Below are positions 1 through 50,264 of a DNA stretch of 50,264 nt, piece after piece; the stretch's first letter is position 1, and each line of letters begins with the position of its first letter. A model generated the notes under the pieces. It ran no database searches, was not told where the DNA came from, and saw only the letters and a program-made list of their open reading frames with translations. A program made the position numbers and the translations under genes. This DNA comes from a virus (taxonomy: Duplodnaviria > Heunggongvirae > Uroviricota > Caudoviricetes), in the IMG/VR virus record IMGVR_UViG_2925891887_000005. The stretch is one strand, 5' to 3'.

Positions 1-1749
1 ATGACAGTGGCAAATTATAATTCTCTTGTCCAGAAAACTTTCTGCGAAAATGCAATTCGTTCCGTTGTCATGATTGATGACGATTTTCTGACGTATTCTG
101 AATCAATCAGGGCGTTGAATAACGAAGTTGATTTAGACTACAACAAAATTGACTCATCTAAACGAGCCGCTACTCTTGAGAGCTTTTTTCAATCTAAAAA
201 TATGATTTGTGATGTTGACAATGGTTCTGTTAATTTCGATGTGGATCGGATTAGAAAATCAGATCTTATTATTGTAGATTATCATCTTGATAATAATGCA
301 CCTGATAAAACACTTAAACTATTACAAGATTTGAAAGACTCCGATCATTTAAATATGATTGTAATATATACTAGAGAGAATTTAGAAACGGTTTGGATGC
401 AGATATCATCGACTCTCAAAGGTGCTCTGGATATCAACAGCTTGATCATTGACTACGATAATGAAGATGTCCAAAGTTATTGGGAAGACGTTGTATTACC
501 GAACTTAAATGATAATGGTAATAAAGCTCTCACAAGAGATGAAACAATAGCCTATATTAAAGACAGTAAGCCTTGTAGAAGAATTAAAAGATTAATACAT
601 GATGATGCTGTGTTGGAGGATCAAAAGGATAAAAACTTCATTGCAAAAATGATTGCAGAATATGCTGTGTCTAGAAATGCAATTATTTCTAGCAACACAT
701 CTGGCAATGTCATTCGGGGTGATGAAAGCGGAGTAAAATGGATTCAATGTGGTAATATCTTTGTCTCCCTATTTCATAAGGTTCAAGATGATCATGAAAA
801 CGATGGAGATAGGATTTGGCAAACTCTCAATGATTCTCTCATTGAATGGAAACCATCTTATTATCAGTTAATAAAATCTGAAATTCAGAATGCAATCGAA
901 GCTGAGGCTTTATCTTTTGTAAATCATTTGGCTAACGATCATTACGGTCAAGCTGCGTGGTTAAATGAGATATTAAAATCAGACTCGCCAGATATTAGAT
1001 GTAGAAATATTGACTTTGTATTTGGTAATTTATCAGAAGAGCTTTATCAAAGACTTAAAAATAATAATACGCTGGATGAATTTATCAAAAGTGTTTTTGA
1101 TAGCTATTCAAATGAATACGCTAACAGCGGAGTTGCTGCATTGCTCCAATATTGCTCTTCAAAAATGGATCTGCCATCAAATAATGATACTTATCACGAA
1201 ATGTATCATGCTTTAAATATGAATTTGTCTTCAAAGAATTTTGAAGATGGTCATATTTCTACTGGCACTATTTTCTTTGATACAGAGTCGAACAAATGGT
1301 ATTTATGTGTATCTGCGGCATGTGATTTGGTTCCTACTCAGGGTAACGACCCTCACCATGTAAGATTAAGTCCGCACAGGCTCATTAAAGTTCTGGAGCT
1401 TTTTAACGCCAGTCAGAGTAAAGCATTGCCATTTGCTGAACATTCGAAATATATATATGTAATGCATAAAAATCAAAGAAAATATCTCTCTATTTTCGAA
1501 GGGGATAAAACGCTTCCTGTTGTTGATTATATGGTGGTGTTGAATCATGGAACAACAGTTGATGGCGAAGAAAAAAATATTATTTCTGCCGTGTTTTTAA
1601 GTAATATGGATGGCAACGTGCAAAATGTTCCTGTCCGACTCAAACTTAAATCTCAACTGAGAACTGGTTATGCAGAAAGATATCAGGCTATAGCGTCTCA
1701 GTATAGCTCAAGGATTGGTGTGGATTATGTATCAATGATGCTACCATAA
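1..1749 (+). CDS. Hypothetical 582-aa protein with a CheY-like receiver (REC)-like N-terminus and a large uncharacterised C-terminal region
   Basis: Long ORF starting with ATG exactly at window position 1, so upstream context is unseen. N-terminal pattern VVMIDDDF ... DLIIVDYHLDNN ... MIVIYTRE fits the beta1 acidic pair, beta3 Asp and beta4 Thr of receiver domains. Visibly AT-rich compared with the phage core. Confidence 0.6.
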   Translation: MTVANYNSLVQKTFCENAIRSVVMIDDDFLTYSESIRALNNEVDLDYNKIDSSKRAATLESFFQSKNMICDVDNGSVNFDVDRIRKSDLIIVDYHLDNNAPDKTLKLLQDLKDSDHLNMIVIYTRENLETVWMQISSTLKGALDINSLIIDYDNEDVQSYWEDVVLPNLNDNGNKALTRDETIAYIKDSKPCRRIKRLIHDDAVLEDQKDKNFIAKMIAEYAVSRNAIISSNTSGNVIRGDESGVKWIQCGNIFVSLFHKVQDDHENDGDRIWQTLNDSLIEWKPSYYQLIKSEIQNAIEAEALSFVNHLANDHYGQAAWLNEILKSDSPDIRCRNIDFVFGNLSEELYQRLKNNNTLDEFIKSVFDSYSNEYANSGVAALLQYCSSKMDLPSNNDTYHEMYHALNMNLSSKNFEDGHISTGTIFFDTESNKWYLCVSAACDLVPTQGNDPHHVRLSPHRLIKVLELFNASQSKALPFAEHSKYIYVMHKNQRKYLSIFEGDKTLPVVDYMVVLNHGTTVDGEEKNIISAVFLSNMDGNVQNVPVRLKLKSQLRTGYAERYQAIASQYSSRIGVDYVSMMLP

Positions 1750-1820
1750 TTATTATATTTTAGGCGTGGTGATTTTTTTTCGCCATGCCTATTTTATATT
1801 TATCATCACAATGATGTTGT

Positions 1821-2237
1821 TTATTTTTGTTTAAGTCTTCTAAGCTTCATGCATTCTAATGAGAATAATAATAGAGTTGTGCTGTATATAAAGCCAGAGT
1901 TAGTTAATAACTTTAAATTTAATGCTTCAGGATTTTCACTGAGAAAGTGAAAGGCATAAACTAAGTATACAGCTAAAGTAGCCGTTCCAATTGTTGGTCC
2001 AATATCGCCTTGATCATGAGGTTCAAGGTTTACATTGAACTTGAAGATTAGCCATTCAAATCCCCAAGTAAAAAAAACAACTAATATCATGGCTGCGAAT
2101 AATTTCGCGATGTTATCTGCTGATGGATTCATCAGAACAGATTGTTTCTGAAAAAATTCACAAAGTGAGAGTCCGAAAAAAATAAAAAAAAGTGGTCTGG
2201 AACTAAATTTTTCAAAAACTTTGAATAGGGTTTCCAT
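1821..2237 (-). CDS. Small integral membrane protein (about 4 predicted TM helices), function unknown
   Basis: 138-aa ORF with four hydrophobic stretches (LFFIFFGLSL, AAMILVVFFTWGFEWLIF, TIGTATLAVYLVYAFHFL, GFIYSTTLLLFSL). AT-rich. Convergent with the 1-1749 ORF and directly downstream of the P4-like integrase. Confidence 0.5.
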   Translation of the reverse strand: METLFKVFEKFSSRPLFFIFFGLSLCEFFQKQSVLMNPSADNIAKLFAAMILVVFFTWGFEWLIFKFNVNLEPHDQGDIGPTIGTATLAVYLVYAFHFLSENPEALNLKLLTNSGFIYSTTLLLFSLECMKLRRLKQK

Positions 2238-2275
2238 TTTCTTTACCTTCAGGATTATATTAGCTATTCTGATAC

Positions 2276-3505
2276 TTAGGCTACCAGAGCATTTGATCTT
2301 TGAGCTTGAACGTAATCACTCCACCATTGCATCAAACTCTGTCGCTCTATCAGATATTCTGCACGATTGTATGCTGCGATAATTTCATCTTTTTTCGAGT
2401 GGGCAAGCGCTGCCTCAAGAACTTCAGCTCTGAATTTACCAGACTCCTCTGCCGCTGTTCGTGCAATAGAACGCATACCGTGAGCTACAAGCTCGCCTCC
2501 GAACCCCATTCGGATGATAGCTGCGTTGGCTGTTTGTTCATGCATATGATTAAGAGGCGCTTTTATGCTGGGGAAAACCCATTCTCTATGCCCACTTATT
2601 GATTTCATTAATTCAAGGATGCGCAAAGCTTCTTTACTCAAAGGAACTTTGTGAAGCTTTTTCATTTTCATGAAATCAGCAGGAATGTTCCAAATGCTGT
2701 TGGTTGTATCAATATCAGACCACCTTGCGCGAACGGCTTCACCCGGACGAACCCATGTCAACAATTGCCATTCAATTAGCATACGTGTTTCCAACCGGAT
2801 TGACGCATTCGTCAAAGATTCCATAAACCTTGGCAATTCGCTTGGGGGAAGGGCAGGCATATTTTGCTTTTTTGGTTTACTGAATCTTTGACCAAGGTTG
2901 TCAGCCGGGTTGAACTCAATAAGTTCTTCAGTAGCTGCCCACCGGAAGATTTCATTCAGACGTGAAATGATACGGCGTAGAGTTTCCAATACGCCTCGTT
3001 GCTCAATAGGATCAAGGTGTTGTTTTAAGAGCTTAGGTCGGATCTCATTGATAGGGACATTACCCAGACCGGGAAAGACATTTCTCTCTAAGCTGCGCCA
3101 GATGTCTGCTGCATGGTCTTGTGAGATACCTGATGTCTTTACCTTCTCATCTAACCATTTCCGCGCTACGGCTTGGAGAGTGTGCTCAGTAGCACTCTTT
3201 AATGCCTTCGCCTTATCGTTGTTATGGATTTGGGGATCAACACCATTTGCCAGAAAGGAGAGATATTCATCACGTAAGGCTCTGGCTCTTGCAAGGGTAA
3301 GGTGAGGATATGTCCCAAGGCTCATTTTGGTTCTTTTCTTGCTCACTGGTACTGCATACCTGAAATACCAATTTTTCTTGCCTCCTTTCGCCAAAGGAGC
3401 GATTCGTAGAATCAGACCATCACCGTCAAACAAGTTGATTTCTTTATCGGCTGGCTTGGTACTTTTGATTTCAGTGTCAGTGAGCTTCTTAGCGATTTTT
3501 GCCAT
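2276..3505 (-). CDS. int: P4-family tyrosine integrase (N-terminal DUF4102-type arm domain)
   Basis: N-terminus KKLTDTEIKSTKPADKEINLFDGDGLILRIAP...WYFRY is the signature of CP4-57/P4-type integrases; C-terminal catalytic region present. Start chosen at internal MAKIAKK (the track ORF extends to 3547). Lies beside the ssrA 3'-end remnant. Confidence 0.85.
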   Translation of the reverse strand: MAKIAKKLTDTEIKSTKPADKEINLFDGDGLILRIAPLAKGGKKNWYFRYAVPVSKKRTKMSLGTYPHLTLARARALRDEYLSFLANGVDPQIHNNDKAKALKSATEHTLQAVARKWLDEKVKTSGISQDHAADIWRSLERNVFPGLGNVPINEIRPKLLKQHLDPIEQRGVLETLRRIISRLNEIFRWAATEELIEFNPADNLGQRFSKPKKQNMPALPPSELPRFMESLTNASIRLETRMLIEWQLLTWVRPGEAVRARWSDIDTTNSIWNIPADFMKMKKLHKVPLSKEALRILELMKSISGHREWVFPSIKAPLNHMHEQTANAAIIRMGFGGELVAHGMRSIARTAAEESGKFRAEVLEAALAHSKKDEIIAAYNRAEYLIERQSLMQWWSDYVQAQRSNALVA

Positions 3506-3670
3506 TTTGGGACCCTCGGTTTTTGGACCCTTCTTAGTGGGTCCCATTCAGGGTGCCATAACTCGTAGTTCTCAGCAATTCTCACTGGACGACAATAGAC
3601 GTAAAAAAGCCCGCAGAGCTTGTGCTGTGTGGGCTTAGTAGACTTCATTGAACTTCAAACAACTAAAAAG

Positions 3671-3700
3671 TGGTGGAGCTGGCGGGAGTTGAACCCGCGT
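3671..3700. repeat. 30-bp direct repeat of the ssrA 3' end (attachment-site core; left prophage boundary)
   Basis: tggtggagctggcgggagttgaacccgcgt at 3671-3700 is identical to 49863-49892, the 3' terminus of intact ssrA; flanking sequence diverges on both sides. Confidence 0.85.
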
Positions 3701-3841
3701 ATGATTGAATTTATGTGTATGAAAAATAAAGTTTAATTTCTTCCTGCAATCTTTGCGTATCAAAAACGTGCACTTCGTCATTATTTTATAGTAATTTATT
3801 TTGCTCATTTTTGACTAGACAGATTTGGCTGAGGTGTCGCC

Positions 3842-4765
3842 ATGGAACTGTTGATTTCCCCAAAAAGATTGTGCCTTTATAATGATTCTGATCGCCGTGT
3901 TACAGCTAAGTTTTTGAACTCAGTTGATAACACCCTTGCGAGAGCATCTGGACAAGTGGTTATAGACTTTTCGACAGTAGAATATGCAGGTGCTGCAGCT
4001 AGCGTAAGGTTGTTTGCTATCATCAGTAGGGCTTATTTTATGGCATTCGGCACAAGTAGTCTTCGATTTATTTGGCCGAAAAAAGAAAATAATCCGTATG
4101 GGCATCGATATATTGTTGGGACGGGGTTATCGATTGCTCTAATGGCAAATACAGTTGATAAATTAGATGTTCTTACTAAGGAACGCAGGTACTTTCAGTC
4201 TGCTGTGGAACCGTATGAACATTGGGCTAAAACGATGGAATTTATTGATTCAAAAGCAATTCTCACATTTGAGCAATATCTTTTGGTCTCCTCAGCCCTT
4301 AGTGAGGCAATGCTGAATGTTTCATATCATGCATATGAACATCCAGACTTTGCTGGTGCTACAGAGCATATGCAAGGGAAACGATGGTGGCAGAGTTGTT
4401 GGTACAACCCTGACACAGACAAGGTTGTCTTTATTATTTATGATCTTGGGCTTGGCATACATAAATCATTTACTTCAGCCTCTCCGTTGTTTACTGGGTA
4501 TGACGACGTGACATCTGTGTCAACAGCCCTGACAGGAGGACAGTCCAGATATGTTAACGCTGGACGTGGTAATGGTTCTGAGGATATAAAGAGACCTATA
4601 GGGTCTGGCTGTGCGAATTCAGAATCACTTTTGGTGTTCACAGGGAATGTTAAGTACAGCTATAATTCAAGAAATGAGGTTCCCAAATGCGAGTGGATAC
4701 CTGAGTACATGCCGGGAACATTGATTGAATGGTCATTAGTTCCGAGGAGAGGAGAAGATGGTTAA
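3842..4765 (+). CDS. GHKL-type (histidine-kinase-like) ATPase-domain protein, possibly with an N-terminal STAS-like segment
   Basis: N-box-like SEAMLNVSYHAYEH, G1-like IIYDLGLGI and G2-like GRGNGS...IGSG motifs in the C-terminal half. N-terminal VVIDFSTVEYAGAAASVRLF resembles STAS-like folds. GAGG ribosome-binding site 8 nt upstream of the ATG. Confidence 0.6.
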   Translation: MELLISPKRLCLYNDSDRRVTAKFLNSVDNTLARASGQVVIDFSTVEYAGAAASVRLFAIISRAYFMAFGTSSLRFIWPKKENNPYGHRYIVGTGLSIALMANTVDKLDVLTKERRYFQSAVEPYEHWAKTMEFIDSKAILTFEQYLLVSSALSEAMLNVSYHAYEHPDFAGATEHMQGKRWWQSCWYNPDTDKVVFIIYDLGLGIHKSFTSASPLFTGYDDVTSVSTALTGGQSRYVNAGRGNGSEDIKRPIGSGCANSESLLVFTGNVKYSYNSRNEVPKCEWIPEYMPGTLIEWSLVPRRGEDG

Positions 4766-5099
4766 CATCGTCATAGCAAGGGATTTCTCAAAGATGCCAT
4801 TTGGAAGGTTCAAGTCTGACAGCCCGAACAGTGCTGAGCGTTTTCGTAAGGACTTTCTGGTTCCTGCATTAAAATCTGGTGAGCGTGAGGTTGTCGTAGA
4901 TTTTACGGGTATAAATCATGGGATTGGTTCTTCGTTTCTAGAGGAGGCCTTTGGAGGGCTTGTTAGGAAGGAAGGTGTACCTAAGGCTGACATTAAGGCA
5001 AAACTAATTATAAAAAGTGATTTGCCGTTCTATAAAGATCAAATTTTTAGATATATTGAAATGGCTAATCCAGAAAGGAAGCCTTTCCAAAGGAGTTGA
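4758..5099 (+). CDS. STAS-like (DUF4325-like) small protein, putative partner of the upstream GHKL ATPase
   Basis: 113 aa. Motif VVVDFTGINHGIGSSFLEEAFGGL matches the conserved core I recall for STAS-like/DUF4325 domains. ATG overlaps the upstream stop (translational coupling) and follows a GAGGAGAGGAG ribosome-binding site. Confidence 0.55.
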   Translation: MVNIVIARDFSKMPFGRFKSDSPNSAERFRKDFLVPALKSGEREVVVDFTGINHGIGSSFLEEAFGGLVRKEGVPKADIKAKLIIKSDLPFYKDQIFRYIEMANPERKPFQRS

Positions 5100-5100
5100 T

Positions 5101-5730
5101 TTGAACACCGTTGATATTAAGGACACCCTTGCAGGGGTGTCCACTTACGCATGGATGTTTAGTGTTGTGAGTATTATCTTAGTGTTTATTGGATGGTTTG
5201 TTACTTACAATAATTCACTGAAGATTGCTACTCGCTCTGAATCTAAATCGATTATAGATGCGATTGCTAAAATTTTAAACGAAATATCGGATTTGTCTCT
5301 GGATTACTGGGTTAATAAGTCAACACCACCAGATTCTAATCCATTTAAGAAAAAAAGTTTTAAGAACTCTAATGGATTGCATACTCAGTCGGCGAAAATA
5401 TATTTAACGGCAATTCATGGAAAAGCCATACAAATAAATAAATACATTAATCTTCTCGATGAGAGGGGGATAAAAATAACAATTTCGTATTTTTCTAATA
5501 TTATAGATGAAGCTACTATGGAATGTGAGAAATCATATTGTTTTAATAAGTCATATAGGGTTTTTCGCGCTCAGAATGTATCTAGTGCTTGTATCGATTT
5601 CATAATGCATTTATATGATTCTTTTCAAAAAAATCATCCTCCACGTAAGCCTGTATATGTATTGAAAACATTAAAACAATTGGATTGTTACTTGGATAAA
5701 TGGCATAATGAATTATGTGGGCGGCAATAA
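5101..5730 (+). CDS. Membrane-anchored protein (single N-terminal TM helix plus about 170-aa soluble domain), function unknown
   Basis: Track ORF is 5017-5730. AAGGAG sits 5 nt before an in-frame TTG at 5101, immediately after the upstream stop; alternative starts are ATG 5017 or ATG 5155. TM segment YAWMFSVVSIILVFIGWFVTY. Very AT-rich. Confidence 0.5.
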   Translation: MNTVDIKDTLAGVSTYAWMFSVVSIILVFIGWFVTYNNSLKIATRSESKSIIDAIAKILNEISDLSLDYWVNKSTPPDSNPFKKKSFKNSNGLHTQSAKIYLTAIHGKAIQINKYINLLDERGIKITISYFSNIIDEATMECEKSYCFNKSYRVFRAQNVSSACIDFIMHLYDSFQKNHPPRKPVYVLKTLKQLDCYLDKWHNELCGRQ

Positions 5731-5742
5731 ATGCCGCCATAA

Positions 5743-6909
5743 TCATTGTATAATGTATTTGATGGAGCTTTTTCCGTCGTATTCTTTGAGATATCGACCA
5801 TAGTGCCTGAAAAGCATCTCCGGCCCTTTATGCCCCATTTGAGCTGCAAGCCAAAACAGGTTTGCTCCTCGGCTGATATGGCTGGTGGCGAATGTATGCC
5901 TGGTTTGATATGGGTTTCTGTAACGAATACCTGCTTTTCGCAATGTTGGCACCCATGCTTTTTTCCTAATTGCATCAGCACTTGCCCAAGGCTTATTGGT
6001 CTTTGGATCTTCAAAGACAGTAGTATCCTTCATGAATGTAAATGGCTTCTGATTTATCAGCGCCAACATTGCCTCTTCTGTCAGTTCAACTTTCCGAGTA
6101 CCTGCTTTTGTCTTTGTCCCTTTGATAACACCGACAACACTTGCGCTCTGGACATAGGCAGTTTTTCCAACAAAGTCGATATCACGCCATCGAAGGGCAC
6201 ATAATTCAGAACTACGCAGGCCTGTATGTATAGCGAACCGGAACAGATTTTCCCATTGTTTGTTTCCGGCTGCTGCTAGTAATGCATCAACTTCTGCTGG
6301 TGATAGCGGATCAACTACGTAGCTGCTTTCTGCTTCTGACTTATCACTTTGGTAGCGCGAAGCTGTTACTAACGATACGGGGTTAATTTGAAGTACCCCA
6401 TCGGTCACGGCTTCATCAAGTGCTGACCGCAGGAAAGATAACTGGTTGCGAATTGTTTTTAAGGTCGTTTTCTGATTTTGAATCCACGCTTTCAGGGTTG
6501 CTGGTGTTAATTCACTTGCAGGGCAAATGTGAAGTGAGGCTAACGCACTACGGCATTTTTTATAGCCACCAATCGTAGAGGGTGAAAGTTTTCTTGTTTC
6601 GCAGATTTCAAGATATTCGTCCAGGTACATCTTTACCGTTTTGCCTGCAGCAGCATTACCAAAAATTTTCAAACGAGCAGAACGGGGAAAATATTCTGCA
6701 TAAATGAATGTTCCCCTTTCGATCTTATTATGGATTTCGCCGAGTGTACGCTCGGCGTATTTAATGTTCTTTGGTGTTACTTCCAGATTGGAAAGCGGCT
6801 CACGACATCTAACTCCTTTGTAGGTGAAAGTTATATTGATCGTTTCTCCCTGGCGGTGTTTCCTGATTGTTACGCCGCGCGGTAGTTTGAGCAGTTTTGT
6901 CTGGCCCAT
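5743..6909 (-). CDS. int: Prophage tyrosine integrase (lambda-type, arm-binding N-terminus)
   Basis: 388 aa with a catalytic C-terminus (R...HxxR...Y pattern: RHTFATS, LFRHYGRY) and an N-terminal arm-type domain. Immediately downstream of xis in the leftward operon. Confidence 0.9.
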   Translation of the reverse strand: MGQTKLLKLPRGVTIRKHRQGETINITFTYKGVRCREPLSNLEVTPKNIKYAERTLGEIHNKIERGTFIYAEYFPRSARLKIFGNAAAGKTVKMYLDEYLEICETRKLSPSTIGGYKKCRSALASLHICPASELTPATLKAWIQNQKTTLKTIRNQLSFLRSALDEAVTDGVLQINPVSLVTASRYQSDKSEAESSYVVDPLSPAEVDALLAAAGNKQWENLFRFAIHTGLRSSELCALRWRDIDFVGKTAYVQSASVVGVIKGTKTKAGTRKVELTEEAMLALINQKPFTFMKDTTVFEDPKTNKPWASADAIRKKAWVPTLRKAGIRYRNPYQTRHTFATSHISRGANLFWLAAQMGHKGPEMLFRHYGRYLKEYDGKSSIKYIIQ

Positions 6910-7076
6910 TTTGCAACCTCACTAAGATCAATCCACCTCTCCTTAACGCCTTCAACCTTTAAAACCTGAACACCTTCACGCCAAACACCGCGCTGTACAC
7001 GTTTGTTTATTGCTTCAGGAGTTTCGCCAGTTTCTTTGCAATAAGTTGAGATAGGAACACAATCGAGGTTCAGCAT
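6870..7076 (-). CDS. xis: Excisionase (Xis-like DNA-binding protein)
   Basis: Small basic ORF overlapping the int start; winged-helix-like TGETPEAINKRVQRGVWREG. Start placed at MLNLDC, which has GGAG 8 nt upstream; the track ORF extends to 7115. Confidence 0.65.
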   Translation of the reverse strand: MLNLDCVPISTYCKETGETPEAINKRVQRGVWREGVQVLKVEGVKERWIDLSEVAKWARQNCSNYRAA

Positions 7077-7117
7077 ACGTTTCTCCATTATCCCGTCTGC
7101 ACACGGGAGCAACATTA

Positions 7118-8008
7118 TTAACGAATAGTGTCGTTACTTTGAAGTACAGCAAATGCCATTAATACTTCTAAAGTATATCTTCTATAAAATTTAACAAAAC
7201 CAACATAGAAAACATAGACGAAGAAAAAGCTAAGCATTATTGAAAGTAAACTATAAAGATAATCACTATGAGTACATAATCGATAAATAAAGGTTGGAAC
7301 TGATACCCAAAATGAAATTATAAAGATTAAACATATGTTTCTGCAAAAACCATATAATGCAACATAGTTTTGAATTTTTGTTTGATGTTGTTTTGAAAAC
7401 TCATAAACATAATGATATGCCAATCTGAAGAGATCATCATCAAGTCCGTTTTTATCTTGTAATAATTGGCGATTTGTTATGAACTTTTTCTCATAACCTT
7501 CTTTGATCATTAACCATGTTGTATTAGCTAAATGAAATGGTAGAGATTGAGAATAACATAGTTTTTGTGTTATAAAATCCCATAGTATTATTGGGCATAA
7601 TACGCATTTGATTATGCGATTCTTTATTTTTGTTTTTTTATCAGCGCTTCTCTCATCGCATGATGGGCTACAAATGCTTTCTGAGGTATCTATCAATTTT
7701 TTAAATAGATATTTGGAAGGATATCCTAATTCTTTATTCATGTGTTTTTCGATAAAAAATGCTGACGTGATAGAAATAAAATGTCCAGCTATATAAGATA
7801 TAATAACTATTGAAGCGTAGTTCAAAATGCCAAAGATTTGACTTTGACCTCTGAGCAATTCACTTAAGTCAATAACAATATCTAGATCGAATGTCAAACC
7901 ACAGAAATACATTAATAGGATAAAAAAACCACCTGGTATTAAATATCCAAGAAAGTCATAGAATGAGAATGGATTTTGATTCATTGTTGCTCTCCAATAA
8001 TTGTTCAA
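7118..8008 (-). CDS. Polytopic membrane protein, unknown function (moron in the early-left operon)
   Basis: 296 aa with at least four hydrophobic helices at the N- and C-termini; extremely AT-rich, contrasting with flanking phage genes. Confidence 0.5.
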   Translation of the reverse strand: MNNYWRATMNQNPFSFYDFLGYLIPGGFFILLMYFCGLTFDLDIVIDLSELLRGQSQIFGILNYASIVIISYIAGHFISITSAFFIEKHMNKELGYPSKYLFKKLIDTSESICSPSCDERSADKKTKIKNRIIKCVLCPIILWDFITQKLCYSQSLPFHLANTTWLMIKEGYEKKFITNRQLLQDKNGLDDDLFRLAYHYVYEFSKQHQTKIQNYVALYGFCRNICLIFIISFWVSVPTFIYRLCTHSDYLYSLLSIMLSFFFVYVFYVGFVKFYRRYTLEVLMAFAVLQSNDTIR

Positions 8009-8092
8009 TTTGTAATATAACCTATATCTATATGTTAATAAATTACTTATATGTTCTTTTATGGCAGAGTTTGAATTCGTACGTGCTGATTT

Positions 8093-8617
8093 TTACGACT
8101 CAGTTAACTCTTTAAAGCGTTCCATAAACATCCCATAGGTATGGCCTGGCGACAGTGGAATAACTTTGAACATCTCTGTTGCCGGGATACCTTCCAGTAC
8201 GGGCCAGAAAGAGCCATCATCAAGCCCGAGATCGCGGCGTTCGGTTGCCAGCATGATGAGATCGGCATATTTCACGGGCGTACTCATAACCGGGGGTAAC
8301 CCGTATTTCTCACGGATTACGGCGTCTATTTTTTCTTCCATCCGTTTATAGTCAGGAAGAAGGCGTTTCAGTGGAGCCGGGATGTCCTGGCAATACGCTT
8401 CTGTTGCATCATGCATTAACGCTTCAAAAGCAAATTCCTGCGGTACCAGCTGGCTGCAAAGCACCGCATGTTGGGCGACGCTGTAGAAGTGTGAAAGATG
8501 GCCGGCAAAGCGACAGATATTTGAAAGGGAAACCGCGATATCGTTAATATCGATGTTGTCTTTATTTATCCTGTCATAATAAAAATGTTTCCCGGAAAAA
8601 GTTTTAATAAATGACAT
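8093..8617 (-). CDS. yfdR: HD-domain phosphohydrolase (YfdR-like)
   Basis: H...H (HLSHFYSVAQHAV) and HD (ALMHDATEAY) metal-binding motifs. ATG at 8617 is preceded by GGAG; the track ORF begins at GTG 8629. Confidence 0.75.
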   Translation of the reverse strand: MSFIKTFSGKHFYYDRINKDNIDINDIAVSLSNICRFAGHLSHFYSVAQHAVLCSQLVPQEFAFEALMHDATEAYCQDIPAPLKRLLPDYKRMEEKIDAVIREKYGLPPVMSTPVKYADLIMLATERRDLGLDDGSFWPVLEGIPATEMFKVIPLSPGHTYGMFMERFKELTES

Positions 8618-8745
8618 TTTATTCTCCACGTTATATGCGCTGCATCGCGCTGAATTTTGGTTAAAGAAAACCCTCGCCTTCAGGCGATTATTGAGTCAAT
8701 TACGTTTCCATAAATGCCCCCGCAGGGGCATTTGCAGTAATGAAA

Positions 8746-9570
8746 TCAGGCGGTGAAAGTCCCAATAAAGGTTTCTACTTTGCTGTCCTTGAATTTCTCA
8801 ACAAGCAGATCACGAAATTCGTTAGCCATTTCTTCCTGCACCGCCTCCAGCTGAATAATGCGCAGAACCAGTACAGGACGATCGCCAGTGATAATACTGA
8901 GGCGTAATTTAAACGGACGTTCTTTCAGACCTTCAAACGGAACGCATTTAAATTCAAATGCCACTGGCATAATGTCTTTGGTCTTCGCTTCGACAGACTC
9001 CATCAGGGAGCGTTTGCCGCTGAAGTCATTATCTTCAAAATCAGCGGTCTGGTTTGCTTCAATCGTGATTTTACGGACAGCCGCAGCCGCTTTTGTTGCC
9101 TGAATAGCGTCACCATTAGCATCAAAGCCCACAAGATAGTCGGCCCAGTCTTCAATCCATTCTGCTAGTGACTTCTGGGAGTTACGCTCGCCGTTAACAG
9201 ACAACAGAGCAGAGAACGGTGCTGTCTTTTTCAGTTTGAGTGTGGCGGTGTTATCTGCGTGACCTGGTTCATCAATAGTACCCAGGTTAAGCACACTGAC
9301 GGCACGCATATTATCAGCATCGATAAAGCAGCGGGTGCCTTCATCTGCAAGATCTTTAGAATAACGGGTAAAGTCATCGATGCTGGCAGTGGAAAGCGCA
9401 CCACGGAAACGGAAGCGATTTAAATTAAATTTTTCCAGATCATGAATGCGGAAATTCTCAGGCAATGCCACAGCATCGGCACCAATCTTACTGATAATTT
9501 CATTAACACCCTGAGCAGAAATAAGGGCATGGATTTGATTAATTGCGGTTGCGTCTAAGTTCTGAGACAT
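8746..9570 (-). CDS. yfdQ: YfdQ-family (DUF2303) prophage protein
   Basis: 274-aa ORF; length and sequence recalled as matching the CPS-53 YfdQ family. GAGGA ribosome-binding site upstream. Confidence 0.75.
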
Positions 9571-9635
9571 AATAAGTCCTCACTATATAAAGATATTCAG
9601 TGATGAGATAAATAATTAGTTAATTAAGAACGATA

Positions 9636-9998
9636 TTAATGACCTGCTGCGCGAAGTTTTCCGTCAGGTTCACCGGCAAGAGTCAGTAATTGTCCCTGGT
9701 CTTCCTGCAGAATAGTCAGGCGACCACCGCGATTGACATACATCGGTGTTTCGGTGGTGTCTTCTTCAGAAATTTTCCCGCGGTTAGTCGGGCGAACATA
9801 TGAGAGTTTGTGTTTGATTTTCACACGGTTCTCATCAAACGGTTCGATTTCCAGGTTGAGCGAGACCTTACCTTTGGTTTTCGTGTTCATCACACCGGAA
9901 GCGACTTCACTGAGAACAGCGCCGATTTTGGTTTCAAATACGCCGCCGTCCAGCTCCCCGATAAATGCCTGCACATCAGTACTGCGTTCGCTAGCCAT
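9636..9998 (-). CDS. YfdP-like small prophage protein
   Basis: Start set at MASERS, which has GAGGAG 7 nt upstream; the track's 197-aa form carries an unlikely N-terminal extension. Confidence 0.55.
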   Translation of the reverse strand: MASERSTDVQAFIGELDGGVFETKIGAVLSEVASGVMNTKTKGKVSLNLEIEPFDENRVKIKHKLSYVRPTNRGKISEEDTTETPMYVNRGGRLTILQEDQGQLLTLAGEPDGKLRAAGH

Positions 9999-10595
9999 TT
10001 TGCTGCTCCTCATCATATCGACCCTGCAAGGTCGGTTGGTTTCTCCACAAAACAGAGAAGAACACCTGCGGTGACTGCCGCCCGGATGGATTGGGTTATG
10101 AGCCCGTCGTCCGGTGATGCTCTTCTCTGTTTTGTAAAAAGAGCGGTACCAGCCGGAAGCAAGGGTACAAACTGGTACCGCCAAAGCAGTGGCTGTTGTG
10201 GTGGGGTTGTCACTCAGGCGTATGGTCAACCTGACAATCCGGTGTCCTCAACGGGGAAAGAGTAACCCCGCCATACTTACCGCCGCGCCATTTCGCGGAT
10301 TACCACAACGCTGAGAGCACTTAGCCAGTTACGGCACCACACTTTGTCGCGGCTCCATAAATGCCCTCATCGTTGCACCCTGGTCTCTTCCCAGGCGTCA
10401 AACCGAATCGCCACGCTGGTTAGGCGTCTTATCAGCATCATCATTGACTTGCACATTCCGGCTACCTGGTTTGTTTGCTCGAGCAAGGAGTGGATTGTCC
10501 CCTTTAACGTCACCAGACCGCTAACGACGCATGTGCCATACGCCGTGTTACAACCAAATTTTGTTTTAATCTTGCCTGTGTTATGTTTCTTTTAG

Positions 10596-10626
10596 ATACA
10601 TTATGTATCTCATGGGTACATTGTCA
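10596..10626. promoter_or_regulatory. Operator-like palindromes left of cI (candidate oL/pL region)
   Basis: ATACAT-T-ATGTAT palindrome at 10596-10608 followed by GGTACAttGTCAA; half-sites resemble those between cI and cro. Confidence 0.35.
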
Positions 10627-10655
10627 AGTATAAAAAAACCTGCCGAAGCAGGTTC
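10627..10655 (-). terminator. Rho-independent terminator downstream of cI
   Basis: Minus-strand hairpin AACCTGCTTCGGCAGGTT followed by TTTTTTTAT, directly after the cI stop codon. Confidence 0.6.
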
Positions 10656-10666
10656 ATAAATATTGA

Positions 10667-11341
10667 TTAGGCCTTTATTGTGTATCTTCTTGGTTTTCCC
10701 GAGAAAATCACTGTACCAATTATAGAGCAATTACCGTTAATCTTAATGTAAGGCTCAGGCCAGTTTGGGTTTAATGCTTTGAGATAACGCTGTGTTCCAT
10801 CTTCTATCAATCGCTTGAAGGTGGTTTCGCCTGTATCGTGCATCAATGCAATAACGTCGTCACCGTGGCAGGCAGGGACTTCGGGATCAACAAAAATCAT
10901 GTCTCCAGGGCGGTACTCATCAATCATTGAATCACCAATCACCCGCAAGATATAAGTCATTTCGCCACAGGGTACAGGGCAGGGATACGTTTCTGCTGTG
11001 CTCAAATCAACCTCAGAATAGCCAACTTCTTTCCATGCTCCGGCCTGTACCCATGATATGACAGGGACTAACGTTATTTGTTTGTTAGTGATTGAAACAT
11101 CAGGTTTTTTTGTGATGTTCGTTGTCTGGTGTTCTTGATCAAGCCATCCGACAGGCAGGTCGAAACATTTTTCGATGTGCCGTGCCATGCTGTCACCGAT
11201 ATTTTTAGTAGCGCCATCCCCCATAAACCTGCTGGTTTGGGTTGGCTCGCGATCAATCATGGTGGCAAAAGATGAATTTCCGCCAACACCATCTCTCAGT
11301 TTTCTGGCGTTAGACCGCCGGATGTCATGGATTGTTTTCAT
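10667..11341 (-). CDS. cI: CI-like prophage repressor (HTH plus S24 LexA-like peptidase domain)
   Basis: 224 aa; C-terminal S24 autopeptidase region (GDSMIDEYRPGDMIFVDP... with downstream Lys); divergent from a cro-like gene. Confidence 0.85.
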   Translation of the reverse strand: MKTIHDIRRSNARKLRDGVGGNSSFATMIDREPTQTSRFMGDGATKNIGDSMARHIEKCFDLPVGWLDQEHQTTNITKKPDVSITNKQITLVPVISWVQAGAWKEVGYSEVDLSTAETYPCPVPCGEMTYILRVIGDSMIDEYRPGDMIFVDPEVPACHGDDVIALMHDTGETTFKRLIEDGTQRYLKALNPNWPEPYIKINGNCSIIGTVIFSGKPRRYTIKA

Positions 11342-11357
11342 AACGAAATTAAAACCT

Positions 11358-11376
11358 TTGTACCGATAAGGTACAA
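11358..11376. promoter_or_regulatory. Operator-like inverted repeat in the cI-cro intergenic region (candidate oR)
   Basis: TTGTACC-N5-GGTACAA perfect 7-bp arms; a related GGTACAtaTTGTA element lies just upstream of the cro start. Confidence 0.45.
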
Positions 11377-11431
11377 GTATCTTGAAGGTTCATTTCAATC
11401 ATGTAATATGTATACCGGAGGTACATATTGT

Positions 11432-11632
11432 ATGAAAGCGTATTGGGACTCTTTAACCAAAGAACAGCAGGGCGAGTTGGCCGGAAAAGTTGGCTCAACA
11501 CCTGGCTACTTACGGCTGGTTTTCAATGGTTATAAAAAAGCCAGTTTTGTGCTGGCGAAAAAACTTGAGCAATGCACGTCAGGTGCAATTACGAAATCTG
11601 ACTTAAGACCGGATATCTATCCGAAAGATTAA
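11432..11632 (+). CDS. cro: Cro-like HTH regulator
   Basis: 66 aa, GGAGG ribosome-binding site; divergent from cI; HTH-like segment LAGKVGSTPGYLRLV. Confidence 0.6.
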   Translation: MKAYWDSLTKEQQGELAGKVGSTPGYLRLVFNGYKKASFVLAKKLEQCTSGAITKSDLRPDIYPKD

Positions 11633-11663
11633 CAGAACACCTTCAATTTTTAACCACAGAACG

Positions 11664-12227
11664 ATGAGGCTAACCGTGGGTAAGTATCACTGGAAAGTAG
11701 AAAAACAGCCTGAGTGGTACGTGAAAGCTGTCAGAAAAACTATCGCAGCGTTGCCGGGTGGTTACGCTGAAGCAGCTGACTGGCTGGATGTAACAGAGAA
11801 CGCATTATTTAACCGCCTTCGTGCCGATGGCGATCAGATTTTCCCGCTGGGATGGGCAATGGTTTTACAGCGCGCGGCTGGCACTCACTACATTGCGGAT
11901 GCTGTCGCACAGTCTGCTGGTGGGGTGTTCGTATCGCTTCCTGAAATTGAGGAAGTAGAGAACGCCGATATAAACCAGCGCCTGCTGGAAGTCATCGAAC
12001 AGATCGGGAATTACTCAAAGCAGATTCGTTCGGCAATCGAAGATGGGGTCGTGGAGCCACACGAGCAGACAGCAATTAATGATGAGTTGTATCTGTCAAT
12101 TTCGAAGCTCCAAGAGCATGCAGCACTGGTCTACAAAATCTTTTGCGCTCCAGAAAAGAGTGACGCCCGCGAGTGTGCAGCTCCGGGCGTCGTGGCGTTT
12201 TGTGTCTGTGGAGAAACTAACGCATGA
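11664..12227 (+). CDS. CII-like / YdaT-like early regulator
   Basis: 187-aa ORF immediately downstream of cro in the rightward early operon; family assignment is from position and general resemblance only. Confidence 0.45.
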   Translation: MRLTVGKYHWKVEKQPEWYVKAVRKTIAALPGGYAEAADWLDVTENALFNRLRADGDQIFPLGWAMVLQRAAGTHYIADAVAQSAGGVFVSLPEIEEVENADINQRLLEVIEQIGNYSKQIRSAIEDGVVEPHEQTAINDELYLSISKLQEHAALVYKIFCAPEKSDARECAAPGVVAFCVCGETNA

Positions 12228-13060
12228 ACAGTTTAACGGCAAATAACCGTTTGTCGCAACAGCTGGTGGTCAGCGTCGCTGAACACCTGTTGTTACGGCA
12301 TGAATGCAGATTACCAAATCACCTGGCTGTAAGTAACCACAGAGAACTTTACCTGACTGTGGGGGGCGAGTTGTGCAGGAACTTAACCGCTGGTTTCGTG
12401 ACGGAAGAGGACTTTATGTTCATGTTATTCGTTGGGAGCCAGAAACACAGCGCGTTATCTATCTTCGCAAAGACTACCCGCATGAGTGCTTTAGTCCTTT
12501 GTGGAAATTCAGGCGTGATTTTATTGAGTGTGAAGGACCACCAGCACATTGATTCTGCCATTCCGGGACGTTACACTGTTCAGGCACCTTATAAAGCGGG
12601 TGCCGGGATTGGCGTCCTGGAATTGATCAAGGCGATATATGACGCGCCAGCGTCTTTTTTATCGTCCGCATTTGCTCACATCAAAGTTATGGTGGGCTGG
12701 GCGGGGGCATCGAAAGATGCGCCGGTTTCCTTGATCACCGGTTACGCCAACCCCGTTCAGTTCACCACCAGCGAAATTGGCGTTTCCGGTGGTGGAAGTA
12801 TTTCACCGATCAAGGAGGCTGCCATCATGGCTACTGTCCCAGCCCTCACTCGTCTGAATGATGAAGACTTACATAAACTCAGTTATGTAACAACAGCACT
12901 ACGTGCTCTGCGCAAGGTAACTCTTTCAGATCCGCAGGCGCATCAACTTCTGGTAGAAACCCTTCTTAACTTGCAGGCTGAACGTATTCGTTTGGCGGAT
13001 AAGGCTAATCTTCATATTCACCGTCTCCTGAATATCAGCGGAGGGCATCGTCATGCTTAA
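12224..13060 (+). CDS. Hypothetical early protein(s); coding frame ambiguous
   Basis: ATG overlaps the upstream stop (ATGA). There is an internal AAGGAGG plus ATG at 12827, and an alternative-frame GTG ORF at 12373-12552; it may be one gene or several small ones. Confidence 0.35.
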   Translation: MNSLTANNRLSQQLVVSVAEHLLLRHECRLPNHLAVSNHRELYLTVGGELCRNLTAGFVTEEDFMFMLFVGSQKHSALSIFAKTTRMSALVLCGNSGVILLSVKDHQHIDSAIPGRYTVQAPYKAGAGIGVLELIKAIYDAPASFLSSAFAHIKVMVGWAGASKDAPVSLITGYANPVQFTTSEIGVSGGGSISPIKEAAIMATVPALTRLNDEDLHKLSYVTTALRALRKVTLSDPQAHQLLVETLLNLQAERIRLADKANLHIHRLLNISGGHRHA

Positions 13061-13289
13061 TCCGTTGATCCTCAATATTCACCGTTTACTTCAGCGTAAA
13101 AAAATATCAATTCCTACAGTTGGGCAGTGGTACACCACACCTGCAGGGCATGTTCTACGTGTTAGCCTGGTTGACCGTGAATGCCAGAAGGTGATTTGTG
13201 AACCGCTTGGCCGTAATTACCGCGTCAGTATGCCGCTTATAGCCTTTCGCTCCGGAAAAAACATGAAGCATCTCGGAGGTGCAGCATGA
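13053..13289 (+). CDS. Hypothetical small early protein
   Basis: 78 aa; start overlaps the upstream stop and the stop overlaps the O-like start (ATGA), indicating translational coupling. Confidence 0.45.
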   Translation: MLNPLILNIHRLLQRKKISIPTVGQWYTTPAGHVLRVSLVDRECQKVICEPLGRNYRVSMPLIAFRSGKNMKHLGGAA

Positions 13290-14104
13290 GTATGGAGCTG
13301 ATGGTTAAAGCGATGAAAATTCGAGTGGGTAATCCATTGCGAAAACTGGTTCTGATCAAGCTGGCTGATAATGCCAGCGATCAGGGTGAGTGTTGGCCCA
13401 GCTACCAGCATATTGCTGACCAGTGCGAGATTAGCAAACGTTCTGTGATGAATCATATTGCGGCCCTTTGTGAGTCCGGGCTGGTAAAAAAAGTCACCCG
13501 GAAAGGTGAAAAAGGTAACTCAAGTAATATCTATCTCCTTCATCTTGATGGTGCAGGAGATTCACTAGGGGGTAGTGCAAATAATTCACTATCTGGTGCA
13601 GCAAATTCACCAGGTAGTGCAGGAGTTGCACCAGGGGGTAGTGCAGGAGATTCACCCAGAACCAGTCACTCTTTTGAACCAGTCAAAGAACCAGTCAATG
13701 AACCAATAGCTGTTGGTGCATCAGTTGATGAGTCCGTGCGAGTTCGTTCAAACCGACCGGAATACTCTCCGGAGTTTGAGCAGGCATGGCTGGTATATCC
13801 CAAACGTGCTGGTGGCAATTCAAAATCTGCAGCCTTCAAAGCCTGGAAAGCCCGTTTGAATGAGGGGGTAAACCCCGAAACCATGCTGGAAGGTGTGAAA
13901 CGCTACGCGGGCTGGGTATCTGCGATGGGTAACAGCGGCACACAATTTGTGAAACAGGCTGTCACGTTCTTTGGTCCGGATCGTCATTTCGAAGAATCCT
14001 GGGAAGTTCCTGCGGTATCTGCAGCCAGACGCGAGGACCCGTACTTCAAAGCCAGTTACGACAACGTGGACTACAGCCAGATCCCGGCAGGATTCAGGGG
14101 GTGA
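13286..14104 (+). CDS. Replication initiator (O-like, N-terminal HTH) with internal iterons
   Basis: N-terminal HTH replisome-organiser-like region; a Gly/Ser/Ala-rich linker is encoded by DNA direct repeats; position matches lambda O. Confidence 0.65.
   Translation: MSMELMVKAMKIRVGNPLRKLVLIKLADNASDQGECWPSYQHIADQCEISKRSVMNHIAALCESGLVKKVTRKGEKGNSSNIYLLHLDGAGDSLGGSANNSLSGAANSPGSAGVAPGGSAGDSPRTSHSFEPVKEPVNEPIAVGASVDESVRVRSNRPEYSPEFEQAWLVYPKRAGGNSKSAAFKAWKARLNEGVNPETMLEGVKRYAGWVSAMGNSGTQFVKQAVTFFGPDRHFEESWEVPAVSAARREDPYFKASYDNVDYSQIPAGFRG
13549..13705. repeat. Iteron-like direct repeats (candidate ori) inside the O-like gene
   Basis: GTGCAGGAGATTCAC occurs twice, with related GGTAGTGCA/GGTGCAGCA units between, then GAACCAGTCA repeated three times. 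Confidence 0.5.
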
Positions 14105-14595
14105 TCATGAGTCTTTTGAATGAAGTTCAGAAATACATTGAAGCCCATCCGGGGTGTACTTCCGGAGACATTGCGGATGCTTTTGCAGGTTACTCACGGC
14201 AGCGCGTTCTGCAGTCAGCAAGCAAGTTACGTCAGAGTGGTCGTGTGGCTCACCGTTGTGAAGGGGATACACGCAGACATTTCCCGCGCCTGACTGAGAG
14301 AGCGCAGGAGGCGGAACCGCAACCAGTTCGTGAAACCAGACCTGTGCGCAATTTCTATGTCGGCACTAACGATCCCCGGGTGATTTTGTGCCTGACCCGC
14401 CAGGCGGAAGAACTGGAGTCGAGGGGCTTATACCGTCGTGCTGCAACGGTGTGGATGGCGGCATTCCGTGAAAGCCACTCCCAGCCAGAGCGAAACAATT
14501 TTCTTGCGCGTCGTGAGCGGTGTTTACGGAAAAGCAGCAAGCGCGCTGCATCGGGTGAAGAGTGGTATCTGTCAGGGAATTACGTGGGGGCTTAA
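14101..14595 (+). CDS. Hypothetical early protein (winged-helix-like N-terminus)
   Basis: 164 aa, translationally coupled to flanking genes; function not assignable from sequence. Confidence 0.45.
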   Translation: MIMSLLNEVQKYIEAHPGCTSGDIADAFAGYSRQRVLQSASKLRQSGRVAHRCEGDTRRHFPRLTERAQEAEPQPVRETRPVRNFYVGTNDPRVILCLTRQAEELESRGLYRRAATVWMAAFRESHSQPERNNFLARRERCLRKSSKRAASGEEWYLSGNYVGA

Positions 14596-15248
14596 TGAGT
14601 AATAAATATTGCCAGGCGCTGGTGGAGCTGCGGAACAAACCAGCCCATGAACTGAAGGAAGTGGGCGATCAGTGGCGCACGCCGGATAACATTTTCTGGG
14701 GAATTAACACCCTGTTTGGCCCGTTTGTTCTGGATCTGTTCACTGATGGTGATAACGCCAAATGTGCCGCTTATTACACTGCGGAAGACAACGCGCTGGC
14801 GCATGACTGGTCTGAACGTCTTGCGGAGCTTAAAGGTGCTGCCTTTGGTAATCCCCCGTACAGCCGCGCCAGTCAGCATGAAGGGCAATACATCACCGGC
14901 ATGCGTTACATCATGAAGCATGCCAGTGCCATGCGTGATAAGGGCGGACGCTATGTTTTCCTGATCAAAGCTGCCACCAGCGAAGTGTGGTGGCCGGAAG
15001 ATGCAGATCATATTGCTTTTATTCGCGGGCGTATTGGTTTTGAACTGCCTGCCTGGTTTATCCCGAAGGACGAGAAGCAGGTGCCGACAGGCGCTTTCTT
15101 CGCTGGTGCTATTGCTGTTTTCGACAAGACCTGGAAGGGACCGGCAATCAGCTACATCGGGCGCGATGAACTTGAGGCATGTGGTGAGGCGTTTCTGGCG
15201 CAGGTTCGCCAGCAGGCAGAAAAACTGGTCAGGGAGATGGCGGCATGA
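14595..15248 (+). CDS. Phage Dam-like DNA N6-adenine methyltransferase
   Basis: Contains the NPPY catalytic motif (FGNPPYS); start overlaps the upstream stop (TAATG). Confidence 0.75.
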   Translation: MSNKYCQALVELRNKPAHELKEVGDQWRTPDNIFWGINTLFGPFVLDLFTDGDNAKCAAYYTAEDNALAHDWSERLAELKGAAFGNPPYSRASQHEGQYITGMRYIMKHASAMRDKGGRYVFLIKAATSEVWWPEDADHIAFIRGRIGFELPAWFIPKDEKQVPTGAFFAGAIAVFDKTWKGPAISYIGRDELEACGEAFLAQVRQQAEKLVREMAA

Positions 15249-15571
15249 CGACGTTAACTCAATGCCAGCAGCAGGTGCTGGATATGCTGATTTCTTATCA
15301 GAAAGAACGTGGCTTCCCGCCAACCAATCAGGAGGTGGCAACCATGCTGGGATACCGTTCGGTGAATGCAGCGGTGGAGCATCTTCGCGCACTGGAGAAA
15401 AAAGGCGTCATCACGATAAAGCGTGGCGTGGCCCGGGGGATAACGCTTCATACCGCGGTGAAGGACGACGACAGCGAGGCGGTCGGGATTATCCGCTCAC
15501 TGCTTGCCGGTGAGGAAAACGCAAGGCTGCGTGCAGCCCACTGGTTACATGAGAGGGGGCTGAAAGTATGA
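15245..15571 (+). CDS. LexA-N-terminal-like DNA-binding protein
   Basis: 108 aa; resembles the LexA winged-helix DNA-binding domain (GFPPTNQEVATMLGYRSVNAAVEHLRALEKKG). Confidence 0.55.
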   Translation: MTTLTQCQQQVLDMLISYQKERGFPPTNQEVATMLGYRSVNAAVEHLRALEKKGVITIKRGVARGITLHTAVKDDDSEAVGIIRSLLAGEENARLRAAHWLHERGLKV

Positions 15572-15957
15572 AGCTGATTCTGCCTTTTCCACCCAGCGTG
15601 AACACCTACTGGCGACACCCCAACAAAGGGGCATTTGCTGGTAAGAGCCTGATAAGCGCGGCGGGGCGAAAATTCCAAAGTGCGGCGTGCACAGCAATAG
15701 TTGAGCAGTTACGTCGTCTGCCGAAACCAACGTCGGCACCTGCTTCAGTGGAGATCGTGTTGTTTCCTCCGGATAACCGGATCCGCGATCTGGACAACTA
15801 TAACAAGGCGCTGTTTGACGCCCTGACCCACGCGGGTGTGTGGGAAGACGACAGCCAGGTGAAAAGAATGCTGGTGGAGTGGGGACCGGTTATCCCGGAA
15901 GGGAAGGTCGAGATCACTATCAGTAAGTACGAGAAAACGGCGGGTGCAGCCGCCTGA
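15568..15957 (+). CDS. rusA: RusA Holliday-junction resolvase
   Basis: MKLILPFPPSVNTYWRH...DLDNYNKALFDALTHAGVWEDD matches the RusA family signature. Confidence 0.85.
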   Translation: MKLILPFPPSVNTYWRHPNKGAFAGKSLISAAGRKFQSAACTAIVEQLRRLPKPTSAPASVEIVLFPPDNRIRDLDNYNKALFDALTHAGVWEDDSQVKRMLVEWGPVIPEGKVEITISKYEKTAGAAA

Positions 15958-15976
15958 TCAAGAGGAGAAACGAAGT

Positions 15977-16786
15977 ATGAATAATCTGATGGTCATTGAT
16001 GGTATTGAAGTTCGTCGTGATGCTTATGGGCGTTACAGCCTGAACGATCTGCACAGGGCAGCCGGGGGAGAACAAAAAAACCGCCCGAAATACTGGCTCT
16101 CCAATAAGCAAACCTGTGAATTGATTGAACAACTTTTCACCGAGGGTGGAATTCCGCCTCTGGAACAAAATCAACCAGTTAGCGTCATTAATGGCGGAAA
16201 TAACCAGGGGACGTATGTCTGCAAAGAACTGGTGTATGCCTATGCAATGTGGATCAGCCCGTCATTCCATCTGAAGGTGATCCGTACTTTCGACATGGTA
16301 ACCAGCGCGCCGGAAAAATTATCCGGACAGGCTGCTGACAAGATGCAGGCTGGTGTGATTCTGCTGGACTTTATGCGCCGGGAATTAAACCTGTCTAACT
16401 CTTCAGTGCTTGGTGCCTGTCAGAAACTCCAGGAGGCTGTTGGCTTACCGAATCTGGCACCGCGCTATGCCATTGATGCTCCTGCTGACGCGCCTGATGG
16501 CTCAAGCCGCCCCACGCTGTCACTGAGTGCACTGCTGAAGCAGTATGGTATCCGCCTGACAGCTAATCAGGCATATCACCAGATGGCGAAGCTGGGGATC
16601 GTTGAACAACGTGAACGATACAGCCGCACTGCGATTAACAACATCAAAAAATTCTGGTCGCTGACGGCGAAAGGCTGCATGTTCGGCAAGAACATCACCA
16701 GTCCCGCAAATCCGCGCGAGACGCAGCCGCATTTCTTCGAATCCCGGTTCCCTGAGCTGTTAAAGCTGCTCGATACCGTTCATTGA
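15977..16786 (+). CDS. KilA-N-domain protein (antirepressor-like)
   Basis: N-terminal KilA-N-like region (IDGIEVRRDAYGRYSLNDLHRAAG); AGGAGA ribosome-binding site before ATG 15977. Confidence 0.6.
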   Translation: MNNLMVIDGIEVRRDAYGRYSLNDLHRAAGGEQKNRPKYWLSNKQTCELIEQLFTEGGIPPLEQNQPVSVINGGNNQGTYVCKELVYAYAMWISPSFHLKVIRTFDMVTSAPEKLSGQAADKMQAGVILLDFMRRELNLSNSSVLGACQKLQEAVGLPNLAPRYAIDAPADAPDGSSRPTLSLSALLKQYGIRLTANQAYHQMAKLGIVEQRERYSRTAINNIKKFWSLTAKGCMFGKNITSPANPRETQPHFFESRFPELLKLLDTVH

Positions 16787-16787
16787 G

Positions 16788-17783
16788 GTGACCGTGAGAG
16801 CGCTACTGACCCCTGAAATTGCCCCGCGTATGGGGATCGTATTGTTCAGGCCAGGTTCAGAGCTGATGCCCCTGTTTATGCAGGGGCGTGTCCTGCTGGA
16901 GCCTGAGCCGGAACGTTATTCATCTTTCGCCAGTGGTGCCGTTCCGGCGGCATCACAACCGCTGGCGGATGATCCTGCCGTTCGGGCCGTGTTCCGCAAT
17001 GAGGCAGTGATTCGTCGTGCTGGTGGAGTGGAATGTCTTGAACGCTGGTTACTTCGTGAAAAAGGTTGCCAGTGGCCTCATTCCGACTGGCACAGCGAGA
17101 ACATGACCACAATGCGACACACGCCGGGCGCAATCCGTCTGTGCTGGCACTGCGATAACCAGCTGCGCGATCAGTTCACGGAACGGCTGGAATCAATGGC
17201 AACGGATAACTGTACCCGCTGGGTGTTGTCTGTTGTGCGTCGGGATCTCGGTTTTGATGACAGTCACGTTGTGACAATGCCGGAACTGTGCTGGTGGCTG
17301 ATTCGTAATGACCTGGCGGATGCCTTACCGGAAAGTGCAGCCCGTAAGGCACTGAGATTACCGAAGCCTGTTGTGCCGTCTGTCACCCGGGAAAGTGACC
17401 TTGTGCCTTCGGTTCCTGCCACCAGCATCATCCAGGATAAAGCGAAAAAGGTGCTGGCGCTGAAAGTGGATCCGGAGTCGCCGGAGTCTTTTATGTTACG
17501 CCCAAAACGTCGCCGCTGGGTTAATGAAAAGTACACGCGCTGGGTTAAGACACAGCCGTGTGCATGTTGTGGAAAGCCTGCTGATGATCCCCACCACCTG
17601 ATAGGTCACGGTCAGGGTGGAATGGGAACAAAAGCGCATGACCTTTTTGTGTTGCCTTTGTGCAGAAAGCATCACGACGAGCTGCATGCGGATACCGTGG
17701 CATTTGAAGAGAAGTATGGCTCCCAGCTGGAGCTGATATTTCGTTTTATCGATCGTGCGCTGGCAATTGGCGTGCTGGCCTGA
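16788..17783 (+). CDS. DUF968-family prophage protein (Cys/His-rich C-terminus)
   Basis: C-terminal [18 protein letters not shown]...CRKHHDELH pattern, as recalled for Rac/Qin prophage DUF968 proteins; GTG start. Confidence 0.55.
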
Positions 17784-17800
17784 TTTTGTGGAGAAAGTTG

Positions 17801-18166
17801 ATGCGTGATATTCAGATGGTTCTTGAACGTTGGGGGGCATGGGTGGCAAATAATCACGAGGATGTCACCTGGTCGTCTATTGCTGCAGGATTTAAAGGAC
17901 TAATCCCTTCAAAAGTAAAATCCCGCCCGCAATGTTGTGACGATGACGCGATGATCATTTGTGGGTGCATGGCTCGCCTGAAAAAGAACAACAGCGATTT
18001 GCACGATTTATTAGTGGATTATTATGTAGGTGGTATGACGTTTATGGCGCTTGCCCGTAAACATGGGCGTTCTGATTGCTGGGTTGGGCGTTTATTGCAA
18101 AAGGCTGAAGGTGTAGTTGATGGCATGTTAATGATGTTAGAAATTGAGCTAGAGATGGATCGTTAG
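17801..18166 (+). CDS. Q: Late-gene antiterminator Q-like protein
   Basis: Position immediately upstream of the late/lysis region; Cys-rich small protein; ATG with GGAG ribosome-binding site. Confidence 0.55.
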
Positions 18167-18208
18167 AAGACCTCTTATTGAGGGGGTAATTGAATCAGTT
18201 TAATGTGT

Positions 18209-18240
18209 GGGGAGTCGATTTATTCTCCCCATTTTATTTA
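18209..18240 (+). terminator. Terminator-like hairpin downstream of Q
   Basis: GGGGAG-loop-CTCCCC followed by ATTTTATTT. Confidence 0.45.
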
Positions 18241-18250
18241 ATTAATTTAC

Positions 18251-18697
18251 TTAAGGTTTTAATTCATCAAGACGTTGTTGGATAGTGTTTTTGCTTGCGT
18301 TGTCTGTTATAGCCATTTGTTGTACTTGCCCCATTGCCATTTGAGTTTCCATCCACATATCGGCCCACACTTTTGTATCGTTATTAACTTGAGCGATAGT
18401 AAATCTGACTTTTGATACCGGGGTTGTTGAATAGGCATTTCCGATTAACATTTGTCCAAAAACAGCAGAGCCGCCTTCCAGTTCTTTACCACATATAACA
18501 CTGCTGTTATCCGCTTTGTAAATTATCAACCCTCTACTATTGCAGTAATTCACAAGGGCATCTTTGACTTTATCTTTTGTCGTATTTTGATAAACCCCCT
18601 CAGGTTTTCCTGATTGAGTTTTCTTTATCAATGGTACGGAAGAAGTACAACCTGAAATGATAGTTGCGCTAAGTAATAGTACAGTCATTTTATTCAT
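18251..18697 (-). CDS. Lipoprotein (moron), function unknown
   Basis: Signal peptide with lipobox IISGC; AT-rich; antisense to the surrounding late operon. Confidence 0.6.
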   Translation of the reverse strand: MNKMTVLLLSATIISGCTSSVPLIKKTQSGKPEGVYQNTTKDKVKDALVNYCNSRGLIIYKADNSSVICGKELEGGSAVFGQMLIGNAYSTTPVSKVRFTIAQVNNDTKVWADMWMETQMAMGQVQQMAITDNASKNTIQQRLDELKP

Positions 18698-18943
18698 GTT
18701 TCTTATCCATTGTTAAGGGTATACCCACACAATTATTTTTATTGGAGATGAATAATCAACCGTTTACAATCGTAAAAAATCAAATATGCTGTTAAGAGTG
18801 GTTACTTCGCCACACAACTTAAACCCGCCGCTGAGCGGTTTTTTTGTACCTGTAAACTTGGTGCAGTACAGTAAACACGCTGGTGGTCGTGAATACTGAC
18901 TTTTTATCTTGCTGGCTTTTTAGACAAGAGTTATTGGTATGTC

Positions 18944-19171
18944 ATGTTAACCAGAAGGGAAAAAGACATGCTAAAACAGCAAGATATGACAGAAACCGCC
19001 GCCGCAGTCCTTCATTTCTTACCTGCTGACAAGTGGGTAACGCCACGCATGATGACGAGAACTACCGGAGTAAGCGAAGCCCGGTGCCAGTTAATACTGA
19101 CTCAGTTAGTTCTGGCGGGTCTGGCGAAGGATAACGGCGGGTACGGGAATAAATTCAGACGCTGCCAGTAA
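18944..19171 (+). CDS. Hypothetical small protein
   Basis: ORF only; weak ribosome-binding site; alternative start at 18968. Confidence 0.3.
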   Translation: MLTRREKDMLKQQDMTETAAAVLHFLPADKWVTPRMMTRTTGVSEARCQLILTQLVLAGLAKDNGGYGNKFRRCQ

Positions 19172-19321
19172 TGGCGGTTTCCTGCTGTGAAAATGGGCGG
19201 CTGGTGGGTGTTGGTAGCACCTGCCAGCCATTCGCTCATGCTTACTGGTCACAAGCGAACCACGGCCCACTGCTTTAGCGCAAAAGCAGAGTGAGCCTAC
19301 CAGAGTTACGCTTACTGATCC

Positions 19322-20374
19322 ATGAAAAATACTGTAAAAATAAACAGTGTTGATTTAATCAACGCTGATTGCCTGCATTTTATTCAGTCCCTGCCTGATG
19401 ATTCCATTGACCTGATTGTTACCGATCCGCCGTACTTCAAGGTGAAACCCAACGGCTGGGACAATCAGTGGAAAGGGGACGAAGATTACCTTAAGTGGCT
19501 GGACCACTGTCTGGCCCAGTTCTGGCGGGTGTTAAAACCTGCCGGAAGCCTTTACCTGTTCTGTGGGCATCGCCTGGCATCTGATATTGAGATCATGATG
19601 CGTGAACGTTTCAACGTGCTTAACCATATCATCTGGGCGAAGCCGTCCGGACGTTGGAATGGGTGTAATAAAGAAAGTCTGCGTGCATATTTTCCTGCCA
19701 CAGAGCGCGTTCTGTTTGCTGAACATTACCAGGGGCCATATCGTGGCAAAAGTGACGGCTATGCGGCAAAAGAAAGGGAACTCAAACAGCACATAATGGC
19801 ACCGCTGATATCGTATTTCAGGAATGCTCGTGCCGAACTGGGTATAACGGCAAAACAAATTGCCGAAGCCACAGGTAAGAAAAATATGGTTTCCCACTGG
19901 TTTGGTGCCAGTCAGTGGCAGTTGCCGAATGAGGCTGACTATCGGAAGTTACAGGCACTGTTTTCCCGTATAGCGGCAGAGAAGTTTCAGGAACAACAAC
20001 TGGAACAACCACACCACCAGCTGGTGGCAGCTTATGATTCACTGAATCGCAAATATTCTGAATTGCTGGATGAGTTTAAATCTCTCCGGCGCTATTTCTC
20101 CGTATCAGTCTCCGTGCCTTATACCGATGTCTGGATGCATAAACCCGTTCAGTTCTACCCGGGGAAACATCCGTGTGAGAAACCGGCGGATATGCTCAGG
20201 CAAATAATCAATGCCAGTAGTCGACCAGGTGATCTGGTTGCTGATTTTTTTATGGGATCCGGTTCCACAATAAAAGCAGCAATGGCGCTGGGGCGTCGGG
20301 CCTTAGGTGTTGAGCTTGAGTCAGAGCGGTTTAACCAGACAGTGAAAGAGATAAACGAGCTGGTGGGGAAATAA
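19322..20374 (+). CDS. Orphan DNA methyltransferase (DPPY motif; N6-adenine or N4-cytosine class)
   Basis: Motif IV TDPPYF near the N-terminus and AdoMet-binding FFMGSGST near the C-terminus; no adjacent endonuclease. Confidence 0.8.
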
Positions 20375-20441
20375 TCTGGTGGCCACGTCAGGTGGCCTTT
20401 TTATTTCCATTACACAGCACCCGCATCTGCGAGGTGGGGTT

Positions 20442-20657
20442 ATGAAATCCATGGATAAGTTAACAACGGGTGTCGCCTATGGCACCTCAGCAGGTAGTGC
20501 CGGGTACTGGTTTTTACAGTTGCTCGATAAAGTCACGCCCTCACAGTGGGCGGCAATAGGTGTGCTGGGTAGTCTGGTATTTGGCTTGCTGACGTATCTG
20601 ACTAACCTGTATTTCAAAATCAGAGAGGACCGTCGTAAGGCGGCACGGGGAGAGTAA
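20442..20657 (+). CDS. S: Phage-21-type class II holin (pinholin S21-like) with dual start
   Basis: [29 protein letters not shown]...[15 protein letters not shown] is near-identical to the phage 21 S holin as I recall it; the track ORF 20379 carries an N-terminal extension. Confidence 0.85.
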
Positions 20658-20661
20658 TTCA

Positions 20662-21012
20662 ATGACTCAAAACTATGAACTGATTGTGAAAGGGATCCGC
20701 AATTTTGAGAATAAAGTTACGGTAACTTTAGCGTTACGGGACAAAAAACGCTTTGACGGTGAAATTTTTGACCTGGACATCTCGCTGGACCGTGTTGAAG
20801 GTGCCGCGCTGGAGGTTTATGAGGCAGCAGCCAGAAGGAGCATCAGACAGGTCTTCCTGGATGTTGCTGCCGGGTTATGTGAAGGGGATGAGCAGTCGCC
20901 GGAAAAGCGCTCCGTAATTTTAGATGCGCAGAATGTTTGGATAACCTACAAAGGAAAGCTACCAGGAAGAATTACTGGTTCTCTGAAGACTCCTCCGGAA
21001 TCACAACCTTAA
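20662..21012 (+). CDS. Hypothetical protein inserted between holin and endolysin
   Basis: 116-aa soluble ORF tightly packed between S and R; no recognised motifs. Confidence 0.45.
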   Translation: MTQNYELIVKGIRNFENKVTVTLALRDKKRFDGEIFDLDISLDRVEGAALEVYEAAARRSIRQVFLDVAAGLCEGDEQSPEKRSVILDAQNVWITYKGKLPGRITGSLKTPPESQP

Positions 21013-21075
21013 GTCACTGACCGGAACAGATAAACCTGTCCGTGGGCAGAAACCGATAAATCCTGATAAATATCC

Positions 21076-21609
21076 ATGAACGCAAAAATCAGATACGGCC
21101 TGTCGGCTGCCGTTCTGGCACTGATTGCCGTCGGTGCGCCCGCGCCTGATATTCTCGACCAGTTTCTGGATGAAAAAGAAGGTAACCACACAACGGCATA
21201 CCGCGATGGGTCCGGCATCTGGACCATCTGTCGGGGTGCCACGATGGTGGATGGAAAACCCGTTTTTCCCGGTATGAAACTGTCGAAGGAAAAATGCGAC
21301 CAGGTCAACGCCATTGAGCGTGATAAGGCGCTGGCATGGGTGGAGCGCAATATTAAAGTACCACTGACCGAGCCACAAAAAGCGGGTATCGCGTCATTTT
21401 GTCCCTATAACATTGGCCCCGGTAAGTGTTTTCCGTCGACGTTTTATAAGCGGCTGAATGCTGGTGATCGTAAAGGTGCATGCGAGGCGATTCGCTGGTG
21501 GATAAAAGATGGTGGGCGCGATTGCCGCATACGTTCAAATAACTGCTATGGACAGGTTATTCGTCGTGACCAGGAAAGCGCATTAGCCTGTTGGGGGATA
21601 GATCAGTGA
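21076..21609 (+). CDS. R: SAR endolysin (lysozyme with N-terminal signal-anchor-release domain)
   Basis: N-terminal hydrophobic SAR segment ([15 protein letters not shown]) followed by a lysozyme-like domain; partner of the pinholin. Confidence 0.85.
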
Positions 21610-22073
21610 GCAGAGTCGCCGCGATTATTTATGCTCTGGTTATCTGCATCATCGTCTGCCTGTCGTGGGCGGTCAATCATTACCGTGATAACGCCATCGC
21701 CTACAAAGAACAGCGTGATAAAAAAGTCAGTGAGCTGAAGCAGGCGACCGCCACCATTACTGACATGCAGCAACGCCAGCGTGCTGCTGATGTACTCGAT
21801 GCTAAATACACGAAGGAGTTGGCTGATGCGAAAGCTGAAAATGATGCTCTTCGGCGCAAGCTTGATAATGGTGGTCGGGTGCTCGTCAAAGGAAAATGCT
21901 CTGTGCCATCCTCAGCCGAAACCTCCAGCGCCTCCGGCATGGGCAATGATGCCACCGTCGAACTCTCTCCAGTTGCTGGACGAAACGTTCTCGGTATCCG
22001 GGACGGAATCATCAGAGACCAGACAGCACTGAGAACGCTTCAGGAATATATCAGGACGCAATGCCTTCGATGA
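21606..22073 (+). CDS. Rz: i-spanin Rz
   Basis: Near-identical to the lambda Rz N-terminus ([30 protein letters not shown]); GTG start overlapping the endolysin stop. Confidence 0.8.
21826..22032 (+). CDS. Rz1: o-spanin Rz1 (lipoprotein embedded in Rz in the +1 frame)
   Basis: [21 protein letters not shown]... with a lipobox and a Pro-rich tail, nested within Rz. Confidence 0.7.
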
Positions 22074-22898
22074 TAGCGATAATTTTACTCATCATCCTTC
22101 ACATTTGGCTCTGTAGACAGGGTGGTGATCACTTCTGGAGTGAATCCAGATTAAACATCTCATTGCTGATGCTTGAAGTTGAGCATCTGGCGCGCGGTAA
22201 GGGGCTGCGTTGAAATAAGAGCCAGTCATTAAAAATACCTGGATTTAGCCTCGCATTCGCGGGGTTTTTTATTGCCATTACAAAAGCCACTCCCTACAGA
22301 GTGGCTTTGATAATGGCTTATACCCTACACGGGATAACTTAACTGATATCCCTTTTAACGGATAAAGGTATTCAAGCCTGACACATTATGCGCTGTATCG
22401 TCGCCGTATTCCCGTATTAACAGAGACCGTAGCCCGACGGGGAACTCCTTCTGCGAGAGTGTGCGGGAATAATCAAAAACGATGCACACCGGGTTTTTAC
22501 CGCGTTTATGGTTCGCGGGTTTGTCCCTCATGCTCGCCAGTCCTGTGCGGGGGTGGAAGAAACAGGATACTCACACAGATTCTTGTGGGCACGATGCTAT
22601 TCCTTTCTGGATTATCCCGATGCCATTCATGCAAGGCGCTGTATCAGACGTTCGTCATGGCTGTCAGGCTGACGGGTCCTCCCGGTGGGGTGGCCTGCCA
22701 CGGGGCGGGAGCGGCGCGGAAAAAGGCTAGTTTTTGCATTTTCATTCGTCATCATCATCTTCATATTGTATTGAATTTTAAGTATTTTTATTTTTGGTAT
22801 GTTGATTTTGCTTGTTTTATGCTCAACATATAGCGCATTTTTTGACCTCTTCTGAAAGTTGTTCGCAAGATGCATGTTTAAAACATTCTGGAGCGGGT

Positions 22899-23390
22899 AT
22901 GGATCGAGAACTGAAAAATCTGATGCTGAACATTAATCAACTGGCGGCGATAGCGGGAATATGTCGTCAGACTGCGGCGGCAAGGCTGAAAAACATCCAG
23001 CCAGCCGGAGGGCATGACAAGCTGAAACTCTATCGGGTGACTGACATTCTGACCTGTTTTCTTGATCTTCCCGTTCCGGCATCACTGGAAGAAATGGAGC
23101 CACATGACCGTAAGGCCTGGTATCAGTCTGAACGTGAGCGTCTTAAGTTCGAACAGGAAACGGCACAACTCATTCCGGCCAGTGATGTCAGACGGGAGTT
23201 TGCCATCTGGGCAAAAGCGGTCGTGCAGGTGCTGGAGACATTACCGGATATTCTTGAACGTGACTGCGGTCTGCAGCCTGCCGCTGTGAGCCGTGTTCAG
23301 TCCATTATTGATGATCTGCGCGATCAGATAGCCCTGCGGGTGACTGAAGCAGGTGCGGATGATGAGGAGGAATTACAGCAGGAGGAGTAA
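22899..23390 (+). CDS. nu1: Terminase small subunit (Nu1-like)
   Basis: N-terminal HTH (LMLNINQLAAIAGICRQTAAARL); directly precedes the terminase large subunit, with stop/start overlap. Confidence 0.75.
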   Translation: MDRELKNLMLNINQLAAIAGICRQTAAARLKNIQPAGGHDKLKLYRVTDILTCFLDLPVPASLEEMEPHDRKAWYQSERERLKFEQETAQLIPASDVRREFAIWAKAVVQVLETLPDILERDCGLQPAAVSRVQSIIDDLRDQIALRVTEAGADDEEELQQEE

Positions 23391-25492
23391 TGCTGAATCA
23401 GGAAACCGCAAAGGCAGCACGAACCGATTCAGGTTATATCCTTCGCGCACCGAGACGAATGCGGGTTGCTGATGCCGTTGCTCAGTATATGCGGGTGCCC
23501 ATGGGGGCAGGGAACTCAGTCCCGTGGGATCCGCTGGTGGCACCGTATGTTATTGAGCCGATGAACTGCCTGGCCTCGCGTGAATACGACGCAGTGATAT
23601 TTGTTGGCCCGGCACGAACCGGCAAGACTATCGGCCTGATTGACGGCTGGGTGATTTACAACGTGATTTGCGATCCTGCTGATATGCTGATTATTCAGAT
23701 GACGGAGGAAAAAGCCCGCGAACACTCCAAAAAACGACTCGCCAGAACGTTTCGCGTCAGCCCGGAAGTGGTCAGTCGCCTGAGTCCGAACAAAAATGAC
23801 AACAACGTTTATGACAGAACATTCCTTGCTGGTAACTACCTGAAAATCGGCTGGCCGTCAGTCAATATCATGTCCTCATCAGATTATAAATGCGTCGCGC
23901 TGACGGATTATGACCGTTTTCCGGAAGATATTGATGGCGAGGGGGATGCTTTCTCTCTTGCCTCAAAACGTACCACAACATTTATGTCCAGTGGTATGAC
24001 GCTGGTGGAGAGTTCCCCCGGCAGGGATGTGAAGGATGTGAAATGGCGAAGGACTTCACCGCATGAGGCTCCACCAACCACGGGGATACTGTCGCTCTAT
24101 AACCGTGGCGATCGCCGTCGCTGGTACTGGCCCTGTCCACACTGTGGTGAGTATTTTCAGCCCTGCGGCGATGTGGTTGCTGGTTTCCGTGATATTGCCG
24201 ATCCCGTGCTGGCAAGTGAGGCGGCTTATATTCAGTGTCCTTCCTGTTCAGGACGGATTATGCCTGAACAAAAACGTGAGCTGAACGGACGTGGGGTCTG
24301 GTTGCGGGATGGTGAATCCATCAATGCGGATGGCAGTCGTTATGGTGATCCCCGACGCTCACGTATTGCGTCATTCTGGATGGAGGGTCCGGCAGCTGCT
24401 TACCAGACACTCTCGCAACTCGTTTACAAACTGCTTACTGCAGAACAGGAATACGAGACAACCGGAAGTGAAGAAACACTCAAGACGGTTATCAATACCG
24501 ACTGGGGATTACCTTATCTTCCCCGCGCCAGCATGGAGCAACGAAAAAGTGAACTGCTTGAGCAGCGGGCAGAGCCAGTTCCTTCCCGCAGTGTGCCGGA
24601 TGGCGTTAATTTCCTTGTGGCGACAGTGGATGTGCAGGCGGGACGTCATCGCCGTTTTGTGGTTCAGGTAACGGGCTATGGCAGCCGTGGCGAACGCTGG
24701 ATTATTGATCGTTACAACATCACGCAGTCATTGCGCGGTGACAGCGACGGGGAGAGCCAGCGAATTGATCCGGCCAGCTATCCGGAAGACTGGGATGTCC
24801 TGCTGACGGATGTTTTTCATAAAAGCTGGCCGCTGGCCTCCGATCCTTCTCAACAAATGCGACTGATGGCAATGGCGGTGGACTCCGGCGGTGAAGACGG
24901 GGTCACTGATAATGCCTATAAATTCTGGCGTCGTTGCCGTCGTGATGGCCTTGGTAAACGTATTTACCTGTTTAAGGGCGACAGCATCCGGCGCGCAAAA
25001 CTGATCACCCGTACATTCCCTGATAACACCGGACGAACGGGCCGACGGGCGCAGGCCGCAGGTGATGTGCCGCTCTGGCTTCTTCAGACGGATGCACTGA
25101 AAGACCGGGTGAATAACGCGTTATGGCGTGACTCGCCAGGTCCCGGCTATGTGCATTTCCCTGACTGGCTGGGGAGCTGGTTTTACGACGAACTGACGTA
25201 TGAAGAGCGGAGCAGTGACGGGAAATGGAGTAAGCCGGGTCGCGGTGCCAACGAAGCTTTTGACCTGATGGTGTATGCCGAGGCTCTGGTCATTCTGCAT
25301 GGATACGAAAAGATCCGCTGGCCGGATGCACCGGAGTGGGCGAGCCGGGAAACCTGGCTGGAGTGTGTCCCGGACAGTATCGAACCGTCACCCTCACCGG
25401 AACCGGTATCCACGCCTGTTAAAAAACAAAAACGGAAGAAAACAGTAACTGACGATGTTAACCCCTGGCTGACTTCCGGAGGATGGTTATGA
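23390..25492 (+). CDS. A: Terminase large subunit (gpA-like)
   Basis: 700 aa; Walker A-like VGPARTGKT; lambda gpA-type architecture. Confidence 0.9.
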   Translation: MLNQETAKAARTDSGYILRAPRRMRVADAVAQYMRVPMGAGNSVPWDPLVAPYVIEPMNCLASREYDAVIFVGPARTGKTIGLIDGWVIYNVICDPADMLIIQMTEEKAREHSKKRLARTFRVSPEVVSRLSPNKNDNNVYDRTFLAGNYLKIGWPSVNIMSSSDYKCVALTDYDRFPEDIDGEGDAFSLASKRTTTFMSSGMTLVESSPGRDVKDVKWRRTSPHEAPPTTGILSLYNRGDRRRWYWPCPHCGEYFQPCGDVVAGFRDIADPVLASEAAYIQCPSCSGRIMPEQKRELNGRGVWLRDGESINADGSRYGDPRRSRIASFWMEGPAAAYQTLSQLVYKLLTAEQEYETTGSEETLKTVINTDWGLPYLPRASMEQRKSELLEQRAEPVPSRSVPDGVNFLVATVDVQAGRHRRFVVQVTGYGSRGERWIIDRYNITQSLRGDSDGESQRIDPASYPEDWDVLLTDVFHKSWPLASDPSQQMRLMAMAVDSGGEDGVTDNAYKFWRRCRRDGLGKRIYLFKGDSIRRAKLITRTFPDNTGRTGRRAQAAGDVPLWLLQTDALKDRVNNALWRDSPGPGYVHFPDWLGSWFYDELTYEERSSDGKWSKPGRGANEAFDLMVYAEALVILHGYEKIRWPDAPEWASRETWLECVPDSIEPSPSPEPVSTPVKKQKRKKTVTDDVNPWLTSGGWL

Positions 25493-25701
25493 ACCAGAAT
25501 GATATCGAAGCCATGATTCAGCGTTATACGGAAGCTGAAATGGCGGTGCTGGACGGAAAATCCGTCACCTTTAATGGTCAGCAGATGACCATGGAAAACT
25601 TATCTGAGATCCGGCAGGGACGGCAGGAGTGGGAGCGCCGCCTTGCGGCTCTGATTACACGACGACGGGGGCATCCCGGGTACCGGCTGGCGAGGTTCTG
25701 A
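25489..25701 (+). CDS. W: Head-tail joining protein W-like
   Basis: About 70 aa between the terminase and portal genes; GGAGG ribosome-binding site; overlaps flanking genes. Confidence 0.65.
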   Translation: MNQNDIEAMIQRYTEAEMAVLDGKSVTFNGQQMTMENLSEIRQGRQEWERRLAALITRRRGHPGYRLARF

Positions 25702-27209
25702 TGGCAATTCTTGATGATGTGATTGGCGTTTTTTCACCAGGATGGAAAGCGGCAAGGCTGCGTTCCCGTGTGGTGATCCAGGCTTATGAGGCCGTAAAAA
25801 CGACGCGGACACACAAAGCCCGGCGGGAAAACCGAACTGCCGACCAGTTAAGCCAGTACGGGGCCGTGTCGTTACGTGAGCAGGCCCGTTACCTTGATAA
25901 CAACCACGATCTGGTTATTGGTGTATTTGACAAGCTGGAAGAACGGGTGGTGGGGAAAAACGGGATTATTGTCGAGCCACATCCGGTATTACGCAATGGG
26001 GCCATTGCCCGTGACCTGGCTGCGGAGATTCGCACCCGATGGAGTGAATGGTCTGTCAGCCCGGAAGTCACCGGGCAGTTTACCCGTCCGATGCTGGAAC
26101 GTCTGATGCTGCGTACCTGGCTGCGCGATGGTGAGGTGTTTGCCCAGATGGTTTCCGGGCGCATAAACAGCCTGACGCCTTCTGCCGGTGTTCATTTCTG
26201 GCTGGAGGCGCTCGAGCCGGACTTTATTCCCATGACCAGTGATGAGAGCAACAGGCTGAATCAGGGCGTGTTTGTTGATGACTGGGGGCGTCCCGAAAAA
26301 TATCTGGTGTATAAAAGCCGTCCCGTATCCGGACGGCAGATGGAAACCAAAGAAGTGGATGCAGAGCGAATGCTGCATCTTAAATTTGTTCGCCGTCTGC
26401 ACCAGATGCGCGGGACGTCTTTGTTGTCCGGTGTGTTGATCCGCCTCAGTGCCCTGAAAGAGTATGAAGATTCTGAGCTGACTGCAGCAAGGATCGCCGC
26501 TGCTCTGGGGATGTACATCCGCAAAGGCGACGGGCAGAGCTATGAACCGGATGGTAATGGCAGCAAGGATAAGGAACGCGAGCTTACCATTCAGCCAGGC
26601 ATTATTTACGACGATCTGAAACCCGGCGAAGAAATCGGAATGGTGAAGTCGGATCGCCCCAATCCTAATCTTGAAACTTTTCGTAATGGTCAGTTGCGTG
26701 CAGTGGCGGCTGGCAGTCGTCTGAGTTTTTCCAGTACTGCGCGCAACTATAACGGCACTTACAGCGCCCAGCGTCAGGAGCTGGTTGAATCCACTGATGG
26801 CTACCTGATCCTGCAGGACTGGTTTATTGGTGCCGTCACCCGCCCGATGTATCGTGCCTGGCTGAAACAGGCTGTGGCATCCGGTGTTATCAGGCTACCC
26901 CGCGATCTTGACCGTTCTTCACTGTATACCGCGGTGTATTCCGGACCGGTGATGCCGTGGATTGACCCTGTTAAGGAGGCTGAGGCCTGGAAAATCCAGA
27001 TTCGTGGTGGAGCGGCGACAGAATCAGACTGGGTACGTGCTGGTGGTCGTAATCCGGATGATGTCAAACGTCGGCGCAAGGCCGAAATTGATGAAAACCG
27101 CAAGCTGGATCTGGTATTTGATACCGATCCGGCCAGTGATAAAGGAGGCAGCAGTGCCGCAACGAAACGACAGGAGCCGCAGCACACCGACGACCAGTCC
27201 GAAGAATAA
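25701..27209 (+). CDS. B: Portal protein (gpB-like)
   Basis: 502 aa; position and size match lambda-type portal; ATG overlaps the W stop. Confidence 0.85.
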   Translation: MAILDDVIGVFSPGWKAARLRSRVVIQAYEAVKTTRTHKARRENRTADQLSQYGAVSLREQARYLDNNHDLVIGVFDKLEERVVGKNGIIVEPHPVLRNGAIARDLAAEIRTRWSEWSVSPEVTGQFTRPMLERLMLRTWLRDGEVFAQMVSGRINSLTPSAGVHFWLEALEPDFIPMTSDESNRLNQGVFVDDWGRPEKYLVYKSRPVSGRQMETKEVDAERMLHLKFVRRLHQMRGTSLLSGVLIRLSALKEYEDSELTAARIAAALGMYIRKGDGQSYEPDGNGSKDKERELTIQPGIIYDDLKPGEEIGMVKSDRPNPNLETFRNGQLRAVAAGSRLSFSSTARNYNGTYSAQRQELVESTDGYLILQDWFIGAVTRPMYRAWLKQAVASGVIRLPRDLDRSSLYTAVYSGPVMPWIDPVKEAEAWKIQIRGGAATESDWVRAGGRNPDDVKRRRKAEIDENRKLDLVFDTDPASDKGGSSAATKRQEPQHTDDQSEE

Positions 27210-27222
27210 TTCCTGGTTCAGG

Positions 27223-29181
27223 ATGCAGGCTGGTCACCAGAGTGACGCGGATATTTATATTTATGACGAGATTGGTTTCTGGGGTGTTACAGCGAAGCAG
27301 TTTATCAGTGATCTGAATACACTGGGCGATATCACCCACATTAATCTCCATATTAATTCACCGGGTGGCGATGTCTTTGAAGGCATCGCCATTTTTAATG
27401 CGCTGAAAACACATGGTGCGTCCATTACCGTTTATGTCGACGGTGTGGCGGCGTCAATGGCGTCGGTCATTGCGATGGTGGGAAACCCGGTCATTATGCC
27501 GGAAAACACCTTCATGATGATTCATAAACCATTTGGCTTTACGGGCGGTGATGCGGAGGACATGCGCACCTATGCCGACCTGCTCGATAAGGTTGAGGCG
27601 GTTCTGTTACCCGCTTATGCACAGAAAACCGGGAAAACCACCGATGAAATTGCTGCCATGCTGGCGGATGAGACCTGGATGTCCGGTGCCGAATGTCTGG
27701 CACAGGGATTTGCTGATCAGGTGACGCCAGCCGTTAAGGCAATGGCATGTATTCAGTCAAAACGTACAGAGGAATTTAAAAAGATGCCGGAATCCATTCG
27801 AAACATGATTACTCCGCCACGCAACAGTGCTCCACGCGTACAGGATGATGAACCTGCAGCCTCCCGGACGCCAGTGCAGGCAGCAGCACCCGTGGTGGAT
27901 GAAAACAGTATCCGTGCGCAGGTACTGGCAGAGCAAAAAGCGCGTGTAAACGGTATTAATGATCTGTTTGCCATGTTTGGCGGGCGTTATCAGACGCTGC
28001 AGGCTCAGTGTCTTGCCGATCCTGAATGTTCGCTGGATCAGGCCCGCGAAAAGCTGTTGAACGAGATGGGGCGCGAGTCCACGCCATCCAATAAAAATAC
28101 CCCGGCTCATATTTATGCCGGAAACGGTAATTTTGTGGGGGACGGGATCCGCCAGGCGCTGATGGCGCGTGCCGGATTTGAAAAAACCGAACGTGATAAT
28201 GTCTACAACGGGATGACCCTGCGTGAATATGCCCGTATGTCACTGACTGAACGGGGTATTGGGGTTTCCGGTTATAACCCGATGCAGATGGTCGGTGCGG
28301 CGTTCACACACAGTACGTCTGACTTCGGTAATATTCTGCTGGATGTTGCGAACAAAGCCATTCTGCAGGGCTGGGAAGATGCCCCTGAAACCTATGAACA
28401 GTGGACGCGGAAAGGTCAGTTGTCTGATTTTAAAATTGCCCATCGTGTGGGTATGGGGGGCTTCAGTGCTCTGCGTCAGGTGCGTGAAGGGGCGGAATAT
28501 AAATACGTCACCACCGGAGATAAACAGGCCACTATTGCACTGGCGACCTATGGCGAGCTGTTCAGTATCACCCGTCAGGCCATTATCAATGATGATCTGA
28601 ATATGCTGACCGATGTCCCGATGAAACTGGGCCGTGCGGCGAAATCCACTATTGCCGATCTGGTTTATGCCATTCTGACGTCTAACCCGAAAATCTCCAC
28701 AGATAATGTAAGTCTGTTCGATAAAGCGAAACATGCAAACGTACTGGAGAGCGCGGCAATGGACGTGGCATCGCTGGATAAAGCCCGCCAGTTGATGCGC
28801 GTTCAGAAAGAGGGGGAGCGTCATCTGAATATTCGTCCTGCGTTCGTACTGGTACCGACGGCGATGGAGTCTGTTGCTAACCAGGTCATTCGCTCCTCAA
28901 GTGTCAAGGGGGCTGACATTAACGCCGGTATTATTAACCCGGTGAAAGATTTTGCGACCGTTATTGCAGAGCCTCGTCTTGATGATAACAGCCAGACCAC
29001 CTTCTACCTGGCTGCGTCAAAAGGCTCCGATACGATTGAAGTGGCTTATCTCAACGGTGTGGATACGCCATATATTGATCAGATGGAGGGCTTCAGTGTG
29101 GATGGCGTGACAACGAAAGTGCGTATTGACGCCGGTGTCGCGCCAGTTGATCACCGCGGTCTGGTGAAATGTACGGCGTAA
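27223..29181 (+). CDS. Prohead protease (ClpP/S49-like) fused to major capsid protein
   Basis: N-terminal ClpP-like region (HINSPGGDVFEGIAIFNAL...VDGVAASMASVIAM) with a capsid-like C-terminal half in one ORF. Confidence 0.8.
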   Translation: MQAGHQSDADIYIYDEIGFWGVTAKQFISDLNTLGDITHINLHINSPGGDVFEGIAIFNALKTHGASITVYVDGVAASMASVIAMVGNPVIMPENTFMMIHKPFGFTGGDAEDMRTYADLLDKVEAVLLPAYAQKTGKTTDEIAAMLADETWMSGAECLAQGFADQVTPAVKAMACIQSKRTEEFKKMPESIRNMITPPRNSAPRVQDDEPAASRTPVQAAAPVVDENSIRAQVLAEQKARVNGINDLFAMFGGRYQTLQAQCLADPECSLDQAREKLLNEMGRESTPSNKNTPAHIYAGNGNFVGDGIRQALMARAGFEKTERDNVYNGMTLREYARMSLTERGIGVSGYNPMQMVGAAFTHSTSDFGNILLDVANKAILQGWEDAPETYEQWTRKGQLSDFKIAHRVGMGGFSALRQVREGAEYKYVTTGDKQATIALATYGELFSITRQAIINDDLNMLTDVPMKLGRAAKSTIADLVYAILTSNPKISTDNVSLFDKAKHANVLESAAMDVASLDKARQLMRVQKEGERHLNIRPAFVLVPTAMESVANQVIRSSSVKGADINAGIINPVKDFATVIAEPRLDDNSQTTFYLAASKGSDTIEVAYLNGVDTPYIDQMEGFSVDGVTTKVRIDAGVAPVDHRGLVKCTA

Positions 29182-29203
29182 ACGTCGCAGACAACAACTC
29201 TGA

Positions 29204-29254
29204 TGGCCCGTAAGGGCTTTTTTTGTACCTGAAATCAGCCCCTGAACGGGGCTG
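29204..29254 (+). terminator. Hairpins downstream of the capsid gene (terminator or attenuator)
   Basis: GCCCGTAAGGGC followed by TTTTTTTGT, then CAGCCCCTGAACGGGGCTG. Confidence 0.5.
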
Positions 29255-29267
29255 TGCGGAGACAGTT

Positions 29268-29591
29268 ATGGCAAAGAATTTTGTAGAAGAAGGAAAAACG
29301 GTGGCGATTGTTGCCAGTGCAGCCATCAGCAGCGGAGATCTGGTGCAGGTGGGTGATGTTTTTGCGGTGGCGCTGACCGATATTCCACAGGGTGAAACAG
29401 GCGACGGCATGACCGAAGGTGTGTTTATCCTGCCTAAACTGAAAACGGATGACATGAAAACGGGTAAGAAGGTTTATCTGAAGTCCGGAAAAGTTCAGCT
29501 GACTAACAGCGGCTCTGATCCGCTGGTCGGGGTTGTCTGGGCAGATGCCGGAACCAGTGCAGAAGAAGTGCCGGTAAAACTCAATGTCTGA
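29268..29591 (+). CDS. Head-associated small protein (DUF2190-like; FI/FII position)
   Basis: GGAGA ribosome-binding site; position between the capsid and tail-completion genes. Confidence 0.5.
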   Translation: MAKNFVEEGKTVAIVASAAISSGDLVQVGDVFAVALTDIPQGETGDGMTEGVFILPKLKTDDMKTGKKVYLKSGKVQLTNSGSDPLVGVVWADAGTSAEEVPVKLNV

Positions 29592-29859
29592 TCCCTTTTC
29601 CCGGCTGGCAGCGCGTATGGATGCGATCACGGTCAGAAAGATGGGAAAGACAGCCTCGATTAATGATGCCGATATGACTGTGATCCCGGGAGAAACACTG
29701 GCAGAGCTGAATGCTCTGTCCGGACCTGCGGTCTCTCTGGTGGTGTTTTCTTCGGGATACCGCCCACGGCGCGGGGATCGCGTTGTTTATGACGGACAAC
29801 AATGGACGGTCACACGGCATGAACGTTTTAACGGTAAGCCAATGATCTTTATTGAGTAA
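29584..29859 (+). CDS. Head-tail adaptor / head completion protein
   Basis: 91 aa; position immediately upstream of gpZ. Confidence 0.5.
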   Translation: MSDPFSRLAARMDAITVRKMGKTASINDADMTVIPGETLAELNALSGPAVSLVVFSSGYRPRRGDRVVYDGQQWTVTRHERFNGKPMIFIE

Positions 29860-29870
29860 AGAGGTGTGGG

Positions 29871-30449
29871 ATGAAGGGGCTTGAGAATGCCATCCGTAAT
29901 CTGAACAGCCTTGATACCCGTATGGTGCCACAGGCCAGCGCATGGGCGATAAACCGTGTGGCACAGAAAGCGGTCTCGGTCGCCACCCGGCAGGTTGCCG
30001 GGAATACCGTTGCGGGAGATAACCAGGTGAAAGGGATCCCCCTGAAACTGGTACGTCAGCGTGTCCGGGTGTTTAAAGCCAGTCCGTCAGGAAAAATGAC
30101 GGCCAGGATCCGCGTTAACCGGGGCAATCTGCCCGCTATTAAGCTGGGGACAACCCAGGTCAGACTGGCCCGGCGTGGTGGAAAACTGCAGTACCGTGGC
30201 AGTGTGCTGAAGGTGGGTAAATATCTTTTCCGGGATGCGTTTATTCAGCAACTGGCGAATGGTCGCTGGCATGTGATGCGGCGTATTGATGGCAAAAATC
30301 GTTACCCCATTGATGTGGTGAAAGTCCCGCTGTCCGGACCGCTGACACAGGCATTTGAAGATGCCCGCGACCGCATTATTGCTGCGGAAATGCCGAAACA
30401 GCTGGGGTATGCACTGAAACAACAACTGAGGTTATGGCTGACCCGATGA
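29871..30449 (+). CDS. Z: Minor tail protein Z
   Basis: Strong similarity to lambda gpZ (RWHVMRRIDGKNRYPIDVVKVP, PKQLGYALKQQLR). Confidence 0.85.
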   Translation: MKGLENAIRNLNSLDTRMVPQASAWAINRVAQKAVSVATRQVAGNTVAGDNQVKGIPLKLVRQRVRVFKASPSGKMTARIRVNRGNLPAIKLGTTQVRLARRGGKLQYRGSVLKVGKYLFRDAFIQQLANGRWHVMRRIDGKNRYPIDVVKVPLSGPLTQAFEDARDRIIAAEMPKQLGYALKQQLRLWLTR

Positions 30450-30847
30450 ACCGACATACACAAATCCGCCAGGCCGTACTGGCACGCCTTCGGGAACAGT
30501 GTGGAGACAGCGCCACGTTTTTTGACGGGCTTCCGGCATTTATTGATGCGCAGGAACTGCCTGCCGTGGCGGTGTGGCTGAGTGATGCTCAGTACACCGG
30601 AAAAATGACGGATGAAGATGACTGGCAGGCTGTTCTGCATATTGCTGTCTTCATCCGGGCACAGGCACCGGATTCAGAGCTGGATATGTGGATGGAGAGC
30701 ACCATTTTCCCGGCTCTGAATGATATACCGGCACTTTCCGGACTCATCGACACCCTGATCCCTCTCGGTTTTAACTATCAACGTGATAATGAGATGGCCA
30801 CCTGGGCGATGGCGGAAATCACGTACCAGATCACGTACACGAATTAA
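30446..30847 (+). CDS. U: Tail terminator protein U
   Basis: Lambda gpU-like (ATFFDGLPAFIDAQELPAVAVWLSDAQYTG...PDSELDMWMES); ATGA overlap with Z. Confidence 0.85.
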   Translation: MNRHTQIRQAVLARLREQCGDSATFFDGLPAFIDAQELPAVAVWLSDAQYTGKMTDEDDWQAVLHIAVFIRAQAPDSELDMWMESTIFPALNDIPALSGLIDTLIPLGFNYQRDNEMATWAMAEITYQITYTN

Positions 30848-30858
30848 AGGAGGTGGCA

Positions 30859-31602
30859 ATGACCACACCAAATCCACTGGCAAAAACGAAAGGTGCGGGA
30901 ACGACGTTCTGGATGTACACCGGCAAGGGCGATGCGTTTGCGAACCCTTTATCGGACACTGACTGGCTGCGTCTTGCGATGGTGAAGGATCTGCAACCTG
31001 GCGAAATGACCGCTGATGCAGAAGATGACACTTATCTCGATGATGAAGATGCAGACTGGAAAACGACAACCCAGGGGCAGAAATCCGTCGGTGATACTTC
31101 GGCGACGCTGGCCTGGCGTCCGGGTGACAGCGGGCAGAAAAAACTGGTTCAGTTGTTCGACTCCGGTGAAGTCTGCGCGTTTCGTATCAAATATCCCAAC
31201 GGCACTGTTGATGTTTTCCGTGGCTGGCTGAGCTCACTGGGTAAAACCATTGCCTCAAAAGACGTGATGACCCGCACAGTGAAAATCAGCGGTGTGGGGC
31301 GTCCGCATCTGGCAGAGGAAGGCACTGAAACAGTGAGCGTTACCGGGCTGACGGTGGCACCGGCATCTGCCAGTGTAAAAGTGGGAGCAACCACCACGCT
31401 GACCTTTACAGTAAAACCTGACGGAGCCAGTGACAAAGCGATCAGTGTGCATTCGACAGATCCACAGACTGCCACGGTGACCCTGAACGGGCTTGTGGCC
31501 ACGGTGAAAGGCGTGAAGCAGGGCAGTGTCAGCATTGTGGGCATGACTTCTGACGGCGATTTTGTGGCCGTGGCTGCGGTGGCTGTCAGCGCCGCAGGTT
31601 AA
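30859..31602 (+). CDS. V: Major tail protein V (with C-terminal Ig-like domain)
   Basis: Close to lambda gpV (KGAGTTFWMY...ANPLSD...YLDDEDADW...FRGW); AAGGAGG ribosome-binding site. Confidence 0.9.
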   Translation: MTTPNPLAKTKGAGTTFWMYTGKGDAFANPLSDTDWLRLAMVKDLQPGEMTADAEDDTYLDDEDADWKTTTQGQKSVGDTSATLAWRPGDSGQKKLVQLFDSGEVCAFRIKYPNGTVDVFRGWLSSLGKTIASKDVMTRTVKISGVGRPHLAEEGTETVSVTGLTVAPASASVKVGATTTLTFTVKPDGASDKAISVHSTDPQTATVTLNGLVATVKGVKQGSVSIVGMTSDGDFVAVAAVAVSAAG

Positions 31603-31659
31603 CAGGACGATACTCATCATTTGCCCCGGTTATCCGGGGCTTTTTTGCAGGTGGAGAAC

Positions 31660-32049
31660 ATGATGTTTCTGAAACAGGGCTCGTTTAATTATGAAAAGCA
31701 GTCCGTGGTGCTCAGTGAGCTGTCCGGGCTGCAGAGAATTGAATATCTGGCGTTTGTTCAGCAGCGAACGGCAAAGTTTGATGCCGAAGAGGGAGAACTG
31801 CCGGAGGCTGAACGACAGATTGCTTTTCTGCGGATGGGGATGGATATCAATGCCTGGCTGGTTTCCCGCTCACTGTGGAATGCGGAACAGTCTCAGGATG
31901 TTGAGACGCTTTGCGCATCCGTTATTACAACATGGTCGTATGATGCCCTGGGAGCGGGGGCGGAGATGGTTCTGTCGCTGAGCGGTATGGGAGCCATTGA
32001 GAATGCCGGGGATTTGGAGCATGAGGTGCTGACGCCGGAAAAGTCCTGA
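31660..32049 (+). CDS. G: Tail assembly chaperone G
   Basis: Lambda gpG-like (MFLK...SELSGLQRIEYLAF). Confidence 0.85.
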   Translation: MMFLKQGSFNYEKQSVVLSELSGLQRIEYLAFVQQRTAKFDAEEGELPEAERQIAFLRMGMDINAWLVSRSLWNAEQSQDVETLCASVITTWSYDALGAGAEMVLSLSGMGAIENAGDLEHEVLTPEKS

Positions 32050-32387
32050 CGCGGGAAATGCAGTTTGTCATGCGGCTTGCCCGGGAGTTCCGGCGGGCAG
32101 ACTGGCGGCGGATGCTGTCGGAAATGTCGGCCACTGAGCTTGGTGAATGGGGCGATTATTTCCGGATGCAGAGCTTCAGTGATGTGTGGATGGATGCGCA
32201 GTTTGCCTCGCTGAAGGCATTGATCGTGAGAATGGTGTCCGGTAGCAGTGATGCTGCGGTGGCTGATTTCAGCCTTTTACCGGAAGAGAACGGGATACCG
32301 GAGCGAACGGACGAAGAACTGATGCATCTTGGGGAAGGTATTTCCGGAGGTGTGCGTTATGGACCAGATAGCCAACCTGGTCATTGA
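32025..32387 (+). CDS. T: Tail assembly chaperone T segment, expressed as a G-T fusion by -1 programmed frameshift
   Basis: The -1 frame is open from 32025 and encodes lambda gpT-like sequence (EFRRADWRRML...GISGGVRYGPD). Slippery-like CCGGAAAAG lies just before the G stop. Confidence 0.7.
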   Translation, partial: GADAGKVLTREMQFVMRLAREFRRADWRRMLSEMSATELGEWGDYFRMQSFSDVWMDAQFASLKALIVRMVSGSSDAAVADFSLLPEENGIPERTDEELMHLGEGISGGVRYGPDSQPGH

Positions 32388-35300
32388 TTTGGGGATTGAT
32401 GCGGCAGAGTTTAAAAATGAAATTCCCCGTATCAAAAACCTTCTGAATGGTGCAGCCAGCGATGCAGAACGGTCTTCTGCCCGTATGCAGCGTTTTATGG
32501 AGCGTCAGACTCAGGCCGCCCGGCAGACAATGCAGGCGGCTTCTTCGGCTGCAACAGCCGCATCCGTCCATGCGCAGACGGTGGAGAAGAGCGCACAGGC
32601 TCATGAACGCATGGCCCGCGAGGTGGAGCAAACCCGCCAGCGTATGGAGGCACTGAGCCAGAAAATGCGCGAGGAACAGGCGCAGGCCATGGCTCTGGCG
32701 GAGGCTCAGGATAAAGCGGCTGCCGCGTTTTATCGTCAGATTGACAGTGTGAAACAGGCCAGTGCGGGACTGCAGGAATTACAGCGTATTCAGCAGCAGA
32801 TCCGACAGGCCAGAAACAGTGGCGGGATTGGTCAGCAGGATTATCTGGCGCTGATTTCTGAGGTTACGGCGAAAACCGGTGTTCTTACGCAGGCTGAGGC
32901 AGAGGCTACCCGACAGAAAGTGGCGTTTATCCGTCAGCTTAAAGAGCAGGCAACCCGCCAGAATCTTTCTTCTTCTGAGTTGCTTCGTGCTAAGGCTGCC
33001 CAGCTGGGGGTAAGCAGTGCTGCAGAAGTGTATATCCGCAAAATGGAGCAGGCAGGAAAAGCCACGCATTCGCTGGGTCTGAAAAGTGCAGCGGCCCGCC
33101 AGGAGATAGGCGTTCTGATAGGTGAACTGGCTCGCGGCAATTTAGGTGCGCTGAGGGGATCCGGGATAACGCTGGCTAACCGTGCCGGATGGATAGACAC
33201 ACTGATGTCACCGAAAGGCATGATGCTGAGCGGGGTTATTGGCGGTATTGCCGCGGCCGTCTATGGTCTGGGTAAAGCCTGGTATGATGGTCAGAAGGAG
33301 GGGGAAGAATTTAACCGCCAGTTGTCGCTGACGGGGCATTATGCCGGAGTCACTGCCGGGCAGCTGTGGACGCTCAGTCGTGCTATTTCCGGGAATGGTA
33401 TTACGCAACATGCTGCAGCCGGTGCGCTGGCTCAGGTGGTGGGGAGTGGTGCATTTCGTGGAAACGATATCGGTATGGTGGCGAGAGCTGCCGCACAGAT
33501 GGAGCGATCGGTTGGCCAGTCGGTCAGCGATACCATAAATCAGTTTAAGCGGCTGAAGGATGATCCTGTAAATGCCGCGAAGGCTCTGGACAATGAGCTG
33601 CATTTTCTTACTGCCACTCAGCTTGAGCAGATACGCGTCCTTGGGGAACAGGGGCGGTCCAGTGATGCGGCACGGATAGCCATGTCTGCACTGGCAGAGG
33701 AAACCGGTCGGCGTACTGCGGATATTGATAATAACCTCAATGCGCTGGGCAGTACGCTGAAGTATCTGTCTGATTTATGGAGTCGTTTCTGGGATGCGGC
33801 CATGAATATTGGTCGTGAAGACTCGCTGGATGAACAGATTTCCGCTTTACAGGAGAAAGTGTCGCGGGCGAAAAGACTCCCCTGGACGGCATCATCTTCT
33901 CAGGTTGAGTACGATCAGCAGCGTCTTAACGAGCTTCAGGAGAAAAAACGCCAGAAGGATTTGCAGGATGCAAAAGAGCAGGCAGAGCGGAATTATCAGG
34001 AGCAACAGAAACGCCGTAATGCTGAAAATGCTGCACTGAACCGGATGAATGAAACGGAAGCAGCACGACATCAGCGTGAAATTGCGCGTATTAATTCCAT
34101 GCAGTACGCCGATCAGGCTGTCAGGGATGCGGCGATACAACGTGAAAATGAACGTTACGAGAAAGCCCTGGCATCCGGTAAGAAAAAAACACGCGACCCC
34201 CGTAATGATGAGGCCACCCGGTTATTGCTGCAGTACAGTCAGCAACAGGCACAGGTGGAAGGACAGATTGCTGCTGCCAGACAGTCAGCAGGCATTGCCA
34301 CGGAAAGGATGACAGAAGCGCATAAACAGCTTCTGGCTCTGCAGCAGCGCATCAGCGACCTGGACGGGAAAAAACTGACGGCAGATGAAAAGAGTGTGCT
34401 GGCCCGTAAAGATGAACTGATTCAGGCACTGACGCTGCTGGATGTAAAACAGCAGGAGCTTCAGAAACAGACGGCACTCAACGAGCTGAAGAAAAAAACA
34501 ATTCAGCTGACCAGTCAACTGGCTGAAGAAGAGCGCGCTCAGCGTCAGCAACATGACCTGGATATCGCCACGGTGGGTATGGGTGATCAGCAGCGGCAGC
34601 GATATCAGGTACAACTGAGTCTTCGCCAGAAATACCAGCAACAGCTGGAGCAGTTGAGGCGGGATAGTGAGCAGAAAGGAACATATAACACGGATGACTA
34701 CAGAAAGGCCGAGCAGGCGCTGACGGAGAGCCTGAACCGACAACTGAATGAGAATCGCCGTTACTGGCAACAGCTTGAAGTTGTGCAGGGTAACTGGAAA
34801 AACGGAGTCCTGCGTGCATTTCAGGATTTTACCGTGGATGCAGATAATACGGCAGGAACAGCAGAACAGGTGTTCTCGTCAGCCTTCAGCAACATGGGAA
34901 ATGGCCTGGCAACTTTTGTCACTACCGGCAAACTCAATTTCAAATCCTTCACCTCTTCTGTGCTGTCAGATATGGCGAAAATCCTGGCGCAGGCAACCAT
35001 GATGAAATCGATAAAAGGGATTGGCAGTGTACTGGGATTTGATCTCAGCAGCCTTTCCCTGAATGCCAATGGGGGGATTTATCAGTCTGCTGATTTGAGT
35101 CGTTACAGTGGCACGGTGGTTAACCGTCCGACGTTTTTTGCTTTTGCAAAAGGCGCGGGTGTGATGGGGGAAGCGGGACCTGAAGCCATTCTGCCACTGC
35201 GTCGTGGTGCTGACGGTAAGCTGGGGGTTGTGGCGGATATTGGTGGTTCAGGTATGGCGATGTTTGCCCCGCAGTACAACATCGAGATCAATAACGATGG

Positions 35301-35424
35301 CACGAACGGGCAGATAGGTCCGGCTGCCCTGAAGGTGGTTTATGACCTCGGGAAAAAAGCGGCAGCGGACTTTATGCAACAGCAGGCCCGTGATGGTGGT
35401 CGGTTAAGTGGAGCATATCGGTAA
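32359..35424 (+). CDS. H: Tail tape measure protein H
   Basis: About 1020 aa, coiled-coil rich; C-terminus INNDGTNGQIGPAALKVVYDLGKKAAADF matches lambda gpH. Confidence 0.9.
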   Translation: MDQIANLVIDLGIDAAEFKNEIPRIKNLLNGAASDAERSSARMQRFMERQTQAARQTMQAASSAATAASVHAQTVEKSAQAHERMAREVEQTRQRMEALSQKMREEQAQAMALAEAQDKAAAAFYRQIDSVKQASAGLQELQRIQQQIRQARNSGGIGQQDYLALISEVTAKTGVLTQAEAEATRQKVAFIRQLKEQATRQNLSSSELLRAKAAQLGVSSAAEVYIRKMEQAGKATHSLGLKSAAARQEIGVLIGELARGNLGALRGSGITLANRAGWIDTLMSPKGMMLSGVIGGIAAAVYGLGKAWYDGQKEGEEFNRQLSLTGHYAGVTAGQLWTLSRAISGNGITQHAAAGALAQVVGSGAFRGNDIGMVARAAAQMERSVGQSVSDTINQFKRLKDDPVNAAKALDNELHFLTATQLEQIRVLGEQGRSSDAARIAMSALAEETGRRTADIDNNLNALGSTLKYLSDLWSRFWDAAMNIGREDSLDEQISALQEKVSRAKRLPWTASSSQVEYDQQRLNELQEKKRQKDLQDAKEQAERNYQEQQKRRNAENAALNRMNETEAARHQREIARINSMQYADQAVRDAAIQRENERYEKALASGKKKTRDPRNDEATRLLLQYSQQQAQVEGQIAAARQSAGIATERMTEAHKQLLALQQRISDLDGKKLTADEKSVLARKDELIQALTLLDVKQQELQKQTALNELKKKTIQLTSQLAEEERAQRQQHDLDIATVGMGDQQRQRYQVQLSLRQKYQQQLEQLRRDSEQKGTYNTDDYRKAEQALTESLNRQLNENRRYWQQLEVVQGNWKNGVLRAFQDFTVDADNTAGTAEQVFSSAFSNMGNGLATFVTTGKLNFKSFTSSVLSDMAKILAQATMMKSIKGIGSVLGFDLSSLSLNANGGIYQSADLSRYSGTVVNRPTFFAFAKGAGVMGEAGPEAILPLRRGADGKLGVVADIGGSGMAMFAPQYNIEINNDGTNGQIGPAALKVVYDLGKKAAADFMQQQARDGGRLSGAYR

Positions 35425-35753
35425 TGGAGACGTTTCACTGGAAAGTGCGCCCGGATATGAATGTGGTATCAGAGCCGAAAGTGGTGACAGTGAAGCTGGG
35501 CGATGGTTATGAACAGCGTCGTGCGGCGGGACTGAATAACCAGTTGTCGATTTACAGCGTGACGATACGTGTTCGTAAATGTGAACACCCATCTTTAAAA
35601 GCCTTTCTGGAACGGCACGGTGGCGTCCGCGCATTTCAGTGGACGCCACCTTATGACTGGAAGCCGATCAGGGTGGTTTGTCGTAAATGGTCGGCAAGCG
35701 TGGGGGCGCTGTGGATAACCATAACGGCAGATTTTGAACAGGTCGTGGCATAG
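35424..35753 (+). CDS. M: Minor tail protein M
   Basis: Lambda gpM-like; TAATG overlap with H. Confidence 0.9.
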   Translation: METFHWKVRPDMNVVSEPKVVTVKLGDGYEQRRAAGLNNQLSIYSVTIRVRKCEHPSLKAFLERHGGVRAFQWTPPYDWKPIRVVCRKWSASVGALWITITADFEQVVA

Positions 35754-35762
35754 GAGGCTCTG

Positions 35763-36461
35763 ATGCAGGATATTCCACAGGAAACACATCATGAGACGAC
35801 ACGCCTCACTCAGTCAGCCCAGGTGGTGCTCTGGGAAATCGATCTGACAGAGGTCGGTGGTGAACGTTATTTTTTCTGTAATGAGCAGAACGAAAAAGGT
35901 GAGCCGGTTACCTGGCAGGGGCGGCAGTATCAGGCATACCCCATTCAGGGGACGGGATTTGAACTGAATGGCAAGGGCAGTGCTGCCCGTCCGACACTGA
36001 CGGTTTCTAACCTGCACGGCATGGTCACCGGGATGGCGGAAGACCTGCAGAGTCTGGTCGGCGGAACGGTGGTCCGGCGTAAGGTTTACGCCCGTTTTCT
36101 GGATGCGGTGAACTTCGTCAACGGAAACAGTGACGCCGATCCGGAGCAGGAGGTGATCAGCCGCTGGCGCATCGAGCAGTGCAGCGAACTGAGCGCGGTG
36201 AGTGCCTCTTTTGTACTGTCCACGCCGACGGAAACGGATGGCGCTGTTTTTCCGGGACGTATCATGCTGGCCAACACCTGCACCTGGACCTATCGCGGTG
36301 ATGAGTGCGGTTATCACGGTCCGGCAGTCGCGGATGAATATGACCAGCCGACGTCCGATATCACGAAGGATAAATGCAGCAAATGCCTGAGCGGCTGTAA
36401 GTTTCGCAATAACGTCGGCAACTTTGGCGGCTTCCTTTCCATTAACAAACTTTCGCAGTAA
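35763..36461 (+). CDS. L: Minor tail protein L
   Basis: Lambda gpL-like with a C-terminal Cys cluster. Confidence 0.9.
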   Translation: MQDIPQETHHETTRLTQSAQVVLWEIDLTEVGGERYFFCNEQNEKGEPVTWQGRQYQAYPIQGTGFELNGKGSAARPTLTVSNLHGMVTGMAEDLQSLVGGTVVRRKVYARFLDAVNFVNGNSDADPEQEVISRWRIEQCSELSAVSASFVLSTPTETDGAVFPGRIMLANTCTWTYRGDECGYHGPAVADEYDQPTSDITKDKCSKCLSGCKFRNNVGNFGGFLSINKLSQ

Positions 36462-36465
36462 TCCC

Positions 36466-37209
36466 ATGACAGAGACAGAATCAGCGATTCTGGCGCACGC
36501 CCGGCGATGTGCGCCAGCGGAGTCGTGCGGCTTCGTGGTGAGAACGCCGGAGGGGGAAAGATATTTTCCCTGCGTGAATATCTCCGGTGAGCCGGAGGAT
36601 TATTTCCGGATGTCGCCGGAGGACTGGCTGAGTGCAGAAATGCAGGGAGAGATTGTGGCGCTGGTCCACAGCCACCCCGGTGGTCTGCCCTGGCTGAGTG
36701 AGGCCGACCGGCGGCTGCAGGTGCAGAGTGATTTGCCGTGGTGGCTGGTCTGCCGGGGGGCGATTCATAAATTCCGCTGTGTGCCGCATCTCACCGGGCG
36801 GCGCTTTGAGCACGGGGTGACGGACTGTTACACGCTGTTCCGGGACGCTTACCATCTGGCGGGAATTGAGATGCCGGATTTGCATCGCGGGGATGACTGG
36901 TGGCGTCACGGCCAGAATCTCTATCTTGACAATATGGAGGCAACGGGTTTTTACCGTGTCCCACTGACAGAGGCGCAGCCTGGCGACGTGCTGCTGTGCT
37001 GTTTTGGTTCATCGGTGCCGAATCATGCCGCCATTTACTGTGGCGACGGCGAGCTGCTGCACCATATTCCTGAACAACTGAGTAAACGAGAGAGGTACAC
37101 CGACAAATGGCAGCGACGCACACACTCCCTCTGGCGTCACCGGGCATGGCACGCATCTGCCTTTACGGGGATTTGCAACGATTTGGTCGCCGTATCGACC
37201 TTCGTGTGA
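36466..37209 (+). CDS. K: Tail assembly protein K (JAB/MPN plus NlpC/P60 domains)
   Basis: Lambda gpK-like (HSHPGG metal site; later Cys/His pair). Confidence 0.9.
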   Translation: MTETESAILAHARRCAPAESCGFVVRTPEGERYFPCVNISGEPEDYFRMSPEDWLSAEMQGEIVALVHSHPGGLPWLSEADRRLQVQSDLPWWLVCRGAIHKFRCVPHLTGRRFEHGVTDCYTLFRDAYHLAGIEMPDLHRGDDWWRHGQNLYLDNMEATGFYRVPLTEAQPGDVLLCCFGSSVPNHAAIYCGDGELLHHIPEQLSKRERYTDKWQRRTHSLWRHRAWHASAFTGICNDLVAVSTFV

Positions 37210-37754
37210 AAACGGGGGCTGAAGCCATCCGGGCACTGGCCACACAGCTCCCGGCGTTTCGTCAGAAACTGAGCGACGGCTGGTATCAGGTACGGATTGC
37301 CGGGCGTGATGCAGGCGAAAATGAATTATCTGCCCGTCTTAATGAGCCGCTGGCAAATGGTGCCGTGATCCACATCGTGCCGCGTCTGGCGGGAGCTAAA
37401 AGTGGCGGTGTGTTTCAGGTGGTGCTTGGGGCGGCGCTGATTGCGGTGGCATGGTGGAACCCTGTGGGCTGGCTGGGGGCCGCGGCTGTATCGGGCATGT
37501 ATGCGGCAGGGGCCAGTATGATCCTGGGCGGAGTGGCGCAGATGCTGGCACCGAAAGCCAGGACGCCCACGGCAGCCAGTACAGATAACGGCAAACAGAA
37601 CACCTATTTCTCCTCACTGGATAACATGGTTGCCCAGGGCAATGTTCTGCCTGTTCTGTACGGTGAAATGCGCGTGGGGTCTCGCGTGGTTTCTCAGGAG
37701 ATCAGCACGGCAGACGAAGGGGACGGTGGTCAGGTTGTGGTGATTGGTCGCTGA
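37107..37754 (+). CDS. I: Tail assembly protein I
   Basis: N- and C-termini nearly identical to lambda gpI as recalled; overlaps the 3' end of K. Confidence 0.85.
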   Translation: MAATHTLPLASPGMARICLYGDLQRFGRRIDLRVKTGAEAIRALATQLPAFRQKLSDGWYQVRIAGRDAGENELSARLNEPLANGAVIHIVPRLAGAKSGGVFQVVLGAALIAVAWWNPVGWLGAAAVSGMYAAGASMILGGVAQMLAPKARTPTAASTDNGKQNTYFSSLDNMVAQGNVLPVLYGEMRVGSRVVSQEISTADEGDGGQVVVIGR

Positions 37755-37814
37755 TGCAAAATGTTTTATGTGAAACCGCCTGCGGGCGGTTTTGTCATTT
37801 ATGGAGCGTGAGGA

Positions 37815-40800
37815 ATGGGTAAAGGCAGCAGTAAGGGGCATACCCCGCGCGAAGCGAAGGACAACCTGAAGTCCACGCAGCTGCTGAGTGTGATCGATGC
37901 CATCAGCGAAGGGCCGGTTGAAGGTCCGGTGGATGGATTAAAAAGCGTGCTGCTGAACAGTACGCCGGTGCTGGACACTGAGGGGAATACCAACATCTCC
38001 GGTGTCACGGTGGTGTTCCGGGCAGGTGAGCAGGAGCAGACACCGCCGGAGGGGTTTGAATCCTCCGGCTCCGAGACGGTGCTGGGTACGGAAGTGAAAT
38101 ATGACACGCCGATCACCCGCACCATTACGTCTGCAAACATCGACCGTCTGCGCTTTACCTTCGGCGTGCAGGCACTGGTGGAAACCACCTCAAAGGGGGA
38201 CCGGAATCCGTCGGAAGTCCGCCTGCTGGTTCAGATCCAGCGTAATGGTGGCTGGGTGACGGAAAAAGACATCACCATTAAGGGCAAAACCACCTCGCAG
38301 TATCTGGCCTCGGTGGTGGTGGGTAACCTGCCGCCGCGCCCGTTCAATATACGGATGCGCAGGATGACGCGGGACAGCACCACAGACCAGCTGCAGAACA
38401 AAACGCTCTGGTCGTCATACACCGAAATCATCGATGTGAAACAGTGCTACCCGAACACGGCACTGGTCGGCGTGCAGGTGGATTCGGAGCAGTTCGGCAG
38501 CCAGCAGGTGAGCCGTAATTATCATCTGCGCGGGCGCATTCTGCAGGTGCCGTCGAACTATAACCCGCAGACGCGGCAATACAGCGGTATCTGGGACGGA
38601 ACGTTTAAGCCAGCATACAGCAACAACATGGCCTGGTGTCTGTGGGATATGCTGACCCATCCGCGCTACGGCATGGGGAAACGTCTTGGTGCGGCGGATG
38701 TGGACAAATGGGCGCTGTATGTCATCGGCCAGCATTGCGATCAGTCGGTGCCGGACGGTTTTGGCGGCACGGAGCCGCGCATCACCTGTAATGCCTGGCT
38801 GACCACACAGCGCAAGGCGTGGGATGTGCTCAGTGATTTCTGCTCTGCGATGCGCTGTATGCCGGTATGGAACGGGCAGACGCTGACGTTCGTGCAGGAC
38901 CGACCGTCGGATAAGGTGTGGACCTATAACCGCAGTAATGTGGTGATGCCGGATGATGGTGCGCCGTTCCGCTACAGCTTCAGCGCCCTGAAGGACCGCC
39001 ATAATGCCGTTGAGGTGAACTGGATTGACCCGAATAACGGCTGGGAGACGGCGACAGAGCTTGTGGAGGACACGCAGGCCATTGCCCGTTACGGTCGTAA
39101 CGTCACGAAGATGGATGCTTTTGGCTGTACCAGCCGGGGGCAGGCACACCGCGCCGGGCTGTGGCTGATTAAAACAGAACTGCTGGAAACGCAGACCGTG
39201 GACTTCAGCGTGGGTGCCGAAGGGCTTCGCCATGTACCGGGCGATGTCATTGAAATCTGCGATGATGACTATGCCGGTATCCGCACCGGCGGGCGCGTGC
39301 TGGCGGTAAACAGCCAGACCCGGACGCTGACGCTCGACCGTGAAATCACGCTGCCATCTTCCGGCACCACGCTGATAAGCCTGGTTGACGGGCAGGGGAG
39401 TCCGGTCAGCGTGGAGGTTCAGTCCGTCACCGACGGCGTGAAGGTGAAAGTGAGCCGTGTTCCTGACGGCGTTGCTGAATACAGCGTATGGGGGCTGAAG
39501 CTGCCGACGTTGCGCCAGCGCCTGTTCCGCTGCGTGAGTATCCGTGAGAACGACGACGGCACGTATGCCATCACCGCCGTGCAGCATGTACCGGAAAAAG
39601 AGGCCATCGTGGATAACGGGGCGCACTTTGACGGCGACCAGAGCTGCACGGTAAATGGTGTCACGCCGCCAGCGGTGCAGCACCTGACCGCAGAAGTCAC
39701 CGCAGACAGCGGGGAATACCAGGTGCTGGCCCGCTGGGACACGCCGAAGGTGGTGAAGGGCGTGAGCTTCCTGCTTCGCCTGACCGTGGCAGCGGATGAC
39801 GGCCGTGAGCGGCTGGTCAGCACGGCCCGGACGACGGAAACCACATACCGCTTCACACAACTGGCGCTGGGGAACTACAGGCTGACAGTCCGGGCAGTAA
39901 ATGCGTGGGGGCAGCAGGGCGATCCGGCGTCGGTATCGTTCCGGATTGCCGCACCGGCAGCGCCGTCGCGGATTGAGCTGACGCCGGGCTATTTTCAGAT
40001 AACCGCCACGCCGCATCTTGCGGTTTATGACCCGACGGTACAGTTTGAGTTCTGGTTCTCGGAAAAACGGATTGCGGATATCAGGCAGGTTGAAACCAGC
40101 GCGCGTTATCTTGGTACGGCACTGTACTGGATAGCCGCCAGTATCAATATCAAACCGGGCCATGATTATTATTTTTACGTTCGCAGTGTGAACACCGTTG
40201 GCAAATCGGCATTCGTGGAGGCTGTCGGTCAGCCGAGTGATGATGCATCAGGCTATCTGGATTTTTTCAAAGGCGAGATAGGGAAAACCCATCTGGCTCA
40301 GGAGCTGTGGACGCAGATTGATAACGGTCAGCTTGCGCCTGACCTGACTGAAATCAGGACGTCCATAACGGATGTCAGCAATGAAATAACACAGACCGTC
40401 AATAAGAAACTGGAAGACCAGAGTGCAGCGATCCAGCAGATACAGAAGGTTCAGGTTGATACAAATAATAACCTGAACAGCATGTGGGCAGTGAAGCTGC
40501 AGCAGATGCAGGACGGACGCCTTTATATTGCGGGTATCGGTGCCGGTATTGAGAACACCCCTGACGGCATGCAGAGTCAGGTGCTGCTGGCAGCAGACAG
40601 GATTGCGATGATTAATCCTGCGAATGGCAACACAAAGCCGATGTTTGTTGGTCAGGGCGATCAGATATTCATGAATGAAGTGTTCCTGAAACGCCTGACG
40701 GCCCCCACCATTACCAGCGGCGGTAATCCTCCGGCATTTTCCCTGACATCAGACGGGAGACTGACGGCGAAAAATGCGGATATCAGTGGCAGTGTGAATG

Positions 40801-41312
40801 CGAACTCAGGAACGCTCAACAATGTCACGATTAACCAGAACTGTACGATTAAGGGCATGCTGGAGGCGACCCAGGTCAGAGGAGATTTCGTTAAAGCTGT
40901 ATCAAAAGCCTTCCCGAAAAAAGTCGGTACGTGGGGTAACACGGAAACACCAAACGGTACGGTTACAGTCACCATCAGCGATGATCATAACTTTGACCGC
41001 CAGATTATTATTCCGCCCATTATTTTTAACGGTATAGCGTATGACGATCCGGGGAGCGGAAATAACCCAGGAGGCACGCGATACACGGGTTATGGTTTTG
41101 AAGTTCGCAAAAACGGCGTATTAATCGCATCCAGAGAAACTAAAGGGGCCATTCCCGGTAGTTACAGTGCGGTTATTGATATGCCGAGTGGCAGGGGAAG
41201 CGTCACTCTGGAGTTTAAGATTTTCCAGAAAGGCAATCAGGGGGCAGGCAATATCACCGACTGTACGGTGATTGTGACCAAAAAAGCCGCTTCCGGCATC
41301 AGTATTCGTTGA
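37815..41312 (+). CDS. J: Central tail fibre / host specificity protein J
   Basis: About 1000 aa near-identical to lambda gpJ; the C-terminal ~150 aa (receptor-binding region) diverge. Confidence 0.9.
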
Positions 41313-41333
41313 AATATTTATAACCCCAATAAA

Positions 41334-41360
41334 GGGCGTCAGGAATGACGCCTTTTTTAT
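41334..41360 (+). terminator. Rho-independent terminator after J
   Basis: GGCGTCAGGAATGACGCC followed by TTTTTTTATT. Confidence 0.6.
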
Positions 41361-41382
41361 TGCAGAAAAGCGAGAGGTAATT

Positions 41383-41982
41383 ATGCGTAAAGTTTGTGCA
41401 GCCATTTTGTCCGCAGCCATTTGTCTGGCCGTATCCGGTGCGCCTGCATGGGCGTCTGAACATCAGTCCACGCTGAGCGCGGGGTATCTTCATGCCTCGA
41501 TGAACGTCCCCGGCAGTGATGATCTGAACGGGATTAACGTGAAATACCGTTATGAGTTTACGGACACACTGGGGCTGGTGACGTCATTCAGCTATGCAGG
41601 AGACAAGAATCGCCAGCTGACCCGTTACAGCGATACCCGCTGGCATGAAGATTCCGTTCGTAACCGCTGGTTCAGCGTAATGGCGGGGCCGTCTGTGCGC
41701 GTGAATGAATGGTTCAGCGCGTATGCGATGGCGGGTGTGGCTTACAGCCGTGTGTCGACTTTCTCCGGGGATTATCTGCAGGTGACCGACAATACGGGGA
41801 AAACGCACGATGTGCTGACCGGAAGTGATGACGGTCGCCACAGCAACACGTCTCTGGCGTGGGGGGCTGGCGTGCAGTTTAACCCGACCGAATCCGTGGC
41901 CGTTGATGTCGCTTATGAAGGCTCCGGCAGCGGTGACTGGCGCACTGACGGGTTCATCGTGGGTGTTGGTTATAAATTCTGA
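41383..41982 (+). CDS. lom: Lom outer-membrane protein (Ail/Lom family)
   Basis: Signal peptide plus C-terminus ...YEGSGSGDWRTDGFIVGVGYKF, identical to the lambda Lom end. Confidence 0.85.
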   Translation: MRKVCAAILSAAICLAVSGAPAWASEHQSTLSAGYLHASMNVPGSDDLNGINVKYRYEFTDTLGLVTSFSYAGDKNRQLTRYSDTRWHEDSVRNRWFSVMAGPSVRVNEWFSAYAMAGVAYSRVSTFSGDYLQVTDNTGKTHDVLTGSDDGRHSNTSLAWGAGVQFNPTESVAVDVAYEGSGSGDWRTDGFIVGVGYKF

Positions 41983-42007
41983 TTAGCCAGGTAACACAGT
42001 GTTATGA

Positions 42008-42036
42008 CAGCCCGCCGGTTCAGGCGGGCTTTTTTG
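42008..42036 (+). terminator. Rho-independent terminator after lom
   Basis: CAGCCCGCCggttcaGGCGGGCT followed by TTTTTTG. Confidence 0.6.
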
Positions 42037-42046
42037 TGGGGTGAAT

Positions 42047-45000
42047 ATGGCAGTAAAAATTTCAGGTGTACTGAAAGACGGCACAGGAAAACCGGTACAG
42101 AACTGCACAATCCAGCTGAAAGCAAAACGTAACAGTACCACGGTGGTGGTGAACACGCTGGCATCTGAAAATCCGGATGAAGCCGGGCGTTACAGTATGG
42201 ACGTTGAGTACGGTCAGTACAGCGTTATTCTGTTGGTGGAAGGATTCCCGCCGTCACATGCCGGGACCATCACAGTGTATGAAGATTCCCGACCCGGTAC
42301 GCTGAATGATTTTCTCGGTGCCATGACGGAGGATGATGCCCGTCCGGAGGCACTGCGCCGTTTTGAGCTGATGGTGGAAGAGGTGGCGCGTAACGCGTCC
42401 GTGGTGGCACAGAACACGGCAGCCGCGAAGAAGTCAGCCAGTGATGCCAGCACATCAGCCCGTGAGGCGGCAACCCATGCGACTGATGCTGCAGGCTCAG
42501 CACGCGCAGCCAGCACGTCAGCCGGACAGGCCGCGTCGTCGGCTCAGTCAGCGACTTCCAGCGCAGGAACGGCATCAACAAAGGCCACTGAAGCATCAAA
42601 AAGTGCTGCCGCTGCAGAGTCCTCAAAAAGCGCGGCAGCTACCAGTGCCAGTGCCGCGAAAACGTCAGAAACGAATGCTGCAGCGTCACAACAATCAGCA
42701 GCCACTTCTGCATCCACCGCGACCACGAAAGCGTCAGAAGCTGCCACTTCAGCCCGGGATGCGGCGGCTTCAAAAGAGGCGGCAAAATCATCAGAAACGA
42801 ACGCATCCTCGAGCGCCAGTAGCGCAGCTTCCTCGGCAACAGCGGCAGGAAATTCCGCGAAGGCGGCAAAAACGTCAGAGACGAACGCCAGGTCTTCTGA
42901 AACGGCAGCGGGACAGAGCGCCTCGGCTGCGGCAGGCTCAAAAACAGCGGCTGCGTCGTCTGCCAGTGCAGCGTCAACAAGTGCCGGGCAGGCCTCAGCC
43001 AGTGCCACCGCCGCCGGAAAATCGGCAGAAAGCGCCGCATCGTCTGCTTCAACAGCCACAACGAAGGCTGGCGAAGCCACTGAACAGGCCAGCGCAGCAG
43101 CGAGGTCTGCTTCCGCAGCGAAGACATCCGAAACGAACGCGAAAGCGTCGGAAACCAGCGCAGAATCCTCAAAAACGGCTGCCGCATCGTCAGCCAGTTC
43201 GGCGTCGTCATCGGCATCATCTGCGTCTGCTTCAAAAGATGAGGCGACCAGACAGGCGTCAGCAGCGAAGGGTAGCGCCACGACGGCATCCACGAAGGCG
43301 ACAGAGGCTGCTGGTAGTGCGACGGCTGCAGCTCAGAGCAAAAGTACGGCGGAATCTGCAGCAACGCGCGCTGAGACAGCGGCAAAACGGGCAGAGGATA
43401 TTGCATCCGCCGTGGCGCTTGAGGATGCGAGCACGACGAAAAAGGGGATAGTACAGCTCAGCAGTGCGACCAACAGCACTTCCGAGTCACTGGCGGCAAC
43501 GCCAAAAGCCGTTAAGGCCGCGTATGACCTGGCTAACGGGAAATACACCGCACAGGATGCAACGACAGCACAGAAAGGGATAATCCAGCTAAGCAGCGCG
43601 ACCAACAGCACGTCTGAAACGCTGGCGGCAACGCCAAAGGCAGTAAAAGCAGCCAATGACAATGCTGAGAAACGTCTGCAGAAAGATCAGAACGGTGCGG
43701 ATATCCCTGGCAAAGACACCTTTACGAAAAATATTGGTGCCTGCCGTGCCTTCGGTGGGTCAGTAAGCACAACAACAGGAAACTGGACGACTGCACAGTT
43801 TATCGAGTGGCTGGATTCTCAGGGAGCATTTAACCATCCCTACTGGATGTGCAAGGGTTCCTGGTCTTATGGCAATAATAAAATCATTACTGATACTGGC
43901 TGCGGTAATATTCATCTCGCCGGAGCTGTCATTGAAATAATGGGGATAAAGTCAGCGATGACGATCCGCATTACCACACCGACCACCTCCACTGGTGGTG
44001 GAACAACTAACGCCCAGTTTACCTATATTAATCACGGAACAGATTATTCACCTGGCTGGCGAAGGGACTATAACTCCAGAAATAAGCCAACGGCATCAGA
44101 GATCGGGGCGTTACCGTCAGGTGGAACAGCAGTATCATCAGTTAATCTGTCTTCAAAAGGTCGGGTAACCGCGCTGACAGACAATACGCAGGGGGCAACA
44201 GGTCTTGAGTTATACGAGGTGTATAACAACGGATATCCAACAGCGTATGGAAATATCATTCACCTGAAAGGGATGACAGCCGTTGGCGAAGGTGAGTTAC
44301 TCATCGGCTGGAGTGGTACAAGCGGTGCTCATGCTCCGGCATTTATTCGTTCACGACGGGATACGACCGACGCAAACTGGTCGCCGTGGGCGCAGCTTTA
44401 CACCTCGGCTCATCCTCCTGCAGAGTTTTATCCAGTCGGTGCACCAATCCCGTGGCCATCAGATACCGTTCCGTCTGGTTATGCCCTGATGCAGGGGCAG
44501 ACTTTTGACAAATCTGCTTACCCGAAACTTGCAGCCGCTTATCCGTCAGGCGTGATCCCTGATATGCGTGGCTGGACGATTAAGGGCAAGCCCGCCAGTG
44601 GTCGTGCCGTATTGTCTCAGGAACAGGATGGCATTAAATCGCACACCCACAGCGCCAGCGCATCCAGTACGGATTTGGGGACGAAAACCACATCGTCGTT
44701 TGATTACGGCACTAAATCCACGAATAACACTGGTGCGCATACCCATAGTTTAAGTGGCAGCACGAATGCAGCTGGTAATCACAGCCATAGAGATGGCCGT
44801 CGATTTAACCCCAGTGTTTTTAAAGATACTTATCAATATGGTTATACAAGCTCAGGTCAAAATACCTGGGGTGTACAAGGCTCAGTAGGTATGTCTACGG
44901 GGTGGTTAGCGAATACCAGTACAGATGGTAATCATAGCCATTCACTGTCCGGCACAGCAGCATCTGCAGGTGCACACGCGCATACTGTCGGTATTGGTGC

Positions 45001-45118
45001 TCATACGCACTCCGTTGCGATTGGTTCACATGGACACACCATCACCGTTAACGCTGCTGGTAACGCGGAAAACACCGTCAAAAACATCGCATTTAACTAT
45101 ATTGTGAGGCTTGCATAA
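42047..45118 (+). CDS. stf: Side tail fibre protein Stf
   Basis: N-terminus [30 protein letters not shown] near-identical to lambda Stf; long Ala/Ser/Thr-rich repeat region; C-terminal His-rich fibre-tip region. Confidence 0.85.
42420..43450 (+). repeat. Imperfect tandem coding repeats (Ala/Ser/Thr-rich, recurring KTSETNA units) within stf
   Basis: Repeated GCxAAAACGTCAGAAACGAAyGC-like units; these generate long spurious ORFs in other frames and on the opposite strand. Confidence 0.6.
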
Positions 45119-45702
45119 TGGCATTCAGAATGAGTGAACAACCACGGACCATAACAATTTATAATCTGCTGGCCGGAACTAATGAATTTATTGGTGAAGG
45201 TGATGCATATATTCCGCCTCATACAGGTCTGCCAGCAAACAGTACCGATATTGCACCACCAGATATTCCTGCTGGCTTTGTGGCTGTTTTCAACAGTGAT
45301 GAGGCATCGTGGCATCTCGTTGAAGACCATCGGGGTAAAACGGTTTATGACGTGGCTTCCGGCGACGCGTTATTTATTTCTGAACTCGGTCCGTTACCGG
45401 AAAATGTTACCTGGTTGTCGCCGGGAGGGGAGTATCAGAAGTGGAACGGCACAGCCTGGGGGAAGGATACGGAAGCAGAAAAACTGTTCCGGATCCGGGA
45501 GGCAGAAGAAACAAAAAACAGCCTGATGCAGGTAGCCAGTGAGCATATTGCGCCACTTCAGGATGCTGTAGATCTGGAAATCGCAACGGAGGAAGAAAAC
45601 TCGTTGCTGGAAGCCTGGAAGAAGTATCGGGTGTTGCTGAACCGTGTTGATACATCAACTGCACCGGATATTGAGTGGCCAGAAGAACCAGACACCGTGT
45701 AA
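45118..45702 (+). CDS. tfa: Tail fibre assembly protein Tfa
   Basis: Lambda Tfa-like; TAATG overlap with stf. Confidence 0.85.
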
Positions 45703-45749
45703 GCAAAAAAGAAAAACCGCAGACACGACGTATGCATGACGTGCTGCGG
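45703..45749 (-). terminator. Bidirectional terminator between tfa and the GIY-YIG gene
   Basis: CCGCAG...CTGCGG hairpin flanked by an A-run on the plus strand and TTTTTCTTTTTT on the minus strand. Confidence 0.55.
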
Positions 45750-45771
45750 TTTATGCTTATCACTTAAAGAC

Positions 45772-46590
<819 letters not shown>

Positions 46591-46951
46591 TCATTGCAAG
46601 GGCTCACAACCAGTAGTGTTGAGAAAACCATCGGAGAAATGAGGCTAAGCCTTTGAATTTACATAGTACAAAAAAGATACTTTTCCTCATAATGTGAGCT
46701 AATTTTATGTTTCGTTTGATGATTGGACCGGTCTCGAAAACCGTAGACACATAGTATGCGTTAATTTATGAACAAACTACTTGTCTGCTGTTTTTCTGTC
46801 ATTAGTCGTATATAGAATGATTCTCTATGCCTAACAAAGCATCACCAGTGCTAGATTACGTTGTAGTCACTGTTTAAATATCCAGATAAAACATTTCCTT
46901 CTGGGTTGAATGAGTGATAAAGTTTCACCCATTAGACCCCTTGGAGGAATT

Positions 46952-48385
46952 ATGTCTGAATTTGAAGTGTTGGCACAGCATCTGCTGAAGGAAGCCGAGG
47001 CGGAAGAAAAGCTGCGACAGGAAAATGATAAAAAGCTTATCGAGAAAGTGCTGGAAATCTATGATCAGAAGTATGTGGCTGAATTACTGAGAAAAGTCGG
47101 AAAAAATGAGTGGAGCCGTGAAACCATTAACCGCTGGATTAATGGCAAGTGTTTACCAAAATCGTTGACTTCAGTAGAAGAGTCTCTTCTGCGTAAGATG
47201 CTACCAGAACCACCTGCAAACCATCCGGAATATGCTTTCCGCTTCATTGACTTATTTGCTGGAATTGGAGGGATACGGAAAGGTTTTGAGGCCATTGGAG
47301 GCCAGTGTGTTTTTACCAGTGAATGGAATAAAGATGCTGTGCGTACATACAAGGCCAACTGGTTTAACGATGAACAGGTGCATAAATTCAATCTCGATAT
47401 TCGGGAAGTCACGCTGAGTGATAAAACCGATGTATTGGAAACGGATGCTTATGCATATATTGATGAGCATGTGCCGGATCATGATGTGCTTCTTGCGGGG
47501 TTCCCGTGCCAGCCATTTAGCCTTGCTGGTGTTAGTAAGAAAAACTCACTTGGTCGTGCGCATGGTTTTGAATGTGAAGCACAAGGAACACTTTTTTTTG
47601 ACGTGGCACGTATTATACGAGCAAAAAAACCGGCAATTTTTGTGCTGGAAAATGTCAAAAATCTGAAGAGCCATGATAAGGGTAAAACTTTCAAAGTCAT
47701 TATGGAGACCCTTGACGAGCTGGGCTACGAAGTTGCCGATGCTGCAGAAATGGGAAAAAACGATCCAAAGATTATCGATGGGAAGCATTTTTTGCCTCAG
47801 CATCGTGAACGCATTGTTCTGGTCGGATTTAGACGAGATCTGAATATTCACAAGGGGTTTACCTTGCGTGATATCAGTCGTTTTTATCCGGAACACCGCC
47901 CATCATTTGGTGAATTGCTGGAGCCTGTAGTCGACAGTAAATATATACTTACGCCAAAACTATGGGAGTACCTTTATAACTACGCCAAAAAGCATGCAGC
48001 CAAGGGGAATGGTTTTGGCTTTGGGTTGGTCAATCCTGAGAATAAGGAAAGCATTGCACGCACACTTTCTGCCAGATATCACAAAGACGGATCAGAAATT
48101 CTTATTGATCGTGGTTGGGATATGGCAACGGGAGAGGCTGACTTTATGAATGAGAGTAATCAGGCTCGTCGACCACGCAGGCTGACTCCCCGAGAGTGCG
48201 CACGCCTTATGGGATTTGAAAAACCTGGAGGGAAACCATTCCGTATTCCGGTTTCAGATACTCAGTCATATCGGCAGTTCGGTAACTCAGTTGTGGTGCC
48301 AGTATTTGAAGCTGTTGCCAGACTTCTGGAACCCTATATCCTCAAAGCTGTTTCTGCTGATGCTGGTAAGACTGGGCAGCCTTGA
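46952..48385 (+). CDS. dcm: C5-cytosine DNA methyltransferase, Dcm / M.EcoRII-like (CCWGG)
   Basis: [17 protein letters not shown] (motif I), GFPCQPFS (motif IV), ENV (motif VI), QFGNSV; near-identical to Dcm/M.EcoRII as recalled. Start at MSEFE with a GGAGG ribosome-binding site; the track ORF starts at 46910. Confidence 0.9.
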
Positions 48386-48391
48386 GAACAT

Positions 48392-48414
48392 CTCCCGGCC
48401 TTTTAAGCCGGGAG
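48392..48414. terminator. Hairpin between the convergent methyltransferase and endonuclease genes
   Basis: CTCCCGGCcttttaaGCCGGGAG inverted repeat. Confidence 0.4.
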
Positions 48415-48419
48415 TCAGC

Positions 48420-49634
48420 CTATGATAGTTCAGCGTAAAGCTCTATCAGCTCAGTAATGAATGCTCCGAGCGTTATTAATTCTTCTCTAACTGCTTCTGG
48501 GTATTTTTTATGTAAAGTTGATGGTACAACGAGTCTGACACCCGCATCTTTCATTTCTCGGTATTGTGCTGAAGAAACACCTTCTTGCAGTGTAAATAAA
48601 TGTACCTGATGGATTTTATCTGCTTCATTCAGTATCTGACGCCAGCGATCTTTGCAGGTGGTCTTTACTGCCAGCATACGTAAGTTTTCTACAGGAAATT
48701 CAACGTTATGATATGCCTCTGCTGAAGGAAACAGGAAATCTGGTTTTTTATTACCTTCAGTAACTGCCTGAGTGGAGAAATGCCGTAGTCCGTGCTCGAT
48801 AAAAAGCTTCTCTAGGTGAAGTTCAAGTGATTTGCCTGCCCTTGATTTACGTCGATTACTGACAGAGTTGGCTAATGCAATAAACTCATCTACAGAATCG
48901 AATCCTTTCTTAATAATATCAAGAACATGTAATTCCTCGACGAGTAGAAAAATATCATACTCGACACGCCGACGGTCAATCAGTTGCTCATCTGGATCCT
49001 TGGAGTTTTTAGCATAATGGCCAGCAGCATATTGAATAATTTCGTTTCCAGAAGGAAAACGCTTCTTCCAGTCTTCAGGAATAACATATTTATGATTTAC
49101 TGGAGTTTGCTGAAGAGACAATCCGCCCAAAATTTGTCCGGCAGGGCCGGAAATTAGGGTTCCAGGTATGATTTCGCCAATAGCAGACTCGATGATATCC
49201 TCTTCATCGGGATTGACGCAGACCCATATATCTACCTCGGAACAGTCAGTGTTCTGTTCGTTTAACCTGAAAGCAAGAATTGTGAGGGCTCCTGTATTTT
49301 CAGGGTTCTGTAATGGACTTCCTCTCCCCCAGCGCGTAATTCTTTTTTCGTTTCGGGTCTTACCAAAATAACGGTTGTTGTAATAAATTGCGCGTGCTTG
49401 GGTATCAGGGCAATCATGGGATGATACATGCGCAGTAAGGAAGACTGAAGGGTTCAGTTCGCGAGTATGATTGATAGATGGAAAAAGCTTTTCAACGATA
49501 TTTGAGGGGATATAAAGTCCGACCTGATGGCCACCTGTTGCGCCTGTGTCGTTTGCAGAAAGGCGTTTGATGTAGATAAAGTAATTCCCGCTTGCGATAT
49601 CAAGCAGCCAGTTATGAAAAACCGACATATACAT
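48420..49634 (-). CDS. ecoRIIR: Type IIE restriction endonuclease, EcoRII-like
   Basis: 404 aa; N-terminus SVFHNWLL...YIKRLSANDTGATGGHQVGLYIP matches the EcoRII effector domain as recalled; convergent with the methyltransferase. Confidence 0.85.
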   Translation of the reverse strand: MYMSVFHNWLLDIASGNYFIYIKRLSANDTGATGGHQVGLYIPSNIVEKLFPSINHTRELNPSVFLTAHVSSHDCPDTQARAIYYNNRYFGKTRNEKRITRWGRGSPLQNPENTGALTILAFRLNEQNTDCSEVDIWVCVNPDEEDIIESAIGEIIPGTLISGPAGQILGGLSLQQTPVNHKYVIPEDWKKRFPSGNEIIQYAAGHYAKNSKDPDEQLIDRRRVEYDIFLLVEELHVLDIIKKGFDSVDEFIALANSVSNRRKSRAGKSLELHLEKLFIEHGLRHFSTQAVTEGNKKPDFLFPSAEAYHNVEFPVENLRMLAVKTTCKDRWRQILNEADKIHQVHLFTLQEGVSSAQYREMKDAGVRLVVPSTLHKKYPEAVREELITLGAFITELIELYAELS

Positions 49635-49711
49635 CCCTTTGTTAACATACAGTCAGGGTTAACATTTTTCCATAGTTATAGATAAGCGGCTAGGAACTTA
49701 AGGGAAAAACA

Positions 49712-49735
49712 AAAAGCCCGCATAAGCGGGCTTTT
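49712..49735 (-). terminator. Rho-independent terminator downstream of ssrA (within attR-proximal prophage DNA)
   Basis: Minus-strand AAAGCCCGCTTATGCGGGCTTT followed by TTGTTTTT. Confidence 0.55.
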
Positions 49736-49862
49736 GTGTCACTCGAGAGCCGCGGCTCCTTTGCGTATCCTTTTTTGTCTCCTCACCGTCTGGTCGGTGT
49801 CCTGCTGAGACTGCTAACTTCCTGTTTTTGTTGGTGTTGTCCTTACACCGTCCAATCATGAT

Positions 49863-49892
49863 TGGTGGAGCTGGCGGGAGTTGAACCCGCGT
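49863..49892. repeat. attR core: 3' end of ssrA, identical to the repeat at 3671-3700
   Basis: Exact 30-bp identity with 3671-3700. Confidence 0.85.
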
Positions 49893-50225
49893 CCGAAATT
49901 CCTACATCCTCGGTACTACATGCTTAGTCAGTCTTTACATTCGCTTGCCAACTGCGGACGGACACGCCACTAACAAACTAGCCTGATTAAGTTTTAACGC
50001 TTCAACCCCAGGCAGGGCTTCCACGCGATCTCTTTTGGGTTTGACCTCTCTTGATCCCCGTCCTAAGAGCGGAGGCTAGGGAGAGAGGGCTCTAAGCAGG
50101 TTATTAAGCTGCTAAAGCGTAGTTTTCGTCGTTTGCGACTATTTTTTGCGGCTTTTTACGAGGCCAACCGCCCCTCGGCATGCACCTTGGGTTTCGCAAA
50201 TCCCGTCGAATCCAGAATCAGCCCC
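49863..50225 (-). ncRNA. ssrA: tmRNA (SsrA), complete 363-nt gene
   Basis: Reverse complement reads GGGGCTGATTCTGGATTCGACGGG ... tag ORF GCAAACGACGAAAACTACGCTTTAGCAGCTTAA (ANDENYALAA) ... GGTTCAACTCCCGCCAGCTCCACCA; a TATACT -10 element lies just upstream at about 50240. Confidence 0.95.
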
Positions 50226-50264
50226 AATGTGTAAAGGTAAGTATACCAGATTTATGAGCGCCAT

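Follow-up and report, generated by a model that had tools for sequence, protein, structure and literature searches.

The right end of this Escherichia coli prophage carries two convergent genes, one for a C5-cytosine DNA methyltransferase of the M.EcoRII type (M) and one for a type IIE restriction endonuclease of the R.EcoRII type (R; Table 1). Throughout, the window refers to the whole stretch of 50,264 nucleotides that was analysed (IMG/VR record IMGVR_UViG_2925891887_000005). The sequence-only reading had described a 477-aa M.EcoRII-like methyltransferase, starting at MSEFE, that converges on a 404-aa EcoRII-like endonuclease. The open reading frames are exactly so, and the two proteins share 91 and 87% of their amino acids with the plasmid-borne enzymes. 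PADLOC classes the pair as MTase_II and REase_II, and the Pfam E-values for the M and R domains range from 1e-27 to 1e-78. Both genes sit inside the att-bounded prophage, after the tail fibre assembly gene tfa and outside the core phage modules.

Table 1. Features of the prophage right end and of the prophage boundaries, with positions in the window.
Feature	Position	Strand	Evidence
Left att core, displaced partial copy of the ssrA 3' end	3671–3700		Direct repeat
Phage integrase	5743–6909	−	
tfa, tail fibre assembly protein, last structural gene before the cargo	45118–45702	+	Pfam Caudo_TAP, E = 6.6e-44
Portable cargo module (CMoRE, M, R and att-proximal spacer), 4.2 kb	45714–49862		Recurrence across phage backbones
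PD-T4-3/CMoRE, GIY-YIG type IV modification-dependent endonuclease, 257 aa	45772–46545	−	PADLOC, PDB
Presumed M promoter, autoregulatory operator and GGAGG ribosome-binding site	46871–46951	+	Plasmid-locus alignment
M, C5-cytosine DNA methyltransferase, M.EcoRII-type, 477 aa	46952–48385	+	ORF, Pfam, NCBIfam
Intergenic hairpin, 8-bp stem and 7-nt loop	48392–48414		Sequence, fold, plasmid alignment
R, type IIE restriction endonuclease, R.EcoRII-type, 404 aa	48420–49634	−	ORF, Pfam, PDB match
Region upstream of R, with −10-like box TATAAC at 49674–49679	49635–49690	−	Plasmid-locus alignment
Terminator-like hairpin with T-run	49712–49735	−	Terminator scan: 10 pairs, 6 GC, then T-run
Right att core, ssrA 3' end	49863–49892		30-nt exact direct repeat with 3671–3700
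ssrA (tmRNA gene)	49863–50225	−	Gene call

The MSEFE start of M follows a GGAGG Shine-Dalgarno sequence and is also the start used in RefSeq; an alternative ATG upstream, at 46910, would give a protein of 491 aa. At the N terminus, M has a repressor-type domain (Pfam PF18284, DNA_meth_N; aa 28 to 84, E = 6.6e-27), which precedes the catalytic domain (PF00145, DNA_methylase; aa 96 to 457). The protein matches NCBIfam PRK10458 with 927 bits, above the cut-off. All of its motifs were found: FAGIGG at 102, GFPCQPFS at 183 (with Cys186), ENV at 233, QHRERI (QxRxR) at 283, a conserved block at 409, and GNSV at 444. When aligned with plasmid M.EcoRII, M is 90.6% identical with no gaps, and the target-recognition region, between motifs VIII and IX, holds just 6 of the 45 substitutions. 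Given this identity and the few changes between these motifs, M is expected to methylate the inner cytosine of CCWGG.

R is a two-domain protein (EcoRII-N, PF09217, aa 18 to 165, E = 3.9e-61; EcoRII-C, PF09019, aa 229 to 393, E = 2.4e-71), and its RefSeq start lies two codons later, at 49628, giving 402 aa. A PDB search matched it without gaps to EcoRII (1NA6; E = 3e-243, residues 1 to 403), and its identity to plasmid R.EcoRII is 86.9%, again with no gaps. The catalytic and DNA-contact residues of R.EcoRII, 28 in all, have been listed (PMC2770665), and all 28 are kept in R. These include the four active-site residues (Glu271, Asp299, Lys324 and Glu337), whose positions are unchanged, the CC:GG readout (Lys328-Asp329-Arg330, Asn260 and Arg262), and the pocket for the flipped central base (Arg222, Glu225, Tyr226, Phe229, Arg265 and Ala266). 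The DNA contacts of EcoRII-N are likewise present in full (13 of 13: Asn28, His36, Gln37, Tyr41, Arg81, Tyr85, Lys92, Thr93, Arg94, Glu96, Arg98, Thr100 and Arg101). On the basis of the 87% identity and the kept residues, R would cleave unmethylated CCWGG, with a second site as allosteric activator.

The sequence-only reading had raised inactivating mutations in catalytic residues, and an endonuclease N-terminal effector domain unrelated to EcoRII, as possible faults of the system. Neither is present, since all 28 R residues and every M motif are intact and the effector domain is EcoRII-N. In comparison with the plasmid allele, dN/dS is 0.033 for M and 0.048 for R (dS about 1.65), and both genes are thus under strong purifying selection. 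It is very improbable that the pair is defunct or in decay and has no function today, as would hold for an orphan methyltransferase next to an inactive nuclease. A few IMG/VR copies do carry 1-nt deletions (in M in L023, L030 and L039, and in R in L040), which would fit such decay; these lie partly in homopolymer runs and are indistinguishable from sequencing error. Against decay, both open reading frames in the window are full length with all tested residues intact, the regulatory DNA is conserved, and 271 records share a 3.1-kb stretch with an identity of 99% or more.

The stop codons of M and R are 34 nt apart, and the hairpin that had been noticed between them is indeed there, within this gap. 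Its stem arms are CTCCCGGC (48392–48399) and GCCGGGAG (48407–48414), and its fold of −16 kcal/mol is modestly better than that of shuffled sequences, 8 of 200 of which equal it. In the plasmid EcoRII locus, seven of the eight base pairs of the stem are the same, in contrast to the diverged loop and flanks. A role as a bidirectional intrinsic terminator is not supported, because the hairpin has no T-run on either strand, does not appear in the terminator scan, and has a z score of just −1.86. It is best described simply as a conserved hairpin.

Upstream of M, similarity to the plasmid EcoRII locus spans ~80 nt, with an abrupt onset at ~46871, and includes a 21-nt identical block (CTGTTTAAATATCCAGATAAA). 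Note that the fused repressor domain of M.EcoRII-type enzymes autoregulates (PMC12707154). The region upstream of R also aligns with the plasmid locus, and its −10-like box reads TATAAC here versus TATAAT in the plasmid; we infer that this is where the R promoter lies. The terminator-like hairpin beyond it, 128 nt downstream of ssrA, is contributed by the phage side of att and insulates R from ssrA transcription. Overall, the homology unit shared with plasmid EcoRII is compact, extending from about 46871 to 49690.

The prophage retains a complete set of structural genes as long open reading frames. GC content is 0.41 to 0.45 in the cargo module versus 0.50 to 0.62 in the structural genes. No CCWGG avoidance was detected in the prophage by site count (106 sites observed in the window versus about 90 ± 9 expected), and the ORFs of the cargo module include no candidate for vsr. 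The position that had been assigned to the pair, between tfa and attR, holds by tfa, ssrA and the 30-nt repeats, with one addition: the gene for the type IV nuclease CMoRE also lies there, between tfa and M.

We consider it highly improbable that the restriction-modification (R-M) genes are a separate islet that came by chance to lie between the prophage and ssrA, rather than phage cargo. The R-M genes do abut the att core, and the compactness of their plasmid-type homology unit would suit an islet. However, the att core occurs just twice in the window, and the phage and the R-M genes both lie between these two copies. The module also occurs in a circular phage genome that has a different att core, and is terminal in many predicted viral contigs.

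CMoRE, which makes up the first half of the cargo module, was identified by the PADLOC model PD-T4-3 (E = 7.6e-140, aa 1 to 256 of a 256-position model). It aligns over aa 1 to 257, C-terminal sensing domain included, with the E. coli O157:H7 CMoRE structure 9U75 (E = 5e-171), from which it differs by 9 substitutions in 257 residues (about 96.5% identity). The GIYxY-YIG motif of CMoRE has been described, as have its targets, DNA containing 5hmC or glucosyl-5hmC, and its inactivity on 5mC or unmodified DNA (PMC12923530). The tyrosines of this motif (Y17, Y19 and Y31) are present in the protein encoded here.

The module recurs outside this prophage. In NZ_CP081794.1 (L002), a 43.7-kb circular genome of a sheathed-tail phage that was deposited as a plasmid, it is 98.2% identical over 4178 nt, and the remainder of that record shares little with the window. 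We expected the ssrA att core in this circular record, but its core differs (TGGTGGGGGACGGAGTTGAGACC...), and the module is thus common to phages with different integration sites. Among IMG/VR viral contigs, 33 carry this R allele, with the cassette at the contig ends, CMoRE adjacent in 30 of the 33, and divergent tfa genes. These records show that the cassette travels with phages, in line with the claim that the R-M system would move with the phage. A pinE context was also found for the cassette, and in other genomes CMoRE occurs beside pinE without R-M. A 30-kb 'plasmid' (NZ_CP104634.1) was set aside as evidence of excision, because, with chromosomal pao genes on it, it does not represent a clean phage genome.

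The locus is thus probably a functional, self-contained EcoRII-type (type IIE, CCWGG) R-M unit, an accessory cassette (moron) that a lambdoid prophage at ssrA carries at its att-proximal end. By analogy with EcoRII biology, M would convert CCWGG in host and prophage DNA to C(5mC)WGG and, via its N-terminal domain, would repress its own promoter. Binding of a second CCWGG site by its B3-like N-terminal domain would release R from auto-inhibition; once activated, R would flip the central base pair and cut unmethylated sites. A lysogen would then be able to cut incoming DNA with at least two unmethylated CCWGG sites. CMoRE would cut the hydroxymethylcytosine DNA of T-even phages, which would evade the R-M enzymes, and 5-methylcytosine would be the only state attacked by neither nuclease.

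How far such a unit would protect a lysogen depends on the methylation of the DNA that enters it. A dcm-like match is present in 5366 of 5426 E. coli genomes. Two listed carriers of the allele each have a second methyltransferase place (places_in_record = 2), which appears to be the chromosomal dcm. EcoRII does not restrict plasmid DNA from dcm+ donors (PMC11602122). Given the near-universal Dcm methylation of CCWGG, the barrier should be confined to phage DNA that is under-methylated and to DNA that comes from dcm-negative sources. The earlier expectation that the system protects lysogens should therefore hold for DNA lacking CCWGG methylation but not for DNA from dcm+ donors, and the protection is narrow. 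The size of any defensive benefit among E. coli is uncertain, because the carriers that were checked appear to have dcm as well and plasmid DNA from dcm+ donors is unrestricted.

EcoRII is also a documented host-killing system, and Dcm cancels this killing, an effect described as 'molecular vaccination' (PMC2993543). The unit could in principle be chiefly a selfish addiction module, in which long-lived R kills the host upon loss of the prophage end and so stabilises it. Strain CFSAN061772 is suggestive here, as a heavily deleted prophage remnant at its ssrA has truncated structural genes and keeps exactly M and R. With Dcm in the hosts, however, post-segregational killing should be largely neutralised, and the carriers that were checked appear to have dcm. 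In addition, some database copies have a frameshifted M beside an intact R, which would be tolerable only if killing were neutralised. We therefore regard addiction as quite unlikely to be the main role of the unit.

Nor does it seem likely that the unit chiefly serves the phage, although several observations suit that explanation. Late read-through into M would raise its expression, and the roughly 100 CCWGG sites of the phage would then be fully methylated in progeny, which would be safe from EcoRII in their next host. Such transcripts would at the same time be antisense to the genes for R and CMoRE. R, for its part, might keep out superinfecting phage or break down unmethylated DNA in the lytic cycle, along the lines suggested for Burkholderia phage KL3. 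The orientation of the genes fits such read-through, with tfa and M on the + strand and CMoRE and R on the − strand, and so do the 106 unavoided CCWGG sites. Plasmid-type EcoRII, which progeny would have to escape, occurs in about 260 E. coli records, and the model proposed for the EcoRII-C, Vsr and methyltransferase module of KL3 offers a precedent (PMC3091744). However, the Dcm of the hosts already methylates CCWGG, and extra M would add completeness only. Moreover, M and R are each preceded by a conserved region of their own, as is typical of genes expressed in the lysogen. A self-contained R-M unit carried as a moron remains our preferred explanation.

The closest known relative of the locus is plasmid EcoRII, found on conjugative resistance plasmids. 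Both have M and then R in convergent orientation, a gap of 33 to 34 nt with a hairpin, proteins of 477 and 404 aa with no indels between them, and conserved regions upstream of M and R. Unlike the plasmid system, the one described here resides on temperate phages, at the att end, and is linked to CMoRE. E. coli Dcm belongs to the same methyltransferase family as M and presumably shares its CCWGG target; M matches the structure of Shigella Dcm (3ME5) with E = 4e-209. In contrast to M, Dcm is an orphan enzyme that is paired with vsr rather than with a nuclease, and the DNA identity between the two genes is only about 69%. Ecl18kI and PspGI, base-flipping nucleases for CCNGG and CCWGG, share the catalytic core fold and the KDR-type CC:GG readout with R. 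Their PDB matches to R are weak (E = 1.9e-4 and 4.3e-4), and both lack an effector domain and are distant in sequence.

EcoRII-family R-M on a temperate phage has a precedent in the P2-like phage KL3 (PMC3091744), to which the relation is distant. By tblastn, the KL3 enzyme is 39% identical to R over residues 171 to 397 only. Because this match is confined to the C-terminal half, the KL3 enzyme appears to be without the N-terminal effector domain. Its EcoRII-C, Vsr and methyltransferase genes are co-directional and include vsr, unlike those of the present locus. A protein search of INPHARED returned only KL3 (39% identity, C-terminal domain) and two faecal contigs, and a DNA search of its cultured phages with positions 46600 to 49700 gave no match. 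Thus, no sequenced, isolated coliphage can be named as a carrier of this allele.

CMoRE and the EcoRII-type R-M genes are ordinary known defence genes carried by a phage. PD-T4-3/CMoRE has been described as a single-gene system (9U75, 9U7U), whereas here it is tightly linked to EcoRII-type R-M. We suggest, tentatively, that the two may have been selected together as a portable 'cytosine-state' defence module, which would pass between unrelated temperate phages and lie at their att-proximal ends, with 5-methylcytosine as the sole state spared by both. Under this suggestion, R might be kept despite Dcm because it restricts under-methylated lytic-phage DNA or DNA from dcm-negative genera. The linkage is possibly selected in this way, though we would not call it probable.

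These findings leave the understanding of how EcoRII works unchanged. They do show that a textbook plasmid system also has a temperate-phage allele, usually in one module with a type IV nuclease. This matters in practice for phage therapy and wherever DNA is to be introduced into clinical E. coli, as DNA or phage prepared in dcm-negative laboratory strains should face restriction in such lysogens, and T-even phages should be targets of CMoRE. Why R is under strong purifying selection is a small evolutionary puzzle, given that host Dcm makes most incoming E. coli DNA immune.

Our literature search found no specific description of the E. coli prophage EcoRII allele or of its linkage to CMoRE, and a paper on the ST131 methylome mentions only Dcm. 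The allele is present, under generic annotation, in about 240 to 260 of 5426 complete E. coli genomes (roughly 4 to 5%). Its nucleotide identity to plasmid EcoRII is about 80% with synonymous sites saturated, and it is a discrete allele whose divergence from the plasmid one is ancient. When E. coli records are sorted by identity to M, 262 fall at 99% or above and 260 between 80 and 90%, with no intermediates. The whole stretch from tfa through CMoRE, M and R to ssrA is found in 240 genomes.

The M and R genes, an EcoRII-type C5-cytosine methyltransferase and its endonuclease, belong to the EcoRII family by every criterion that sequence can test. The M protein has DNA_meth_N and DNA_methylase domains, and the R protein has EcoRII-N and EcoRII-C (Pfam); the N-terminal effector domain is therefore related to that of EcoRII. 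R aligns without gaps to residues 1-403 of the EcoRII crystal structure 1NA6 (E = 3e-243), and the products are 90.6% (M) and 86.9% (R) identical, both gapless, to the EcoRII pair of plasmid pACN001-A. Using functional residues drawn from the EcoRII-DNA co-crystal paper (PMC2770665), we found 28 of 28 kept in R (4 active-site, 5 CC:GG readout, 6 flipped-base pocket and 13 effector-domain contacts). M has motifs I, IV (Cys186), VI, VIII, IX and X; of its 45 substitutions relative to the plasmid M, only 6 lie between motifs VIII and IX, the region responsible for target recognition. Catalytic residues are thus not inactivated. The ORF list confirmed both genes where the sequence-only reading had placed them, and its recognition of an EcoRII-type pair was correct and biologically sensible.

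Features of the cargo region, the att-flanked prophage and the adjoining island
Feature	Coordinates	Strand	Remarks
M ORF	46910-48385	+	477 aa from the MSEFE methionine at 46952 (ORF list)
R ORF	48420-49634	-	404 aa (ORF list)
PD-T4-3/CMoRE gene	45772-46545	-	between tfa and M; full-length PADLOC PD-T4-3 match, E = 7.6e-140
Terminator-like hairpin, strong	49712-49735	-	between ssrA and R gene (terminator scan)
ssrA	49863-50225	-	ARAGORN
Phage tyrosine integrase	5743-6909	-	between the att repeats
P4-type integrase	2276-3547	-	left of 3671; abuts displaced att copy; part of second island
307-aa ORF	within 3842-5730	+	no family match
113-aa ORF	within 3842-5730	+	STAS-like DUF4325 domain
237-aa ORF	within 3842-5730	+	weak 2TM effector match

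A GGAGG box lies immediately 5' of the M start, which RefSeq also chose; for R, RefSeq starts two codons further in, at 49628 (402 aa). The 34 nt between the two stop codons contain CTCCCGGC-CTTTTAA-GCCGGGAG (48392-48414), a hairpin with a fold of -16 kcal/mol and a z-score of only -1.86. Because 7 of 8 stem bp are retained in the plasmid EcoRII locus, where loop and flanks have diverged, we consider the hairpin conserved; but given this modest z-score, the absence of a T-run and the absence of a call in the terminator scan, its putative terminator role is unproven.

Both genes appear to be maintained, and their regulatory DNA is conserved too. Phage and plasmid alleles share only ~80% DNA identity, with synonymous sites saturated (dS ~1.65) and a dN of 0.056-0.079. 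The resulting dN/dS of 0.033 (M) and 0.048 (R), with constraint in both R domains, indicates purifying selection and contradicts the possibility that the system is inactive. Similarity to the plasmid locus sets in abruptly ~80 nt before the M start codon, including a 21-nt identical block, and a TATAAC/TATAAT box is preserved ~40 nt upstream of R. M.EcoRII uses its fused N-terminal domain to repress its own promoter (PMC12707154), and a domain of this type occurs in the window's M (Pfam). Within M, a T8 run (47585-47592) replaces the TTTTCTTC of the plasmid allele, and a second homopolymer, A7, lies at 47623-47629. Two IMG/VR copies (L023 and L030) are one T short in the T8 run, leaving M frameshifted and R intact; other 1-nt deletions occur in L039 (M) and L040 (R). 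Such deletions may reflect errors in sequencing; alternatively, they may be genuine M-minus/R-plus states tolerated thanks to host Dcm.

The R-M system is carried by the phage. The first 30 nt of the ssrA interval (49863 onward) recur exactly at 3671-3700. Strain Ecol_AZ146 has a near-identical prophage, and long ORFs between these att repeats match in length its genes annotated as terminase, portal, capsid, tape measure, J, Lom, tail fibre and tfa. The att repeats and the position of ssrA support the earlier placement of the R-M genes at the prophage right end, between tfa and attR, where the CMoRE gene, which that reading did not mention, also lies. The distance from the R-M genes to the right att core is 228 nt, and GC is 0.41-0.45 over the cargo versus 0.50-0.62 in the structural genes. 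Movement with the phage, also proposed earlier, is borne out by the same module in the circular phage record NZ_CP081794.1 and in 33 IMG/VR viral contigs; together with the att repeats, this circular record contradicts the alternative that the genes are not phage cargo. NZ_CP081794.1, a PLSDB entry, is a 43.7-kb phage genome (sheathed tail, baseplate, integrase, repressor) that has in common with the window essentially just the 4.18-kb CMoRE-M-R module (98.2% identity) plus a regulatory block of 3.9 kb. In it, a different, tRNA/tmRNA-3'-end-like att core (TGGTGGGGGACGGAGTTGAGACCGCAGCC; 32190-32220 versus window 49855-49892) directly follows the shared spacer, so the module boundary falls at the att core in both phages. 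The ~155 nt at 49708-49862, from the terminator-like hairpin to ssrA, occur at 92-93% identity beside ssrA in many R-M-free E. coli genomes and presumably represent the att arm belonging to a family of elements that integrate at ssrA.

The cassette recurs across E. coli records. Those that contain its 3.1-kb R-M stretch at no less than 99% identity number 271, and 240 genomes have the complete tfa-CMoRE-M-R-ssrA stretch; among PLSDB 'plasmids', three reach at least 99%. For the M gene, 262 records show at least 99% identity and 260 have the plasmid-type allele at 80-90%, with none intermediate. The R allele of the 33 IMG/VR contigs typically lies at the contig end, and their tfa is close to the window's, only ~35% identical or undetected. 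CMoRE is adjacent to R in 30 of these 33 loci and linked to R-M in about 240 E. coli genomes. Other genomes, such as O157:H7, have CMoRE beside pinE without R-M, and a heavily deleted ssrA prophage in strain CFSAN061772 (NZ_CP042893.1, 5876-9394) retains intact M and R beside ssrA without CMoRE. We therefore regard CMoRE and M-R as two units that can occur apart, although they usually move together in this lineage. In the CFSAN061772 remnant, the portal and tape-measure genes are both truncated and fused to each other; the DNA-circularisation gene is truncated too.

T-even phages evade classical restriction via hydroxymethylcytosine, and CMoRE would thereby complement the R-M system. The window's protein and the crystallised CMoRE of E. 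coli O157:H7 (PDB 9U75) differ at 9 of 257 residues (~96.5% identity). A type IV endonuclease, CMoRE degrades DNA containing 5hmC or glucosyl-5hmC but does not bind or cleave DNA that is unmodified or carries 5mC (PMC12923530), which makes it compatible with an adjacent methyltransferase. It guards native and heterologous hosts against Tevenvirinae (bioRxiv 10.1101/2024.12.20.629700; PMC12366544).

Host Dcm would limit what the EcoRII-type barrier can do. Of 5426 genomes covered by a sensitive DNA search, 5366 gave a dcm-like match, and the two listed phage-allele carriers each have, in those two records, a second matching chromosomal place, taken to be dcm. Dcm suppresses EcoRII host killing (PMC2993543), and EcoRII left all 13 conjugative plasmids unrestricted when they came from a dcm+ donor, yet restricted them when the donor was dcm-negative (PMC11602122). 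Given this prevalence and these results, the barrier should be open to most DNA from other E. coli and should take effect on DNA of dcm-negative origin; the proposed protection of lysogens would hold for the latter and not for the former. It possibly also acts on under-methylated lytic-phage DNA, a point for which the classical 'partial protection' work of Hattman and colleagues is reportedly the basis. Maintenance as a host-killing addiction module would suit the M + R-only remnant of CFSAN061772, but this explanation is undercut because Dcm cancels its force. A benefit to the phage is plausible: late read-through would raise M, leaving progeny DNA fully methylated, as the gene orientation and the precedent of phage KL3 suggest. 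There are ~100 CCWGG sites in the prophage, with no avoidance.

EcoRII-type R-M is itself a known family, and type II systems on temperate phages, including the EcoRII-C module of KL3, are already known (PMC3091744). The exact M and R proteins each occur in at least 1000 contigs under generic or EcoRII-domain names; our literature search turned up no description of this E. coli prophage allele or of its CMoRE linkage.

Other parts of the window also merit mention. The P4-type integrase left of 3671 indicates two elements in tandem at ssrA; window 1-3700 (GC ~0.34) includes a 582-aa ORF (1-1749, +) that opens at the first base and encodes a receiver-like domain (Response_reg_2), as well as a membrane-like ORF of 138 aa. 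Lying in the interval from the left att core to the phage integrase, the low-GC region 3842-5730 (+), which is free of CCWGG sites, holds three co-directional ORFs. A different single gene occupies this slot in Ecol_AZ146, and it may be a second cargo/defence slot at the integrase end. Beside the integrase, just inside the prophage, a very AT-rich patch (GC 0.30) contains a 296-aa multi-pass membrane-like ORF (7118-8008, -) with no Pfam match; in PADLOC it resembles only Csx27, and weakly (E = 2.8e-6). In the tail fibre gene (42041-45118, +), the long N-terminal half is of low complexity and rich in Ala, Ser and Thr, and a 107-nt tandem duplication (132-nt spacing, 77% identity) lies at 43422-43660.
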